From: Candidatus Bathyarchaeota archaeon
GTDB lineage: Archaea > Thermoproteota > Bathyarchaeia > Bathyarchaeales > Bathycorpusculaceae
Assembly: GCA_963832745.1 (NCBI GenBank)
Contig: CAWHVC010000001.1
Location: forward strand, 704,001 to 768,000
Length of the DNA: 64,000 bases
Direction of reading: 5' to 3'
Shown here one piece after another: positions 1-64,000 of the stretch (position 1 is its first letter; each line of letters opens with the position of its first letter). A model generated the notes under the pieces. The model saw nothing but the letters and a program-made list of their open reading frames with translations, did not search any database and had not been told where the DNA came from. A program made the position numbers and the translations under genes.

Positions 1-2
1 AA

Positions 3-209
3 GTAAAAGGTTATTTTGTTGCGCAGGCTGAGGCAGTTAAACAAGCAGTACATGTTCCAGTTATCGGTGTAGGTGGCATTACTGAGCCAGAGTTTGCTGA
101 CAGGCTGGTGCGGGAGGGCAAGGTGGATTTGGTTGCGGTTGGCCGAGCCTTATGGCGTGACGTAGATTGGGCAAAAAATGCCCTTGACGTAGTTAGCAAA
201 ACAGTTTGA
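3..209 (+). CDS. NADH:flavin oxidoreductase (Old Yellow Enzyme family), C-terminal fragment cut by the window edge
   Basis: Manual translation gives AEAVKQAVHVPVIGVGGITEPEFADRLVREGKVDLVAVGRALWRD, a typical OYE C-terminus. Not in the ORF track. Confidence 0.85.
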   Translation, partial: VKGYFVAQAEAVKQAVHVPVIGVGGITEPEFADRLVREGKVDLVAVGRALWRDVDWAKNALDVVSKTV

Positions 210-292
210 AACACAAATTTTTTGTTGCTTCACTTCTGCACCAACATACATTTTTTACAAAGCTTCAACCGCCAATATAGCGGTGAACTTTT

Positions 293-847
293 TTGTCTGA
301 AGAAGAAAAAAAGAAAATGAATTATTATTATGCTGGAAAAGAAAAGAAAGCTGAGGAAATCAAAAAAGCGCCAGAGGAACCCTCGGATGAGATGATTCCG
401 TATTTTTCTAAGGATTTTCAACGTGACTTTAACCGTATGATGGATCGATTTCAGCGGGAGTTTGAAGGTTTTTGGGGGCAACCGCCAAAGGTACATTATG
501 AACGGTTTATGCGTCCATTTAAAACGATGATGCCGTCGGTGGATGTGGAAGACCGCGGAAAAGACTTCAGGTTAACAGTGGACCTACCGGGATTTAGCAA
601 AGAAAACGTTGATGTCGAAGTCGTTGAAGACGCCGTAACCATTCAAGCTAAACAGACAAAGGCTGTGGAGGAGACGCAGAAAAACTTTATACGCCATGAA
701 AGAGCCGCTCAAACTTACTACCGCAGAGTTCCGTTACCCGAAGCTGTGCTTTCTGACGAGGCAAAGGCAAATTTGAACAACGGCATACTTGAAATTGTTT
801 TGCCAAAGAAGGCGCCTAAAGAAACCAAAAAGCTTCAAATCGACTAA
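293..847 (+). CDS. Small heat-shock protein (Hsp20/alpha-crystallin)
   Basis: PSVDVED...VDLPGFSKENVDV...YYRRVPLPEAV...ANLNNGILEIVLPK; GGTGA ribosome-binding site before the TTG start. Confidence 0.95.
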   Translation: MSEEEKKKMNYYYAGKEKKAEEIKKAPEEPSDEMIPYFSKDFQRDFNRMMDRFQREFEGFWGQPPKVHYERFMRPFKTMMPSVDVEDRGKDFRLTVDLPGFSKENVDVEVVEDAVTIQAKQTKAVEETQKNFIRHERAAQTYYRRVPLPEAVLSDEAKANLNNGILEIVLPKKAPKETKKLQID

Positions 848-944
848 TCTCTCTTTTCGTTTCTCTTTTTTCATAATCAAACTTCCAATTTTTCAACATA
901 CTAATGATCAAAATTTCAACCATTATCACCTACTTCTTCTGTCG

Positions 945-1006
945 TTTCCGAAAAAGGCTTGTTTTGATCTACCTCCTATAGGTTTCTGCAATTAATTTTT
1001 AATAGG
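945..1006 (+). repeat. Dispersed ~62 bp intergenic repeat, copy 1 (copy 2 at 24369-24430)
   Basis: TAGGTTTCTGCAATTAATTTTTAATAGG versus TAGGTTTCTGCAATGAATTTCTAATAGG, with similar upstream flanks. Confidence 0.75.
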
Positions 1007-1156
1007 ATCTCCTAATAGACGCCAAATAGGTTGACAGCAACATAGAACAGCACCAAATTAAGTTGTCAACTAACTTACAAATGTAAAATCGGGGTACTTT
1101 GTGCTCGTTGAATAATTGTGGGCTGTTTTAAATAAGCAGGGAACAATAGGTGGATT

Positions 1157-1685
1157 ATGCAGAAAATGAATGTTCATAGTTCTCGCTTGTTTGCGGTTAT
1201 GCTTGTGTTTGTTCTTTTTGTAGCGGGGGTTTTTGGGATTTTTATCTATTTTACCAGTTTATGGGACAATGGTGATGTAGAAATTTCGCAGCCAGATGAA
1301 ACCGCCAATATTGCCACCGCTTTAGGTTGCAAGGAGATTGGACAGGATTACTTTTATCGTGCTCCTTGGCCCTACAATTACCTGTACATAACTGGAACAG
1401 TAAGCAACGCTGGAAACGGTACCGCTTACAATGCTGGACTCAAAGTTGTTGCCTATAATTCTACCGGCAGCGTCCTAGTGGATATGACGTTTCCTTTGGG
1501 TAACGTCACTTTTGGGACAACCCCCGAAATCAGCGCTTATCTAAAACAGTACTCGAACATTGATTATTCTTTGGCTCTTGGAATTGATGGCAAGTGGACA
1601 AAATGATACAATTGTTTTGGGGATTGCTCACGAAGGTGTTGCTTCAAACTGGACACTAACTCCTGTATGGACAAACCTGCCATAA
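1157..1685 (+). CDS. Membrane-anchored hypothetical protein (FxLYD-like beta-sandwich), frameshifted near 1585
   Basis: N-terminal TM helix; LYITGTVSNAGNGTAYNAGLKVVAY. The shifted frame continues SGQNDTIVLGIAHEGVASNWTLTPVWTNLP* to 1685. Confidence 0.6.
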
Positions 1686-2062
1686 TCGGTTGTTAAAGGG
1701 TTAATCCTCCAAATATTCCACTGAGAAACATGCTATCAAACGTTCCTGCGTCTTGATACTGGATACTGAGGTGCCGAGTTCGGGGGTGTTTAGGGTAAGG
1801 CAGAGCGCTGTGAGGGTAGTGGATTATTTTTGTGTTTGATAATTTTTGCGTTTTTTTGAGGGTTTTGTGCTTGCTTGCTGTGCAGCGGATGGGGTTATTT
1901 GTTATTAATCGTTTGGAAGAGGAAGGTTTTTTATTGTTTTTCTGCATTATTTTTCACCTAAAAATATTTTTAGTAAACGTTTGTACAGTTTTTCGATTTT
2001 GCCCTATTCAAACGGGTAATCTTAAATACTTGAGTGTAGTGATTGTGCAGTATTAAATCATA

Positions 2063-2638
2063 ATGTCCGACAAACGTAAAGAGGAGCGCAAAATATTGCA
2101 ACAAACAAACACAAAAAACCCGCAAAACACTGCACAAATAACAGGCGCTCCTACGCACTCTTTTGAAGAATACAAACGTCCCCCAGCAACAATCAGTCTC
2201 GACCAAATGGACATAAAAATCCTCAGCATCCTGCAAGACAACTGCCAACTAAGCTACAGAAAACTTGGAACAATGCTTGGCGTCTCTGGCGTGATTGTTG
2301 CTAGCCGCATAAAAGCTCTTGAAGACAAGGGTATTTTGGAGGGTTATACGGTGATTTTGGATCCGGTGAAGTTGGGTTATGATTTGACTGCGATTTTGTA
2401 TGTTCAGGTTGAAAGTGGTTTTTTGGTTGATGTTGAGGCTGAGTTGTCGCGGACTTCTGGCGTGATTGGGGTGTATGAGGTTACTGGGGATTTTGATGTT
2501 ATTGCGGTGACTAAGCTTCGGGATCGGGATTGTTTGAATACTTTGATTAAGAATTTGTTGTTGACTCCGCATGTTAAACGGACTTTGACTAATATTACCT
2601 TGAATGTTGTTAAGGAAGATTTCAAGATTCCTTTTTAG
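2063..2638 (+). CDS. Lrp/AsnC family transcriptional regulator
   Basis: LDQMDIKILSILQDNCQLSYRKLG HTH; VYEVTGDFDVIA RAM domain. Confidence 0.95.
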   Translation: MSDKRKEERKILQQTNTKNPQNTAQITGAPTHSFEEYKRPPATISLDQMDIKILSILQDNCQLSYRKLGTMLGVSGVIVASRIKALEDKGILEGYTVILDPVKLGYDLTAILYVQVESGFLVDVEAELSRTSGVIGVYEVTGDFDVIAVTKLRDRDCLNTLIKNLLLTPHVKRTLTNITLNVVKEDFKIPF

Positions 2639-2736
2639 CCTTTAAGCTTCTCCTGACGTTTTGCATCTGACTAGTAAACCCCACAATTTTAAAACATATG
2701 CTAAGTTTTTTCACTTAAAAATGTATATTTTTCCAG

Positions 2737-2779
2737 TTTTTCATAAAAGTTATGAACAAATCACAATTAGGTTTATATT
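2737..2779 (+). promoter_or_regulatory. Palindromic operator TTCATAA-N3-TTATGAA followed by a TATA box (amt1 promoter)
   Basis: 27 bp identical to 4530-4556; TTTATAT box starts at the same offset in both copies. Confidence 0.8.
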
Positions 2780-2894
2780 GCCTGTTATCCACGCTTCCTA
2801 TAAAACGGTGAAAAACAACATGAGAAAGGGAAAAATACTAACAAAAATCTCAAACACAGCTGAGAAAGCATTAACAAAACACTCAGAACTCTTC

Positions 2895-4382
2895 ATGAAA
2901 AAGAAATTCTACATACTCGCAGGCATACTACTAACTTGCTTAGCAATCAGCGTAGGACAAGTATTTGCACAATCAACCGACCCCCTCGTAGACACAGGCG
3001 CAGCAGTCAGCATCGCATGGACACTAGTCATGGGTGGCTTAGTCTGGTTCATGCAGCTTGGCTTCGCGTTCCTCGGCGCTGGCTTTATCCGGCAGAAAAA
3101 CCAGGTCAACTACTGGACAAAGAGCTACCTTGACTTCAGCGTTGGTGTAGTCATCTTTGCATTAGTAGGCTTCGGTTTAATGTTCGGTGGCTCCGGAGCA
3201 GCATTCCCCGCAGGATTTGATGCAACCGGAACACAAGTCTTTGTTACATTACCCGGTCTAGACGCAGGCAACTCATTCATAGGCTATAGTGGCTTTCTCC
3301 TCGCAGGTCAAGCAACTAACACGTTCACACTAGTGTATTTCTTCTGGCAAGCAGTCTTCGCAGCCACTTCAGTAACAATCGTTGCAGGTATGGTTGCCGA
3401 AAGAATGAAGTTCCAGGCGTACTTCTTATACACAGTACTGATTAACATCCTAATCTATCCAGTCTATGGTCACTGGGTTTGGGGTGGCGGTTGGCTCGCA
3501 ACATTACCTTTCGGTGTCGGTGTCCGCGACTTTGCAGGTTCAGGTGTCGTCCACGCAGTCGGTGGCTTTACAGGTTTAGCGGCTTGTTGGCTCATTGGTC
3601 CAAGAATCGGCAAATACGGTAAAAATGGTGAAGTTCGCAGTTTCGGCTACACAAACGTGCCATACATCGTTATCGGCACCATGATTCTGTTCCTCGGCTG
3701 GTTCGGCTTCAACCCAGGCAGCACACTCAGCACACTTGACGGCGTAACTCCACTAGTTTCAGTAAACACTTATCTTGCAGGCGGTGTCGGTGCAGTAATT
3801 GGCATAATAATCAGCTATCTTGACCGTAAACACTTCGCAGGACCAGACATTCAAGCAGTCTGCACAGGCGCTCTTGGTGGCCTAGTAGCAATCACAGCAC
3901 CATGCGCTTACGTTGACCCATGGGCCGCATTAATCATCGGTGTCATCGCAGCTCCACTAGCACTCTACGGCAACATATTCGTTGAACGCAAACTAAAAAT
4001 TGACGACCCAGTCGGCGCATTCGGTATCCACGGCATCAACGGTCTCTTTGGTTTACTAGCAGTCGGTCTATTTGCAAACGGTCTATACGGCGGCGTTAAC
4101 GGTGTACTAATCAACGGCGGTGCAGGTACAGGGCAGCTAATTGCACAGTTAATTGACTGTGCGGTCGTTGCAGGCTTTAGTTTCGGTATGGGCTTGTTGA
4201 TCTTTGGTATGATCAAATACACCATCGGCTTAAGAGCTCATCATAAAGAAGAGATTGAGGGCTTAGACCTTACCGAACACGGATTCAGTGCATACCCAGA
4301 AATCGTTATGAAGCCTGAAGCAAAAGAGTGGGTTACTCCAGAAGCTAAAGACAAAGAGCTCCTTGACAAGAAAGGCGAATAA
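2895..4382 (+). CDS. amtB: Ammonium transporter 1 (Amt), with signal-peptide-like N-terminus
   Basis: FMQLGFAFL, DFAGSGVVHAVGG, GWFGFNPGS and DDPVGAFGIHG motifs; twin His retained. Start uncertain (2820 or 2895). Confidence 0.95.
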   Translation: MKKKFYILAGILLTCLAISVGQVFAQSTDPLVDTGAAVSIAWTLVMGGLVWFMQLGFAFLGAGFIRQKNQVNYWTKSYLDFSVGVVIFALVGFGLMFGGSGAAFPAGFDATGTQVFVTLPGLDAGNSFIGYSGFLLAGQATNTFTLVYFFWQAVFAATSVTIVAGMVAERMKFQAYFLYTVLINILIYPVYGHWVWGGGWLATLPFGVGVRDFAGSGVVHAVGGFTGLAACWLIGPRIGKYGKNGEVRSFGYTNVPYIVIGTMILFLGWFGFNPGSTLSTLDGVTPLVSVNTYLAGGVGAVIGIIISYLDRKHFAGPDIQAVCTGALGGLVAITAPCAYVDPWAALIIGVIAAPLALYGNIFVERKLKIDDPVGAFGIHGINGLFGLLAVGLFANGLYGGVNGVLINGGAGTGQLIAQLIDCAVVAGFSFGMGLLIFGMIKYTIGLRAHHKEEIEGLDLTEHGFSAYPEIVMKPEAKEWVTPEAKDKELLDKKGE

Positions 4383-4410
4383 TCGCCTTCACCATTTTCT
4401 TTTTTTTGTT
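4372..4410 (+). terminator. Hairpin plus oligo-T terminator after amt1
   Basis: AAGGCGA...TCGCCTT stem overlapping the stop codon, followed by T-tracts. Confidence 0.5.
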
Positions 4411-4529
4411 TAGTGTCTTTTTAACCAGTTTATTGTTGTGAATGTTGCTTTTCTTATAAATGTCCAGAATATTATTCAAAATTAGTACAATCGCAAAGTT
4501 TTTTTACATTTTTACGTTAACTTTTTCAA

Positions 4530-4572
4530 TTTTTCATAAAAGTTATGAACAAATCATAACAGCCTTTATATC
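4530..4572 (+). promoter_or_regulatory. Second copy of the palindromic operator plus TATA box (permease promoter)
   Basis: TTTTTCATAAAAGTTATGAACAAATCA, then TTTATATC at 4565. Confidence 0.8.
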
Positions 4573-4618
4573 CGTTAGGGCTCATCGGAAAGCAAATATT
4601 GAACATAAAGAGGATTGA

Positions 4619-5878
4619 TTAGCCCTGCCAATAGACGCACAAATCTTAATACTGCCAATATTCATAGCCTGCTACGCACTAGCACTTAGCAGAAAAGTCA
4701 AACTAGCCTACACGTCAGTAATCTCCCTAATCGCATTAATCGTACTCGGCATAGTATCTTGGCAGGACACCATCTTTTTAGCCATACAGTGGGATGTGCT
4801 CGCTGTAATCTGGGGCTTCATGATGGTCTCATTCATATTTTCAGAAAGCCAAATGCCCGAACTAATAGCAAACAAAATCCTAACCCACATAAAAATAGAA
4901 AAATATGCTCTATTAGCACTTTGCGCCGTTGCAGCATTCCTCTCCGCTTTCATGGCAAACGTTGCAGTACTCTTTCTAATGGCGCCTGTAGCAATACAGA
5001 TGGCACGAAAACTTGGCTCACCACTTTTTCCCTACATAGTTTCCGTCGGTGTATGCTCAAACATGGTCACCACAACCACAATGATCGCTGACCCCCCAGC
5101 ATTGATTTTGGCAATACAGACTGGCATGACCCCACTTGATTTCTACTGGTTCCAGGGCAGAATAGGCCTAGGTGCAATAACTGCTGTGGGTGTAACCGCT
5201 GCTTTACTAACACTGCTTGTGCTCTTCCGTAAAATGAACAAGAAAATCGATATTGAGCCAGAAAAAATCAAAGTAACCAAACTGCCAACAATCCTGTTCC
5301 TTGTCGGCATAATCGTGCTTGCGTTGGCTCCAGAAATCAACCTCAGCTTAGGAGTAGTAGGCTTGGGTGTGGGTATCATTGCGTTAATAATTGGACACAA
5401 AAAAGCTAAACGCATGATTGTAGAGTTCGACTGGGACTCCTTAATCTTCCTAGCAGGCATATTTGGAGTAATCTTTGCGCTGTCAACATCCGGTTTACTT
5501 ACTGACTTCGCTCAAGGCATCATCGGCATGGGCATCGGCAACCCCACTATACTACTGGCCTTCCTTGTCTGGCTTTCAGTTGGCTTATCTTCCTTCATTG
5601 ACCCCAACGCTTACACTGTCCTGATGATTCCAGTATGCCAACAATTAGCAACTTTCACTGGAATTAGTGCATTTCCACTACTCTTCGGTACACTAATCGG
5701 TACAGGAAGCGGCGCCAACATATTGCCAATGGGTGCAGCCACAAACGTGTTTGCCTGCGGACTGCTGGAGAAAAACAACTGTCTAGTCAGCACTAAAGAG
5801 TACATCAAGATAGGTTTGCCCTTATCCATAGTTGCGGTTGGCGTTGCAAACTTGCTCTTGTGGATGTTCTGGGTGTAA
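4619..5878 (+). CDS. SLC13/ArsB-NhaD (ion transporter superfamily) permease
   Basis: FLSAFMANVAVL, TTMIADPPALI, FDWDSLIFLAGIF, GANILPMGAATN. The frame is open from 4619 with two extra hydrophobic segments but no ATG/GTG/TTG before 4796. Confidence 0.85.
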   Translation, partial: LALPIDAQILILPIFIACYALALSRKVKLAYTSVISLIALIVLGIVSWQDTIFLAIQWDVLAVIWGFMMVSFIFSESQMPELIANKILTHIKIEKYALLALCAVAAFLSAFMANVAVLFLMAPVAIQMARKLGSPLFPYIVSVGVCSNMVTTTTMIADPPALILAIQTGMTPLDFYWFQGRIGLGAITAVGVTAALLTLLVLFRKMNKKIDIEPEKIKVTKLPTILFLVGIIVLALAPEINLSLGVVGLGVGIIALIIGHKKAKRMIVEFDWDSLIFLAGIFGVIFALSTSGLLTDFAQGIIGMGIGNPTILLAFLVWLSVGLSSFIDPNAYTVLMIPVCQQLATFTGISAFPLLFGTLIGTGSGANILPMGAATNVFACGLLEKNNCLVSTKEYIKIGLPLSIVAVGVANLLLWMFWV

Positions 5879-5918
5879 CAAAATTAATAAACTAAAAAAT
5901 GTGAGGTTGAATGGAAAA

Positions 5919-6230
5919 GTGTCAAATGAAATGGGTTTGCGGATAAAAAAAGGCAAGAACTTTAAAGATGTTATTGCCGAAGAGAAAAACAAGGGTCGAT
6001 ACTTTAAACTAATGATGAAGAGGCTAACCAGTATTAATTCATCCTTACTGTATAGCGGTTCTTTCCTGCTACTCTTCATTGTTATTGATGTTGCAGTTTA
6101 CGCTTTGCTTGAACCAACCGTTTTAATTTGGGCTGGCATACTTGTGGCTTCAGCCCTTGTGAGCTCGATATTCGCATCTAAAGTAACAAATATGCTCAAG
6201 AAACAGCAGTGGAAATACGCTTCACTTTAA
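5919..6230 (+). CDS. Small two-TM hypothetical membrane protein
   Basis: Basic N-terminus plus two hydrophobic helices; GAGGT site upstream; start uncertain. Confidence 0.55.
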   Translation: MSNEMGLRIKKGKNFKDVIAEEKNKGRYFKLMMKRLTSINSSLLYSGSFLLLFIVIDVAVYALLEPTVLIWAGILVASALVSSIFASKVTNMLKKQQWKYASL

Positions 6231-6399
6231 CTATATATTCCTTTTTTTGACTATTGTTTTTCTGTAGTACACTTTTTTCGACGTTCTCACAGCAACTTTA
6301 CCCTTTTTTCAACTTTCACGTTAGCTCTGATTGTTTTAATGGACAATTAAAGGCTAAATTAGAGAAAATTTAAATGTCCAATCTAATACTAAAGATTCA

Positions 6400-7863
6400 A
6401 TGAAATCCACTATCGCAGTCTTGCTTGCTAACATGGGTTTTGTCCTTCAACTATCAGGGATTTTCATCCTTGTGCCTATTGTTGTTTCTTTCATGCTTAA
6501 CGAAACAAATGCCACTGTTGCATTATTCATTTCCGCAACCGCATTCATGGCGTTAGGTTTTCTAACAAATGCACTATGTGAGAAAAAAGAAATGACCTAC
6601 AGACAATCATGCATATTGATTGTTTCGGTTTTCATAATTCTAAGCTTGATTGGCGCAATACCTTACTTGTACTTGAGTCTTCCCAGCTCAAATATAATCC
6701 AAACTGTAACTGACAGCGTTTTTGAATCTGTTTCAGGATTCACCACAACAGGCTTCTCAGTAATCCCTGACCTATCGGCGCTTCCACAATCAATAATTCT
6801 GTACAGGTCACTGACACAATTCATCGGTGGCATCGGCGTCGTTATCGTTTTGCTTTCCTTCTTCTATCCTGAGGCGAAACTGAAAGAGTTTGCAAAAAGC
6901 ATGGGTTTAGGCAACGGAAACTACAAGATTAAGAAAACCTTCCTGTTTATCGTTTCACTCTACTGTGCCTTTACAATCGCAATGGTTGTTATCGGCTACT
7001 TAGGTGGTTATCATGACCTGCTTAATTTAAGCTCAATTGTCTTTTCCTCAATCAGCACTGGTGGCTTCTCGCCTGCAGTTGATTTAGCAACCCTTGTATC
7101 TCAAACACCGTTCAACTTTATCGTTCCGATAAGCATGATTTTCGGTGCAACAAACTTTCTTATATTTCCTAGTCTTTTCAAGGGAAAAATTAAAGAATTC
7201 TTCAATTCCGAATTTATCGTTTTCCTGATTGTAGCAGCGGTTTCAACTTTTATCCTGTTCCAATTCTTTAATGTTGACACATACACTGCAATGTTCCATG
7301 TTGTAAGTGCCATGTCAACAACTGGCTTTAACACGATACCCATACAAAGTATGGCTGATTCGCTCAAATTATTCCTGGTTGCGTTGATGTTCATCGGCGG
7401 CTGCAGCTTTTCCACTGCCGGCGGCATCAAAATTTACCGCTTATTGTTGATGCTGAAAAGTGTCAAGAAAAGTGTAACTTTTGCAGTTGTAGGTAAAGAT
7501 GAGAAAGTAAAAGTGCTGGGCAAGGAATACTCAAACTCTGATGTAATCCAAAGCGCAGCTTTAGTGTTTCTCACAGCGCTTCTGATCTTTGTTTCAGCGT
7601 TAATTGTAAGTTACTATGGCTTTAGGCCTATAGATGCGCTTTTTGATTGTACCTCTGCAATGGCAACGACTGGTTTAAGCACTGGTGTAGTTGGTCCAAG
7701 TTTGGCTATCGAATTAAAATGGCTGTTTATGTTCCTGATGCTTCTTGGGCGTGTTGAAATTATCTCCTTCCTTGTCATTTTTACAAGAGGAAAAGAACGT
7801 CCTATGCTTGCATCACAGTCTTACGAAGAGCCTGCAGTGATTACAATTACTGATGAGGAATAG
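6400..7863 (+). CDS. trkH: TrkH-family potassium uptake membrane subunit
   Basis: Four P-loops (SGFTTTGFS, STGGF, STTGF, ATTGLS); GGCSFSTAGGIK; LMLLGRVE. Confidence 0.95.
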   Translation: MKSTIAVLLANMGFVLQLSGIFILVPIVVSFMLNETNATVALFISATAFMALGFLTNALCEKKEMTYRQSCILIVSVFIILSLIGAIPYLYLSLPSSNIIQTVTDSVFESVSGFTTTGFSVIPDLSALPQSIILYRSLTQFIGGIGVVIVLLSFFYPEAKLKEFAKSMGLGNGNYKIKKTFLFIVSLYCAFTIAMVVIGYLGGYHDLLNLSSIVFSSISTGGFSPAVDLATLVSQTPFNFIVPISMIFGATNFLIFPSLFKGKIKEFFNSEFIVFLIVAAVSTFILFQFFNVDTYTAMFHVVSAMSTTGFNTIPIQSMADSLKLFLVALMFIGGCSFSTAGGIKIYRLLLMLKSVKKSVTFAVVGKDEKVKVLGKEYSNSDVIQSAALVFLTALLIFVSALIVSYYGFRPIDALFDCTSAMATTGLSTGVVGPSLAIELKWLFMFLMLLGRVEIISFLVIFTRGKERPMLASQSYEEPAVITITDEE

Positions 7864-8156
7864 GCTTCTTTTTTTTCTGTTTTTTCTTTATCTTTGTGTA
7901 TGTTTAGGTGTTTTGCTGGTTGTTGTTGGCCTGTTCTTTTGGTTTGTTATGGGTGGTTTTTTTGGATGATTTTCTAGTTATTGCCCTTTTAGCGCCGTTA
8001 AGATTGAACAAATAGTTGCGATTTGGCATGTTGATTCGATGTTTGGTCAAAAAAGTGGTCATTAGTGTAGCAAGTGGATACTTTTATATACTTGGATGAA
8101 ATAATTGCACAGGTAACAAGGCAATAAGGTGACATTTGTCAAGAGGTACATGAAAA

Positions 8157-9428
8157 ATGACAGCAGGAGATATAGCATGGGTAATAACATCAACCGCACT
8201 TGTAATGATAATGACGCCAGCACTAGGATTCTTTTACGGAGGCTTAGTTCGAAAGAAAAACTTGGTATCAACAATCGTCCAATGCGTCGTCATATTCGCA
8301 GTCATAAGCATAATCTGGTCACTCTATGGTTACGCACTCGTTTTCGGTGACAGCTTAGGCGGCGTAATAGGCTTCAATTTCGGCTTATTAGGGATGGCCA
8401 AACTTGGCATAGACACAGTTAATCCATTGCTTGCACCACAAATCCCTGAAATGCTCTTCTTCGCTTTTCAACTTAAATTCGCAGCCATCACACCAGCACT
8501 AATCATCGGTGCTTGCGCAGAAAGAGTCCGCTTCAAATCACTACTAATCTTCATCATAATCTGGTCCACACTAATCTACATGCCAATAGCCCATTGGGTT
8601 TGGAATCCAGACGGCTGGCTAAGAGCATTAGGCGCAATTGACTTCGCAGGGGGCATCGTCGTACACATTTCCGCTGGACTCTCAGCACTTGCAGCTGCAT
8701 TAGTAGTTGGCAGAAGAAAAGGTTGTGCTATCCCTTGGAGGAAACACATGGAAGCACTTGACCACAAAGACAGCGCCACAGAATTCAAACCCACAAACAT
8801 TCCCTACGTGCTACTGGGTGCAGCACTATTGTGGTTTGGATGGTTCGGATTTAACGCTGGAAGCGCACTCGCAGCAAACGACCTTGCAGTTGAAGCATTA
8901 GTTACCACAAACATTGGAGCAGCGGCAGCAGCAGTAAGCTGGATGATTGCTGATTGGCTTCGCAAGGGAAAACCCTCAGCAGTCGGCATCGCAGTTGGAG
9001 CAGTCGTTGGCTTAGTTGCAATCACACCAGCAGCAGGATACGTAAGCGTTTCATCAGCCCTAATCATCGGGTTAGCTGCAGGAGTAATTAGTAACTTTGT
9101 AGCAAACTGGAGAGCAGGACGTTCAAAAATTGATGACACCCTAGATGTTTTCGCTTGCCATGGTGTGGGTGGACTTTGGGGTTCAATCGCTGTTGGATTG
9201 TTCGCTTCAGCGGCTATTAACGGTGTGAACGGTTTGTTCTTTGGAAACCCAGCGCAGTTCGTCGCACAATTAATCGCCATTGCAGTTGTAGCGCCGTTCT
9301 CGTTCTTTGGTTCATACGCGTTGCTGAAATTGGTTAACGTGTTCTCGCCGTTGCGTGTAAGTGAAGAAGCTGAAGATGCAGGTTTGGACCTAAGTGAGCA
9401 CGGTGAAGAAGCCTACCAACTGGACTAG
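8157..9428 (+). CDS. amtB: Ammonium transporter 2 (Amt)
   Basis: MTPALGFFYGGLVR, DFAGGIVVHISAG, WFGWFGFNAGS, DDTLDVFACHG. Confidence 0.97.
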   Translation: MTAGDIAWVITSTALVMIMTPALGFFYGGLVRKKNLVSTIVQCVVIFAVISIIWSLYGYALVFGDSLGGVIGFNFGLLGMAKLGIDTVNPLLAPQIPEMLFFAFQLKFAAITPALIIGACAERVRFKSLLIFIIIWSTLIYMPIAHWVWNPDGWLRALGAIDFAGGIVVHISAGLSALAAALVVGRRKGCAIPWRKHMEALDHKDSATEFKPTNIPYVLLGAALLWFGWFGFNAGSALAANDLAVEALVTTNIGAAAAAVSWMIADWLRKGKPSAVGIAVGAVVGLVAITPAAGYVSVSSALIIGLAAGVISNFVANWRAGRSKIDDTLDVFACHGVGGLWGSIAVGLFASAAINGVNGLFFGNPAQFVAQLIAIAVVAPFSFFGSYALLKLVNVFSPLRVSEEAEDAGLDLSEHGEEAYQLD

Positions 9429-9684
9429 CGTAAACCCAACCTTTCCCTTTTTGTTTTATTTTTAAGAAATTTTTTTCTAGACAGTTTATACATTTTTGGA
9501 CGTATTTTTGGACATTCTTTCTTTAATGGCAAATTTAAGATTGATTTGTTGAACAAACGCATTTTTTAGATTAATGTGTTTTAATGATTGTTTAATTTTA
9601 CTTCAATAATTGACGCATCTGCATAGTTTAAATATTTGTTTAGCAAGAAAACTGGATAAACACTTACTTAAAAGAGGGAAAGCT

Positions 9685-10971
9685 ATGGCAATCAATCCCG
9701 CAGACGTCGCATGGGTCCTAATGTCAACAGCACTCGTTATGCTAATGACCCCCGCATTAAGCTTCTTCTATGGAGGCTTAGTCCGAAAGAAAAACTTGGT
9801 ATCAACACTTGTCCAATGCTTAATCATCTTCGCAGTAGTAAGCCTAATCTGGTTCGGCTGGGGCTACAGCCTCGTTTACGCTCCAAGCTTCCACGGCTTA
9901 ATCGGCGATTTCTCACTTGTAGGCCTTAACCATTTAGACCTAAACACTACCAGCGTTTATGCCCCCGCGATACCTGAAGCACTATTTTTCGCTTTCCAAT
10001 TAAAATTCGCCGCAATCACCCCCGCTCTTATCATCGGCGCTTGTGCAGAAAGAATCCGCTTCAAATCCCTCTTAATCTTCGTTGCCTTATGGTCAACCCT
10101 CATTTACTGCCCAATCGCCCATTGGGTATGGAACACCGATGGCTGGCTCCACATTTTAGGCGCCTACGACTTTGCAGGCGGCATAGTAGTCCATGTTGCA
10201 GCCGGCTTATCCGCACTTGCAGCGGCACTAGTAATTGGCAGACGAAAAGGCTGCATTTACTGGAAAGACCAACTAAAATCCCTAAACCATCAAAACCCAC
10301 AAGCCCCCGCAATGGGAACCGAATTTAAACCAACAAACATCCCCTACGTCATATTAGGAGCTGGGCTTCTATGGTTTGGCTGGTTTGGTTTCAACGGTGG
10401 TAGCGCGCTTGCAGCCGACAGCATCGCGGTCGCAGCTGTAGTCTCAACCAATCTGGCAGCCGCAGCAGCCGCAGTCAGTTGGATGCTTGTTGACTGGGTA
10501 ACCAAAGGCAAACCATCAGCGGTCGGCATCTCGGTTGGTGCAGTCTGTGGAATGGCAGCGGTTACGGCAGCGGCAGGTTACATCAACTTTTCAGAAGCTG
10601 TCCTCATTGGGTTAGTTGCGGGTGTAGTTTCAAACCTAATCGCGAACTGGCGTTTAGGCAGGTCAAGAATTGACGATACCCTTGACGTGTTTGCTTGCCA
10701 CGGCATCGGCGGTATCATCGGCGCAATTGCAGTCGGCTTATTCGCTAATACACTGGTGAATCCAACGGTGTCTGGTCTATTCTATGGAAACCCTATGCAG
10801 TTGGGCATTCAAGCCTTGGCAGTTGTGGTGGTAGCAGTGTTTGCTTTCGTTGGCTCCTACCTGCTCTTACGATTGGTCGATGTGTTCTCGCCTTTACGTG
10901 TTAGCCCTGAAGAAGAAGATGCAGGTTTAGACCTCAGTCAACACGGCGAAGAAGCATACCAACTCGATTAA
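9685..10971 (+). CDS. amtB: Ammonium transporter 3 (Amt), tandem paralog of amt2
   Basis: Same motifs as amt2, with an identical HGEEAYQLD terminus. Confidence 0.97.
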   Translation: MAINPADVAWVLMSTALVMLMTPALSFFYGGLVRKKNLVSTLVQCLIIFAVVSLIWFGWGYSLVYAPSFHGLIGDFSLVGLNHLDLNTTSVYAPAIPEALFFAFQLKFAAITPALIIGACAERIRFKSLLIFVALWSTLIYCPIAHWVWNTDGWLHILGAYDFAGGIVVHVAAGLSALAAALVIGRRKGCIYWKDQLKSLNHQNPQAPAMGTEFKPTNIPYVILGAGLLWFGWFGFNGGSALAADSIAVAAVVSTNLAAAAAAVSWMLVDWVTKGKPSAVGISVGAVCGMAAVTAAAGYINFSEAVLIGLVAGVVSNLIANWRLGRSRIDDTLDVFACHGIGGIIGAIAVGLFANTLVNPTVSGLFYGNPMQLGIQALAVVVVAVFAFVGSYLLLRLVDVFSPLRVSPEEEDAGLDLSQHGEEAYQLD

Positions 10972-11074
10972 CCCGTCTTTTCTTTTTGACGTATTTTTTG
11001 CTTTTTTCCGTTTACGGTCGTCTTTTTCTGTAGTTTAGGCAAGCGTTATAAGATTTAAAATATGATAGTAGCCC

Positions 11075-12694
11075 ATGCGAGGGCAATTTAGGCAACGTAC
11101 GTTTCTTTGCTTGACCCTCATTGTTACGGTTTGTCTACTTTTAGGAAGTTCTCATCAGGCTAACGCCTGTTATGGCCCGCATATAATGGGGGAAATAGAC
11201 AAAACGGAAGTAGACCTAAATGATACAATAACCGTTAATGGTTGGGTTTGTCCCCCTGAATACAACAAATCTGTACGCATAGACTTCACACGACCCGACT
11301 ACACCTACATTGATATTTGGTTAACAACCGATGAAAACGGCAATTTTAGTTACACACAAAAACTTGACATGATAGGCTACTGGAACGTATTCGTTATTGA
11401 CGGGCACATGTGTGACCGGCTGCATGCAATCGTTAGTGACCCTACAGACCCTGCCGCGCCCGTTCCAACACCAATACCCTTACCGCCTTACCGACCCAAT
11501 TATTCGGTTATCGCATTAGCTTCCGTCAGTATAGCAGGCGCAGTTGCAGCATTAGCCGTGGGCAGAACCAATCGCACAAGAAAAATTAGTGGACTCCGCC
11601 TGTTTATACAAGTAACTTTCGTGTTTCTGATTTTCACAGGCATCTTTATCGACCACCAAAACCTACCAATCCCCGCAGAGCAAATCTCACCCCACGAAGT
11701 ATTAATAGCCAATCAACTATTCGGCGTTCACTTGCCCGACGGCATCCCCGTGCCCTTTTACGGCTGCTATTATCCATGCGGTAAAACTGTAACCTGTGCG
11801 CTTTGGGAGCTTCAAACAAACATTTACCCATTCTGGGACGTGGGTAAAGGTTGGGGAGTAGCCTATGATTCTACTGGGTTGGCGCGGTTGGCAGTCTTGT
11901 TTGGCATTTTAATCTTTTCCGCCGTTCTGCTTGGCAGAGCCTTCTGCGGTTGGATATGTCCCTTTGGATTATACACTGACCTCATGACCCGACTGCGGAA
12001 AGCCCTGAGAATTCGTCACCGCAAATTCAGTGACAGATTCAACACGCGTTTCCACCAGTTAAGCTACGTTATCTTAGCATTAATCATAGTTTTATGCGTC
12101 GTTTTTGGTTCCCAAGCATTAGCAGGAACCCAACTTGTCGAAGGCACCGAACAAGGCGGCTTTATCTACAACAATTTTGCTGCCCCATTCTGTCAAGTAT
12201 GCCCCATGAAACCCCTATGTCTGCTAACTCAAACCAGCCTCGGCTTAATGCGTCCCGAATGGCTCGTGGAAAGTACAACAGGCGTCTTCTATCAACTGGG
12301 TTACTACATAACCTCAACAAACGTCATAATTCTCGGCGTCGTCACGGCAGCGGCATTCTTCTTTAGGCGTTCATGGTGCCAAATTTGCCCCTTGGGCGCG
12401 TTAATTGCCCTTTTTAACAGGTTTCCGCCGTTCAAATGGATAAGCGGTGTGCGGCTTGAAAAGGCAGAGGAGAAATGCACCAAATGTGGCATCTGCAAAC
12501 GTGTCTGCCCCACCCAAGTTAAAGAAGTATATGAACAGAAAAGTGGTGACGTCGCTTCTTCCCAATGCATCTACTGCTTGCGGTGCGTGGAAATGTGTCC
12601 GTATGAGGATTGCCTTAAATTCAAGTTTGCAGGCAAAACAGTTTGCAAATCTCGCAACTGGTTAAATAGGTCTGATAGGAAAGTGATTGATTAA
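11075..12694 (+). CDS. NapH/NosR/RdxA-like membrane polyferredoxin with an extracellular N-terminal domain
   Basis: Signal peptide, Ig-like segment and Pro-rich linker; CGWICP, CQVCP and CQICP motifs; two CxxCxxCxxxCP ferredoxin motifs. Confidence 0.85.
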   Translation: MRGQFRQRTFLCLTLIVTVCLLLGSSHQANACYGPHIMGEIDKTEVDLNDTITVNGWVCPPEYNKSVRIDFTRPDYTYIDIWLTTDENGNFSYTQKLDMIGYWNVFVIDGHMCDRLHAIVSDPTDPAAPVPTPIPLPPYRPNYSVIALASVSIAGAVAALAVGRTNRTRKISGLRLFIQVTFVFLIFTGIFIDHQNLPIPAEQISPHEVLIANQLFGVHLPDGIPVPFYGCYYPCGKTVTCALWELQTNIYPFWDVGKGWGVAYDSTGLARLAVLFGILIFSAVLLGRAFCGWICPFGLYTDLMTRLRKALRIRHRKFSDRFNTRFHQLSYVILALIIVLCVVFGSQALAGTQLVEGTEQGGFIYNNFAAPFCQVCPMKPLCLLTQTSLGLMRPEWLVESTTGVFYQLGYYITSTNVIILGVVTAAAFFFRRSWCQICPLGALIALFNRFPPFKWISGVRLEKAEEKCTKCGICKRVCPTQVKEVYEQKSGDVASSQCIYCLRCVEMCPYEDCLKFKFAGKTVCKSRNWLNRSDRKVID

Positions 12695-13647
12695 TGAACA
12701 AAAAAACAATGTATAGTGCTTTGATTGTTTTCTTACTAGTAAGTATACCCTTAGCAATCTTTACTGTACCAGCCTTAGGGGATGATGATGCTGTAATTCG
12801 GTATACAATCGTGATTCAGGAAAACGGCAAAATCTACCCCGCAGACGCGCCTATACAAATCGACGGCGACACCTACGTTTTAACCCAAGACATCAACGAC
12901 CCCATCCTGATTGAGAAAAGCAACATCATCTTCAACGGCGCCGGTCACGCTCTTATTGGTCCACTTACCGAGGCGCAACATAAATATGGACAAGTAACAG
13001 GGTGGGGTCCTGACTACGAGGAAGAGGTGCCGTACATTATCGGCATAGACGTTAACGATGACGTGTCAGGTGTAGTTATCACTGATTTAACTGTTTACAA
13101 TTTCTCTATCGGCGCATACATCCGTTCAATAAATAACACCTTGCAGGACTGCAGCATTTACAACAACATTGTCGGTATACTGCTTTCAGGTTCAGGAAAC
13201 CACATAACCTACAACAACATCACCGGCAACCAGCAGGGATTATTTTTCGGGTTTGAAACCGTTAACGACATGGGAAACATTCCTTCTGACATCCTAATCA
13301 GCCATAACTGTTTTATCAGCAATAATCAACAGCTTAGCGGCTGCGTTTGCAAAGAATACAACATGACTGAGGAGCGGCATTCTTGGGATGACGGCAAAGA
13401 AGGCAACTACTGGAGCGACTATAATGGCATCGATGCAGACGGCGACGGCATAGGTGATACGCCTTATGTGGTTGACATTTTAAACCAAGACAGTTACCCC
13501 TTAATGCAGATTCCTGTTGCGCAAGCCAACGAAGAAACACCGTTTCCTTCCTACCTAAACCTGATAATTTTCATTGCAGCTTTCATAGCAATCGCAGTTG
13601 TTGCACGTCTTGCTTGGCCTCGTTTACATCGGAAAGTTAGCGCTTAG
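12694..13647 (+). CDS. Surface protein with NosD/right-handed beta-helix domain and C-terminal TM anchor
   Basis: Asn-rich beta-helix repeats; GNYWSDYNGIDADGDGIGDTPY motif; TAATG overlap with the upstream gene. Confidence 0.85.
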   Translation: MNKKTMYSALIVFLLVSIPLAIFTVPALGDDDAVIRYTIVIQENGKIYPADAPIQIDGDTYVLTQDINDPILIEKSNIIFNGAGHALIGPLTEAQHKYGQVTGWGPDYEEEVPYIIGIDVNDDVSGVVITDLTVYNFSIGAYIRSINNTLQDCSIYNNIVGILLSGSGNHITYNNITGNQQGLFFGFETVNDMGNIPSDILISHNCFISNNQQLSGCVCKEYNMTEERHSWDDGKEGNYWSDYNGIDADGDGIGDTPYVVDILNQDSYPLMQIPVAQANEETPFPSYLNLIIFIAAFIAIAVVARLAWPRLHRKVSA

Positions 13648-13700
13648 TCGTACGCTACTTTTTTATCATTATCTTCGTAACCTTTAACTGGCGATTTACA

Positions 13701-14276
13701 ATGAAAGTTGTTGCTTTTAACGGAAGCCCAAGAACAGATGGAAACACCTCCATCCTAATCAAACATGCCCTAAAAGCCCTACAAGAAGAAGGCATAGAAA
13801 CCGAATTCATCCAGCTCGGTGGCCAAATGATTCACGGCTGCATGGCCTGTGGAACATGCGCAAAACTGCAAAACAAAGAATGCAAAATCGTAAACGACAA
13901 CGTTAACCTTTACATTCAAAAGATGACTGAAGCAGACGGCATAATTTTGGGGTCTCCAACGTATTTTTCGATGATGACTCCTGAACTCAAAGCCCTAATT
14001 GACCGGGCAGGCTATGTCGGCATGTACAATGGTCACCTGTTTAAACGCAAAATCGGCGCCGCCGTAGTAGCCGTACGCAGAACAGGTGCCATGCCAACCT
14101 TTGATGCCATTAACCACTTCTTCCTTATCAGCGAAATGATTGTTCCCGGCTCCATCTACTGGAATGTCGGCATCGGGCGCAAAGCAGGTGAAGTAGAACA
14201 AGACGAGGAAGGTCTCAAAACAATGGACGCTTTAGGAAAAAATATGGCTTGGCTGCTAAAGAAACTAAACCCTTAA
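13701..14276 (+). CDS. Iron-sulfur flavoprotein / NADPH-dependent FMN reductase family
   Basis: GSPRTDGNT, CMACGTC-x6-C, GSPTYF. Confidence 0.92.
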   Translation: MKVVAFNGSPRTDGNTSILIKHALKALQEEGIETEFIQLGGQMIHGCMACGTCAKLQNKECKIVNDNVNLYIQKMTEADGIILGSPTYFSMMTPELKALIDRAGYVGMYNGHLFKRKIGAAVVAVRRTGAMPTFDAINHFFLISEMIVPGSIYWNVGIGRKAGEVEQDEEGLKTMDALGKNMAWLLKKLNP

Positions 14277-14297
14277 TCTGCTTTGGTAGGTTACTTT

Positions 14298-15422
14298 ATG
14301 CTTACTCGTAACTTAGGCAAGTCTGGAATAAAAGTCGGGGAAATCGGGTTAGGCACAGAGCACCTAAAAACTGCTAGCCCCAAAGTTGTAAAGTCTGTTG
14401 TTGATTTTGCTGTGCAGGAAGGCATTAACTATTTTGACCTCCTGTTTAACTTAACTGGTTACTTACAAAGTTTTGGTGAAGTCTTCAAGCCGCACAGAGA
14501 CCAACTTGTGCTCACAACGCATATTGGTTCATCCGAACGGGAAGGTCAATACTTTAAAACCCGCAACGTTGATGAATGCGAAAAAACCTTCAACCACACC
14601 CTAAAACAGCTTAACACGAGCTACGCAGACATCGCTAACATACACTACATAAAAGACATGAAGGAATACAACGAAATAGCCAAAACCGGCGGCGTTCTCG
14701 AGTTAGTTGAACGTTTAAAATCTCAAGGAAAAGCACGGCTAATTGGCATAAGCACTCACGACGTTCAAGTGGTTCAGGAAATTGCCCAGAATGGGCCATT
14801 TGATGTAGTGACTTTTCACATTAACTTTGCAAACAATGCCTTGCCAAACAGGAACGAAGCATTGGCAGCTTGCGCTCGTAATGGCGTGGCTGTTGTGGCG
14901 ATGAAGCCTTTTGCTGGTGGTACATTGCTTATGAAAAATGAAACTGTCCGCATCAGCGCCATTAGAAAAGGCGGAGGAAAAACCGTTAAATTCCAAATTC
15001 CGCAAGAAATGACAACCACTCGCTGCCTCGCATATGCCTTATCGCAAATTGGTGTCTCAACAGTAATCCCCGGGGTCAAAAACCTTCAGGAACTAAAAGA
15101 AATAACGGCTTACCAAACCGCAACCTCCGAGCAGAAAGATTATTCTGAAATTATCGCTGGTTTTAAAGAGTACAATACTGGGCATTGCGTTTATTGTAAT
15201 CATTGTCTTCCATGCCCCTTAAAAATTGATGTAGGACAGGTAACACGTTTGCTTGACAGCGCAGAAGGAATCCCGAACAGTAGTGTCCAAGCTGAATATG
15301 CTAAACTTGAAGTCAAAGCGTCTAAATGCTCTAAATGCGGTTCATGCATGACACGGTGTCCCTTTGGTGTTAACATCGTCGGTAATATGGAAAAAGCTAG
15401 GGTTGCTTTTGAAAAATATTAA
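14298..15422 (+). CDS. Aldo/keto reductase with C-terminal 4Fe-4S dicluster
   Basis: RNLGKSGIKVGEIGLG, AMKPFAGG, CVYCNHCLPCP, CSKCGSCMTRCP. Confidence 0.92.
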   Translation: MLTRNLGKSGIKVGEIGLGTEHLKTASPKVVKSVVDFAVQEGINYFDLLFNLTGYLQSFGEVFKPHRDQLVLTTHIGSSEREGQYFKTRNVDECEKTFNHTLKQLNTSYADIANIHYIKDMKEYNEIAKTGGVLELVERLKSQGKARLIGISTHDVQVVQEIAQNGPFDVVTFHINFANNALPNRNEALAACARNGVAVVAMKPFAGGTLLMKNETVRISAIRKGGGKTVKFQIPQEMTTTRCLAYALSQIGVSTVIPGVKNLQELKEITAYQTATSEQKDYSEIIAGFKEYNTGHCVYCNHCLPCPLKIDVGQVTRLLDSAEGIPNSSVQAEYAKLEVKASKCSKCGSCMTRCPFGVNIVGNMEKARVAFEKY

Positions 15423-15650
15423 AACATCAATTTTTTGCTTGGTCAGACTTATGGTACTTTCTTTTTCTTAATTTTTATTACCTCTGGGTTGAAGGTTTTG
15501 TTTTTCGTTGCTTTTTTGTAATAGCGTTAGGTTTGTTTGCTGCTTGCATCAGATTGCGTCACTATGAGTCGTTTGGCGTCATAAATAGTCAACAGAATTT
15601 AACTTACTTAAAAAATGAAAAGAAGAGAGCGTTTAACTCTCTGCGCCTGT

Positions 15651-17268
15651 TTATTTCATGATGGCTTTTAGATCTTCGTCTGCAGTGGCGATTGGCATGA
15701 TGTTGAATTTCTCAACCAGAACTTTGAGGATGTTTGGCGTGATAAATGCGGGTAGGCTTGGTCCGATGCGTATGTCTTTTATGCCCAAGTACAGCAGCGA
15801 TAGGAGTATGGCTACCGCTTTTTGTTCATACCATGACAACACAATCGAAAGTGGCAGGTCATTAACGCCAACATGGAATGCGTCAGCTAAAGCTTGAGCG
15901 ATTTTTACTGCAGAGTACGCGTCATTGCATTGACCGATATCGAGCAGTCGCGGAATTTCGTCGATTGTGCCAAGGTCTTTGTCGAAGAATCGGAATTTGC
16001 CGCATGCCAATGTGAGGATTACTGTGTTTTTTGGTGCCTTTTCTACGAGTTCCGTGTAGTAGCCTCTGGAGCCTTTTGCGCCGTCACATCCACCGACGAG
16101 CAGGAACTTTTTGATGTGTCCATCTTTTACGCTTTGAATCACCTTGTCAGCGACGCTTAAGACTGCATTTCTGCCGAATCCGACCATGACGGTTTTGCCT
16201 TCGGTGTCAGCTGGGAAACCAGGCATTTCAAGAGCTTTCTGAATGACTTGCGAGAAGTCACTGTTTTCGATGTGTTTGACCCCTGGCCAACCTACTGGTC
16301 CAGCGGTGAAGATATTGCTGCTGTAGCTGTCCATGGGTTTTTGGATGCAGTTTGTAGTCATCACTATTGGGCCTGGGAACTGAGCGAATTCTTTTTGTTG
16401 GTTAAACCATGCTGTGCCGTAGTGTCCGTAGAAGTGTGGGTAAGCTTTGAGTTTGGGGTAACCGTGGGTTGGAAGCATTTCGCCGTGAGTGTAAACGTAG
16501 ATTCCTTTGCCTTCTGATTGCTTGAGAATTTCTTCGAGGTCGGCAAGGTCGTGTCCTGAAACAAGAATCGCTTTGCCCTTCTTTGCGCCCAGCGGCACTT
16601 TTGTTGGGATTGGATGACCATAAGTTTCTGTGTTGCCGGCGTCAAGTAGTTCCATGGCGCGAATGTTGACTTCTCCGCACTTGAAAACTAAGCCTACAAA
16701 ATCGTTAACGCCAAGGGACTTGTCTAAGGGGGCTGCTAAGCCTTGATAAATAAAGTTGAAGACTGCTTCATCCTTCTTGCCCAAAATGTAAGCGTGATAC
16801 GCGTAAGCGGCGACTCCTTTTAATCCGTAGGTTAGAAGCCACTGTAGTGAATGCAGGTCAGGGTCAATGGTTGTGTTAGCGTTTATTCCAACTTTTTTGC
16901 CCTGAGCAATTAAGCCCTCCATTGAAGCGTTCAACTGGCTGAAATGCTGTTTCTATTTTGAGTTGCTTTTCAACTTGTCCCTGAAGTTCCTCAGACTCTC
17001 TTAGATACTTAACTATCGAGTCGGGATCAAAATTTACGTTAGTCAGCGTTACAAATAGAGCTTCGGCGATGAAAACGTCGATTTTTTCGTCTTTGAAACC
17101 AGATTCTTTTGCTTTATTCATAAGCTGGCTTAATTCGCGTAGCTTGTAAACCAAAAGGTCTTGGAGTGTGGCTACCTGCGGGTTTTTGCCGCACACACCC
17201 ATAATGGTGCAGCCTTGTCCTTTGGCTGTTTGTTCACATTGGTAACAGAACATTTGATTTTGGCTCAT
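15651..17268 (-). CDS. hcp: Hybrid cluster protein (hydroxylamine/NO reductase), split by one frameshift near 16930
   Basis: MFCYQCEQTAKGQGCTIMGVCGK N-terminus in one frame; SGHDL, THGEML, GGCDG, GQCND and SWYEQK in the next frame. Confidence 0.93.
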
Positions 17269-17384
17269 TAATAATCACTGAAAATAATATAGGTGATTTT
17301 TGTAGATAGATATTTCCCCTTACTAGTATGGGATTAGGTTTTTTTGGAAAAATTAACAAGCCAGACTGCACTTCTTTTTCCAAC

Positions 17385-18083
17385 ATGAAACGATTAGGAA
17401 TAATCATTCCATCATCAAACACAACAGTCGAACCCGAATTCTCCAAAACCCTGCAAAGTTTTGATGTTACACTACATTTTGCAAGAATTCACCTAAACAA
17501 CGTTACTGTAAAAGACCTACAAGACATGGAAAAAGAAACAGAGACAGCCACCAAACTCTTGAGTGATGCCGCAGTCGACCTAATCGTGTTTGCCTGCACA
17601 TCCGGCAGTCTCATCAACGGGTTAGGTTATGACAAAGCTATTGCAGAAAAAATAGCCAAAACTGCCGGGTGTCCAGCAGTTACAACTTCGAGCGCTGTAA
17701 TTGACGCGTTAAACGCTTTGAAAGTCCAAAAGATTGCTTTAGCAACGCCCTACATTGCTGAAGTTGCCGAAAAAGAGGCAGATTTTCTTACAAAAAACGG
17801 TTTTACCATAGTAAACCACCAATCTTTGGGTATTAAAGAAAACCTGAAAATTGGCAAACTTGATCCAAACGACGCTCAAAAACTTACTCAAAAAGCCGAT
17901 TCCCCGCTTGCCCAAGCCGTCTTCATTAGCTGCACAAACTTCCAAACATTTGAGACGCTGCCATTTCTTGAAGCGCAACTTAACAAGCCTGTAGTCAGCA
18001 GCAACTCCGCTACGCTTTGGGCAGCTCTAGGAATGCTAAAAGTGACTGTGCAGGTTAATCTTGGTAGGCTGTTTAAGGTTTAG
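17385..18083 (+). CDS. Maleate cis-trans isomerase / Asp-Glu racemase family
   Basis: GIIIPSSNTTVEPE, FACTSGS, ISCTNF, VVSSNSATLW. Confidence 0.92.
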   Translation: MKRLGIIIPSSNTTVEPEFSKTLQSFDVTLHFARIHLNNVTVKDLQDMEKETETATKLLSDAAVDLIVFACTSGSLINGLGYDKAIAEKIAKTAGCPAVTTSSAVIDALNALKVQKIALATPYIAEVAEKEADFLTKNGFTIVNHQSLGIKENLKIGKLDPNDAQKLTQKADSPLAQAVFISCTNFQTFETLPFLEAQLNKPVVSSNSATLWAALGMLKVTVQVNLGRLFKV

Positions 18084-18709
18084 AGTTCTTCTTTAAAGTA
18101 GTGCTCCAGAAGTCTACGGGTACCTCGGCGCATTATTTCTGAAAGCGTCGCTGGGCTAATGCCAAGTTTTTTGGCGAGTTGGGTCATGTCTACCTGTCTT
18201 GGGTAATCAAAAAAGCCGCTTTTTAGCGCAAGCCAGAAAATGCGTTCCTGATTTTCGGTTAAGATACCTATTTGCTGTTCGAATTTACCAATTTTACGCA
18301 CGTATACTTTGTGACCAGTTTTTTCCAGCTCTGCAAGGATGGCTTGGTAGGCTTCAAAAGTGGGAACCATAAAACTGTAAGTTATCATGTTGTCTTCCAA
18401 GCTTTTGCCGGAAACCAAGAAAGCGTCGTGAGCCAGAATAGCGTTACAAACTTCACAGCCTTCACTTTCCATCCAAACTGCCGACTTGTTTTCCACACGT
18501 TTATGCGTGACGAGTTCTTTAGGCACCTTTTTGGCTTGCTCCTCGCCTATGTCCATTAAATGTTTAACTGAGCCTTTGGTTGAGCTGCGTACATCTACAA
18601 CTTTTAGGTGCTTTAAACCTAAGGCGGTAAGTTTTTTGACCATTTTGCATTGTTTGTTTTCAACCTCAAGTACAACATGGTATGGTTCACGCCAAGCAGA
18701 CGACATCAA
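18080..18709 (-). CDS. Bacterio-opsin-activator-type (HTH_10) transcriptional regulator
   Basis: LTENQERIFWLALKSGFFDYPRQVDMTQLAKKLGISPATLSEIMRRG. Confidence 0.9.
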   Translation of the reverse strand: MMSSAWREPYHVVLEVENKQCKMVKKLTALGLKHLKVVDVRSSTKGSVKHLMDIGEEQAKKVPKELVTHKRVENKSAVWMESEGCEVCNAILAHDAFLVSGKSLEDNMITYSFMVPTFEAYQAILAELEKTGHKVYVRKIGKFEQQIGILTENQERIFWLALKSGFFDYPRQVDMTQLAKKLGISPATLSEIMRRGTRRLLEHYFKEEL

Positions 18710-18768
18710 ATCAACCCTTACAATTTAGGGTTACATAGATAGCCATAGTTAAAATTGTTTATAAAAAA

Positions 18769-19920
18769 TTAGGAAAAAACGTTTAGGTTATTGGTGCGGG
18801 TCTTTCTCCCAACACAACCGTGGCATGTATTGCTTACATTATCTCTCATAACCGTTACTTCCACGCTTTGACCCGGCAAAGTTTTTTCTTCAAGATAACT
18901 TGCTAAATCGTCATTGTTTTTGATTTTAACATCGTTTAAGGCTATGATTATGTCGCCGACTTGAAGCTTGCCATCTGAGGGGCCACCGTTAACAACTAAA
19001 TTGACTCGCCAGCCATACGTAACGCTTGAACCAATCTCTTGAGCTACGCCGTAATTCATATCATTGCCATTTATTCCTAAATAAGAGTGACCCGTGTATG
19101 TGCCTGTTGTTATCAAAGCACCAATTTCTCTAAGAATCGTGTTTGAAGGAATCGCAAAAGCTAATCCCTGTGAATCAGAAACAACCGCCGTCGTCACACC
19201 TATAACTTCGCCAGCCGCATTTAACATTGGACCGCCAGAGTTGCCTGGATTAATTGGCGTGCTGGTTTGGATAATGTTTGCAATAGAAAAACGGTTTGAT
19301 GTATCTTCATTAATGGACCTGCCAAGTGCACTGATAACACCTGTAGTTAAAGAGCCCACAAGCCCATAGGGGTTTCCAATCGCGATTACCTGTTCACCAA
19401 CACGTAGAGTGGATGAACTTGCTATTTGAAGAGGCTTAAATTCTTCTGTTGGAGCGTTAACGGAGACTATTGCAAGATCTGCGTATGGGTCTGATCCAAG
19501 AACAGTTGCTGAGTAACCGTTGCCGTTTTGGAATGTGACACTTAACTGATCTGTTCCTTGAACAACATGATAATTGGTGATTACAACGTTACGTCCTTGA
19601 TAATTGTAAACAAAACCTGAAGCTTGCACGGTTCCGTCACTGGTTGTTCCTTGAACCAAAACCACTGAATCTTTAACTTGCTGGTACAATTCGGCAAGCG
19701 AGGTGCCATTCTGGTAGATTGTAATGTTTTGGTAAGTTGCATTCTGAAAACCCTGCAGTTCAGAAACCTGCGCCTGTAAACCTGAAACTTGAGCCTCTAA
19801 ACCGCTTGTATCGCTTATTGTTACGAAAAATATTGTAATTCCGCCGACAAGTATTCCTGCAACAAAAAGCATAATGAGTAAACTTGTCATCGCTTTATTG
19901 TGACCCTTAATTAGACTCAT
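18769..19920 (-). CDS. HtrA/DegP-like membrane-anchored serine protease with PDZ domain
   Basis: TNYHVV, DLAIV, GNSGGPM. A probable frameshift near 18826 replaces the expected ATVVLGERPAPIT* terminus. Confidence 0.93.
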   Translation of the reverse strand: MSLIKGHNKAMTSLLIMLFVAGILVGGITIFFVTISDTSGLEAQVSGLQAQVSELQGFQNATYQNITIYQNGTSLAELYQQVKDSVVLVQGTTSDGTVQASGFVYNYQGRNVVITNYHVVQGTDQLSVTFQNGNGYSATVLGSDPYADLAIVSVNAPTEEFKPLQIASSSTLRVGEQVIAIGNPYGLVGSLTTGVISALGRSINEDTSNRFSIANIIQTSTPINPGNSGGPMLNAAGEVIGVTTAVVSDSQGLAFAIPSNTILREIGALITTGTYTGHSYLGINGNDMNYGVAQEIGSSVTYGWRVNLVVNGGPSDGKLQVGDIIIALNDVKIKNNDDLASYLEEKTLPGQSVEVTVMRDNVSNTCHGCVGRKTRTNNLNVFS

Positions 19921-19970
19921 GTAAGTACCCTTCTAAAAAACAAGTAAAAAGATAGAGAAATAAAAGTTTG

Positions 19971-20975
19971 CTATTGACGTCTATCGATAATATCCAGCGC
20001 GTCAGGACCTGTACCTATCAATGTAACGGGCACGCCGGTTCTTGTTTCAACTTCTTTAACGAAATCTTTAGCTTCAACCGGCAAGTCTTCAAACTTACGA
20101 ACGGCATTACATTTTGGGAATAAGCAGTCAAGTTTTGTAAGCGCCGCCTGAGTTGCCCCGTTAATTCTGGCTGTTTTCTTTGCTAAATCAAAATCAAACG
20201 GTGCACTGCGTCGGTCTCTACCGGTGCCTGCTGCAGTTTCAAACCAGCCACGTTTTACGGCTTCTTCTTTGCTGATTTCGCCTGGCAACGGTCCGCCGCC
20301 AACGCGGGTAATAAAAGATTTGTAAACAATCATTACATCATCGACTCTTGTTGGGCCTACGCCTGCTTCTGAAGCTATTGCGGATGCACCTGTGTCTCTA
20401 CCTGTAACGTATGGGTAGTCGCCGCTTAGGAACAGTGACAACATAAAGCCTTGAGTACCTTCAAGCAACACGTTTTTGCCTGCGTCTAAGCCGTCGTTTA
20501 CTTCTGCTATGCCGTCAGTAATGAACGGTTTGAGTTCTGGAATGTCTTTTGCAAGTTTAGCGGTTCTTCTAACGCGTTCTTCTAAGGCTGGCCCGACTCC
20601 CCAACCGGTTGTGCCGATGCCCTTGTTAACGGCACTGGCTTTGTCTTGCATGCTGTGTTTTTCTTCGATAATTGAAGCCATCTGGTCGATGCCTATTCGG
20701 CTTTTGTCAACTTGAGTTAATTCGAGTTCTTTAAAGAATTGGCCGACATGCACGTTCGCGCCTGCAGAAATCAGGAGCCGACATTTCGCATAAATGAAGC
20801 CTGCTGGAACCATGTGCAGAGCATATTTTTTGCCTTCATGCCAAACTGTGTGTGCCGCATTGACCGAACCTGTGCGGACGCAAAAGTCAAGCTTGTCTTT
20901 AAGTGCTAAGTACGAAATTATTTTTCCTTTGCCTTCGTCTCCCCAGAAGGCACCTACAATAACCGTGCAAGGCAT
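19971..20975 (-). CDS. purA: Adenylosuccinate synthetase (short archaeal type)
   Basis: GAFWGDEGKGK, EGTQG, YPYVT, TRVGGGP, TKLD. Confidence 0.96.
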   Translation of the reverse strand: MPCTVIVGAFWGDEGKGKIISYLALKDKLDFCVRTGSVNAAHTVWHEGKKYALHMVPAGFIYAKCRLLISAGANVHVGQFFKELELTQVDKSRIGIDQMASIIEEKHSMQDKASAVNKGIGTTGWGVGPALEERVRRTAKLAKDIPELKPFITDGIAEVNDGLDAGKNVLLEGTQGFMLSLFLSGDYPYVTGRDTGASAIASEAGVGPTRVDDVMIVYKSFITRVGGGPLPGEISKEEAVKRGWFETAAGTGRDRRSAPFDFDLAKKTARINGATQAALTKLDCLFPKCNAVRKFEDLPVEAKDFVKEVETRTGVPVTLIGTGPDALDIIDRRQ

Positions 20976-21040
20976 AACAATTCACCTTTGAAAGGTTCAC
21001 TTATGAATTATTTAAAACTGTTGGAGCAACAATTATGACG

Positions 21041-21418
21041 TTAACGTCTGGCTTTTGCTTCTGCATCTATAACTTCTAAAAGTTTGATTACAGCTTTGCC
21101 TTTCGCTTCTTTTTCTTCAGAGGTTATTGTGGATTTTTCGGGACAAATATCATCAATTATTACACCTGTTTCTTCATCTAAAATCACGGGGTAAACGCCA
21201 CAACCTGCAGGCTTATCATTGTAAACGCTGCATTGACGTTTTTCTAAATCGTAAAAGACACAGTAGCCATTGCGGTTTTTGAGCTGCGCGTATCCTTGTT
21301 TGTCGATTTTCATGAAGTATTTTTTGTGGAACCCTTTTTTCTCTAAACGTTTGATATCCTCGTTTGATAGCAGCATTTCTGTTTCTGTGCAGCAGATTCC
21401 GCAATGTGAACAATGCAT
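21041..21418 (-). CDS. YkgJ-family (CxxCxxCC) cysteine cluster protein
   Basis: CSHCGICC...CVFY...CSVYNDKPAGCGVYP. Confidence 0.9.
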   Translation of the reverse strand: MHCSHCGICCTETEMLLSNEDIKRLEKKGFHKKYFMKIDKQGYAQLKNRNGYCVFYDLEKRQCSVYNDKPAGCGVYPVILDEETGVIIDDICPEKSTITSEEKEAKGKAVIKLLEVIDAEAKARR

Positions 21419-21468
21419 AAACCTAAATTATTAAAAGGTTATTTTAGCCTTTATCCGGAGCCGGCAGT

Positions 21469-21726
21469 TTAGCTTTGTACCAGCATAATGTTTCGGTTAA
21501 GCATCTCGGCGTATGCAACGGTTCTTAATGGGATTCTTTCACTGTTAAGGTTTCCAAACGGAATATATTCTAACAGGTTTGCTTTACCCAATTCAGCTTT
21601 TTTGATGGCAGTTAATTGAACGTTTACTATTACTGCGCCGTCTTTTAGGTGTAGGTTGACGTTTTTTCCGATGTAGGATTTTGCACTGTTTAAACTAAAA
21701 TTTTCCATGCTTTGGTCACCATTCAT
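21469..21726 (-). CDS. Small hypothetical protein, possibly Sm/LSm-like fold
   Basis: KSYIGKNVNLHLKDGAVIVNVQL resembles Sm1; RIPLRTVAYAE resembles Sm2. Confidence 0.6.
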   Translation of the reverse strand: MNGDQSMENFSLNSAKSYIGKNVNLHLKDGAVIVNVQLTAIKKAELGKANLLEYIPFGNLNSERIPLRTVAYAEMLNRNIMLVQS

Positions 21727-21865
21727 TGTCTTGATCGGCGATTTTGCTCCAGCAGTGCTCGCAGATTGGGATTATTTCTCCTTTAAATTGAATGTATAAT
21801 TTAATTTGTTCACTTTGGCAGGTTTCTTCCCACGGGTTTTTGCAATGTTCAATGTGATGTTCCAT
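21716..21865 (-). CDS. 49-aa four-cysteine mini-protein (not in ORF track)
   Basis: MEHHIEHCKNPWEETCQSEQIKLYIQFKGEIIPICEHCWSKIADQDNEW*; GAGG site upstream; overlaps the start of the next gene. Confidence 0.75.
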   Translation of the reverse strand: MEHHIEHCKNPWEETCQSEQIKLYIQFKGEIIPICEHCWSKIADQDNEW

Positions 21866-21998
21866 GATTTTGTTCCTCAAAAACTGCTATGTCGCTTTTT
21901 TGCTTTTAAATGGGCTGTTTGAACTGATAATATCGACTGGGGAGAGGTGAGTTAAAGTAAAACAGTGTGAATTATAATTTTAGAGGTATTGAATTTTT

Positions 21999-22427
21999 AT
22001 GGATTATTATTTTTTAGCGGCAACTGTTACCTTCGCTGTGCAGATTGTAGTTTTAGCCATGTTAATAGTTGGGTTTGGCTTAGAACGGCAGAAACGTTTT
22101 CGTCAACATGGATTTTTAATGGTGGCAGCTGTAATTTTGCATTTAATTACTATATTGGTAGTGATGGTTCCTGCTCTTGGCGTTATCGAATTTACGTTTA
22201 CGGGTCTACCAGTAACCGTCGTTGCTTTCTCGGCTGCTCATGCAGTTATTGGTTTAACCGCTCTAATGTTGGGCATCTGGCTTTCCGCTTCATGGCGACT
22301 TCGTCAGTCCCTGCAGTATTGCGCTCCCAAAAAAATTCCAATGCTCGTGACCTTCACAATTTGGATAATTGCTCTCGTAATGGGTATAACCTTGTTTTTT
22401 ATGCTCTATTTGCCCCTCATGGCTTAA
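21999..22427 (+). CDS. DUF420-like four-TM membrane protein
   Basis: RQHGFLM, ILHL and AAHAVIG histidines within TM helices. Confidence 0.75.
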   Translation: MDYYFLAATVTFAVQIVVLAMLIVGFGLERQKRFRQHGFLMVAAVILHLITILVVMVPALGVIEFTFTGLPVTVVAFSAAHAVIGLTALMLGIWLSASWRLRQSLQYCAPKKIPMLVTFTIWIIALVMGITLFFMLYLPLMA

Positions 22428-22437
22428 CGCCTAAGGG

Positions 22438-22995
22438 TTAAATGTTAATTATTTCGGGGGTAATGCTGTCTTTTGTAATTTTTAGCAATGCAACAGTCGG
22501 CTTGTTTAGCAGGGACGAAGGGCTAGTGGGGCTTCCGGGATTAATGTAAAGTGTTTTTCCTTCCCATTTGATGTTAGCGTTATGCGTGTGCCCATAAACC
22601 AGTACGTCAAACCCGTTTTCTTTTGTTAACTCCCGCATTTTGTCCATGCCTGACATCGTATCTGGGTCATGTATTACCCCGATTTTTCTATCAAAAATTT
22701 TCAATGAATTCAGGTTTGGCAGGATTTCTTTAGTTTCTGGACCATCCATATTGCCGTGGACAGCTAAAACTGGTGCAATCTGTTCAAGTTCTTCAATTAC
22801 TGATAACTCGACTAGGTCTCCTGCATGAATAATGAAGTCAACGTTTTCAAAACTGGTGAAGACTTCTTTTGGAAGACTGTTTGCTCTTGACGGAATATGT
22901 GTGTCTGAAATTAAACCGATAGTTTTTGTGGCTGTCGCATTAGCCATCTCTTTAGACACCATTGTTTGTTCGCTAGTCAACTGTCTGGTCCTCAA
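22438..22995 (-). CDS. Metallophosphoesterase (YfcE/MJ0936 family)
   Basis: ISDTH, HAGD, HGNMD, YGHTH, INPGS; start may be at 22962 or 22947. Confidence 0.93.
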   Translation of the reverse strand: MRTRQLTSEQTMVSKEMANATATKTIGLISDTHIPSRANSLPKEVFTSFENVDFIIHAGDLVELSVIEELEQIAPVLAVHGNMDGPETKEILPNLNSLKIFDRKIGVIHDPDTMSGMDKMRELTKENGFDVLVYGHTHNANIKWEGKTLYINPGSPTSPSSLLNKPTVALLKITKDSITPEIINI

Positions 22996-23104
22996 GCAAT
23001 CGTTTAAACTGTATTTACCCTTATATGGATTCTAGTAAATGGGTATTTGATTTTAAGCTTAATCATCAAAAACAGCTTATTACTCCATAAATCACGTATT
23101 TACC

Positions 23105-23395
23105 GCAAACTTAAATGCAAATCTTGTTGACGACAAAATCTACTCAATCGGTGGAATAAAATCGTTAAACAGTCATAGCGACCTAACAAGTGTTAACGCC
23201 CCTCAAATCTATGACCCGCAAACCGACACTTGACTACACCAGAAACTATTCCGACACCTGTAAATGCGCCAGCATGTATCAGTAGGACATCAAGTGATTC
23301 ACCGAAAATTTATGTTCTAGGCGGCAGCAGTACAGGTTTCAAAACAACATACAACTTAACACAAATTTATGATGTAAACGCAAACTCGTTGACGT
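23105..23395 (+). pseudogene. Kelch-repeat protein remnant
   Basis: ANLVDDKIYSIGG...QIYDPQTDT*(TGA 23231), then a shifted frame TIPTPV...KIYVLGG...LTQIYDVNANS; no start codon. Confidence 0.75.
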
Positions 23396-23506
23396 CTTCA
23401 ATTCTTTAGCCATTCTAAATCCTAATTTCTTTTTTGTCTCCTGTCATTTTTGGTTGCTTTAAACAATTTATTAATATAAGTGCGTTATAACAAACTGCGA
23501 TAATTC

Positions 23507-23863
23507 ATGGACCCGCAATGCGAAGTAATCGGCAAAATTGTGCTTCCAATCTTCAGGTCAATGCTTGCCAAAGAACTTGTACAAAAATATCACCTGTCGC
23601 AAACGCAAACCGCCAAAAAACTTGGCACAACACAAGCCGCAGTAAGCCAGTATCTTAGCAGTAAAAGGGCATACAAGGGCATGGAGCAGGCTGAAGAGTT
23701 TTTGCCTAAAATTCAGGTGATGGCTCAAGAAACCGCCAAAAAACTGGTTAATAATGAAATTAAATCGACTGAAGTAACAGCTGATTTTTGCGGGTTATGC
23801 TCAACTTTTTGCCGAAAAAAAACGCCAGTTGACAGTGCTCCTAACCTTGAGTACTATATTTGA
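23507..23863 (+). CDS. Archaeal HTH transcriptional regulator (COG2522-like)
   Basis: PQCE...LPIFRSMLAKELV...SQTQTAKKLGTTQAAVSQYLSSKR...CGLC. Confidence 0.88.
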   Translation: MDPQCEVIGKIVLPIFRSMLAKELVQKYHLSQTQTAKKLGTTQAAVSQYLSSKRAYKGMEQAEEFLPKIQVMAQETAKKLVNNEIKSTEVTADFCGLCSTFCRKKTPVDSAPNLEYYI

Positions 23864-23938
23864 ACTTCTTAGTTTATTTAGACTATATTAGTCAGCATCA
23901 AAAATAACCAAGCACTTTTCAGTTTAGGAGAAGACAAA

Positions 23939-24232
23939 ATGTCAAAGCTACAATTGATAGTTTTAGAGCCCCATGCCATCAGTAGTAAACCTTCGCAAAA
24001 AGAATCCGCAAACCAGCAAACCGTCAAAGTTAAGCTTGAATGCCCAAGATGTTACTGGATTTTTGAAACCCAAATACCAGACGGTAAACATCCAGAACAC
24101 ACATACAAAAAACAAGAAACCAATCCTGCCCTTGGCGACGTTATTGAAGAGCCTCGAGTCTGTAGAAACCCAAAATGCAACAAACACTTCACCATCTACT
24201 GGTGCAAAAGCGGGGTCACCAGCAAAGTCTAA
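23939..24232 (+). CDS. Putative zinc-ribbon protein
   Basis: CPRC...CRNPKC cysteine pairs; AGGAG site upstream. Confidence 0.7.
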   Translation: MSKLQLIVLEPHAISSKPSQKESANQQTVKVKLECPRCYWIFETQIPDGKHPEHTYKKQETNPALGDVIEEPRVCRNPKCNKHFTIYWCKSGVTSKV

Positions 24233-24368
24233 AAACAGTGTTTTTTTAACAGTTTAATCCTGTTATCAGATTAGTCTTCAACCAAATGTATTTGTCCTCA
24301 TACCAATTTTTTGGGTTTTAACATGCTTTTTTCTTGTTTTTTAACCATTTGGATTTAATCCTTAGGAT

Positions 24369-24430
24369 TTTCTGAAAAAAGCTGGTTTTACTCCTACCCA
24401 CTTAGGTTTCTGCAATGAATTTCTAATAGG
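24369..24430 (+). repeat. Dispersed ~62 bp intergenic repeat, copy 2
   Basis: Aligns by eye with 945-1006. Confidence 0.75.
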
Positions 24431-24559
24431 CTTCAAATAACAGGCAATCAATGGCAAATTCATGTTTATACTATTGTAACTATTTAGATTTGAATAAATA
24501 ATCTATAGACAACTCTTATTTAATATAGAAGCGCTTGCAGGGTTCAAAGTGAAAAACAA

Positions 24560-25399
24560 ATGAACCAAAAAACTTGGCGCCAACCAGCCACCCTAATCAT
24601 CGTAGCAACAGCCGTAAACGCTGCCCTCTACGCAGTAGGCTCCCTAACAACCGCATACATCCCTTCACCATGGGGCATAGGACAATTCCGCCCAGCAGTG
24701 GTTATTCCAAGCTTTTTTGCCATAATTTTTGGTCCATGGACAGGAGGCTTAGGCGCTGCTTTAGGAACATTGATAGCGGATTCAATTAAGCATGGTGGAA
24801 TTTACCCGGGAAGCCTGCTTTCAGCGGTGCCAGGCAACTTTATCGGCTTCTTCATAATGGGCTATTTTCTAAGAAAAAAATTCACTTGGTCCAGATTCAT
24901 AACATGGACAAACATTTCACTGCTAGTCGCTAACTCTGTAGTGGCATTCTTGTACGTGTACATTTACAAGTTTCTTTACGCTCAAACTTCAACGTTCATT
25001 CAAGCATCTAACGACACATTAATTGTACTATCAGCGGGACTTACAATATTTTGGTTTGTAACTATGCTACCTTTTGTACTCATTGTTACGCCGCCGCTAC
25101 TGGCTATTATCACCAAAGCGTTCCCTTCGATCGTTTCGCCGGAAATCAAAGAAGCAGGAATAAAGCCAATACCCAAACGCCTCTTAGGAACGTCAATGCT
25201 TGCACCCGGCATAATCATGATACTAATCGGGTTAGCCATCACTTTCACGCCACTGAACAGTTACATGTCAACTAACATGGTAGCAAGTTACTTGCCTATT
25301 ACAACGCTTAACCTGATTCAACTGTTACTGTACGCGGGCGGCTCAGTTCTTGCATTATTAGGCGCCGTTTTGTTTGTTAAGAAAAGCAGTATAACATAA
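24560..25399 (+). CDS. ECF transporter S-component-like membrane protein (QueT-like) with C-terminal extension
   Basis: QFRPAVVIPSFFAIIFGPWTGGLGAALGTLIAD. Confidence 0.7.
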   Translation: MNQKTWRQPATLIIVATAVNAALYAVGSLTTAYIPSPWGIGQFRPAVVIPSFFAIIFGPWTGGLGAALGTLIADSIKHGGIYPGSLLSAVPGNFIGFFIMGYFLRKKFTWSRFITWTNISLLVANSVVAFLYVYIYKFLYAQTSTFIQASNDTLIVLSAGLTIFWFVTMLPFVLIVTPPLLAIITKAFPSIVSPEIKEAGIKPIPKRLLGTSMLAPGIIMILIGLAITFTPLNSYMSTNMVASYLPITTLNLIQLLLYAGGSVLALLGAVLFVKKSSIT

Positions 25400-25437
25400 A
25401 GAGGTTAGTGCAGGCAAACTGCCGCTCACTTTTTCTT

Positions 25438-26298
25438 TTATTGGTTTAATGGTCGCATAAGGTTTAGTCGCCATTGTTGACCGTAAGCGTTGATTGTCGT
25501 CCAATAGCATTCTTTCTGCACTGTTTCGCCACCAGTAGCGTTTAAGGTAAAGCTGTATTTTCCATGCCCAGAACTCTCAGCTGCCACTCTGTGCCCTACC
25601 GCTAAAAGTTCAGTATATCCAGAGTACAGGGGGTCAGTGAAAAGGTTCTTTCCCTGCTGGGCAGGGTCAGTGTCATAGAGGGATAACCCGTCAGTCTGCA
25701 TAACCAAAGCTGAATAATCCTTACCGTTTAGCAGTGGTGCAATGGTTGTGTTGATTAACTGGTCAGGATGGAAAATGACGCTTACACTGCCGATTTGCTG
25801 GTCGTTTGAATTATAAACTGGGCAGGCTAAAGCTACCCCTTGTACGCCTTCAACAAGCAGCATTGCTGGAGTCATCATGGGCGTCAATTCGCCATGTGGA
25901 TTGGTATAGAGCCAAGCTTGTTCGCCAACGTTTTTGCCTTCTGAACTTTGGTATTTGCTTGGTTCAACAATTATCATGTTATTGTTTAGGTCCTGTGTTG
26001 CTCCATCAATAATGAATGAACTACTCAAAGCTAAATCGTTCACAACAGCACGGGCTTTGTCACCAGAAATTCCCGTTATTGAGAGTTGCTGGGAAGCGTA
26101 AATTAGGCTATCTCTAATTTGTTTAATCTGCGCGTCTATGCCTATTTGTGCCTGAGACAAAATTTGAGTCATTTCAAGCCGAGTTTCGGCATTGCTTTTT
26201 TGGCTACTTGATGTTTGATTAGCAAGATATAGATTGCAACCTATTGATACAATTAAAGCAACGGTTAACACAGCTACTAAGAGCTTTAAAGTATTCAA
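25438..26298 (-). CDS. Membrane-anchored Cache-domain protein without an output domain
   Basis: N-terminal TM; ALACPVY...IGSVSVIF, VMQTDGLSLYDTDPAQQGKNLFTDP, KECYWTT. Confidence 0.75.
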   Translation of the reverse strand: MNTLKLLVAVLTVALIVSIGCNLYLANQTSSSQKSNAETRLEMTQILSQAQIGIDAQIKQIRDSLIYASQQLSITGISGDKARAVVNDLALSSSFIIDGATQDLNNNMIIVEPSKYQSSEGKNVGEQAWLYTNPHGELTPMMTPAMLLVEGVQGVALACPVYNSNDQQIGSVSVIFHPDQLINTTIAPLLNGKDYSALVMQTDGLSLYDTDPAQQGKNLFTDPLYSGYTELLAVGHRVAAESSGHGKYSFTLNATGGETVQKECYWTTINAYGQQWRLNLMRPLNQ

Positions 26299-26396
26299 TT
26301 AACATCAAATCTCCATAAGACATTACGGCTTAACGGTAAATAGAGGTTGTTAAGGGCAAAGCAAGATTAAAAATTCAGTGCAGAAAAACAAAAAAA

Positions 26397-26999
26397 TTAG
26401 GCTTTAACTGGAGCCTTTGTAACAACACGCGGGGGCTTTGTAACTACAATAGACGGTTTCGTGTCAGGTTTAACTGTATCCTCAATCTTAACCGGATACA
26501 CCGAGTAACCCACACTTAACCTATAAGGTGCCAAAAGCATGCCCCAAATCTTGCTTAACTCATCAACCGAAAGCGCATCAGGGACCACTTTTAGGTCCTC
26601 CCCAGCTTCGCTTATGCTGCCTTGAAGGTTTGAACCACGTATAATCGGCGTTTCATGGAACAGCTGCATAATTTTGCCCAAAACGATTTGGTCATTCTCG
26701 CCATTTTGGGTTATAGGCGTGATTAGGTAACGGAGGTTTAGGTAGAGTGGAGGCTTTGACGGGTTCTGGGTGGGTGTCGGCTGGTTGCGCATGCTGGCTA
26801 GTTCGGTGACGTTGTAAAGGTAAACTGAGATTTGTGGCGGTTTTAATTCGGCGGCGTCTTTAGGTGAAAGGAAATTGATTTGCTCAGGGTTTCTGATGAT
26901 GACGCTTGTTTGTTTGTCATCTTTGAAAGCGTTCCAGATTCGGTTGGCAAGAGTTTTGCTTGCACCGTTAATATTGTTAAAGCTCACCTGGTCTGTCAC
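26397..26999 (-). CDS. DUF4255 / Pvc16-Afp16-like tail terminator (cap) protein
   Basis: ISVYLYNVTELASMRN, PPLYLNLRYLITP, DQIVLGKIMQLFHETP, LSVDELSKIW...PYRLSVGY. Confidence 0.88.
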   Translation of the reverse strand: MTDQVSFNNINGASKTLANRIWNAFKDDKQTSVIIRNPEQINFLSPKDAAELKPPQISVYLYNVTELASMRNQPTPTQNPSKPPLYLNLRYLITPITQNGENDQIVLGKIMQLFHETPIIRGSNLQGSISEAGEDLKVVPDALSVDELSKIWGMLLAPYRLSVGYSVYPVKIEDTVKPDTKPSIVVTKPPRVVTKAPVKA

Positions 27000-27005
27000 C
27001 TAAGC

Positions 27006-27440
27006 TTATTTTACGCGTTGCATTGTTTCGAAAACGATTTCTAAGGTTTCAATGGCTACTTCGTTGGCTTTAGCGTTTAAGTCGGGTCCTTTGTATTTGC
27101 TTGGCCAAGCGTTTGTGAAGTCCCAGCGGGCTGCTTCAACGCCTTCCTCGTCAATAAGGATTACGGAAACGTTTTTGCGCATGGTGTTGATTTTTCCTTG
27201 TTCAATCATTTTCCGCCAATTATAAAGCTCCAATGAGTTAGTGATACCCCATTTCAGAATTAACGGGTTGTAGGCTGTGGCGCCGGGCAGTTTTTGAGTG
27301 GTAACTGATGTGCCTTCTCTGTGTTCGATTACTTCGCTTGCGGATTCAGGCACGATTACTTCACAAAAGTTTGCTTGTGCAACACCGGTTATTTCGATTC
27401 TGAAACGATGATTTCGAAAAGGGTCTTTTCTGGTTGACAT
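27006..27440 (-). CDS. T4 gp19-like tail tube protein (Afp1/Pvc1 type)
   Basis: RKDPFRNHRFRIEI, IEHREG, KLPG...LILKWG, RKNVSVILID, AWPSKYKGPDLNAKANEVAIETLEI; GGAGT site upstream. Confidence 0.93.
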   Translation of the reverse strand: MSTRKDPFRNHRFRIEITGVAQANFCEVIVPESASEVIEHREGTSVTTQKLPGATAYNPLILKWGITNSLELYNWRKMIEQGKINTMRKNVSVILIDEEGVEAARWDFTNAWPSKYKGPDLNAKANEVAIETLEIVFETMQRVK

Positions 27441-27529
27441 GTTATCGTTAACTCCAAACATGTACTCAGATGAAGGAATTATTATGTTTTGCCAAAAACT
27501 GCAAAGGCAACGCCGTGGATTTAACGCGT

Positions 27530-27874
27530 TTAATTTTTGGTTATGAAATCGCGGAGGGCTTCTTTTACAGGCATATTAAAAAGCGCACGCAAACGGTCCA
27601 AAGATTCCATGCCGCTGGAGGTTATTGCGTAATATTTGGTGCGTCGCCTGCCTTTTTGTGTCCATTCTCCAACAATGAAGCCGTCTTTTTCCATCTCATA
27701 AAGAAGCGGGTAAACTATACCGGAAGGCAAATGCTGTCCAGTTAGATGTTCAAGTTCTTTGACAAGCCCGTAGCCTGACATGGGCTTCTGGTTAACAAGC
27801 CACAGAATAATGCCTCTGCTGAAGTTTGTTACGATGTTTCTTATCGCTTCCCTTTCAGCCTCATCCACTGTCAA
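27530..27874 (-). CDS. PadR family transcriptional regulator
   Basis: PMSGYGLVKEL, GIVYPLLYEMEKDG, RRTKYYAITSSG. Confidence 0.93.
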   Translation of the reverse strand: MTVDEAEREAIRNIVTNFSRGIILWLVNQKPMSGYGLVKELEHLTGQHLPSGIVYPLLYEMEKDGFIVGEWTQKGRRRTKYYAITSSGMESLDRLRALFNMPVKEALRDFITKN

Positions 27875-27985
27875 AACGCCCCACGTGCAGTTGAATGCTT
27901 ATTTAATCATCGTATTAAATCATTTTTAAGGGCTAAAGTCAAAAAGGTTGATATATCAAAAAAAGAAACTCATAATAGTGGAATA

Positions 27986-28315
27986 ATGGTTGACGTAGTC
28001 TGTGCTTTCCAAAGAGGATTAGATAGGCCTCTTATTCTTTGGCTTATCTCTAAAGGACCTGTTCACGGATATGAAATCAACAATGAAGTAAAACGGTTAA
28101 CTGGTCGACGTCTTAAGCCTGCAACCTTGTATCCACTGCTTAACAAATTGGAAGATGACGGTTTTCTGGTAAGCGAATTGATTGAAAAAGGCCGCCGGAA
28201 ACTGCGATGCTACCGTTTGACGGAGAAGGGAGAAAAATTCCTGTGTAAAACGTCAGAATTGTTCAAGTTGCCCCTTAGACGGATAATTGCGGATTTGCTA
28301 GGCGAACAAGACTAA
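27986..28315 (+). CDS. PadR family transcriptional regulator (divergent paralog)
   Basis: PVHGYEI, TLYPLLNKLEDDG, RCYRLTEKG. Confidence 0.93.
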   Translation: MVDVVCAFQRGLDRPLILWLISKGPVHGYEINNEVKRLTGRRLKPATLYPLLNKLEDDGFLVSELIEKGRRKLRCYRLTEKGEKFLCKTSELFKLPLRRIIADLLGEQD

Positions 28316-28471
28316 AAAAAGAGTTAGCGTGCTTTTCGGTTCAGTTCTTGATTGATAGTTGTTTTTGGTTTCTAAGGGAGCAAGCATGTGGTTGACAGAG
28401 AAGATTATATATCGGAATTTAAATGATTGATAAAATAAAACATTTAAATTATTAAGCAAGAAGGGTAGAAA

Positions 28472-30064
28472 TTGGACAAAACAAAAAACGGTTACAAAAT
28501 TGTTTTAACCGCAGACCGAACACTCATGAGCGAATACAACGGAGGCATATTTCTAGGCTTCAGCGCCTGCATTCCACGCGGAGTAATACCTGACAAGCTC
28601 TACTTTTCACTATTTTGCCCATCTATACAGGTTAACAAGGACGGGTCAGCCAAGTACGCGCCATGTGGAACAAGAAAAATGGAAGCCGAACTTCTAAAAA
28701 ACGGGTACAGCCCAAACGATGTCATCGTCGCACACCCTGACCACCTTGACAAAGTCGTTGGACCAAACACAAAAGCCCTTTGCATAACAGGAAATGACCC
28801 CTTAGGCATGGGACCAGCCACATCCACATTTAGGAACCTGTTCGGCGGCCAATCCTATATGGAACTCAAATTCAAAGAAATCCTAAACAACCCCGCCGTC
28901 CAAAAATACAAGCCCAAAATTATCGTTGGCGGAGCAGGCGCGTGGCAACTGGAAGAGGAGCAGGTGCGAAAAACCTTGGGCGTTGACTGCGTGGTTATTG
29001 GTGAAGGAGAAAAAGCGATGGATTCACTTTTTACTTCAACAGCTCTTGAAGAGCCCTGGCCGGGAGTTGTTAACGCCCCAGTTGTAGCTGAACCAGACAT
29101 CCCACTTATTCAAAACGGCACAATCGACGGTATTGTGGAGATTTCCCGTGGCTGCGGCAGAGGTTGTGCATTCTGTGTGCCTACTCTTCAACAGTACCGT
29201 TGTCGTTCTATAGAGAGCATTCTAAAGGAGGTTGATGTTAACCTTAAAGCTGGAAGACGCCCTTTGCTTCACGCAGAAGACGTCCTCAGATATAAAGCCA
29301 AAGGTTTTGAAATAAATGAGCCAGCAGTAAAGGAACTCTTTGATACTGTTTACCATCACCATGGCGTTAAAGCGGTGGCGATTAGCCATTTTGCGCTTTC
29401 CTCTGTAGTAAGCGCTCCAAACCTAATCAAGGATTTATCACAGATTTTGGATGTGACAAGTGACAGTTTATGGATGAGCGGTCAATGTGGTGTTGAAACA
29501 GGCAGCCCAAAAATTATCAAGAACCTGATGGCAGGCAAAGCTAAACCGTTCTTGCCTGATGATTGGCCAGAGGTTGTCGAGAAAGGCTTCCAGATTTTAA
29601 ACGAGAACAATTGGGTTCCAGTAGCCACTTTAATCATTGGTTTACCTGACGAGGAAGAAGAAGACACCCAACTAACAATTGACCTTGTAGAAAGGCTCAA
29701 GGAACACAAAAGCCTAATTGTGCCCTTATTCATGGTCAGTGAAGGCGGATTAAAAGGCAAATCAGAATCCTTCACCATGGACAAAATCAACCGTATACAA
29801 TCAGAGCTTTTTCTTAAATGCTGGCAACATAACCTTGACTGGAGCGGCACACTTATCAAAGAATATTTTGCTCAAAGCATTACAAGGGGCTATGGTATGC
29901 GGCTAGTTTTTGGGTATGGCGTTAAAGAAGCAAACAAGTTGATTAAGCAATGCAAGGACGAGTATAATTATGACATGAACACCATGATTAAAGATGTCAA
30001 GGCAGGCAAAATCAAGATTGGACCATTGCCGGCAAGGCTCCTTTACAAGGTTGTAAAGCACTAA
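28472..30064 (+). CDS. B12-binding-class radical SAM enzyme resembling the GDGT-modifying Grs/Gms family
   Basis: IVLTADRTLMS, APCGTRKMEA, DPLGMGP, VGGAGAWQ, RGCGRGCAFC (CxxxCxxC), GVETGS, TLIIGLPDE. Confidence 0.8.
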   Translation: MDKTKNGYKIVLTADRTLMSEYNGGIFLGFSACIPRGVIPDKLYFSLFCPSIQVNKDGSAKYAPCGTRKMEAELLKNGYSPNDVIVAHPDHLDKVVGPNTKALCITGNDPLGMGPATSTFRNLFGGQSYMELKFKEILNNPAVQKYKPKIIVGGAGAWQLEEEQVRKTLGVDCVVIGEGEKAMDSLFTSTALEEPWPGVVNAPVVAEPDIPLIQNGTIDGIVEISRGCGRGCAFCVPTLQQYRCRSIESILKEVDVNLKAGRRPLLHAEDVLRYKAKGFEINEPAVKELFDTVYHHHGVKAVAISHFALSSVVSAPNLIKDLSQILDVTSDSLWMSGQCGVETGSPKIIKNLMAGKAKPFLPDDWPEVVEKGFQILNENNWVPVATLIIGLPDEEEEDTQLTIDLVERLKEHKSLIVPLFMVSEGGLKGKSESFTMDKINRIQSELFLKCWQHNLDWSGTLIKEYFAQSITRGYGMRLVFGYGVKEANKLIKQCKDEYNYDMNTMIKDVKAGKIKIGPLPARLLYKVVKH

Positions 30065-30210
30065 ACAGACAACTTTTCTTTATTTTTATTTTGTGGATAG
30101 AAGGTTTAACTTCGAATTAACTTTTTTATTTAAAGATTTAACGTTAACAGAGAGCATAGTTTATTTTCAGGTAGCCAAGAAAATATTAGGGTAACGTAGG
30201 GCAGCTTCGC

Positions 30211-31308
30211 TTGACCAGCATACAAACTCCAGTTTCATTCAAGAAATGGATCATAATTTCTGCAGCCATAGGATATGCCTCACTCATCATTTACCTACTC
30301 TACTTTGTCGGGTTTTTTGAGTTAATAGATACCATCCAAAAAGTCAACGTTGGCACTTACCTTTTAGCAATTACTTCCGTAATCGTTTCCATTACACTTC
30401 ACGCCCTTGTCTGGTTCAAACTCCTGCATTATGTCGGCATTAAGCTGAGTTTCAGAAGAACAAACGTGCTTTACTGGCTTGGCGTATTCGTGGACAATCT
30501 TATCCCAGGCGGATGGTCCGGCGACCTCTTCAAAGCATACTTGCTTGGCAAAGAACCAGGAATCGACGGCGGCAAAGCGGTAGCGTCTGTTGTTGCCAAA
30601 AACATGTACGAAGCCATCTTTAACTTGGGAAACATGGTACTGGGGCTTGTCCTGCTTTTGCTTAATTACAGTTTTGAAGGCACAATCTTGCTTGGAATAG
30701 CCGCAGTTATGTTGCTGTTGACAGTGCCACTGTTTCTGTTGATGATTATCAGTTTTAAACCTAAAGGCGCAAAGAAACTCATTGCTATGCTTATCCGTGG
30801 AATAGCACAGTTTTCTAAAAACAAAATTAACCTCTCCAAGTTTCAAGGGGAAATAAACAAGCTTTTAGATGATTACCACGAAGGCATGAAGATTCTAATA
30901 AAAAACCCAAAAATGCTTGGGCAACCAATGCTTATCTCTTTCTTTGCGTGGGGGTCTGAAATTTTAACGCTTTACCTCGTGTTTGCTTCGCTAGGCTTTT
31001 TTGTGGATGCAGATAAAATCATTATTGTTCGTTCAATCGCAGGCAACGTTGAATCTCAGGGGTACGCGTTTGCAGGTTACGCCCAAATAATCACCACTGC
31101 TTTATACACGGCGTTAGGTATAGTCCCAGCCGTTGCAGCCTCCGTAGGCATCCTTGGCAGTGTAGTAATGTTCTGGTTAAAAACAGGAATATCTTACGTT
31201 GCATTTCACTGTGTGGTTTTTGCGGGTTGTGCAGGTTATTTGTGTAGGATTGTTAGGGCATCTGATTCTTGCAAGACAAATAGTAAAGATTCAAAAGGCA
31301 AAGGGTAA
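30211..31308 (+). CDS. Flippase-like / lysylphosphatidylglycerol synthase TM domain protein (UPF0104)
   Basis: GVFVDNLIPGGWSGDLFKAYLL; multiple TM helices. Confidence 0.85.
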   Translation: MTSIQTPVSFKKWIIISAAIGYASLIIYLLYFVGFFELIDTIQKVNVGTYLLAITSVIVSITLHALVWFKLLHYVGIKLSFRRTNVLYWLGVFVDNLIPGGWSGDLFKAYLLGKEPGIDGGKAVASVVAKNMYEAIFNLGNMVLGLVLLLLNYSFEGTILLGIAAVMLLLTVPLFLLMIISFKPKGAKKLIAMLIRGIAQFSKNKINLSKFQGEINKLLDDYHEGMKILIKNPKMLGQPMLISFFAWGSEILTLYLVFASLGFFVDADKIIIVRSIAGNVESQGYAFAGYAQIITTALYTALGIVPAVAASVGILGSVVMFWLKTGISYVAFHCVVFAGCAGYLCRIVRASDSCKTNSKDSKGKG

Positions 31309-31413
31309 GAACAATAAATAGGTCTACCATGTAAGCGTTGAATTGGGTAGCAACAGCTTAAATATTTGAAAAGACCCTTTTTTTAGGTAAGCACCAAGTG
31401 AGAGTGTTTTTTT

Positions 31414-31611
31414 ATGCCAGAACATATGGAAATTTCTTCAGACAGTATGGGAAAAATGAAGCAGGCAGCAAATCAATTCAAAGATACATTAGTAGAATAT
31501 TTCAAAGAAAACAATGTGGAAATAAAAGATTGGAAATTCGGCGTTGAAAACAGTGAAGGCAACTACATAATTGATGCTGCATTAAAAATCAAAATAAGCC
31601 CAAAAAAATAA
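31414..31611 (+). CDS. Small acidic hypothetical protein
   Basis: Clean 65-aa ORF with its own TATA-like box. Confidence 0.7.
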   Translation: MPEHMEISSDSMGKMKQAANQFKDTLVEYFKENNVEIKDWKFGVENSEGNYIIDAALKIKISPKK

Positions 31612-31639
31612 ACTATCCCCCATTTTTTGGAGCCTGTTA

Positions 31640-31948
31640 GTGCAAAATAAAAATCAGTATAATCAAGTAATTTTAAAGCTTATAACAGAACTCTTTGCTA
31701 ACCCTGTTATCCAGTTTTTTCTTGACCCCATGATACCTAAACTTATCACCTTTTACCTACAAAGATACCTTAACAATTGGCAAAAAAAGGGATTAATAAA
31801 AAAGTATCATGTTGAAGTTCAACGGTTAGGCAAACTCTACTACAAAATAGGTTTACACGCTTTAGCAGCAGAAAAAGAAACAAACATTTCAGTACTAAAC
31901 TACATTTCCAGCAGGGTCGAGAATATTCTTAATCAAACAATTAAATAA
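31640..31948 (+). CDS. Hypothetical protein
   Basis: 102-aa ORF with a GGAG site, co-oriented with the previous gene. Confidence 0.6.
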   Translation: MQNKNQYNQVILKLITELFANPVIQFFLDPMIPKLITFYLQRYLNNWQKKGLIKKYHVEVQRLGKLYYKIGLHALAAEKETNISVLNYISSRVENILNQTIK

Positions 31949-31973
31949 AATAAGAAAAGGTTGGGCTGATTTT

Positions 31974-33098
31974 TTATTCAGCGTTTGCTGAAGTGTCAAC
32001 GATGCTTTTTATTTCCTTGTTAAGCATGTCAGGCAAACCTAAAATGCCTACATCCATAAAGCCACGGATAATCAACGAAACCGCTTGGTCACGTGAAAGC
32101 TTGCGAGTCATAAGGTAAGTGATTTCTTTTTCACTGATTTTGCCTACTGCAGCTTCATGGGTGATTTCGACGCCTTTCTTTGTCGCGATAAGTTCAGGTA
32201 TTGACTGCATAAAAGATTCGTTATCCATTAGTAACCCGCGGCACTCTAAGTGACCTTTGCATTCAGAGTTGTTGCCTTCAATTAAACCGCGAATAATCAT
32301 TTTTGATCCTTCGCGGGCAATTGCACGGCTAACCATTTCGGCTTTACTGCCTCTTCCTGTTAGAACTGCTTTTGAACCAATGTCTAAGAGGCTGTTTTTG
32401 TGACCATAAAGTATGCTGTTGAAGCTTACTCTGGACTCGACGCCATTGCAGTATGCCACTGGATACATTTGCATGTCACGGACTGGACGCATACATACAT
32501 AGTTAGAAACAAAGGTAGCGTTATCATCTATTTGGGCAGCACTTCTTGGACGAACCATTGTTTGTTCGCTCCATTGGTGAATCATTGTGAAGTTTAGCAT
32601 TGCACCCTTTTTGACATAGATTTCAGAAATGCCCATGTGGGTAGCATTCGGGACATTGTAATGTTGAAGGCAACTGGTGATTATATGAGCTTTTGAATCT
32701 TCCTCAGCAATAATTATGTTATGCACTTTTTGTTCAAGATTCTTCTGTGTGATCATTAAACATGACTGCAGTGGAAAATCGATTTCTGCCCCTTTAAGAA
32801 TCCGCATGAAGTATCCACCGCTGTAGTCTTCAGCAACTTTTTTGGTGTATTCATCTTTGTCTTTGTTAACTAGTTTCCACCGGTACTCTTCAAGCCATGG
32901 ATACTTTTTCAACGCAACTTTAATGTCCATAAGCTCTATTTTTCCTTCATAGAGCTCGTTGACCTTAGCAGCGATTGTTTCCTGATTTACATGATAGAAT
33001 GTGCCTGAACGTTTTGATTCGTCACTTTCCATTCCAGCTTTTTGAGCTTCCAATAGAATCTGGTGTGGAATTTTGGTTAAATCACTTTCTTTGGCCAT
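31974..33098 (-). CDS. sufB: Fe-S assembly SufB/SufD family protein (SmsB type)
   Basis: FPLQSC, QMYP, KGHLECRGL, SIPEL, THEAAVGKI, YLMTR. Confidence 0.92.
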   Translation of the reverse strand: MAKESDLTKIPHQILLEAQKAGMESDESKRSGTFYHVNQETIAAKVNELYEGKIELMDIKVALKKYPWLEEYRWKLVNKDKDEYTKKVAEDYSGGYFMRILKGAEIDFPLQSCLMITQKNLEQKVHNIIIAEEDSKAHIITSCLQHYNVPNATHMGISEIYVKKGAMLNFTMIHQWSEQTMVRPRSAAQIDDNATFVSNYVCMRPVRDMQMYPVAYCNGVESRVSFNSILYGHKNSLLDIGSKAVLTGRGSKAEMVSRAIAREGSKMIIRGLIEGNNSECKGHLECRGLLMDNESFMQSIPELIATKKGVEITHEAAVGKISEKEITYLMTRKLSRDQAVSLIIRGFMDVGILGLPDMLNKEIKSIVDTSANAE

Positions 33099-33852
33099 TG
33101 TTTTTCCATCCTTCGTCTGTTCTTATTCGGCAGGCTACGCATTCCTCGTATCCTAAACGTTTAATGTCCTCATAAATACGCATTGGGTCTTTAAAGCAGT
33201 GGAATTGACCGCTAAGCAGAATACAACCGTATGAAGCCTTAATGTTTTCCATAATATCACCTTTATGGGTAATAATTAAAGCTGAACTGCCAGTACTTTC
33301 AACGTATTTTTGAATTGCAGTTGAAATCATCCTTAAACTTTCAACGTCAACGCCTGAATCAGGCTCATCAAGCAGAAGCAATTGGGGCTTAAGGAATATC
33401 AACTGTAAGATTTCAGAACGTTTTCTTTCTCCACCGCTGAAACCCATGTTAACATCTCGGTTAAGAAAGCTGGTTAAACGGAAAGATTCAATCTGAGCCA
33501 TTTCTTCGGGACTAAACTCGTCAGTTGCAGATTTGCCTAAACAAAGCTTAAGCAAATCTCCAAGCTTAACACCGGTTATTTCAGGTGGGCTTTGGAAGCT
33601 AACGATTATGCCCAGTTTTGCGCGTTCGTCAACCCCTTTATTGGTTATGTCTACTCCACGGAAAAGTATTTGTCCAGAAACAACCTCGTAACCTGGGAGC
33701 CCCATTAAGGTACTGATAAGCGTTGTTTTTCCTGAACCGTTAGGTCCAAAAAGAATGTGGCTTTTTCCTTCTTTAAGGTCGAAGGTTAAATCTTTGAGAA
33801 TCAATTTGCCCTCAACTTTAACGGACAGCCCTTTAACTTCAAGCATTGACAT
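33082..33852 (-). CDS. sufC: Fe-S assembly ATPase SufC (SmsC type, C-terminal CxxC)
   Basis: GPNGSGKT, RDVNMGFSGGERKRSE, DEPDSGVD, YEECVAC. Confidence 0.95.
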   Translation of the reverse strand: MSMLEVKGLSVKVEGKLILKDLTFDLKEGKSHILFGPNGSGKTTLISTLMGLPGYEVVSGQILFRGVDITNKGVDERAKLGIIVSFQSPPEITGVKLGDLLKLCLGKSATDEFSPEEMAQIESFRLTSFLNRDVNMGFSGGERKRSEILQLIFLKPQLLLLDEPDSGVDVESLRMISTAIQKYVESTGSSALIITHKGDIMENIKASYGCILLSGQFHCFKDPMRIYEDIKRLGYEECVACRIRTDEGWKNNGQRK

Positions 33853-33975
33853 AATTGATCAAAAAGAAGTGTACTAAGGAAAAATAAAACCTTTTATTAA
33901 AAAATCAATCATTTAATCAACAAAATACGCATTTCGATAAATACAACCAGAAGAGCAATACATAAGAAAAAAAGT

Positions 33976-34463
33976 TTAGAAAGGAAGAAGTTTAGTGTTT
34001 TCGACTTGTGTGTCTGTCAGGTTATCGATTGCATAGTATCCTGGCGGCAAATTGGTGGTTCCACCGACAGCTTCAAGGATCACCATCAATCCTGGAACTG
34101 GACTTGTGTTTGTGCTGTTCCCTAAGTAATCTGTCTGAACGGGAGTGAATATAGCTTGAACGGTAATGTTGTCACCTGAATTAACAATAAAGGTTAGTGG
34201 AAGGTTTTTGCTTATAGTTGAGCTTGTTTGATTATAGATTATCCATTAAAGAAACGCAAATGTGCTTTCACCATTTGCTGTTATGGTGTCTGTATCACCA
34301 TTGTTGTATGTGTACGTGCCAGCAGTTGGGGTGGTTGTTCTGCCTACAGATTCAAGAACATTTACAGTTGCCTGATTTTGAGCGTTCACAGCACTGACTG
34401 AAACAGTCAGAATCGAAACTAAAATGAAAAAATCATTGTTGAAACAAAAATTTTGTTTTTCAT
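33976..34463 (-). pseudogene. Decayed secreted protein with InlB-B/Listeria-Bacteroides-type repeats
   Basis: Signal peptide with a frameshift, then ATVNVLESVGRTTTPTAGTYTYNNGDT...FAFL*WII (TAA at 34246)...VQAIFTP...ILEAVGGTT; truncated. Confidence 0.75.
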
Positions 34464-34772
34464 TTTAGAAACCTACTTTTTAGATTCTACTTGAATTTTT
34501 TTTATGCAAGCATTAAATATTAAAGTTAGCGGTTGTATCGATACAGTCATAAACTATGGCTATGTAGATCCAAAAGCGCTTAATAGACAAGTTACCAAAA
34601 AACCTGTTATAGAAAACAAGAAAATTGTCTCATGGAGCGGTCGCAAAATACAAATAAACAGAATAACCAACGAATTGTACCCAGAATTGAATCAAAATTC
34701 AAAAATTTACCCCTAAATTACGCAAATGTTTTATTCTCAAACAAACAAACTATCTGTGGAGATAAAAAAAGA

Positions 34773-35042
34773 ATGCCAAGCGCATACGTGTTATTTACTG
34801 TCTCCCCAGGATTTGAAGATGCCGTCTTAAATGCCGCAAAAAACACTGGAGAAGTCGAAGAAGCATTCGTATCTTATGGCGCCTATGACCTTATCGTTAA
34901 AGCAAAAGCAGAATCTATGGATGAACTAAAAGAGCTAGTAAGCTACAAACTACGTACAATCGCCAACGTGACATCCACTCTGACGTTAATGATAGATCAA
35001 GAAAACAAAGCCAAACGATTAGAAATACCATTACAGCATTAA
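34773..35042 (+). CDS. Stand-alone Lrp/AsnC ligand-binding (RAM) domain protein
   Basis: MPSAYVLF...VEEAFVSYGAYDLIVK...VTSTLTLM. Confidence 0.88.
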   Translation: MPSAYVLFTVSPGFEDAVLNAAKNTGEVEEAFVSYGAYDLIVKAKAESMDELKELVSYKLRTIANVTSTLTLMIDQENKAKRLEIPLQH

Positions 35043-35184
35043 GCACAAGCTAAAATGGGGAAGGATAAAAGCCAAAAATTTTTGGCAAACAGGTAAGGGT
35101 ACTTATTAACTGTAACAGACATGAAACAACCTTTTACGTTTGCGCATGACAAATTTTCTGATTAAGCGTAAAAAGCAGAAATGT

Positions 35185-36756
35185 TTATGGGTTTACAACG
35201 CAGGATACGTCTAACTGCTTCTCGAACGCTTCATAAAACGCTCGCCTGTTCTGCATAATACTCCATTTTTCCATGCTGCAATCAGTCTCAGAGTGAAAAG
35301 AAAGCATAACAACGCCCCCTTTGTTGCTGGTAAACTCGACATTCTTTACTAAGCCACCGTGGCTACGGTCCAGTTTTTCAGCTATCCTTAAAAAAGTTGA
35401 TAAAACAACCACCGCGTACTTGGATTCTACATCCAAATCTATTTTCTTTAATGCTTTACTGGTGGGCAATTTTTTTCGGTGAAAACGAGCCACATTAGCG
35501 ATTAGCGTGATTTCTTGGGGTTCAAAACCGTAAAGCTCAGCGTTACTAATAATGTAGTGAGAATGCAAATGGTGATTATTGAAAGAAATGACATCACCAA
35601 TGTCATGAAGCGTGGCAGCGTAAGCTAACAATTCCCGATACTTGTCTGAAAGGTAATGCAGCCCAATTTGTTTTGCACTATCAAATAATTGCACAGCTAA
35701 AGCTGAAACGGTTTGAGAGTGGTCTTCATCAAAATTAAAAGATCGCCCTAAATGCAGAACGCTTCGATTTCTTAAAGGAGTTTTTTGAAGCTCCCGGTAA
35801 CTTTCAAAATTCGACAAATAATCAGCAAGCAAACCATCACGAAGCTCTTTGTGGGTAACACGAATTTCTTCTAAACCAAAATCTTCCATCAACGCATCAA
35901 TGATAGCTGCCCCAGCCACGATTATGTCTGCTCGGTAAGGGTTAATTCCAGGCAATTTTCGTCGTTCTTCAAGCGTCAAAGAACACAACGTAGAAGCTAA
36001 TCGTTTCAGATTTTTCCTGTTAAGCACAAGACCGCCGCTGTTGTTTTTCTTGAATAGTTTGCCCGCGATTTCTGCAAGGTTAATAATGGTACCTGAGGAG
36101 CCCCAAGCAAGCCTTGAACCGCATTCTTTAACAATTGTCTGTACTGATCGTGCACTGCGGTGTACATGATTCTTCATTTTCTTGTAGATGCTATCAGGTA
36201 TTTGTTTGGTCCAGCCTTCACCGATAAATTGGGTTGTAAGCCTTATTGCGCCAACTTTTAGGCTGTAAGTATAGTAAAGTTGGTATTGGTCTCCGATAGC
36301 GATTTCTGTGCTTCCACCGCCCAAATCTATGAACATTGCTTTTTCTTCGCCAATGTCTATGCCGCTTAAAACACCCATGTAAATTAAACGAGCCTCTTCT
36401 TCCCCAGAGATAACCTGAACATTCAAACCAGTCTCTTTAAAAAGTCGATCAAGAAACACTGACTTATTGTCTGCTTCTCGAATGGCGGACGTGCCAACAG
36501 CAAATATTTTTGTTGCACCATAAGTTTTGGATAAACTGGTAAATTTTCCGCAGACAAAAATTGCACGATCCATTGCTTCGGGTTTAAGCAGGTTATCACT
36601 AAATTCTTCTTCGCCTAATCTTACAACTTCTTTTTCTTGGCTAATAATAGTGTAAGAAAAATTAGGGTTTATTCTAACAACAAGTAGCCTAACCGCGTTG
36701 GTTCCAATATCTATGAAGCCTACAACTTGGCCTAAGGTTGCTACTGTTTGACCCAT
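35185..36756 (-). CDS. ppx: Exopolyphosphatase Ppx/GppA with HD domain
   Basis: IDIGTNAVRL, TSAIREA, ISGEEEARL, DLGGGSTE, RADII, LHDIG. Confidence 0.95.
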   Translation of the reverse strand: MGQTVATLGQVVGFIDIGTNAVRLLVVRINPNFSYTIISQEKEVVRLGEEEFSDNLLKPEAMDRAIFVCGKFTSLSKTYGATKIFAVGTSAIREADNKSVFLDRLFKETGLNVQVISGEEEARLIYMGVLSGIDIGEEKAMFIDLGGGSTEIAIGDQYQLYYTYSLKVGAIRLTTQFIGEGWTKQIPDSIYKKMKNHVHRSARSVQTIVKECGSRLAWGSSGTIINLAEIAGKLFKKNNSGGLVLNRKNLKRLASTLCSLTLEERRKLPGINPYRADIIVAGAAIIDALMEDFGLEEIRVTHKELRDGLLADYLSNFESYRELQKTPLRNRSVLHLGRSFNFDEDHSQTVSALAVQLFDSAKQIGLHYLSDKYRELLAYAATLHDIGDVISFNNHHLHSHYIISNAELYGFEPQEITLIANVARFHRKKLPTSKALKKIDLDVESKYAVVVLSTFLRIAEKLDRSHGGLVKNVEFTSNKGGVVMLSFHSETDCSMEKWSIMQNRRAFYEAFEKQLDVSCVVNP

Positions 36757-39086
36757 ACCAACACCATCTTCTTTTTGAAGAACTTTTCAAATAAGTCCTT
36801 TTTCTTATCAAACGCTTGCTCCACTAATGAAGTATCCGTATCTGAAACACATTCAAGTGTTACTCTTTTCGAAGCAACCCTGACACCTAAGATTTTAACT
36901 TTGGCATCATGCGTGTAATCTAACGAGTCGGCTACTCGGAGAATGCTGGACAAAGCTGAGATTTCGTTAACTGTTTTACTGTTTAAGGTTGCAAGATTGT
37001 AATGCTTTTGTTTCGGAAGCCCCTTTCGGTGGTAACGGGCAATACTTGCTACAACTCGCCGCTCCTCAGATGCCAGAGGCAATTGGGCCTCGTTTAGAAT
37101 TATAGTCATTGAGGTTTTGTTATGGCCTTTTATGGCTTTTGATAAGCCCAAATCGTGCAGTAAAGCGGCGCATTCCAGCAGGTTCCGTTGGTATTCGCCT
37201 AAATGGTGAAGACTCTGCAGAGTATCATACAAACTTAAAGATAACTCTCGCACGTGCTCAACATGCATTGTATCCTGCAAACAAGTTTTTGATAATTCAC
37301 GAGCTGCATACATTAGTTCAGTCCAGTTTCGGTTTTGATTAGCTTTTTTTGCTTTGTCTTCACTTTTTATTGCTTCCAAAGCTTCACCGCGAAGTAACAT
37401 TTGGGCAAAACTTTCAGGCAATCCCTTCTTACGCGAAGCTGAAGCGGCATCTTCAACAGGATAACTCAACCGAAACAGTTCTACATTGAGGGGGTTAAAA
37501 CTTAGCATTGCATAAGCAGTTTGAGGATTACCATCTCCAGGACGGCCCACACTTCCAGGATTAACAAAAGAGACACCAGCCGCTTGCCTATAAAATGGAT
37601 CATGCGAATGCCCCACAATAATCAAGTCAGCCTCCGCATCAGACGCGATTTTTTTAAGTCTCGCTTCAGGCGTATCATGATAAAGATGTTCGGTTGAAGA
37701 TTTTGGGCTTGCATGTGTCACGAGTACTTTTTTGCCTACAAGCTCCAGCTTCATTTCGGTTGGGAAAGAGTGAAGATAAACCTTGCAGGGTTCGGTTAAT
37801 ACGTTGTTAGTGTAGGTTAATGCAAGCTTTTTGACGCCCTTATCTTTTGAAGTGTCCTGTAAAACTTCTGAGTCAAAATTTCCGCAAACACTAAGCACGT
37901 TTTTTTCATACAGCAAATTAAGAACCTCGTTTGGACATGCGCCAAAACCGACAGAGTCTCCAGCATTCAAAAAAAGTTGCGCTCCCTTTTTTTCGGCATC
38001 TTGAACCACCGTTTCCAAAGCATGCAAGTTAGCATGAATATCCGATAAAACTGCAACCTTCAAGTTTGGGTTTGAAAGCAAAACAGAATCAAGCTTATTT
38101 GCCCCAAATCCTGCCTCAGTGTTTACGGATTTTTGGAGATTACTAAAAAAGTTTTGCGCCATGACTTCATCCCACCGTTTGACGAAACTGGCATAATTGC
38201 GTTCTTTGCGCTCGGTGACATAAACTGAAAAATCGATGGCTGCTTGTTTGAACTCTACGGTTATGAAATCTTTTTTGAAACGTTTCTTTTGGTTGTCCCC
38301 TAAGTGTTGGTTGTCGACAGTGAACTTTGAAAGAATGCTTAGCCATTCATCGCAATCATGCATTTCGCCAAGCAAATCTTGAAAATCCTTTATCACCTGA
38401 ATTTCTTGAGTTAATCCATTTTTGTATAAGGGAGCAAACGTTTCCATAGTGTAACGGAGATGTTTAGCGTTTATTCGCATTTCATGATGCTTAAGCGTCT
38501 CTGATTCCTGATGAACATACTCAGATAAAGCTAACAAATCATCAAGCAGGCAGGTTATGTTCCAACCAGCTTTTTCGAAAACAGACCGAGAATCCAAAGA
38601 TTCACCTGACAATTCGCCGGCAGTCCGCTTTAAGAAATCAGAAATTTCCGTTAATCCTGCAGAATTTTGCAGTTTCTCCAAACCTTCAGTCACAGTTGCT
38701 TGAACGGCTTTTCTACAGTCCTTGTGGTCCTTTAAAAGGGGAGTTAATCCTTGGCGTTTAGCTGGCGATTCTTGGATGTAATTTTGCAAAAAAGCTATTT
38801 GAACATCAAGGTCTCGAGCTTCACTGAGAAGCTTTGTTACAGTTTTTATCTCTTTAAACCATCGTTTGTACTTCTTTTTCGGGTAACATGACTGAAATAA
38901 AGACATAACGGCTCTTATTTTTCGTGAGCTAACGCGCATTTTGTGAACGCATTCAACATCTTTATTCTCTATGACATCATCAATGTGAGCTTCAAAACTC
39001 TTCAAAAGCTTACTTAGCACGTCACAGCCAAACAGGCAGTAGCTTTTGCCATGGTTAAACGACAGGTTTTTATCGGTTATACTCAT
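36741..39086 (-). CDS. CHAD + metallophosphoesterase + HD fusion protein
   Basis: VHKMRVSSRKIR, RDLDV, HEMRINAKHLRY, QDLLGEMHDCD (CHAD); SDIHAN, GD, GNFD, GHSH, NPGSVG (MPP); LLHDLG, IARYHRK, ADSLD (HD). Confidence 0.9.
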   Translation of the reverse strand: MSITDKNLSFNHGKSYCLFGCDVLSKLLKSFEAHIDDVIENKDVECVHKMRVSSRKIRAVMSLFQSCYPKKKYKRWFKEIKTVTKLLSEARDLDVQIAFLQNYIQESPAKRQGLTPLLKDHKDCRKAVQATVTEGLEKLQNSAGLTEISDFLKRTAGELSGESLDSRSVFEKAGWNITCLLDDLLALSEYVHQESETLKHHEMRINAKHLRYTMETFAPLYKNGLTQEIQVIKDFQDLLGEMHDCDEWLSILSKFTVDNQHLGDNQKKRFKKDFITVEFKQAAIDFSVYVTERKERNYASFVKRWDEVMAQNFFSNLQKSVNTEAGFGANKLDSVLLSNPNLKVAVLSDIHANLHALETVVQDAEKKGAQLFLNAGDSVGFGACPNEVLNLLYEKNVLSVCGNFDSEVLQDTSKDKGVKKLALTYTNNVLTEPCKVYLHSFPTEMKLELVGKKVLVTHASPKSSTEHLYHDTPEARLKKIASDAEADLIIVGHSHDPFYRQAAGVSFVNPGSVGRPGDGNPQTAYAMLSFNPLNVELFRLSYPVEDAASASRKKGLPESFAQMLLRGEALEAIKSEDKAKKANQNRNWTELMYAARELSKTCLQDTMHVEHVRELSLSLYDTLQSLHHLGEYQRNLLECAALLHDLGLSKAIKGHNKTSMTIILNEAQLPLASEERRVVASIARYHRKGLPKQKHYNLATLNSKTVNEISALSSILRVADSLDYTHDAKVKILGVRVASKRVTLECVSDTDTSLVEQAFDKKKDLFEKFFKKKMVLVWVKQ

Positions 39087-41208
39087 GCCAAACGCCCCTG
39101 TTTTGGATAAGCCAAAGTTGCGAATTTATTACTTCTTCGCCTTCGTTAGGCACAACCATTTGATACGTTCCATCTGAAAGAAGTCTTCGAGCTTTAACGT
39201 TATCTTTAAGATGAATTTTGAGCATATCTTCAAGAATTACCTGCCGCACTCTCGAGTCTGGAACACTAAAAAGCACTTCAATACGTTCATTGAGGTTTCT
39301 AAACATTAAATCGGAACTGCCGATTAAAACTTCACTTTCGGCGCCCGCTTGGAAATAAAAAATTCTTGCATGTTCAAGAAAACGGCCAACAATAGAAATA
39401 ACTGAAATGTTATCACTAACACCTTTCAACCCAGGTCTTAAGCAACATAAACCGCGAACGTTCAAATCAATTTTAACTCCAGCGATTGAAGCCCGGTAAA
39501 GCGCTTGGATAACTTCAGTTTCTTCCAAATTGTTTAACTTAAAAGCAAGATACCCTTTGCCCGTCTTACGATGAAACGCTATTTCCCGGTCAATTCTTTT
39601 AAGGATTTCGCGTTTCAACGTTTTTGGTGCGACCAGAAGGTTTCTGAATTTAAATTCTTTTTCTTGAAGACCATTTTCCAATATGTTAAATAAGGCCTCA
39701 AGTTCTAAACCGACATCATGCCGAGCCGTTAAGTAGCCTATGTCACCGTAAATTTTAGCTGTCACTGCATTATAGTTGCCTGAACCAATATGAGAGTATC
39801 TAACAAGCGCTTCTTTTTCTCGTCTAACAATTAGGCAAAGTTTAGCGTGCACTTTAATTTTAGGGAAATTGTAAACTATTTCTACTCCTGCCCTTTTGAG
39901 ATTTGAAGCCAACAAAATGTTGTTTTCTTCATCAAACTTGGCTTTTAACTCAATTACAGCTACCACTTTTTTGCCATTCTGTGCAGCCTCTTTTAGGGCG
40001 TCAACAACCGGCGATTTTGCATCCATGCGGTACATTGTTATATAAATTTCCAAAACATTAACGTCAACCGCTGCTTCCTTAAGCAAGTCAACTATCACTT
40101 CAAAGCTATCATAAGGGTGATAAAGCACAACGTCACGTTTAGCAATGTTTTCAAAAATGTGTTTTCGAGAAGAAAGCGATGGTAAAACGTAAGGCATAAA
40201 CGTTTTGTCCTTTAGGTCCGGCCTGTTTATTTTAAGTAGTTGCCAAAGGTCTACAAATCCAAGTGGTGCATCGGTTTCATAAATCAAGTAATCGGGTAAC
40301 TTTAAGGACAAAGCAAGTTCGTCTCTAACAAAAGCAGGGGTTCTCTTGTCGAATTCAAGCCTGCTTGGAAAACCCAGTTTGCGTCTGCATAAACTCTTTT
40401 TAACGGAATTAAGAAAGTCAGAAGATTCATCCATCAAAATATCAATTTCGCCGTTACGTGTTAAACGGAAAGGGTAAGCAGTTAACGTTTTCTGGTTTGG
40501 AAAAACAAGGTCCAAATTGTTTGCTATTAAATCTTCAAGGAAAACGTACTTGTGGACTGTTTTTTCCAGTTTTTCTAATTCTAAAGCGTTCAAGTTATCG
40601 GGAATTTCTATTAGCCTGCCGAAGCGGTCAGCTGGAACGTCAAGTAGGTAAAAGTCATCTTTCTTAGAAAAACCCATCACAAAAAGATTAATGTGCAAAT
40701 TCTCAAGAGCAATATTATTACAACCTTTGGCTGGGACAATTATGTATGGCAAAATTTTATTTTGAAAGTGTAACCTCAAACCTGCTTTTTCTTGAATAGA
40801 TAATTCATCAAATTGTTTAATGTGAATATCTGATTTTGCCAATGCGGGGACAAGTTCATATCGCCAACAATCAGAATGACGCTGGATGAGTGGAAGGATT
40901 TCTTTACGGGTAGCATGAATTTGTTCGATAGCAGTTAAGCCGTCAACAGACCGCACGTCAGAGCCTTTATTGATCGTCTTTAAAAGCCTTGGAATACGTG
41001 TCATGAAAAACTCGTCTAAATTACTGCCACAAATCGCTAGAAACTTTATCCTTTCCAGTAGAGGATGCCAAAAATCTTTAGCTTCCTCAAGCACGCGAAC
41101 GTTAAACCTTATCCAGCTCAACTCGCGATTTATGAAATAATCCGGATTATCAAGTTGCTTTTTTATGGCAGAGTTAAAGTCTGGGTCAATATTGCTTGTG
41201 TCTAACAA
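39070..41208 (-). CDS. ppk1: Polyphosphate kinase 1
   Basis: NRELSWIRFNVRVL, NLDEFFM, HPYDSF, ELKAKFDEENN, KVHAK, GNYN, GRFLEHARI. Confidence 0.96.
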   Translation of the reverse strand: MLDTSNIDPDFNSAIKKQLDNPDYFINRELSWIRFNVRVLEEAKDFWHPLLERIKFLAICGSNLDEFFMTRIPRLLKTINKGSDVRSVDGLTAIEQIHATRKEILPLIQRHSDCWRYELVPALAKSDIHIKQFDELSIQEKAGLRLHFQNKILPYIIVPAKGCNNIALENLHINLFVMGFSKKDDFYLLDVPADRFGRLIEIPDNLNALELEKLEKTVHKYVFLEDLIANNLDLVFPNQKTLTAYPFRLTRNGEIDILMDESSDFLNSVKKSLCRRKLGFPSRLEFDKRTPAFVRDELALSLKLPDYLIYETDAPLGFVDLWQLLKINRPDLKDKTFMPYVLPSLSSRKHIFENIAKRDVVLYHPYDSFEVIVDLLKEAAVDVNVLEIYITMYRMDAKSPVVDALKEAAQNGKKVVAVIELKAKFDEENNILLASNLKRAGVEIVYNFPKIKVHAKLCLIVRREKEALVRYSHIGSGNYNAVTAKIYGDIGYLTARHDVGLELEALFNILENGLQEKEFKFRNLLVAPKTLKREILKRIDREIAFHRKTGKGYLAFKLNNLEETEVIQALYRASIAGVKIDLNVRGLCCLRPGLKGVSDNISVISIVGRFLEHARIFYFQAGAESEVLIGSSDLMFRNLNERIEVLFSVPDSRVRQVILEDMLKIHLKDNVKARRLLSDGTYQMVVPNEGEEVINSQLWLIQNRGVWHEYNR

Positions 41209-41519
41209 AGGTTTATTTCCCCGGAATTATTCGGCGCAAACCGCACCTTTTCGTCCGTTAAGAATAAAACAGCAAACGGTGACAGGAGAAGCACACGCTT
41301 TCAGTGGTTACGCTTCCTTACCAAGTAATCAACATCTGTCTTTTTAATTTTACGAACAGCAAATGTTTCATATTCGAAAAGAGGAGCTTTCTTGTCCATG
41401 GATTTCACCTTGGTACAGTTAGCAACCAATGAAGCCATTAAATTCTACGAAAATAGACTCTATAGTCTCCATTAGTTTATATAGGAAAAGTTTAAGTATA
41501 AAACGATTTAGTACAACTT

Positions 41520-41987
41520 ATGAATTCTTTAACTCTTAAAGACAGAAGCTTTTCTGAATTTACACTCCTAAAAGAAATCGTTTTTTCATGTGTACCAAAC
41601 GATAAAGGATGCGTTATAGTTTTAGCTGACAAAACATTAGCAGAAACACCAACTTCAGACATTATTTACATTGGCAAATCCAAGAAGCCGGCCAAACGGG
41701 TCTTCGGCGGCTACCTTTCAGGTTACGGTGGAAAAACAAACAAAAAAATTAACTCAAAACTGTTCAATGAAGGATTCTTGGAAAAAATTTTAATCAGTTG
41801 GTTACCAAGCGAGGACCCAAAAGCATCACAGGAAGAACTGCTTGAAGCCTTCAAAAAAGAGCATGGAAGCTACCCGGCATGGAACAATAAGAAAACTGAA
41901 AAAGTTCAGCCTAAACCAAAAACTCAACGGACAACTAAACCAGTTAAAGCCAAACCAACCATCAAATCCGTAGGCAACAAAGCCTAA
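41520..41987 (+). CDS. GIY-YIG-like hypothetical protein with a Lys-rich tail
   Basis: IIYIGKS...KR...EELLEAFKKEHGSYPAWN; first Tyr motif degenerate (GCVIV). Confidence 0.6.
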   Translation: MNSLTLKDRSFSEFTLLKEIVFSCVPNDKGCVIVLADKTLAETPTSDIIYIGKSKKPAKRVFGGYLSGYGGKTNKKINSKLFNEGFLEKILISWLPSEDPKASQEELLEAFKKEHGSYPAWNNKKTEKVQPKPKTQRTTKPVKAKPTIKSVGNKA

Positions 41988-42115
41988 TTTATTTTTAGCA
42001 ATAGTAACTTTTACACAGCTTTTTTGTATCGATTTATTTCTTTTTTACATGTTAAAGATGGTAAAAAGCAGCTAATGTTTATAGAGGGAATTTGGAAAGA
42101 TGGTAAGCTTGGAGT

Positions 42116-42385
42116 TTAGCTTACTAATTCAACAATTGTTCCTAAAGCTTGACCTGGAACAGGGGTTGCAAATTTTGCTCTGACCATACCGTTTTTTCCG
42201 TGGATGCCAACTATTTTTCCTGTTAAAGCACTTTTGCCGCTTTTCCAAGTTACTTTTTGTCCAAGGAGTTTTCCAGCTAAAGAAACGGAGGTTACGTTAT
42301 CAAATGCGATTAAGCATTCTTTTGGTTGTTGAGACTTAGGGCCGATACGATAATTTGTTATTCTGCCGAATGTTTTTTGTGACAA
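42116..42385 (-). CDS. rpl35ae: 50S ribosomal protein L35Ae
   Basis: GRITNYRIGPKSQQPKECLI...GKIVGIHGKNGMVRAKF...PGQALG. Confidence 0.93.
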   Translation of the reverse strand: MSQKTFGRITNYRIGPKSQQPKECLIAFDNVTSVSLAGKLLGQKVTWKSGKSALTGKIVGIHGKNGMVRAKFATPVPGQALGTIVELVS

Positions 42386-42548
42386 GATTATTCACCAATA
42401 TGATGCCCTCTGTAATGATTGGTAGCATTTAAAGTATTAGTCACAAGAGTTCTTGTTCTTGCAATATCTTAGTGTTTTCCAAAATATTGATAAAATTAAC
42501 ACTAAAACTCTAAGAATTTAAGCTTAACAACCCAGAAGTCTTCTACGT

Positions 42549-43013
42549 TTAACTTTTTTGACTTACCAATGTTTTTCTTCGGACAATTCCAGTGTAAACC
42601 GAAAAAGCAAGAACAGAAACTAATAACGCAACCTTGTAAACTGTAGCCTCTTGAAACAATGAAACAACCACAAGTATCAAGGGCAAAACACTTAGCAGCA
42701 AATAAGCCAATGGAAACAACTTCAAAGCCCGCCGATTAACATTTACAACAACTTGCTTGCTAAAGAAAAGTTCAGGCAGTTTACCCATACCGATAGTACA
42801 GGTTTTACATAAGAAACAAGAGACACAACCATGTTTGCCTATCTCGTAAAATATCAAGAAAGCAGTAGCTGCAAAATACAGGACAGCCACTAAGGGAATA
42901 AAGAGAGCACAACAGAAGGCGCCTAAAACAATCCAAAGAACAATCGCCAAGTTACCGAAAACCAATGCACGCATGGAATAAGTTTTTTGTTGAATTTTTG
43001 GATTTTTCGCCAT
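42549..43013 (-). CDS. Four-TM membrane protein with a CxxCxxCxxC loop
   Basis: GCVSCFLCKTCTIGMGKL between two TM pairs; starts 6 nt after the GMC gene stop. Confidence 0.75.
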   Translation of the reverse strand: MAKNPKIQQKTYSMRALVFGNLAIVLWIVLGAFCCALFIPLVAVLYFAATAFLIFYEIGKHGCVSCFLCKTCTIGMGKLPELFFSKQVVVNVNRRALKLFPLAYLLLSVLPLILVVVSLFQEATVYKVALLVSVLAFSVYTGIVRRKTLVSQKS

Positions 43014-43019
43014 GGTCCT

Positions 43020-44327
43020 TTACGCCTTTAACTGTTTGCCATTTTGTTGGATGATTTTTCTGGTTACTCGTAAAGATAACGCCGAAGTAGTTAACATTGA
43101 CGGCAATCCTTGGGAACGTGGCATCAGTGAGAGGTCAGCAACCCAAAGGTTTTGGGGCAGCCAGGAAGGATGCATTGTTTCAACGTCTTCTTTAGTTAGG
43201 GGCACGGTACCGCCAAGATGTCCACCATGAATCATCCCGTCAACAAATGGACCTGAAACATCCGAAGCCTGCATTATTTTTATTGCCTCATCTCGTGCTG
43301 TGTCGAGATTTTCGTAGTCTTCCTTGGTTAACGTTTTAGTAACTGTGCCGTCAGCGCCAACAATTCCCTGTTCAGTATCGGCCAATTTAATCATCATACC
43401 AACCCTGTCATCAGCGGATACGTTTTTCCATGGTTTATGGAGCCAAAACGAGAGTAAGTCAAAGTATGGTGAGAGAATATATTTGTCTCTTTTTATGTAC
43501 CAAACCATGGGCGGCTCGTTTAACATTTTAGAACCTTTTGAAACGCCGCCGACAGTGAGCACGATGTCAACCCATAGTCGGTCTTTTGCGGGCAAATTGG
43601 ATGCTTTGAGGATTTGGGCTGTGCCGATGCCTCCTGCTGAGAGAACCACAAAGTCAGCGTTAAACTGTTGAGTTTGTGAGCCGTGACTAACCAATACTCC
43701 GGTTGCTCGTCCGTCCTCAAGGAGCACTTTTTCTGCTTTTGTGTTTGTCAAAAGTGTGATGCCCCTGTCCAGATATTCGGTATAGACGCGTCTGCTGTCC
43801 CATTTTGCGCCTGTTATGCAGCCTAATTCGCAGTAGCCGCAGCCTACGCATTTGTTTAAATCTACAACTTTCGGTGTAGGCTTAGGTGAATAACCTAAAG
43901 TTTTGGCTTTGTCGAACATTTGTTGAGTGAGGGGGCGCCATCTTTCGCATGGTGTAGGCGCAATTGTGAGGCTGTTTTCGATTTCGTCGTACTCTTTTGA
44001 CAAGTCAAGTCCAATTTCTTTAAGGCCACCTTCAGCGCGCACCATGTTGCCGGTTGAGATTGGGGTGCAGCCGCCTTCGGTTACGCCTCTGAAAATAATC
44101 AAGTCTTTGCCTGAACGGTTAACGGCGTAATGAGGAAACACACGGCGGATGGAGCTTGCATCGCTTAGCGGCCAAGAACCTCTAAAGGAGCTGAGCAGTG
44201 ATATTTTGTGTGTTAATGGTTTGAAGGGTTTGCCGGCTTCTATAAGGGTGACTTCGTAACCGTTTTTTGCTAGTTCCCGGGCTGCCACTGACCCGCCGGT
44301 ACCTGAACCGACTATGATTGCTTTCAT
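43020..44327 (-). CDS. GMC-family FAD oxidoreductase with an Fe-S-like Cys motif
   Basis: IIVGSGTGGSVAA, CVGCGYCELGC, VVLSAGGIGTAQIL, HLGGT, LWVADLSLMP. Confidence 0.9.
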   Translation of the reverse strand: MKAIIVGSGTGGSVAARELAKNGYEVTLIEAGKPFKPLTHKISLLSSFRGSWPLSDASSIRRVFPHYAVNRSGKDLIIFRGVTEGGCTPISTGNMVRAEGGLKEIGLDLSKEYDEIENSLTIAPTPCERWRPLTQQMFDKAKTLGYSPKPTPKVVDLNKCVGCGYCELGCITGAKWDSRRVYTEYLDRGITLLTNTKAEKVLLEDGRATGVLVSHGSQTQQFNADFVVLSAGGIGTAQILKASNLPAKDRLWVDIVLTVGGVSKGSKMLNEPPMVWYIKRDKYILSPYFDLLSFWLHKPWKNVSADDRVGMMIKLADTEQGIVGADGTVTKTLTKEDYENLDTARDEAIKIMQASDVSGPFVDGMIHGGHLGGTVPLTKEDVETMHPSWLPQNLWVADLSLMPRSQGLPSMLTTSALSLRVTRKIIQQNGKQLKA

Positions 44328-44947
44328 ATAATTGGCTCCTTTATTTTGAAGTAAATGTTTGCTTTGCAGTTTTCACAGCCGCTTGTCATGTATTGGCTAA
44401 ATTGGAGCCGTACATTTGGCTGTAACCCTTTTATTACGCCTTCATCAGTGGCGCTTAAAATTTCGCAGGTTAACTGGGAATATTTTTTTGCCAGAGCACA
44501 ATGGTTAATGGTGACTTTCGCGTTGGAGTTGTCAACCATTTCTATGCTGAAGGTTATGCCCAATATTCGATAGAGTATCTTGGCAGCCTTAATCAAGTCC
44601 GCTTGGTTATTGCCTACGCCTAGTTTAATGCGTGATTGTTTGCCCAAGTTTTCGCCTACTGAGAACAAAGCCGCTCGCCCGAGCTCAACTGCCTTTTCAT
44701 GTCCAACGGCATTTTGGAGGGTTTCAACCATTTTCACATGGGTTTGAGCCATGTTTAATCTTTGCTCTTCAATACTGGTGGAGACCTCTTGTTTTGTTTG
44801 TAAAATAGGTTCTCGCGGAGCATATTTTTTTATTAAACTTTGAAGCGCCATTGTGGTCTGATTTGATACTTCTGCAAGTTCTCTACGGATAACATACCGT
44901 GGAGTCCACCAATACAAAAACAGCAACCTCAAACCCATGTTATTCAC
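44324..44947 (-). CDS. ATC-hydrolase-like / V4R-fold protein
   Basis: INHCALAK...CEILSATDEGVIKG...YMTSGCENC. Confidence 0.7.
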   Translation of the reverse strand: MNNMGLRLLFLYWWTPRYVIRRELAEVSNQTTMALQSLIKKYAPREPILQTKQEVSTSIEEQRLNMAQTHVKMVETLQNAVGHEKAVELGRAALFSVGENLGKQSRIKLGVGNNQADLIKAAKILYRILGITFSIEMVDNSNAKVTINHCALAKKYSQLTCEILSATDEGVIKGLQPNVRLQFSQYMTSGCENCKANIYFKIKEPII

Positions 44948-47747
44948 CCTGCTTTTCTACACCGCCAAAATGAACTTGCACGGTGAGTTTAGCGTCGTTG
45001 TAAAGAGCATCAATTATTTTAGCGTTTTTCTGGAAGGCAATGTTTCGTTTTAGTTTCAGGTTTGGAGTAATATCTCCATTTTCAATCGTCAAATCGTTTG
45101 GAAGAAGCGCCCATTTCTTAATTTTTTCGGGGTTTGAAAGGTGCTTATTCATTTCTTCAATAGCGTGGTCAATAACTGCAAATGTGGCTTGGTTGAAGCT
45201 TTTTTTGTCAACCCAGAGAAGCGCCGTGCAGTACGGTTTAGATTCACCAATCAGCAACGCTTCAGATACGGTGTGCAACTCTTTTAGCATGCCTTCGATT
45301 TTTCCGCAGTAAATACATTTGCCATAGGAAGTTTTTATTAACTCTTTTTTGCGTCCATAAATGATTAGGCTATCTTCATTGGTCAATTTACCTGTGTCGC
45401 CAGTCATTAACCAGCCATCTTTTAATGGTGACTCGAGGGTTTTGTCGAAGTAGCCGACGGTTACCTGTGGACCTTTAACCATTACTTCACCGTCCTCGGC
45501 GATCCTTACCTGCGTGAAGGGCATAGGTTCACCAACGGTACCAATCCGGTTTCTTCCAAGCCGATTCAGCGTCACCAGTGGAGCCTCAGTTAACCCGTAA
45601 GCATTATAGATTTCTACGCCGAGTTCACGGTAATTCTCCAGAAGAGACTCTTCAGAGCTGGCTGAACCAACAATCAGTTGGGCGCATTTGTTTAATCCTG
45701 CTTTTTTAAGTGTGACATTTCTAAGTGTTCGGCGAAATATCGTTTTTAGCAATCTACTTTTTGTTTTTATGTAGAGGCATCCGAGTGAGTTTTTTTGTAG
45801 GGCTTCCCAGACCTTTTCGTAAACACGTGGAACCGAAAAGAACACAGTTGGTCGCACATGGGGTAGTTCTTCTTGAAGTTTTCGGAAGTCTTCAAGGAAA
45901 TAAATCTCCATTGGCGCTGGAACATAATAAGGCGAGTAGGTTGCGAGTATTCCTTCTACAACATGCCCCATGGGTAGAAAGGATAGGTAACGATTTTTAC
46001 GGTTTCTTGCTGTCCAAGAGGTTATAGAAACTATAGATTCAGCCATATAACGCAGGTTTTCGTGTTTAAAGATGGCGCCTTTTGGTTTGCCCGTCGTGCC
46101 AGATGAATATCGTAAGGTTGCGATGTCTCCAAAACCGATTGGAGCCCGAATGGAAAGAGGTTGGGTTGTAGCTTTGGATAAGAAATCTTCCCAGCTAAGT
46201 ACTGGTCGGTTAAAATCATGGGGCAGTGGGGTTCGGCAGATTGAAACTATTGGCACATTAGTGGTTAATTCTTTGGCGCGAACCAGAAGGCTTGGCATGC
46301 CAATGAAGAAGATTTTTGCGCCACTTGCCTCCAAAACACTGTTGATGTCTGCTGGAGGCGTGGTATAATATAATGGAACGCTTATTGCCCCTGCAAGCCC
46401 AATTGCTATGTCAACAACCAAATATTTCGAATTGTTCAAACCCGTCAACGCTACTCGATCGCCGGGAGCCACACCAAAAGCATGAAGAGCACGGGTTGCC
46501 GCCAAAATCTCTTCACGCATCTCTTGAGCAGTTTTCTTTACGACTTTGCCTTCAACTATGTCGTAGTAGGTGATAGGGTATCTTTTGCTTTCTAACCGAA
46601 ACAGTACCTGTTCATGGACTGTGCGGTCTGAACGGTGAAAGAAGCTGGTGTAAACCGCGTATTCTAACAGTTTAGGCATTACTTGACGCCAATCAAAATC
46701 GTAGGTACCTATTAGTTTGTCAAGGTTGTCTCTTTTGAATTGGCGGTTTTCGCTAAAATATGGCGAAAGAGAGATTAAAGCGTCTGAAACTCTGCGGTCA
46801 CCTGTGAAGGCTCGTTGAAGTTTTAGGGCAGTCTTCATTGAACCAGCGGAAAGCGGCAGAAAAACAGGGTTGGGTAATTTGCAGTTTAACTCGGTTTTTG
46901 CCCATTTTTGCACGAAATCAAGCAGGTCACCAATCTGTGGCAACGAATCGTGAGGCGCTAAAACATGGAAGGTTAAACCTTCAGCTTTAGGCTCAAACGT
47001 CAACTTAGCTATGACTTTTGCAACGTAATCAACGGGAACAATGTTGATTTTTAGGTTGCGGTTTACGGGCATGAGGCGCATTTTGCCTGTTAAGTAAAGC
47101 CGTAGTGGAAAGTAGAAGGTATTGAATGTTTTGATAGCGCCAGTTTTTGAGTCACCTACAACCATAGAGGGTCGAAAAACGGAAATGTGCAACTCGGTTT
47201 TGGCTTGTTGTACAAGTTTTTCGCCTTCATACTTACTACCTTCATAATCAGTGAAGAAGCCGTATTGGTCGGTTAACTGGTCTTCAGGGATTTCGCCTGT
47301 TGCGCCGCCTGCCACATAAGCAGTGGAAACGTGGGATAATCTTTCCAAATGATGATGCTTGTTGACTTCCTTGGCGAGAGTAACCACGTTTGCGGTTCCT
47401 TGAACGTTCGTTTTTCTGAGTTCTTCAAGGGGGATAAAACGCCAGTCAGCCGCCGTGTGGATAATGTGGGTGATTTTTTGAATCAATTCTGAGTATTGGG
47501 TTTCGTTTAAACTGAAACTGGGTAAGCTTACATCAGCAGCTACGGCTTGAATTCTTGAGTCTAAAGCCGCAATCAGTTCAGGGTGGTCCCACCATTCCCG
47601 CTCAAGTTTAAACCGAGCAGCCTCATCGTTAACTGCCCTGACAAGTGCAATTATAGTTACATCTTTGTCAGCAACGAGATTTCGGGCGACTTGGGTAGCA
47701 ATGAACCCGTTTGCACCCGTCAACAGGACCGTTTTCAGTTTAACCAC
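44940..47747 (-). CDS. Fusion of an extended-SDR thioester/fatty-acyl reductase (N) and a long-chain acyl-CoA synthetase (C)
   Basis: TGANGFIA, HTAA, NVQGT, HVSTAYV, YEGSK, RPSMVVG, VPVDYV; then YSSGTTGKPKG, SFLPMGHV, YGLTE, TGDTG, GRKKELI, TPNLKLKR. Confidence 0.92.
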   Translation of the reverse strand: MVKLKTVLLTGANGFIATQVARNLVADKDVTIIALVRAVNDEAARFKLEREWWDHPELIAALDSRIQAVAADVSLPSFSLNETQYSELIQKITHIIHTAADWRFIPLEELRKTNVQGTANVVTLAKEVNKHHHLERLSHVSTAYVAGGATGEIPEDQLTDQYGFFTDYEGSKYEGEKLVQQAKTELHISVFRPSMVVGDSKTGAIKTFNTFYFPLRLYLTGKMRLMPVNRNLKINIVPVDYVAKVIAKLTFEPKAEGLTFHVLAPHDSLPQIGDLLDFVQKWAKTELNCKLPNPVFLPLSAGSMKTALKLQRAFTGDRRVSDALISLSPYFSENRQFKRDNLDKLIGTYDFDWRQVMPKLLEYAVYTSFFHRSDRTVHEQVLFRLESKRYPITYYDIVEGKVVKKTAQEMREEILAATRALHAFGVAPGDRVALTGLNNSKYLVVDIAIGLAGAISVPLYYTTPPADINSVLEASGAKIFFIGMPSLLVRAKELTTNVPIVSICRTPLPHDFNRPVLSWEDFLSKATTQPLSIRAPIGFGDIATLRYSSGTTGKPKGAIFKHENLRYMAESIVSITSWTARNRKNRYLSFLPMGHVVEGILATYSPYYVPAPMEIYFLEDFRKLQEELPHVRPTVFFSVPRVYEKVWEALQKNSLGCLYIKTKSRLLKTIFRRTLRNVTLKKAGLNKCAQLIVGSASSEESLLENYRELGVEIYNAYGLTEAPLVTLNRLGRNRIGTVGEPMPFTQVRIAEDGEVMVKGPQVTVGYFDKTLESPLKDGWLMTGDTGKLTNEDSLIIYGRKKELIKTSYGKCIYCGKIEGMLKELHTVSEALLIGESKPYCTALLWVDKKSFNQATFAVIDHAIEEMNKHLSNPEKIKKWALLPNDLTIENGDITPNLKLKRNIAFQKNAKIIDALYNDAKLTVQVHFGGVEKQGE

Positions 47748-48970
47748 TCCGGATGTTTTTCTTCCAAGAACCCTCGGAAGAGCTGAATGTTTCGTTTCTC
47801 GCGGGCAACGTATTGTTGCAAACCGTTTTGAAGGGTATTTCTTAAATTACTGCTTTGATTAAGAAGTGTTTCAACGTTTTCGCTTAACTTCTTGTAGCGG
47901 TCTGGGTCTTCATGGTCTACAAACAATTCAGGAATGCCCAAGTCTGAATAGAAGTCTTGGATTCGCAAGTCATGTCCGATTGCTGTTTGCGGCACCAGAC
48001 TTGGCAAGGAAAGAACCCCAGCATGATACCGTGAAGTAATCAGCAAGTCCAAGCTTCGCAACACACTGGTCATTTGTGAAGCGTTGTAATTGATTGAACT
48101 GAACACTTTGGTTCTGTCAGCATGCTTCATGTGTTGTTGGATTTTAGTTGTGAAAGTTGTGTCTAAGCCTTCCATGCTTAACAAGGCTACGTCTTTATCG
48201 TACTTTTCTACCAACTCGTCAGCCTGCACAGCTAAAACTTCAGCCAACAAACCGCTCTTTTCTTGGCAGGATTTTGAATGCTGATAATAGTAAGGCCATC
48301 TGTAGCAATGCTTTTTTCTGCCCCAAGGACGCATTTGAACGGGCCAAATGTAAATGTCTTCGGCAGCTAACCCAACAACGTGAGATGCCTGTGGCCAGAC
48401 ACGTTTAAGCAAATCCGCATCTTGAGGTTTTGGTTTAAACGCGAACGCGTTGTCCGCTGTAACTTCGATTGGGGCATTAACTTGCCATTTGCGTAGACGT
48501 TCAGCTGCTTTGTTGGTCCGCGCCATTATGAGGTCTGTTTTGCTTGCTTCCCTGCGGATTAGCCATCGGTTGAAACGTGAAGCAGATCCAGCATCAACCG
48601 AGTAGGCTATGCAGGGTTTTTTCATTGAATGCGCGTATCTTGTGGCAAGGAGATAATACCAGAGAAGTGCTTGCCCCCATGTGTCCAGGTAGCAGCTGCC
48701 TTCAACAATCACGATTAAATCGTTCTGCTTAACTAAATTATAAATATCAATGGGGAACACAGAGGGTCGTACAGGCTTGATTTTTAGGTTTGAGCTTTCC
48801 TGCAGGTACCTTCGAAGGTTTGCCTCGTTTAATGTGGGCACTGTAAATATTGCGTCTTGACCAAGAATTGAACGTATTTCGTCAATTATAACGAGAAGCT
48901 TAGCCTCGGCTCCAGTATTATTCGCCCCGTTATAGCCCACGAGCAAAATTCTTGGATTCAACCTACACAA
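47735..48970 (-). CDS. Polysaccharide pyruvyl transferase family protein
   Basis: VGYNGANNTGAEA, VTADNAF, LITSRYHAGV. Confidence 0.82.
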   Translation of the reverse strand: MCRLNPRILLVGYNGANNTGAEAKLLVIIDEIRSILGQDAIFTVPTLNEANLRRYLQESSNLKIKPVRPSVFPIDIYNLVKQNDLIVIVEGSCYLDTWGQALLWYYLLATRYAHSMKKPCIAYSVDAGSASRFNRWLIRREASKTDLIMARTNKAAERLRKWQVNAPIEVTADNAFAFKPKPQDADLLKRVWPQASHVVGLAAEDIYIWPVQMRPWGRKKHCYRWPYYYQHSKSCQEKSGLLAEVLAVQADELVEKYDKDVALLSMEGLDTTFTTKIQQHMKHADRTKVFSSINYNASQMTSVLRSLDLLITSRYHAGVLSLPSLVPQTAIGHDLRIQDFYSDLGIPELFVDHEDPDRYKKLSENVETLLNQSSNLRNTLQNGLQQYVAREKRNIQLFRGFLEEKHPEWLN

Positions 48971-48987
48971 ACCCCCATTTTTCGGAA

Positions 48988-49560
48988 TTATTCTTGAGCT
49001 TTCTTAGCTAGTTCCTCAGCCCAGTTATGGATTTCAGTCCAGTCACGTAAGTCAAAAACGTTCGGTTCAACTTCTTTAAAGCCGTGTTTCTTAAGCGCCG
49101 ATTTGTAGCCTAATTCCATGCTTTTTTTGATTAAGAAGTTCATTTTGTTATAGTCAATTATTCCGCCAAATATTCGAGTCGAAATGGGTTTAAGTTGATA
49201 CTTTAAGATTTTGTCATCCAAACCAATTTTCTGAATTCGAGAAACCAGTTCTGTTTTTCCTTCTTTTTCTTCAATGGTCTTAAGCGAGGAAATAAAAAGC
49301 GCCAGTTTTTTGCCTTCAAAGTCTTTATTTGATTTTTTTACAAAGTCTTCGACTTCTTTAGCCCAATTACCCATCGCCATGCCGGTACCTACAACGATTA
49401 ACCCGTATTCGGAAAGGTCTTTAACTTTTTCTTCCTTAGCATTCACTATTTTTACGTCAAAATTGGCTTCTTTTAGAACCTTGGCGATTTCGTCAGAGGT
49501 TCCCTTTGTGGCACCATATCGTGTGCCGTACACTATGAGTGCCTTTAGATTTGTGTTCAC
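48988..49560 (-). CDS. Flavodoxin-domain protein (HemG-like)
   Basis: IVYGTRYGATKG, FGG, DLRDWTEIHNWAEEL. Confidence 0.88.
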   Translation of the reverse strand: MNTNLKALIVYGTRYGATKGTSDEIAKVLKEANFDVKIVNAKEEKVKDLSEYGLIVVGTGMAMGNWAKEVEDFVKKSNKDFEGKKLALFISSLKTIEEKEGKTELVSRIQKIGLDDKILKYQLKPISTRIFGGIIDYNKMNFLIKKSMELGYKSALKKHGFKEVEPNVFDLRDWTEIHNWAEELAKKAQE

Positions 49561-50216
49561 TTTGATTCACCTAATGTTTTCATAAAAAATGCTACATGGC
49601 GTTCAAAAGAATCCGTGTAGAGCTCAACAAAGGAGCATGATGTTCGGCCGTATTGAATTAGGAAGTAGTCAGTGAAGGTTTTCCAGAAAAACGCTAGAAA
49701 TTCTGAGGCAAGAACTTGGGGGTCTTGCGGTTTAACGAAACCCTGTTTTATCATCATACTGAACACTGAAGCCCAGAATGTTTCGCCTGCACTAATGAGG
49801 TTAACGAAAGATTCCATGATTTCGTTGTTATGGTACAATTCTATATAGAATATTCTTAGTATTTTTAGGGTATTGGCGTCTGCCATCCAGCTGAGGAACA
49901 CGTTGCCTGAATCAGCTATGAATCCATCTATACCCAGTTTAGCGATGAGTTGTTCTGTCGTGTCGTCTCTGGCTGCAAGGGCGTATATTTTTGCTAGTGG
50001 GTATTGGATGATTTTTTGGAGTATTTGTTCTTTGCTTGTGTAGTGTTTGTATATTGAGCTTTCTTTGATTCCTACTGTTGAGGCGATGTCTCTTATTGTT
50101 ACGTTTACGTACCCTCTTTGGGCAAATAGGTCAATGGCGGCATCGAAGATTTTTTCTGCTGTTCCTTTTTGGCCGGGGATTTTTGTTGGTCTTCCGGTTT
50201 TTTTGTTTTGTGCCAT
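49557..50216 (-). CDS. TetR/AcrR family regulator
   Basis: KIFDAAIDLFAQRGY..VTIRDIASTVGIKESSIYKHYTSKEQI. Confidence 0.95.
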   Translation of the reverse strand: MAQNKKTGRPTKIPGQKGTAEKIFDAAIDLFAQRGYVNVTIRDIASTVGIKESSIYKHYTSKEQILQKIIQYPLAKIYALAARDDTTEQLIAKLGIDGFIADSGNVFLSWMADANTLKILRIFYIELYHNNEIMESFVNLISAGETFWASVFSMMIKQGFVKPQDPQVLASEFLAFFWKTFTDYFLIQYGRTSCSFVELYTDSFERHVAFFMKTLGESK

Positions 50217-50227
50217 TCCGCATCACT

Positions 50228-50296
50228 TAAGCTAACACGTGTTAGCTTATTTGGTTTATGAGAAAGACAAATATAAAGCTAACGGCCGTTAGCTTT
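50228..50296. promoter_or_regulatory. Two perfect 22-bp palindromes (putative TetR operators) flanking the tetR TATA box
   Basis: TAAGCTAACACGTGTTAGCTTA (50228-50249) and AAAGCTAACGGCCGTTAGCTTT (50275-50296); minus-strand TTTATAT at 50271-50277. Confidence 0.85.
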
Positions 50297-50352
50297 TTAC
50301 AACAACTGCAGTTAAATTCCCGAAACACCTTACCATTAATTGGCGAATCCAA

Positions 50353-50721
50353 ATGAAATACGTCACCCTTTACATAGACAACCAAAACATATCCCACTTC
50401 AAAGACCAAAACATCGAATTCAAACCCAACAATTTCGCACCACCAGCCCCACCCGTAAACCTCTCAAACTACACCGCCACCTCACAAATGGTCTTCTTCC
50501 AAATACCCCAAGGATGGTTCGGCGACTGGCACCCAGCACCCAAAAAACAGTTTTTCTGCTGCCTCCAAGGCGCAATTGAAATAGTTGCAGGCGACGGAGA
50601 AAAGCGCACCTTCAACTCAGGAGACGTTTTTCTTCTTGAAGACACCGCAGGCAGGGGGCACACAACAAGAGTCGTTGGAAATAAAGATTTTATAGCCGCC
50701 ATTATCCAAACAATCACTTAA
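50353..50721 (+). CDS. Cupin domain protein
   Basis: DWHPAPKKQFF...GDVFLLEDTAGRGHTT. Confidence 0.88.
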   Translation: MKYVTLYIDNQNISHFKDQNIEFKPNNFAPPAPPVNLSNYTATSQMVFFQIPQGWFGDWHPAPKKQFFCCLQGAIEIVAGDGEKRTFNSGDVFLLEDTAGRGHTTRVVGNKDFIAAIIQTIT

Positions 50722-50879
50722 CTTGGGCAAGCAACAGAGCTTCATTTTGGTCAATAAAGCTCTTTTTAAACATAAAGTTGTCTAATGAAAAACTGCTAAA
50801 AACCGATTCAACCACGTTACAACACAAGTTAAACTAAGGTTTATATGGGCATTAAGTCAAAGAGCCATAAGGTGACCTG

Positions 50880-52166
50880 ATGCTACAAAATACGTGTGAA
50901 ACGTTGGAAAAAACTGGCAACAACTTCGTTTGCCCCGACTACAAAAAAAACTGCATCTCAAACATACCCCAACTGGTTTCACATGCATTAAAAGTTAATA
51001 AAAAAACAGGCAAAGCACCTTTTGAGGAAAAAATAGAAAAAACAGATTACGAAGAAGCAAACAATGTTGTGCTCGTAGTCATTGATGGTTTTGGGTTTAA
51101 CCAATTCCTTAAACATTACAAGAAAGACAAGTTTCTATCAAGACTTACCGACCAAGGCGACACTTTTCCACTAACAAGTACCTTCCCCTCCCAAACAACA
51201 AACGCCCTTACAACCTTAAACACGGGTTTAACACCGCAAGAACATGGGCTTTTTGAATATTTTATTTACCTCAAAAACGTTGGAGTAGTTAACACATTAA
51301 GTTTCGAACGCACCGGCAGTCCAGCGGAAGAAGCATGCAACCCAAACATACTGCTATCCAAAGAAAAAACAATTCACACCAAGCTTAAGGAAGAGGGAAT
51401 TAACAGTTTTACACACATAAGCGCGTATAACGCTTTTAATGCATGCTCAAAACTGCTTTTTCAAGGAAGCACTATCATGCCGGGCTTAAAGCTGTCTGAC
51501 ACCATCGTTGGTCTTAGAAAGAACATTGAGAAAAACCGTGACAAAAAATCATACTATTTTGTTCACTTGGATAGTTTAGACACAATCGCCCATGAATATG
51601 GCCCAGACAGTTACGAAACGCACGTAGAATTATCGTTAATAACGCATTTACTTAACAAAGAGTTAGTGCAAAAAATTGATAAAAAAACAGCCAAAGAAAC
51701 CCTGCTACTTATAACTGCTGACCATGGCGGGTTAAGCGTAAACCCAAAACAAACAACATACCTTAACTTCTCAAACTACACAGTACCCAACCTGCAAACA
51801 CAAAAAAACCGGGCACCGATCTCGCCAACAGGCAGCCTAAGAGAAGTCTTTCTACACATTAAAGAAGAAAAAATACAAGAAACAAAAGAGTTGTTGGAGA
51901 AAAAAATTGGCGGGAAAGCCCAAATTCTTGAAACTAAGGAAGCCGCCAAAAACGGGTTCTTTGGACTTGGCGCTACAAGCAAAGAATTCTTTGAAAGAAC
52001 AGGAAACCTAATGATTCTGCCTTTGGCAAATGAAACCGTTTGGTTTGAAAATTCTGAGAAAAGAAGAGTAAACTTTTTGGGTCAACATGGCGGGTTAAGT
52101 GAGCAGGAAATGCTTGTGCCCTTTGCTGTAGCCAATTTGGGTGCCTTAAAAAGAAGCTACGCCTAA
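50880..52166 (+). CDS. Alkaline phosphatase superfamily / type I phosphodiesterase-nucleotide pyrophosphatase
   Basis: VIDGFG, STFPSQT, LDTIAHEYGP, ITADHG, GQHGGLS. Confidence 0.9.
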   Translation: MLQNTCETLEKTGNNFVCPDYKKNCISNIPQLVSHALKVNKKTGKAPFEEKIEKTDYEEANNVVLVVIDGFGFNQFLKHYKKDKFLSRLTDQGDTFPLTSTFPSQTTNALTTLNTGLTPQEHGLFEYFIYLKNVGVVNTLSFERTGSPAEEACNPNILLSKEKTIHTKLKEEGINSFTHISAYNAFNACSKLLFQGSTIMPGLKLSDTIVGLRKNIEKNRDKKSYYFVHLDSLDTIAHEYGPDSYETHVELSLITHLLNKELVQKIDKKTAKETLLLITADHGGLSVNPKQTTYLNFSNYTVPNLQTQKNRAPISPTGSLREVFLHIKEEKIQETKELLEKKIGGKAQILETKEAAKNGFFGLGATSKEFFERTGNLMILPLANETVWFENSEKRRVNFLGQHGGLSEQEMLVPFAVANLGALKRSYA

Positions 52167-52208
52167 GTCAAGAAACGGGAAGAGAATAAAAATAATTTTT
52201 CTGTTTTG

Positions 52209-52556
52209 TTAAAGTTGGATTTTGTTTAGTTCTACGATTAATGCGCCGTATGATTCTAGCAAGTGGCTTTTCTCGTGTTCTGCGTGTCCTTCAAGTTTCA
52301 TGACTTCGCTTAATGCTGTCATGGCTTCTGTTTTTAGTTTTGATATTTTTTCTGCTGTTTCCGAGTTTATGGGGGCGGTTAACGGTTCAATTGAGGAGTG
52401 TATGGCTTTGAGTTTTTCTATGCAGTTTCGGATTTTTTGTACGAAGAGTTCTTCTTCTTTTAAGTAGTCTTCAAGTCGCACTTCGAGTTTGCGTACTTCA
52501 CGGTAATATTCTTGGGGTTCTGGTTTGGAGGCGTTTTCCATTTGTGTTTTCACCAT
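52209..52556 (-). CDS. Coiled-coil hypothetical protein
   Basis: Charged helical 115-aa ORF. Confidence 0.7.
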   Translation of the reverse strand: MVKTQMENASKPEPQEYYREVRKLEVRLEDYLKEEELFVQKIRNCIEKLKAIHSSIEPLTAPINSETAEKISKLKTEAMTALSEVMKLEGHAEHEKSHLLESYGALIVELNKIQL

Positions 52557-52795
52557 TTGTTACTGCGTTTTGGGGCTTATAATTTTTAAATTCTTTTTGG
52601 ACGCAGTAATGTTACATTTTTCTATTTTTGTAGCACTATTTTAGGGTTATTGCCAACGAGAGGTTGTTGAACATGGAATTTAAGCAAAAAGCAAAACAGT
52701 TTGCCGTGAGTGTAGGATGATGTTAAAACCCGGCTTAATTATCAAAAAATTTAATATTAACTATTCATTTTTTTGATAAGCAAGCTGTGGGAAAC

Positions 52796-53203
52796 ATGAC
52801 TGCAAAAAAGTTAGAACTAACTTTAATCACTGGTCGAACAATAGACCAAGGCGCAGGAAAAGAAAAAGGAAAAGGCTCCCAAGAATATTTTGATTCAGCC
52901 GCAATATGCATGCTTGACAGAGTAGACATGAATAAACTTGGAATCAGAGGCGGCAACGTACAAGTTACATCCCACTACGGTTCAGTAATAGTAAAAGCAA
53001 AAGAATACCCACGAGGTTCACACCCAGGAATAGTTTTCATACCCTGCGGACTATGGGCAAACGCAGTCTGCGGCGACAACACCTACAGCATGGGAATGCC
53101 AATGTTCAAAGGTTTCCCAGTAGAAGTGGAATCCGCACAAGACAAACCCATCCTCACACTTGATGAGCTTCTAAAAGAAGAATACGGAAAGGAAATACCA
53201 TGA
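52796..53203 (+). CDS. fwdD: Formylmethanofuran dehydrogenase subunit D
   Basis: LITGRTIDQG...FIPCGLWAN...GMPMFKGFPVEVE. Confidence 0.92.
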   Translation: MTAKKLELTLITGRTIDQGAGKEKGKGSQEYFDSAAICMLDRVDMNKLGIRGGNVQVTSHYGSVIVKAKEYPRGSHPGIVFIPCGLWANAVCGDNTYSMGMPMFKGFPVEVESAQDKPILTLDELLKEEYGKEIP

Positions 53204-54753
53204 CAATTATAAAATCAGTTGTTTGCCCAATCTGTGGCTGCTTATGCGATGACCTTGAAGTAACCGTTGAAAACAACGAAATCGTAAAAATGAAAAACGG
53301 ATGTGCCGTATGCGAAGCTAAAATGGTCTATGGCTACAAAGAAGAAAGAATTCTAAAACCCATGATTCGTAAGGACGGCGTGCTTGTGCCTGTAAGCATG
53401 GATGAAGCAGTAAAAAAAGCAGCTCAAATCCTAACAGACTCAAAGTACCCACTGCTCTTTGGGTGGGAATGCTGCACCAGCGAAGTGCAAAGCATTGGTG
53501 TTGAGATGGCTGAAGAATTAGGCGCCGCTTTAGACAATGTTTGCAGCATTTGCCATGGCCCTTCAATGATGGCAACTCAAGAAGCAGGCATTCCAGGTTG
53601 CACTCTGGGGCAGGTTAGGCACCGTGCTGACTTGATTATTTATTGGGGAAGCAACCCTTGGGCTTCACATCCACGGCATGTTGAAAGATATACAGCTTTC
53701 CCAGAAGGGCGCTTTGAGAAAAGTGAATGGAAAAGCTACCTGCAGAAACTTAAGGCAAACACAAGCAAGAAGAAGCTTGACGCCTTAACCCGCCGAAAAG
53801 ACATAAAGTATCAGCCACCCCCACGTCCGCAAGCATGCGTCGTTGATGCTCCACCACAGTCAATTCAGAAAATGGGGCGAAAACTGATTGTTTTTGACCC
53901 AATTAAAACTATGACTGCTGAAGTAGCTGACTATTTTGTTCAGGTTAAGCCAAACACGGATTACGAAATAATGCAGGCGTTAAGGTGTCTGGTTAATGAT
54001 CAAGAACTGGACGTTGAAAAGGTTGGTGGAGTTCCAGTTGAATACTTGAAGGAAGTCGCCGATGCAATGGTGAACTGCGAGTTCGGCGCCATCTTTTTTG
54101 GTTTAGGTTTAACTGCGAGTGCAGGCCGCTTCCGCAACGTTGAAGTCGCAATCAAATTAACAAGAGACTTAAACAAGAAAACCAAATTCGTTGTAGCACC
54201 TATGAGAGGGCATTTTAATATTACAGGCGCAAACGTTGCTTTTGCTTGGGCAACAGGTTACCCGTTTGCAATCGACTTCTCGCAAGGTTATCCACAGTAT
54301 AACCCGGGGGAATTCACAGCAATTGACCTGTCTAAAAAATAATCATGTAGACGCAACATTAGTCATTGGGTCGGACCCCGGTGCACACTTCCCCAAGCCA
54401 TCAATGCAACAAATGATGAAACATCCATTAATCGTGATAAACCCAGACATGAACTGCACCTCAAAAGTCGGCGACGTACTGTTTCCCACACAATGGTGCG
54501 GAATAGAAAGTGAGGGCACAGCTTACCGAATGGATGGCGTACCAATTAGGGTTAAGAAAGTTGTAGAAGCACCACTGGGCGTTCCTGATGATGAGGAAAT
54601 TCTCAAAAGCGCATACTGGCTGAAATAAGAGCAATCAAAGCTAAAAAAGCAGAAAACACTGACAAAACAGTAACAGAAAAAGAGGCAAAGCTGACAAAGA
54701 CGGCGCAAATAGCAGAAAAGAAAAAGCGCGTTAAACAGAAGGCAAGCGCTTAA
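53200..54753 (+). CDS. fwdB: Formylmethanofuran dehydrogenase subunit B, with frameshifts near 54330 and 54605
   Basis: CPICGCLCDD, SICHGPS, CTLGQVRHRAD, PMRGHFN; next frame GSDPGAHFP, GTAYRMDGVP; then RILAEIRAIK...SA* at 54753. Confidence 0.92.
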
Positions 54754-54782
54754 CAATTTTTCTTGTTTTTATAGGCGATTTA

Positions 54783-55049
54783 ATGCCAACTGTGGAGGAT
54801 TTTGTTTTAAATGTTGGGGGCATTTGTGGTGGAGAGGTAAATAGTGTTGCTGTTCTTAGACCTGAGAAGATTGATCAAGCCATAGCAAGGATTCTGAGTC
54901 GAGGCATTGTTAAGAAGAGGGCGGCTGGTTACATGTGGGAAATTAGGTTTCTTAATGTTACTTTCAGGGTTTTTAAGAGTGGCAGGCTTGTTTTTCGTGG
55001 CATTGGTAAAGATGAGTTGGATAGGCTTTTGATAGCGCTTTTTATGTGA
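54783..55049 (+). CDS. Hypothetical protein
   Basis: 88-aa ORF, VTFRVFKSGRLVFRGI; GGCGA site upstream. Confidence 0.65.
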   Translation: MPTVEDFVLNVGGICGGEVNSVAVLRPEKIDQAIARILSRGIVKKRAAGYMWEIRFLNVTFRVFKSGRLVFRGIGKDELDRLLIALFM

Positions 55050-55126
55050 TTTTCTGAAAAAAGGCAAGTTACTAAAAAAATTAAGTGCATTCTTGATACT
55101 ATAGATAGTTTGTTTCAATCACTAAA

Positions 55127-55372
55127 TCAGAAAATTGAGTATTCAAAACCGTTCAGAGTTAAGTCCATTAAAGTATATACTCTGCCGCTTCTTTCCACAT
55201 TTATCAACCATTCAAAGATGCCCATCAATAAGACAGGCTTTACAACATAAAGTTTCCCATTGACTTCCTTCTCCAGGCAACCAAAGAATCCATTTTTTAA
55301 TGCACCAATTACAAGGATTGGCAAACTCGGGCCATTTGGGTCGCCAGTTACAATTTCTTTTTTGATCTCCAT
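55127..55372 (-). CDS. Hypothetical protein
   Basis: 81-aa ORF only, no recognisable motif. Confidence 0.45.
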   Translation of the reverse strand: MEIKKEIVTGDPNGPSLPILVIGALKNGFFGCLEKEVNGKLYVVKPVLLMGIFEWLINVERSGRVYTLMDLTLNGFEYSIF

Positions 55373-56087
55373 AATTGTAAAGCATAACGTTACCTTCGTT
55401 ACCTAAGTCGTTCAAAATATGTTTCTAAGTTCTTCGTCAGGAATTATCCTTCAGTGAAGAAACCGGACTTCGTAATTTTCGGTGTCATTTACTGCGAGAA
55501 GCATATTAATGGTTAGGAAAAGCTTGCAATGTTATTTGGTAGCCAAGCCTTTTCGATAGTCGATTAACGAAGGCGGCAACCGCCTCTTGCCAGGAACTGT
55601 CGACTGTCAGAACAGCATGAGACGCATATTCAATGGATCATCAAATATATTTCCACCAAATATTGCGCCACCAGCGACATCATATATTGTGCCCTATCAT
55701 GAATTATTTATGCCGTTCCAAAACTGTAAGTCATATTGCATATGGATTCAGAACATCAGCAAATATTCTATCAATATCACTTCTGCGTCGGGAATATTAT
55801 GATTATTGTTGAGGTATTTTGTACACTAAGGACAATTACTCCATTAACGCTGGCAGAGCGTAGGTCCACAGCGAACGATAGATAACCCAAGGATTCAAAA
55901 TATGGACATAAATTTTCTTGCCAACACCAATCTGCGAACCAGACCATTGAAGGAAGAGTTCACTGCGGAGTGTTACTGCGAAAGGGCCTGAACAGTATTT
56001 AGCAAGAGTCATGGGTAAAACAATTGCCATGCCAATAATTAGGGATAAGGTACACCCAGTTATCAATCAATTTATTAAACATGTTTA

Positions 56088-56933
56088 TCACCGAGTTGTT
56101 AAAATGAATTCCGCTAATAACCTATAGAACACATATAAAAAAGAGACGTAAACATGAGTAACTTTTTTCAGGTTAAACATGAAATTAAGGATAAAATGGA
56201 TAATAAAACTAGAGATGTACAACATTTTAGCGTCCAGTGCTTCGCCCAGTAAACCTTTTTCCTGCACAGACGAACTAAAGGGCACAACGCCAATGACTTG
56301 TTCTTTACCGATTTGAGCGATTATTTTCTCTGCAACTGCGGGGTCTGCTTTGTTTATTATGAAGTATAGGGGTTTTTTGCTTTCTTGGGTCATGTCAGCA
56401 ATTTTTTTGGATAACCTAATGGATTCATATGAGGGGTCAATGACTCCAAGGATAAGATCTACTCCGCCGGCTACACCACGACCTAAATGTTCCACCCCAG
56501 CTTCAGTATCAATAATAGCAACATCTTTTTGAGCCAAAGTCAAATGATTCAGAAAATCTTTTGAGAGCACACCCATTGGGCAGGCGCAGCCTTCATCAAA
56601 ATGTTTAACCTTGCCAATTTGCAGCAGGTACAGGTTGCCTTTTTTGGAGATACTTTCTACGGGTATGTTTTCGATACGCCAAGACGCATCAAACACGGGT
56701 GCTTTGTGACCATCAACAACGCGGCCCATCTTGTTTTTGACTGCTTTTTTGCCGCCGATTTGCTCCATAAGCTCCACTGGTTCAGCAAGACCAAGTTGTG
56801 CGCTTAAGCCATAATTTGATTCGTCAGCATCCACCACCAACACACGGTAACCCTTAGCTTCCAAGTTTTTTGCTAAAAGCGAAGTGACGGTGCTTTTCCC
56901 GCTACCGCCTTTTCCGCAGATGAGGATTTTCAT
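56088..56933 (-). CDS. cooC: CooC/AcsF-family nickel-insertion ATPase with an aberrant C-terminus
   Basis: CGKGGSGKS, VDADESN, EGCACPMG, DTEAGVEHLGRG. Confidence 0.9.
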   Translation of the reverse strand: MKILICGKGGSGKSTVTSLLAKNLEAKGYRVLVVDADESNYGLSAQLGLAEPVELMEQIGGKKAVKNKMGRVVDGHKAPVFDASWRIENIPVESISKKGNLYLLQIGKVKHFDEGCACPMGVLSKDFLNHLTLAQKDVAIIDTEAGVEHLGRGVAGGVDLILGVIDPSYESIRLSKKIADMTQESKKPLYFIINKADPAVAEKIIAQIGKEQVIGVVPFSSSVQEKGLLGEALDAKMLYISSFIIHFILNFMFNLKKVTHVYVSFLYVFYRLLAEFILTTR

Positions 56934-57733
56934 TTTTGCTTGCTCCGTTTGATTGTTATAAATTTGACGGCTGATTTTAAGGCTGGTGTACCGCCACCTT
57001 CGGAGACGACTTGCATCATTTTGGCTGCATCCACTACTTTGACGCCGCCGACGATAGTTACGCCATGGTCAAAAAGCACTTCAGGCAATATGCCAGCGGT
57101 TGCACCGATGATTACGACTTCTCGCGCGTTTTTGGTGAGTTCAAGCAGATGGTCTATTGTTCCATTCACTAAAGCGGTTCCAGTGATTAAGACTACATCG
57201 GCATTGGGCAGTATTTGGTCGCAAGCAGTGTCTGGAAGGATACCTTCTTCGCGCCTGCTGGGGGTGCGTTCAAGAATGTAAAGTTTTTTAGAGTTTGCTC
57301 TTATACGTGGAACTAACGGTCCAATGTAACCAACTAAAGCCACAACGTCGTTTCTGGTTAGCGTCAAGTATTCAATTACGTCGCCGGTTAAAACTTCATA
57401 GTTTTGAGGGTTTTGGTCCATAACGATTTGCGAAAGCGCGTTTAAGACTGCGAAACCGATTATGCCTTCTCTGAGGTCCCATGATTTTGCTTTTTCCGCC
57501 AGCTTGATGGCTTGTGACCCAGCGAGGGTTCCAGCATAGTTTGAGACCTGACAGTGACTGCTGCATTGTGCTATTTCAGTTTGGAAAGTATAGCATAATC
57601 CAGAGTGCCCATCACTAAGACGTACGCCAGTGTAGCCAAGACCTAAAACAATCTGCTCAACAACTATGCGGTCAATATCTGGAATGAGAGTCTTTACTTT
57701 TTCTAATGCTTCTTCAACTATTCGGCCAGTCAT
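56930..57733 (-). CDS. DUF364 (Rossmann-like, putative heavy-metal chelation) protein
   Basis: AVLNAL, VALVGYIGP, ADVVLITGTALVNGTIDHLL. Confidence 0.88.
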   Translation of the reverse strand: MTGRIVEEALEKVKTLIPDIDRIVVEQIVLGLGYTGVRLSDGHSGLCYTFQTEIAQCSSHCQVSNYAGTLAGSQAIKLAEKAKSWDLREGIIGFAVLNALSQIVMDQNPQNYEVLTGDVIEYLTLTRNDVVALVGYIGPLVPRIRANSKKLYILERTPSRREEGILPDTACDQILPNADVVLITGTALVNGTIDHLLELTKNAREVVIIGATAGILPEVLFDHGVTIVGGVKVVDAAKMMQVVSEGGGTPALKSAVKFITIKRSKQK

Positions 57734-58299
57734 AACAAGGTTCCTTCTTTGATTGTTTCGGTATAATATTTGCCGTTGGCGCAGGCGCGGCACAAAATCT
57801 TTTGGTTTATTATTACTTCACGGCCATCCATTATTCTTTCGCCGCAAACAGCACAGTTTTCCCGTTTCTTAGGCAAACCAGGCAAATCCACTTCTGCAAT
57901 AGTCATTTTTACTTCCTGAAGGTTAACCACTTCATGTTCAGGTGAAGCAGCCATCTTTGCAACCACCTCTTCTGGAGAGCCTTTGATTTCGCAGCTTTCA
58001 AGAATAGTTGCACGTACAGCTTTACCTGTTGTCAGATTTACAAAGGTGGCAGCGAATTTTCCGTAATCAACATGTTTTAGTGTTCGGTGCCCCAGTGTGC
58101 AGCCACTGATAACCTGTATCGCATCGGTCATGCAACGGTCAATTTCAGCATACACAATAAGGTTCTTGTTTCTGACAGCGGGGTCTAAACCGAGGTGCCG
58201 CATTGCTGCTAAGGTCATTTTGGTTCCCATAGCGATGCCGAAACAGACATGCCCATGGTATTCTCCAACTTTTTTTACATAGGTTTCAAATTTGGTCAT
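57730..58299 (-). CDS. fmdE: FmdE/FwdE family protein with C-terminal zinc finger
   Basis: YHGHVCFG, DRCMTDAIQVISGCTLG, DYGK, CAVCGE...CRAC. Confidence 0.92.
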   Translation of the reverse strand: MTKFETYVKKVGEYHGHVCFGIAMGTKMTLAAMRHLGLDPAVRNKNLIVYAEIDRCMTDAIQVISGCTLGHRTLKHVDYGKFAATFVNLTTGKAVRATILESCEIKGSPEEVVAKMAASPEHEVVNLQEVKMTIAEVDLPGLPKKRENCAVCGERIMDGREVIINQKILCRACANGKYYTETIKEGTLL

Positions 58300-59101
58300 T
58301 TATTTTTGTCTCCGGGTTACTTTCTCCAACAGGTACGCAAATCTTCCGGTTAACGCCTACATTAACGTCAACTATTTTGACTTTAATTTTGTAGACTTTC
58401 TCCAAATTAGATTCAGTCACAATATCACTAGGGGGCCCAACACCAATCAATTCACCACGCTTCATCAGAGCCACCTTGTTTGACACTAAAAAGGCGTGGT
58501 CAGGAAAATGTGAAGTCATAATTATCGGCAAACCGTTACTGGCTAACTTTTGCAATATTCCTAACAGTTTTATTTGGTTTCCAAAATCTAAATGCGAAGT
58601 CGGCTCATCAAGTAAAAGCAGGGAAGGCTGTTGCGCCAGAATTCTGGCGATAAGCACCAGTTGTCTTTCGCCGCCGCTAAGCGCGGTATAACTAGCATTA
58701 ATTAGGTGAGATATACCCATGTCTTCCATTGCCTGCTTAGCGATTAAGACGTCTTCTTTTTTTGGAGAATTCAAAAAGCCAATGTGTGGAGCCCTGCCAA
58801 CCAGCACTGCATCCAGCACTGAAAAAGCAAAACTGGGCTGATGAAACTGTGGTACATAACCCACGGATTTTGCTATTTCAACCCGTGACAAATCAGACAA
58901 GTTTCTGCCGTTTATCGTGATTTTGCCGTCGTGCAGTTTCATTAAGCCATCAATGCATTTTAGAAGCGTTGTTTTTCCACAACCATTTGGCCCAAGTATG
59001 GACATTACGCCCGGCTTGTCTAAATCAAAGCTGACGTCTCTAAAGCCGTTTTTTTTCTCTAAATCGTAATGATACTCGGCTTGTTTAATACAAAGTTTCA
59101 T
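58286..59101 (-). CDS. Metal-chelate ABC transporter ATPase
   Basis: GPNGCGKT, LSGGERQ, LLDEPTSHLD. Confidence 0.93.
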   Translation of the reverse strand: MKLCIKQAEYHYDLEKKNGFRDVSFDLDKPGVMSILGPNGCGKTTLLKCIDGLMKLHDGKITINGRNLSDLSRVEIAKSVGYVPQFHQPSFAFSVLDAVLVGRAPHIGFLNSPKKEDVLIAKQAMEDMGISHLINASYTALSGGERQLVLIARILAQQPSLLLLDEPTSHLDFGNQIKLLGILQKLASNGLPIIMTSHFPDHAFLVSNKVALMKRGELIGVGPPSDIVTESNLEKVYKIKVKIVDVNVGVNRKICVPVGESNPETKINDQI

Positions 59102-60168
59102 GCCCAACCTTTTCCCCTCCGGCTAAGCATATAAAGGAAGAACGGTGCACCAATCATTGCTGTCAAAATTCCAAGGGGTATTTCTAGGCTTGATGCTGTG
59201 CGTGCGATGTCATCGATAAGTAAAAGGTAACATGCACCCAGCAGAAGGCATACAGGCAAGAGACGCTTGTGGTCAGGTCCAACCAGCAATCGGCTTATAT
59301 GAGGAATAACCAAACCTACCCAGCCAATGATACCACTAAGGCAAACCGCTGAAGCACTCATTAGGGTACAACAAATTACTATTATAATACGAATTTGGCT
59401 AACATTTACGCCTAAGGCTTGAGCTTCTTCTTCACCCATTGCCAAAACGTTAAAGCGCCAACGAATAAGCAAAAGGATAACCGCACCAGTCACCAGCGGA
59501 ACTGCTGCAACCAGCACGTCAATCGTAGTAAGGGAAGCTAAACTACCCATTAACCAGTAAATAATCATTGGCAACTGATTGGTCGGATCAGCGATATACT
59601 CCATCAATGCTAAAGAAGCATTAAAAAAGGAAGAAATTGCTAAGCCCGCTAACACTAAACTAAGAGTACGATTGCCTTTAACCACCTTACTAACACTATA
59701 AACAATAGTTACTGCTATAATCGCGAAACAAAAAGCGAAAGCTTGAATCATAAACTTGTCGCCTGATATCAAAATGGCCAATGCAGCCCCAAAACCGGCT
59801 CCTGCAGAAACACCGAGAATGTCGGGTGAAACCAGTGGATTGCGGAAAAGCCCTTGAAATGAACCGCCTGCCAAAGAAAGGGCTGCACCAACCAAAATAG
59901 CGGCTGATATTCTTGGCAACCTAACGGTCATTACTACATGGTTAGGAATAGTGTCCTGCGCGTGCCCTAAAATGTTAGATACCAAAATATCAACCACATC
60001 ACCAGGAGAAATATGGTATATTCCCAATCCTAAAGATAATACAGTGAGAGACACAAGCAAAACTAGTAAAATCATGGCCACAGGGAGACCCCGGAGTGAT
60101 TTTAGCAAGTGCAAAAGTTTAGTAACACACTGTTTACGGATTTCAATCGTCTTAGTTTTTGCTTTTAT
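59098..60168 (-). CDS. FecCD/BtuC-type ABC permease
   Basis: VRLPRI, FRNPLVSPDILG, GEEEAQALG, IGWVGLVIPH; probable ATA start at 60168. Confidence 0.92.
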   Translation of the reverse strand: MKAKTKTIEIRKQCVTKLLHLLKSLRGLPVAMILLVLLVSLTVLSLGLGIYHISPGDVVDILVSNILGHAQDTIPNHVVMTVRLPRISAAILVGAALSLAGGSFQGLFRNPLVSPDILGVSAGAGFGAALAILISGDKFMIQAFAFCFAIIAVTIVYSVSKVVKGNRTLSLVLAGLAISSFFNASLALMEYIADPTNQLPMIIYWLMGSLASLTTIDVLVAAVPLVTGAVILLLIRWRFNVLAMGEEEAQALGVNVSQIRIIIVICCTLMSASAVCLSGIIGWVGLVIPHISRLLVGPDHKRLLPVCLLLGACYLLLIDDIARTASSLEIPLGILTAMIGAPFFLYMLSRRGKGWA

Positions 60169-60233
60169 GTTCCCACCTCATGTTAAAATAATTTTCAATT
60201 GCTGACTAAAAAAAGGAAAAAGGGATTGTGTGG

Positions 60234-61463
60234 TTAGATGTTTCCTCCGCCAAGTAACGTTTGAACCTGCTCTGCTGTTAAGTCGTAGTGGAAGAACTCT
60301 GAGTAGAATGTCTGCACTTGCGCGTTAAGATCTAAGTCGGTGGTTAAGCTTGGGTAGAGCGTGTGAACCATCCAGTACATGCCCAAAATCTGGCCGGGAC
60401 CTGGTGGACCATCAAACCATGAATACGGATTATCTGGTCTGATTACTACGTTACCGTTTTTAACTGCATCCAGTTGGTTCCAATTTGAACTGCTCATGAT
60501 TGTGTTGTAAAGCGTGGCTTGACTGCCGCGTCCAATTATGATCATGTCTGGGTTCCATTGGTAGATTGCTTCCATAGAGGTTGAAGCCATGCCGTAGCCG
60601 GGCAAAAGTTCAACATTAGCAACGTTTACGCCACCGCAGAATGAAACAAGCATTGTATGCATTGAACCTTGAGGGTCAGTGTTAAGTCCAGCTGAGCCTT
60701 CTGCATAGTAAACTGTGACTTTATCGGCTGGTTGAATGTTGAAAACTTTGGAGGTTACGTAGTTCATTGCGTCTTGGTAATAATTATTGAGTTTTTGCGC
60801 TTGCTCTTGTACGCCCAGCAGGTTGCCTATGAAAGTGATTTCAGCACTGTATTGTGTTAAGTAGTCCCCAGCTTTGCATCCTATCACTGGAACTGAACCG
60901 AACTGTGCTTGGCGTTCTTCAACTTGCTCAAGGGTATTACATGAACCATCTATGATGATATCAGGTTCTGCGGCTAAGAAAGTTTCAATGTTGCCAGTTT
61001 GTTGCCCGAACCAGCCGCCAACTACAGTTAGGTTTGCGTACTGGGTTGGCACATAGGTTGGGTTACCATTAAATGTGAAGGGTATACCGGCAAGCATGTC
61101 TGGGGCTATCATGTAAACGAATTCTGCTTCAATTGGGCCTGTGCATAATACACGGTGAATTGTTGTTGGTACTGTTACGGTTCTTCCATACATGTCAACG
61201 ACTGTTGTTGTGGTTGGAGTCGTTGTCGGGGTAGGTGTCGGGGTTGCAGTTGGAGTGGGTGAAGTGCTAGTGGTTGGGGTTGGCGTTGCAGTTGCTGAGG
61301 GTGAAGGTGACGTAGATTCTGTTGGCGTCGGAGTTGCTGTTGCTGAAGGAGACGGCGAGGGTGAACCTGTTAAGATGTAGGGTGAAGCTAAAGCTGCGGC
61401 TGCTATGATAATTACCAGTGCAATTGCAATAATTATTATGTTCCGATTTTTATTTTCCATCAA
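60234..61463 (-). CDS. Metal-chelate ABC substrate-binding protein with TM anchor and Pro/Ser/Thr linker
   Basis: VDMYGRTVTVP, NIETFLAAEPDII, SMEAIYQWNPDMII, AVKNG, PYSWFDGPP. Confidence 0.92.
   Translation of the reverse strand: MMENKNRNIIIIAIALVIIIAAAALASPYILTGSPSPSPSATATPTPTESTSPSPSATATPTPTTSTSPTPTATPTPTPTTTPTTTTVVDMYGRTVTVPTTIHRVLCTGPIEAEFVYMIAPDMLAGIPFTFNGNPTYVPTQYANLTVVGGWFGQQTGNIETFLAAEPDIIIDGSCNTLEQVEERQAQFGSVPVIGCKAGDYLTQYSAEITFIGNLLGVQEQAQKLNNYYQDAMNYVTSKVFNIQPADKVTVYYAEGSAGLNTDPQGSMHTMLVSFCGGVNVANVELLPGYGMASTSMEAIYQWNPDMIIIGRGSQATLYNTIMSSSNWNQLDAVKNGNVVIRPDNPYSWFDGPPGPGQILGMYWMVHTLYPSLTTDLDLNAQVQTFYSEFFHYDLTAEQVQTLLGGGNI
61201..61365 (-). repeat. Low-complexity Pro/Ser/Thr linker repeats within the binding protein
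   Basis: SPSPSATATPTPT occurs twice, followed by TPTPT runs. Confidence 0.8.
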
Positions 61464-61509
61464 ATTTTCCTCTTAGTAACTTTAGAAAAAAGGCAATCAA
61501 GCCGTATTC

Positions 61510-61538
61510 TATAAGCCTTGGTAAACCGAACTGCTTAC
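61510..61538 (-). promoter_or_regulatory. Conserved operator + TATA box, copy 1 (ABC operon promoter)
   Basis: Minus strand GTAAGCAGTTCGGTTTACCAAGGCTTATA; 25/29 identical to 62327-62355. Confidence 0.8.
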
Positions 61539-61620
61539 ATAATACTATCGTATATGGGTGGCAAGAAAGAAAAACAGGCATAACAGCACGAAGATAAGTT
61601 AGGGCTTAAAAATTAGAAAA

Positions 61621-62283
61621 TTAGAGAGGGCGATAATAAGGACCCTTCAGGCATGCTCTGCACAAAACTTGCCCATCATGCTCAACACTCATCCCACTCA
61701 TAATTTCCTCACCACATTTCGAACAGAAAACTGCAGGGGTATCCCTTGAAGAAATAAGCGGACTATCCCAAGTTACTTTGACAGCTTGAAAATCAAGCAA
61801 CTCTTCAGGAGTCATCTTCATAAAAGCGTTCATCAACACCTGCCTTTCCAGCCGAGACATAGCTTCAACTTTTTCGTTAGGTTTTATAATGCCATCTTTA
61901 ACTGCTAACGCTAAGGCCCTAGGCATAAAATCTTTCCTTGAAAAAACACGGTAACCCTCTCCTGTCCGGCCATCAACAAAAGTGGCGGCTGATTTCCCGT
62001 AATACAGCATTTTGAATTTTCTGCTGCCAGCACTACAGCCTGTAGCAATTTGTATCCCGTCTGCGGGGCACTTGTCATTTTCAACAAAAACTACAAGGTA
62101 CTCTCTTTTGTCTGCTTCAGATAAGTTAAGCAGTTTAAGACCTAACTGAGCCATTTTTATCCCTAAGGGTAAACCTAGACAACGGTGACCACGCAGCTCT
62201 GCTGCTTTTTGGATTAAACCTTCAAAATCGTCAAAATTTACAGGTTTTTGTTCATGATGATGAGGTTTCAGGGGATTGCAAAT
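61621..62283 (-). CDS. fmdE: Second FmdE family protein
   Basis: ELRGHRCLGLPLGIKMA, DKCPADGIQIATGC, CSKCGE...CRAC. The frame is open upstream of 62154; probable ATT start at 62283. Confidence 0.88.
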   Translation of the reverse strand: MCNPLKPHHHEQKPVNFDDFEGLIQKAAELRGHRCLGLPLGIKMAQLGLKLLNLSEADKREYLVVFVENDKCPADGIQIATGCSAGSRKFKMLYYGKSAATFVDGRTGEGYRVFSRKDFMPRALALAVKDGIIKPNEKVEAMSRLERQVLMNAFMKMTPEELLDFQAVKVTWDSPLISSRDTPAVFCSKCGEEIMSGMSVEHDGQVLCRACLKGPYYRPL

Positions 62284-62326
62284 TGTGTGGCTCCTTTTTG
62301 GTTGAGTCGCTTACTCGTGATTACTT

Positions 62327-62355
62327 TATAAGTGTTGGTAAACCGAACAGATTAC
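62327..62355 (-). promoter_or_regulatory. Conserved operator + TATA box, copy 2 (fmdE2 promoter)
   Basis: Minus strand GTAATCTGTTCGGTTTACCAACACTTATA. Confidence 0.8.
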
Positions 62356-62389
62356 CTCTTTAAAAAAAGACGCCTAACTTTCGGGTTTT

Positions 62390-62860
62390 CTATTTGACAA
62401 GCAACTGTCCATCAGGTTTTATCCTCACGGATAAGGGGGAAACTAAACGGTATTGTCTAAGTTTACCCTTCGACTTAACCATAGACAATATACCATTTTC
62501 ATCTATCTTTACTTTGATGCCTAATGCATCTCCGCGCAAGAAAATAAGTCGAGGAACATCATAAAGTGAAGTATGACTGGGCACCAAAAAAACGCCGTCT
62601 TCATGCAAAGATTCAAACGCTTCAATAGTTGCTTGAGCTTCCCAAACAACTTTGTAAGCGTTACGTTCAATAATGCTCACGTTTGCCCGGCTTGTGCCAA
62701 GCAGTTTAGCGACTTTTTCCTGTGTAAATCCACGTTTCCGCAGCAATAAAACTTCCATTTGCCGAGTGGTGAGGTTTGTGCGGCTTTTAACTCGCAACTG
62801 TCTTTTTACGTCTAAGCTGCTTTGGGTTTTTCTGATAATTGACCAGTCAATTACTGTCAC
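62390..62860 (-). CDS. tfx: Tfx family DNA-binding protein
   Basis: LTTRQMEVLLLRKRGFTQEKVAKLLGTSRANVSIIERNA...LYDVPRLIFLRGDALGIKV. Confidence 0.92.
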   Translation of the reverse strand: MTVIDWSIIRKTQSSLDVKRQLRVKSRTNLTTRQMEVLLLRKRGFTQEKVAKLLGTSRANVSIIERNAYKVVWEAQATIEAFESLHEDGVFLVPSHTSLYDVPRLIFLRGDALGIKVKIDENGILSMVKSKGKLRQYRLVSPLSVRIKPDGQLLVK

Positions 62861-63399
62861 TGTTTAGCCTCCCTACATTTAGAATATTTATTAATTATTT
62901 GTCTTGCAGCATAAGACAGGTTCACTTGGGAACCTTTAGTGTAGTAAGTGACATGTTTGATTTCGTTTTTAGGTTCAGCAACGCCATTTACTTTTATTAA
63001 GTATACTTTGTGGTGGTCTTGGAAGAAACCGCCTTTTATGTCTCTTTGAATGCGTCCCTTGCATTCAAAAAGCCAAGAGCACTCAACAGTTTTTAGGCAA
63101 GTTTCTTCTTCAAGTTCTCTTACGGCGGCATCTTTGCGGGTTTCTCTGTTTTTGGCTGCGCCACCTGGCAAATCATATTTTTTCCCGTTTTCGCTTACTA
63201 CAAGTATTCCTTGGGAGGTGTCTACTATTGCGGTGCCTCTTCTACGTGTTCGAAAATGCAGATATCGTTTCCATCGGGGTTTGCTTTTGACTTGTTTTGG
63301 TTGTTCGATAACGTGTGTGTTTGATGATTTTGGTGTGTGGTTGGGGGCTTCGGGTGATTGTAACAGATAGTTAATTGTTTGGCGTTGGTATGCTGTTAT
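62857..63399 (-). CDS. NUDIX hydrolase (start uncertain)
   Basis: RRRGTAIVDTSQGILVVSENGKKYDLPGGAAKNRETRKDAAVRELEEET; the domain begins upstream of the ORF-track start. Confidence 0.85.
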   Translation of the reverse strand: MTAYQRQTINYLLQSPEAPNHTPKSSNTHVIEQPKQVKSKPRWKRYLHFRTRRRGTAIVDTSQGILVVSENGKKYDLPGGAAKNRETRKDAAVRELEEETCLKTVECSWLFECKGRIQRDIKGGFFQDHHKVYLIKVNGVAEPKNEIKHVTYYTKGSQVNLSYAARQIINKYSKCREAKQ

Positions 63400-63534
63400 T
63401 TTTTACAAGCCCCCACTCGATGTTACTGGTTAATAATTTCGGTAATTAAGTCTTACGCCCAAAAAAACAAACTACCAAACATAAAACACATCAAACAACA
63501 CCCATACAAGCAATAAACAGCAATAAAAGTTGAG

Positions 63535-63572
63535 TAAAAAGAGGAGTCACTGGCTTGTAACCAGTGTTCTTC
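63535..63572 (-). terminator. Hairpin plus T-tract after atpK
   Basis: CACTGG/CCAGTG stem followed by TCCTCTTTTT on the minus strand. Confidence 0.5.
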
Positions 63573-63590
63573 GGGGGGTTAACTGTTTAT

Positions 63591-63998
<408 letters not shown>

Positions 63999-64000
63999 TT

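What the first reader, a model, noticed from the sequence alone, without database searches (positions are those of the whole stretch)
26397..27455. Orphan contractile-injection-system tube + cap gene pair with no sheath or baseplate
Seen: intact gp19-like tube and DUF4255 genes 6 nt apart, with a ribosome-binding site before the tube gene, among ordinary chromosomal genes. No sheath, baseplate, spike, LysM, AAA ATPase, capsid or integrase gene occurs in these 64 kb. Known: gp19-type tube plus Pvc16/Afp16 terminator are hallmarks of eCIS (Afp, PVC, MAC), normally encoded in large clusters. Inference: either a domesticated minimal capped-tube filament, a satellite locus supplying a variant tube/cap to a CIS encoded elsewhere, or a remnant. 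The intact frames favour function.
Basis: partly seen in the sequence, partly recalled or inferred. Interest (0 to 1): 0.8.

Follow-up and report, generated by a model that had tools for sequence, protein, structure and literature searches.

The report
Baseplate-less phage-tail genes in Bathyarchaeia
An archaeon keeps only three phage-tail-like genes (a tube, its cap and, far away, a sheath) intact and under selection, with none of the other parts of the injection machine they descend from, which suggests a new and still unknown use.

Summary
Window 27006-27461(-) encodes a gp19-type tube (PF06841, E 9e-41) and 26397-26999(-) a Pvc16_N cap (PF14065, E 4e-37), both intact, inside syntenic chromosomal genes. 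The genome (Bathyarchaeia, Bathy-6; 99% complete) has no gp25, Baseplate_J, spike, hub, PAAR, Afp5/7-like tube or Afp15-type WHD-domain ATPase anywhere.

The pair is not a one-off. 12 species of the genus carry it, in at least 5 chromosomal contexts, and in all 12 the tube gene has an upstream promoter-like box. Their tubes form one well-supported clade beside the tubes of complete eCIS clusters in sister species. dN/dS is 0.04-0.23 for the tube, 0.10-0.37 for the cap and 0.09-0.17 for the sheath. Across 120 species genomes, 35 have tube and sheath but no Baseplate_J match.

"Satellite of a CIS elsewhere" and "remnant" are both disfavoured. Domestication is favoured, but the function is inferred only. 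There are no expression data.

The parts
27006..27461 (-). gp19-type (Afp1/Pvc1-like) tube gene. The longest ORF is 151 aa; the likely true start is ATG 27440 (144 aa).
   Evidence: PF06841 E 9.4e-41. A PDB profile search matches CIS tubes 7adz 6e-24, 7b5h 3e-21, Afp1 1e-10 and Pvc1 3e-10. All 12 orthologs start MS[A/T]. dN/dS is 0.04-0.23.
26397..26999 (-). Pvc16_N (DUF4255) tube/sheath terminator ('cap') gene, 200 aa. The likely true start is GTG 26987 (196 aa).
   Evidence: PF14065 E 4.4e-37. A PDB profile search matches Pvc16 6j0f 8e-5 and the 192-197-aa caps of 7adz and 7b5i. 24 columns are invariant between the orphan caps and the caps of complete clusters. dN/dS is 0.10-0.37.
27479..27490 (-). 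A/T-rich box (AAAACATAATAA) upstream of the tube gene: a candidate archaeal BRE/TATA promoter element.
   Evidence: Read from the sequence. A similar box (AAAA[C/T]ATAATAG-like) lies upstream of the tube gene in all 12 orthologous pairs, whatever their chromosomal context. That it acts as a promoter is inferred, not shown.
27452..27455 (-). GGAG, a ribosome-binding-site-like motif 11 nt before ATG 27440.
   Evidence: 11 of the 12 orthologs show GGAG, GAGG or AAGG 6-11 nt before the start; G030 shows none clearly.
26996..27001 (-). AGGTGA, a ribosome-binding-site-like motif 8 nt before the in-frame GTG 26987 of the cap gene.
   Evidence: Read from the sequence.
26384..26396 (-). T-run (7 T, G, 5 T) directly after the cap stop codon: a candidate archaeal transcription terminator.
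   Evidence: Read from the sequence. That it terminates transcription is inferred.

Best explanation
The tube-cap pair is a real two-gene module kept by selection. [quoted passage not shown] In this genome the module is one part of a baseplate-less trio. The third part is a minimal, Pvc2/Afp2-sized sheath gene that sits alone about 608 kb away and is inherited vertically across the genus.

Most likely mechanism (inferred). The tube protein stacks into a hollow tube. The cap hexamer binds one tube end and serves as terminator or, in the absence of a baseplate, as nucleus. The unlinked sheath polymerises around the tube. The product would be a capped, sheathed tubular polymer inside the cell that cannot fire in the canonical baseplate-triggered way. 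That would make it a tail-derived structural or scaffolding polymer, not an injector.

Shown: the identity of the three genes, the absence of detectable baseplate, spike, initiator and ATPase genes, descent from the genus's own eCIS lineage, purifying selection, and conservation in 12 species.

Inferred: that the three proteins co-assemble, that assembly can start without a baseplate, and what the polymer is for.

My confidence in the descriptive part is about 0.85. My confidence in the mechanism is about 0.35-0.4.
For: 1. Identity. Pfam matches. PDB profile matches to the tube, cap and sheath of solved CISs, with the sheath aligned over its full length to Pvc2 (7-358 against 6-353, E 4e-77).

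2. Only three parts are present. In the 99%-complete genome there is 1 tube, 1 cap and 1 sheath and 0 matches for gp25, Baseplate_J, Phage_base_V, GPD, CIS_tube, PAAR and the Afp15-type WHD domain. The same Pfam models do detect these parts in a sister species' cluster: gp25 6e-26, Phage_base_V 1e-28, Baseplate_J 6e-21, GPD 4e-9, CIS_tube+LysM 1e-31, WHD+AAA. HMMs built from each of the 27 ORFs of that cluster region hit only the tube, sheath, cap and generic AAA proteins among all G000 ORFs, apart from two marginal hits (E 0.009 and 0.09).

3. Descent. G000 tube, sheath and cap are 63-64%, 49-52% and 41-44% identical to those of the complete clusters in G108 and G118. The 12 orphan tubes form one starred clade (100/99) beside those cluster tubes. 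The 14 lone sheaths form one clade (SH-aLRT 97) sister to the cluster sheaths.

4. Selection. NG86 dN/dS over pairs with dS<2 is 0.04-0.23 for the tube, 0.10-0.37 for the cap and 0.09-0.17 for the sheath.

5. Module behaviour. The pair keeps its order and orientation in 12 species across at least 5 chromosomal contexts, and the tube gene keeps an upstream A/T box in all 12.

6. Link to the sheath. 11 of the 12 pair-bearing species have a sheath match; the one miss is a 56%-complete genome. Genus-wide, 40 of 53 tube-positive genomes have a sheath, against 7 of 67 tube-negative ones. In G115 and G130 a minimal sheath is divergently adjacent to an orphan tube module, so sheath and orphan tube can be physically linked.

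7. Layout elsewhere. gp25 and Phage_base_V were found in 0 of 5 sister genomes with the dispersed layout, 3 of which are single-contig. Baseplate_J matched in only 8 of 120 genus genomes, none of them a pair-bearing species.
Against: 1. From established knowledge of T4, pyocin and eCIS assembly (recalled, not tested here), tube and sheath polymerisation normally start on a baseplate (tube initiator, gp25 sheath initiator) and the cap normally ends growth. A baseplate-free start has no precedent that I know of.

2. The sheath and the tube modules do not co-evolve. The same vertically inherited sheath clade is found with two different tube lineages only about 30% identical to each other. G030 combines this tube type with a sheath of the other lineage.

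3. 13 of 53 tube-positive genomes have no sheath match, and 8 of those 13 are at least 90% complete. Tube modules in general therefore do not need the sheath.

4. Decay happens. Tube copies with in-frame stops occur in G032, G115, G133 and G029. The G113 sheath is split into two ORFs.

5. The co-occurrence counts are not corrected for shared ancestry.

6. There is no evidence of expression or assembly.

7. Extrachromosomal elements are easily lost from metagenome-assembled genomes, so a baseplate encoded on one cannot be excluded.
Confidence: 0.4

Rival explanations
1. Spare parts for a complete machine. The tube, cap and sheath work with baseplate, spike and ATPase genes that exist but were not seen, either because they sit on an unbinned plasmid or virus or because they are too divergent to detect. 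The system would then be a dispersed but canonical contractile injector.
For: Split eCIS loci are reported: Chen et al. 2019, PMC6899500, passage seen, describes '13 additional split loci'. All genomes here are metagenome-assembled, and such assemblies often miss extrachromosomal elements. The retained parts are the ones needed in the most copies per particle (general knowledge).
Against: No baseplate family was found in G000 (99% complete, 5 contigs). gp25 and Phage_base_V were not found in 0 of 5 sister genomes, including 3 single-contig ones. The Pfam models and the genus-specific HMMs detect these parts readily where clusters exist, so divergence is an unlikely reason. 35 genomes would all have to have lost the same element from their bins. 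The nearest tube on IMG/VR viral contigs is only 44% identical, against 63-64% for the genus's own chromosomal clusters.
Confidence: 0.2
2. The pair works without the sheath. The tube ring and cap have a sheath-independent job, for example a capped barrel that binds or chaperones a cargo, as Hcp rings do in T6SS. The lone sheath would be an unrelated leftover or have its own role.
For: Tube modules occur without any sheath match in 13 of 53 tube-positive genomes, 8 of them at least 90% complete. Tube lineage and sheath lineage are mixed freely. The pair and the sheath are unlinked and move independently.
Against: For this particular module, 11 of 12 species do have a sheath. The sheath is itself under purifying selection (dN/dS 0.09-0.17). 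In G115 and G130 a minimal sheath is adjacent to an orphan tube module. No cargo-like gene is conserved beside the pair across its contexts.
Confidence: 0.15
3. Interference or defence. Host-made tube, cap and sheath subunits poison the assembly of related tails or CIS particles of invading viruses or mobile elements, for example by premature capping.
For: The modules are swapped between lineages, show patchy distribution and carry different end-binding partners, a pattern that recalls conflict systems. The cap is the fastest-evolving of the three (41-79% identity against 62-79% for the tube).
Against: The proteins are closest to cellular eCIS clusters, not to viral tails. The best IMG/VR tube match is 44% identical. 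dN/dS gives no sign of positive selection at whole-gene level. No defence genes are conserved beside the pair. A provirus reported in a related closed genome is siphovirus-like, that is, without a sheath (PMC11697101, passage seen).
Confidence: 0.1
4. Slowly decaying remnants of a lost eCIS cluster, with no present function.
For: Complete clusters exist in the genus (8 of 120 genomes with a Baseplate_J match). Many different fragment combinations are seen: tube+cap, tube+tube-like protein, tube+AAA, tube2+sheath, and lone caps. Clear pseudogenes exist.
Against: dN/dS is 0.04-0.23 for the tube and similar for cap and sheath, over divergences at which dS is near saturation. Frames are intact in 12 species in at least 5 contexts, with a conserved upstream box. 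The sheath is syntenic across the genus. In the ancestral cluster, tube and cap are separated by the sheath gene and one more gene, so the tight pair is a derived arrangement that has since been kept.
Confidence: 0.08

Closest known systems
Extracellular contractile injection systems (Afp, PVC, AlgoCIS, cyanobacterial tCIS, Streptomyces CIS)
   Same: The tube, cap and sheath are sequence homologs of the solved parts. Tube: 7adz 6e-24, 7b5h 3e-21, Afp1, Pvc1. Cap: Pvc16 8e-5 and the 192-197-aa caps of 7adz and 7b5i. Sheath: 9ezm 7e-140, 8bky 8e-123, and Pvc2 over its full length at 4e-77.
   Different: There is no baseplate wedge (gp25, Baseplate_J), no spike or hub, no tube initiator (Afp5/7), no Afp15-type WHD-domain ATPase, and no homolog of any other gene (fibre-like included) of the sister-species cluster. 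The genes are not in one operon: the sheath lies about 608 kb from the pair.
The complete eCIS clusters of sister species in the same genus (G108:C7 about 318-338 kb; G118:C6)
   Same: They are the nearest relatives of all three G000 genes (63-64%, 49-52% and 41-44% identity). The orphan tubes branch beside these cluster tubes.
   Different: The cluster has the full canonical set, a sheath of 696-817 aa with an extra domain, and tube and cap separated by the sheath gene and a 212-aa gene. G000 has a 359-aa core-only sheath and a tight tube-cap pair.
Split eCIS loci (Chen et al. 2019, PMC6899500; passage seen)
   Same: CIS genes of one organism are distributed over more than one locus.
   Different: As I read that passage, the split loci together still make up an eCIS. 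Here the baseplate half is missing from the genome altogether.
Orphan hcp/vgrG/PAAR islands of T6SS (PMC13098142; abstract seen in the listing)
   Same: Tube-type genes sit away from, and 'often independent of', full systems.
   Different: A different tube family (Hcp, not gp19), in bacteria, usually with spike and effector genes. No cap or sheath is involved.
One-domain sheath homolog noted in 'Candidatus Bathyarchaeota' (Evseev et al. 2022, PMC9230969; passages seen)
   Same: It is probably the same kind of minimal sheath gene.
   Different: The passages seen model the protein only. They say nothing about its genomic isolation, an unlinked tube-cap pair or a missing baseplate.

Membership tests
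Pfam PF06841 Phage_T4_gp19 (tube) | Score above the curated cut-off over the whole model | tested here: met
   139.2 bits against a cut-off of 28.2, model positions 2-133 of 134.
Pfam PF14065 Pvc16_N (cap / tail terminator) | Score above the curated cut-off over the whole model | tested here: met
   128 bits against a cut-off of 27, model positions 5-178 of 180.
eCIS (Afp/PVC-type) system | Tube, sheath and cap present | tested here: met
   One of each in the genome. The sheath is 359 aa with PF04984 and PF17482.
eCIS (Afp/PVC-type) system | Baseplate wedge: gp25-like (Afp9) and Baseplate_J-like (Afp11) | tested here: not met
   0 matches in the 99%-complete genome. Cluster-derived HMMs give no hit. 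The models do work in the genus.
eCIS (Afp/PVC-type) system | Spike and hub (Afp8/VgrG-like: Phage_base_V, GPD; PAAR) | tested here: not met
   0 matches.
eCIS (Afp/PVC-type) system | Tube initiator or second tube (Afp5/Afp7; CIS_tube, LysM) | tested here: not met
   PF19266 gives 0 matches at E<=0.1. The HMM of the G108 CIS_tube+LysM protein gives no hit.
eCIS (Afp/PVC-type) system | Afp15-like AAA+ ATPase with N-terminal WHD | tested here: not met
   PF22977 gives 0 matches. Only generic AAA proteins on contigs C3 and C5 match the AAA part.
eCIS (Afp/PVC-type) system | Core genes in one operon (15-28 genes; Geller et al. 2021, passage seen) | tested here: not met
   The pair is at C1:730397-731461 and the sheath at C1:121554-122633. 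The neighbours of both are housekeeping genes.
Auxiliary or satellite locus of a CIS encoded elsewhere | A complete main system in the same genome | tested here: not met
   Caveat: unbinned extrachromosomal DNA cannot be excluded.
Myovirus prophage remnant | Capsid, integrase or other virion genes nearby | tested here: not met
   No HK97 capsid match in the genome. None of the 9 integrase matches lies in the window; the nearest to the sheath are about 20 kb away. Terminase was not searched.
Functional (non-pseudogene) protein-coding genes | Purifying selection and conservation across species | tested here: met
   dN/dS 0.04-0.37. 12 species carry the pair. The sheath is syntenic in 12 of 13 sheath loci compared.
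Functional (non-pseudogene) protein-coding genes | Expression | not testable with these tools
   No RNA run was listed.

The most novel reading that the evidence does not exclude
Bathy-6 archaea have turned a contractile injection system into a baseplate-free intracellular polymer system. The result would be a tail-derived cytoskeleton-like or scaffolding filament whose growth is nucleated or terminated from a tube end and not from a baseplate. That would be a new functional class of phage-tail descendants, alongside tailocins, eCIS and T6SS.
Probability: 0.25. Interest if true: 0.85.

Novelty: new variant of a known kind. Interest (0 to 1): 0.62.

Why it matters
Every contractile tail-like machine described so far (myovirus tails, tailocins, eCIS, T6SS, cytoplasmic and thylakoid-anchored CIS) is built on a baseplate that starts assembly and triggers firing. 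Here dozens of species keep a sheath and a tube, with a cap or another tube-end protein, intact under purifying selection, while baseplate genes are undetectable. This holds even though the same searches find those genes in sister species.

If the three proteins assemble, that would show either a baseplate-independent way of building sheathed tubes or a new, non-injecting use of tail proteins. It would also give a minimal three-protein system for studying tube and sheath polymerisation. If they do not assemble, the finding still documents how eCIS clusters break up into long-lived selected fragments. It also shows that pipelines requiring full operons overlook such fragments. I found no paper on CIS genes in Bathyarchaeia beyond one note of a sheath homolog.

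Tried and rejected
1. Complex prediction with cap + tube + sheath alignments, sheath as partner: score 0.00, verdict 'no answer'. No conclusion is drawn in either direction.

2. The look-up of sequencing runs on window 25400-28400: no RNA holder listed. No conclusion on expression or habitat.

3. The search of earlier findings by genome and by sequence: nothing to show.

4. First call to the fetch from genomes failed because files and regions were given together. It was repeated correctly.

5. My first reading of the partner gene in the G115, G130 and G124 modules as a 'WHD-only' protein (note) was wrong. Pfam shows a weak CIS_tube-like N-domain plus an AAA domain, and the 65-71% match to the cluster ATPase is to its AAA part.

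6. Recent foreign origin was considered from composition. The tube (GC3 0.43) and sheath (GC3 0.42) are typical of the genome (GC3 0.41, SD 0.06). The cap is somewhat high (GC3 0.50) with low codon fit (7th percentile). This is not strong enough to argue for recent transfer.

7. Viral origin. The best IMG/VR relatives are 44% (tube) and about 50% (sheath) identical, further away than the genus's own clusters. The contexts of these loci were not examined.

8. Fisher's test on the tube/sheath co-occurrence gives a very small p-value, but I do not use it as evidence because the genomes are related.

9. Structure prediction and fold search were not run. Full-length sequence matches to solved CIS parts made them unnecessary for family assignment.
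Full report
**What is at the site.** Window 27006-27461(-) is an intact 151-aa ORF matching Phage_T4_gp19 (PF06841, E 9.4e-41). Window 26397-26999(-) is an intact 200-aa ORF matching Pvc16_N/DUF4255 (PF14065, E 4.4e-37). PHROGs also calls the first a tail tube (phrog_4542, E 3.6e-16). The longest ORFs are 6 nt apart. Comparison with 11 orthologs shows that the tube almost certainly starts at ATG 27440 (all begin MS[A/T]; 144 aa), preceded by GGAG. The cap probably starts at GTG 26987, 8 nt after AGGTGA. A T-run follows the cap stop. The neighbours are an ECF-S component, a Cache-domain sensor, two PadR regulators, a B12-radical-SAM enzyme, an LPG-synthase-like membrane protein and SufBD/SufC.

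**The organism.** Close relatives carry record titles naming Candidatus Bathyarchaeia, Bathy-6, one of them a closed 3.04-Mb genome. The window is G000:C1:704001-768000 of a 3.02-Mb, 5-contig assembly rated 99% complete with 4.3% contamination.

**The rest of the genome.**
- Family searches over all six frames find exactly one gp19 tube, one Pvc16_N cap and one sheath.
- The sheath (PF04984 + PF17482, 359 aa) lies at C1:121554-122633, about 608 kb from the pair. It stands alone between a fasciclin-domain gene, DinB and HerA/NurA on one side and a zinc-ribbon gene and a complex-I-like operon on the other.
- There are no matches for gp25, Baseplate_J, Phage_base_V, GPD, PAAR, CIS_tube or the WHD domain of Afp15-type ATPases, and none for HK97 capsid.
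- The nine integrase matches are all outside the window.

These absences are meaningful because the same models score well on a complete eCIS cluster in sister species G108: WHD+AAA, PA14 fibre-like protein, Baseplate_J 6e-21, gp25 6e-26, Phage_base_V 1e-28, GPD 4e-9, CIS_tube+LysM 1e-31. I also built an HMM from each of the 27 ORFs of that cluster region together with its homologs in my loci, and searched all G000 ORFs of at least 50 aa. Only the tube, sheath, cap and generic AAA proteins were hit, apart from two marginal hits at E 0.009 and 0.09. A BLASTP of all ORFs from four cluster-bearing regions gave the same answer.

**Where the genes come from.** G000's tube, sheath and cap are 63-64%, 49-52% and 41-44% identical to those of the G108 and G118 clusters.
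- In a careful ML tree of 39 tubes, the 12 tubes that sit next to a roughly 200-aa cap form one clade (100/99, starred), beside the G108/G118 cluster tubes.
- A second group of 15 orphan tubes, about 30% identical to ours, forms another clade (80/99) beside the tubes of a different cluster lineage (G029, G006, G017).
- In a quick ML tree of 22 sheaths, the 14 lone sheaths of about 360 aa form one clade (SH-aLRT 97), sister to the long cluster sheaths of G108, G118, G115 and G012 (550-817 aa, except G012 at 382 aa). The lone sheath of G030 belongs to the other lineage.
- In the G108 cluster the order is tube, sheath, a 212-aa gene, then cap. The tight tube-cap pair is therefore a derived arrangement.

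**How widespread it is.** Among 120 species genomes of the genus:

| Family | Genomes with a match |
|---|---|
| Tube (PF06841) | 53 |
| Sheath (PF04984) | 47 |
| Cap (PF14065) | 42 |
| Baseplate_J (PF04865) | 8 |

Forty genomes have both tube and sheath, 13 have the tube only (8 of them at least 90% complete), 7 have the sheath only and 60 have neither. Thirty-five have tube and sheath without a Baseplate_J match (counted).

The G000-type pair (tube followed by a cap of about 200 aa) is present in 12 species: G000, G008, G030, G081, G091, G092, G113, G120, G123, G127, G134 and G140. Eleven of these also have a sheath match, and the exception is a 56%-complete genome. None has Baseplate_J.

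The pair lies in at least five chromosomal contexts. G000, G008, G091 and G081 share the PadR/radical-SAM context. G030 has the pair beside SufC. G120, G123 and G092 share a third context, G113, G134 and G127 a fourth, and G140 a fifth. In all 12 an A/T box of the AAAA[C/T]ATAATAG type lies upstream of the tube gene, and 11 of the 12 (not G030) also show a GGAG/GAGG/AAGG-type motif close to the start codon. That fits a module that carries its own archaeal promoter, though this is an inference.

The lone sheath, by contrast, stays put. In 12 of 13 sheath loci compared it has the same neighbours as in G000 at 58-78% identity, G030 being the exception. gp25 and Phage_base_V were found in 0 of 5 further genomes with the dispersed layout (G081, G008, G091, G014, G096; three are single contigs). 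In a sample of 301 genomes of the class, the tube family occurs in 21, of which 11 belong to this family (G000 plus 10 of 48 others).

**Selection.** Nei-Gojobori dN/dS on codon alignments, using pairs with dS<2:

| Gene | dN/dS range | Example pair |
|---|---|---|
| Tube | 0.04-0.23 | G000-G081: dN 0.116, dS 0.749, ratio 0.155 |
| Cap | 0.10-0.37 (0.12-0.22 where dS<1) | |
| Lone sheath | 0.09-0.17 | |

 Many pairs are near saturation, so the values are rough, but none approaches 1. The orphan caps share 24 invariant columns with in-cluster caps. The orphan tubes share 49 invariant columns with in-cluster tubes, and the C-terminal half is nearly identical. The composition of tube and sheath is typical of the genome. 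The cap is somewhat GC3-rich.

**Other mini-modules in the genus (context).**
- The second orphan tube clade is always followed by a 225-255-aa protein with a CIS_tube (PF19266) domain and no cap, in 13 of 13 loci examined. The same pair occurs in a sister genus, at 4 of 4 loci in 3 genomes.
- In G115 and G130 a 363-382-aa sheath is divergently adjacent to such a tube plus a fusion of a CIS_tube-like domain with an AAA domain that is 65-71% identical to the cluster ATPase. In G124 the same genes are 50 kb apart.
- G002 has an AAA-only gene next to a cluster-like tube. G012 has a second-tube paralog next to a sheath.
- About 18 genomes carry a lone Pvc16_N protein of about 290-320 aa, mostly without any tube.
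- Pseudogenised copies also exist.

The genus therefore holds a whole series of eCIS fragments. Some are clearly decaying. Others are conserved, selected and mobile as two-gene units.

**Interpretation.** A complete CIS elsewhere in this genome is not supported, and neutral decay is not supported. What remains is a selected, baseplate-less set of tube, cap and sheath.

I commit to the reading that they still do what their sequences are conserved for. That means polymerising into a capped, probably sheathed tube inside the cell, started or ended from the tube end by the cap. In the parallel modules, a tube-like ring would play that role. This reading unifies the module types as 'polymer subunit plus end-binding ring'. 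It also fits the sheath-tube linkage seen in G115 and G130.

The reading is weakened in four ways:
- Baseplate-independent assembly is unknown for this protein class (recalled knowledge).
- Tube and sheath lineages are mixed.
- Some well-assembled genomes have tube modules without a sheath.
- Expression and assembly data are entirely lacking.

The rivals are an unseen extrachromosomal baseplate, a sheath-independent role of tube and cap, interference with foreign tails, and slow decay. They are scored in their own sections.

**Literature.** No paper in the library holds both 'Bathyarchaeia' and 'contractile injection'. 'Bathyarchaeota' with 'tail sheath' gives only PMC9230969, which, in the passages I saw, notes a one-domain sheath homolog in a Bathyarchaeota assembly without genomic context. 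'DUF4255' with 'tail tube' and 'orphan' gives nothing. The eCIS surveys define systems by co-located core genes (PMC8213781 and PMC6899500, passages seen), so such fragments fall outside them. The Bathy-6 genome paper PMC11697101 has no occurrence of 'sheath' or 'contractile' in its main text.

**Verdict.** This is a new variant of a known kind: eCIS-derived genes kept without a baseplate. It is of real interest to CIS and archaeal cell biology, but it rests on comparative genomics alone.

Noticed in passing
G000:C1:121554-122633 (outside the window; L004:16554-17633): A lone 359-aa tail-sheath gene (PF04984 + PF17482) sits between a fasciclin-domain gene, DinB and HerA/NurA on one side and a zinc-ribbon gene and a complex-I-like operon on the other. 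It has the same neighbours in 12 of 13 sister-species loci compared.
   Followed up: yes
L030:8995-10259 (G014) and 12 further loci; L086-L089, L093: A second kind of orphan module: a 165-aa gp19 tube (78-86% identical among species, about 30% to ours) always followed by a 225-255-aa CIS_tube (PF19266) protein, without a cap. It is also present in a sister genus.
   Followed up: partly
L082:7483-10501 (G115:C6), L083:7594-10605 (G130:C8), L084/L085 (G124): A three-gene mini-locus: a minimal sheath divergently adjacent to a tube, plus a fusion of a CIS_tube-like domain with an AAA domain 65-71% identical to the eCIS cluster ATPase. In G124 the sheath lies 50 kb from the other two genes.
   Followed up: partly
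L079:7792-8706, L080:8205-9125, L081:7511-8425 and about 15 more genomes: Lone Pvc16_N proteins of about 290-320 aa with a C-terminal extension carrying no Pfam match, mostly in genomes with no tube or sheath match. None of the eCIS reference proteins I compared lies beside them.
   Followed up: partly
L005:3370-5303 (G000:C1:128370-130303): The NuoL/Mrp-antiporter-like gene of the complex-I-like operon is split into ORFs of 353, 231 and 209 aa in G000. G008, G091 and G081 each have a single ORF of about 640 aa. This is a frameshift, either real or an assembly error.
   Followed up: no
L056:9108-10188 (G113); G032:C9:17032-17430; G115:C9:40473-40865; G133:C54; G029:C11: Decaying copies. The G113 lone sheath is split into two ORFs. 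Several tube copies carry 2-5 in-frame stop codons.
   Followed up: no
window 27530-30064: Two divergently arranged PadR-family regulator genes lie next to a 530-aa B12-binding radical-SAM gene. The arrangement is conserved at 76-93% identity in G008, G091 and G081. The first PadR ends 68 nt upstream of the longest tube ORF on the same strand, but it does not travel with the pair in the other contexts.
   Followed up: partly
L039/L040 (G108:C7 about 318-338 kb): A complete archaeal eCIS cluster in a Bathy-6 species. It has an 817-aa sheath, a PA14/GLEYA fibre-like protein and a CarboxypepD_reg-domain gene between sheath and cap.
   Followed up: partly
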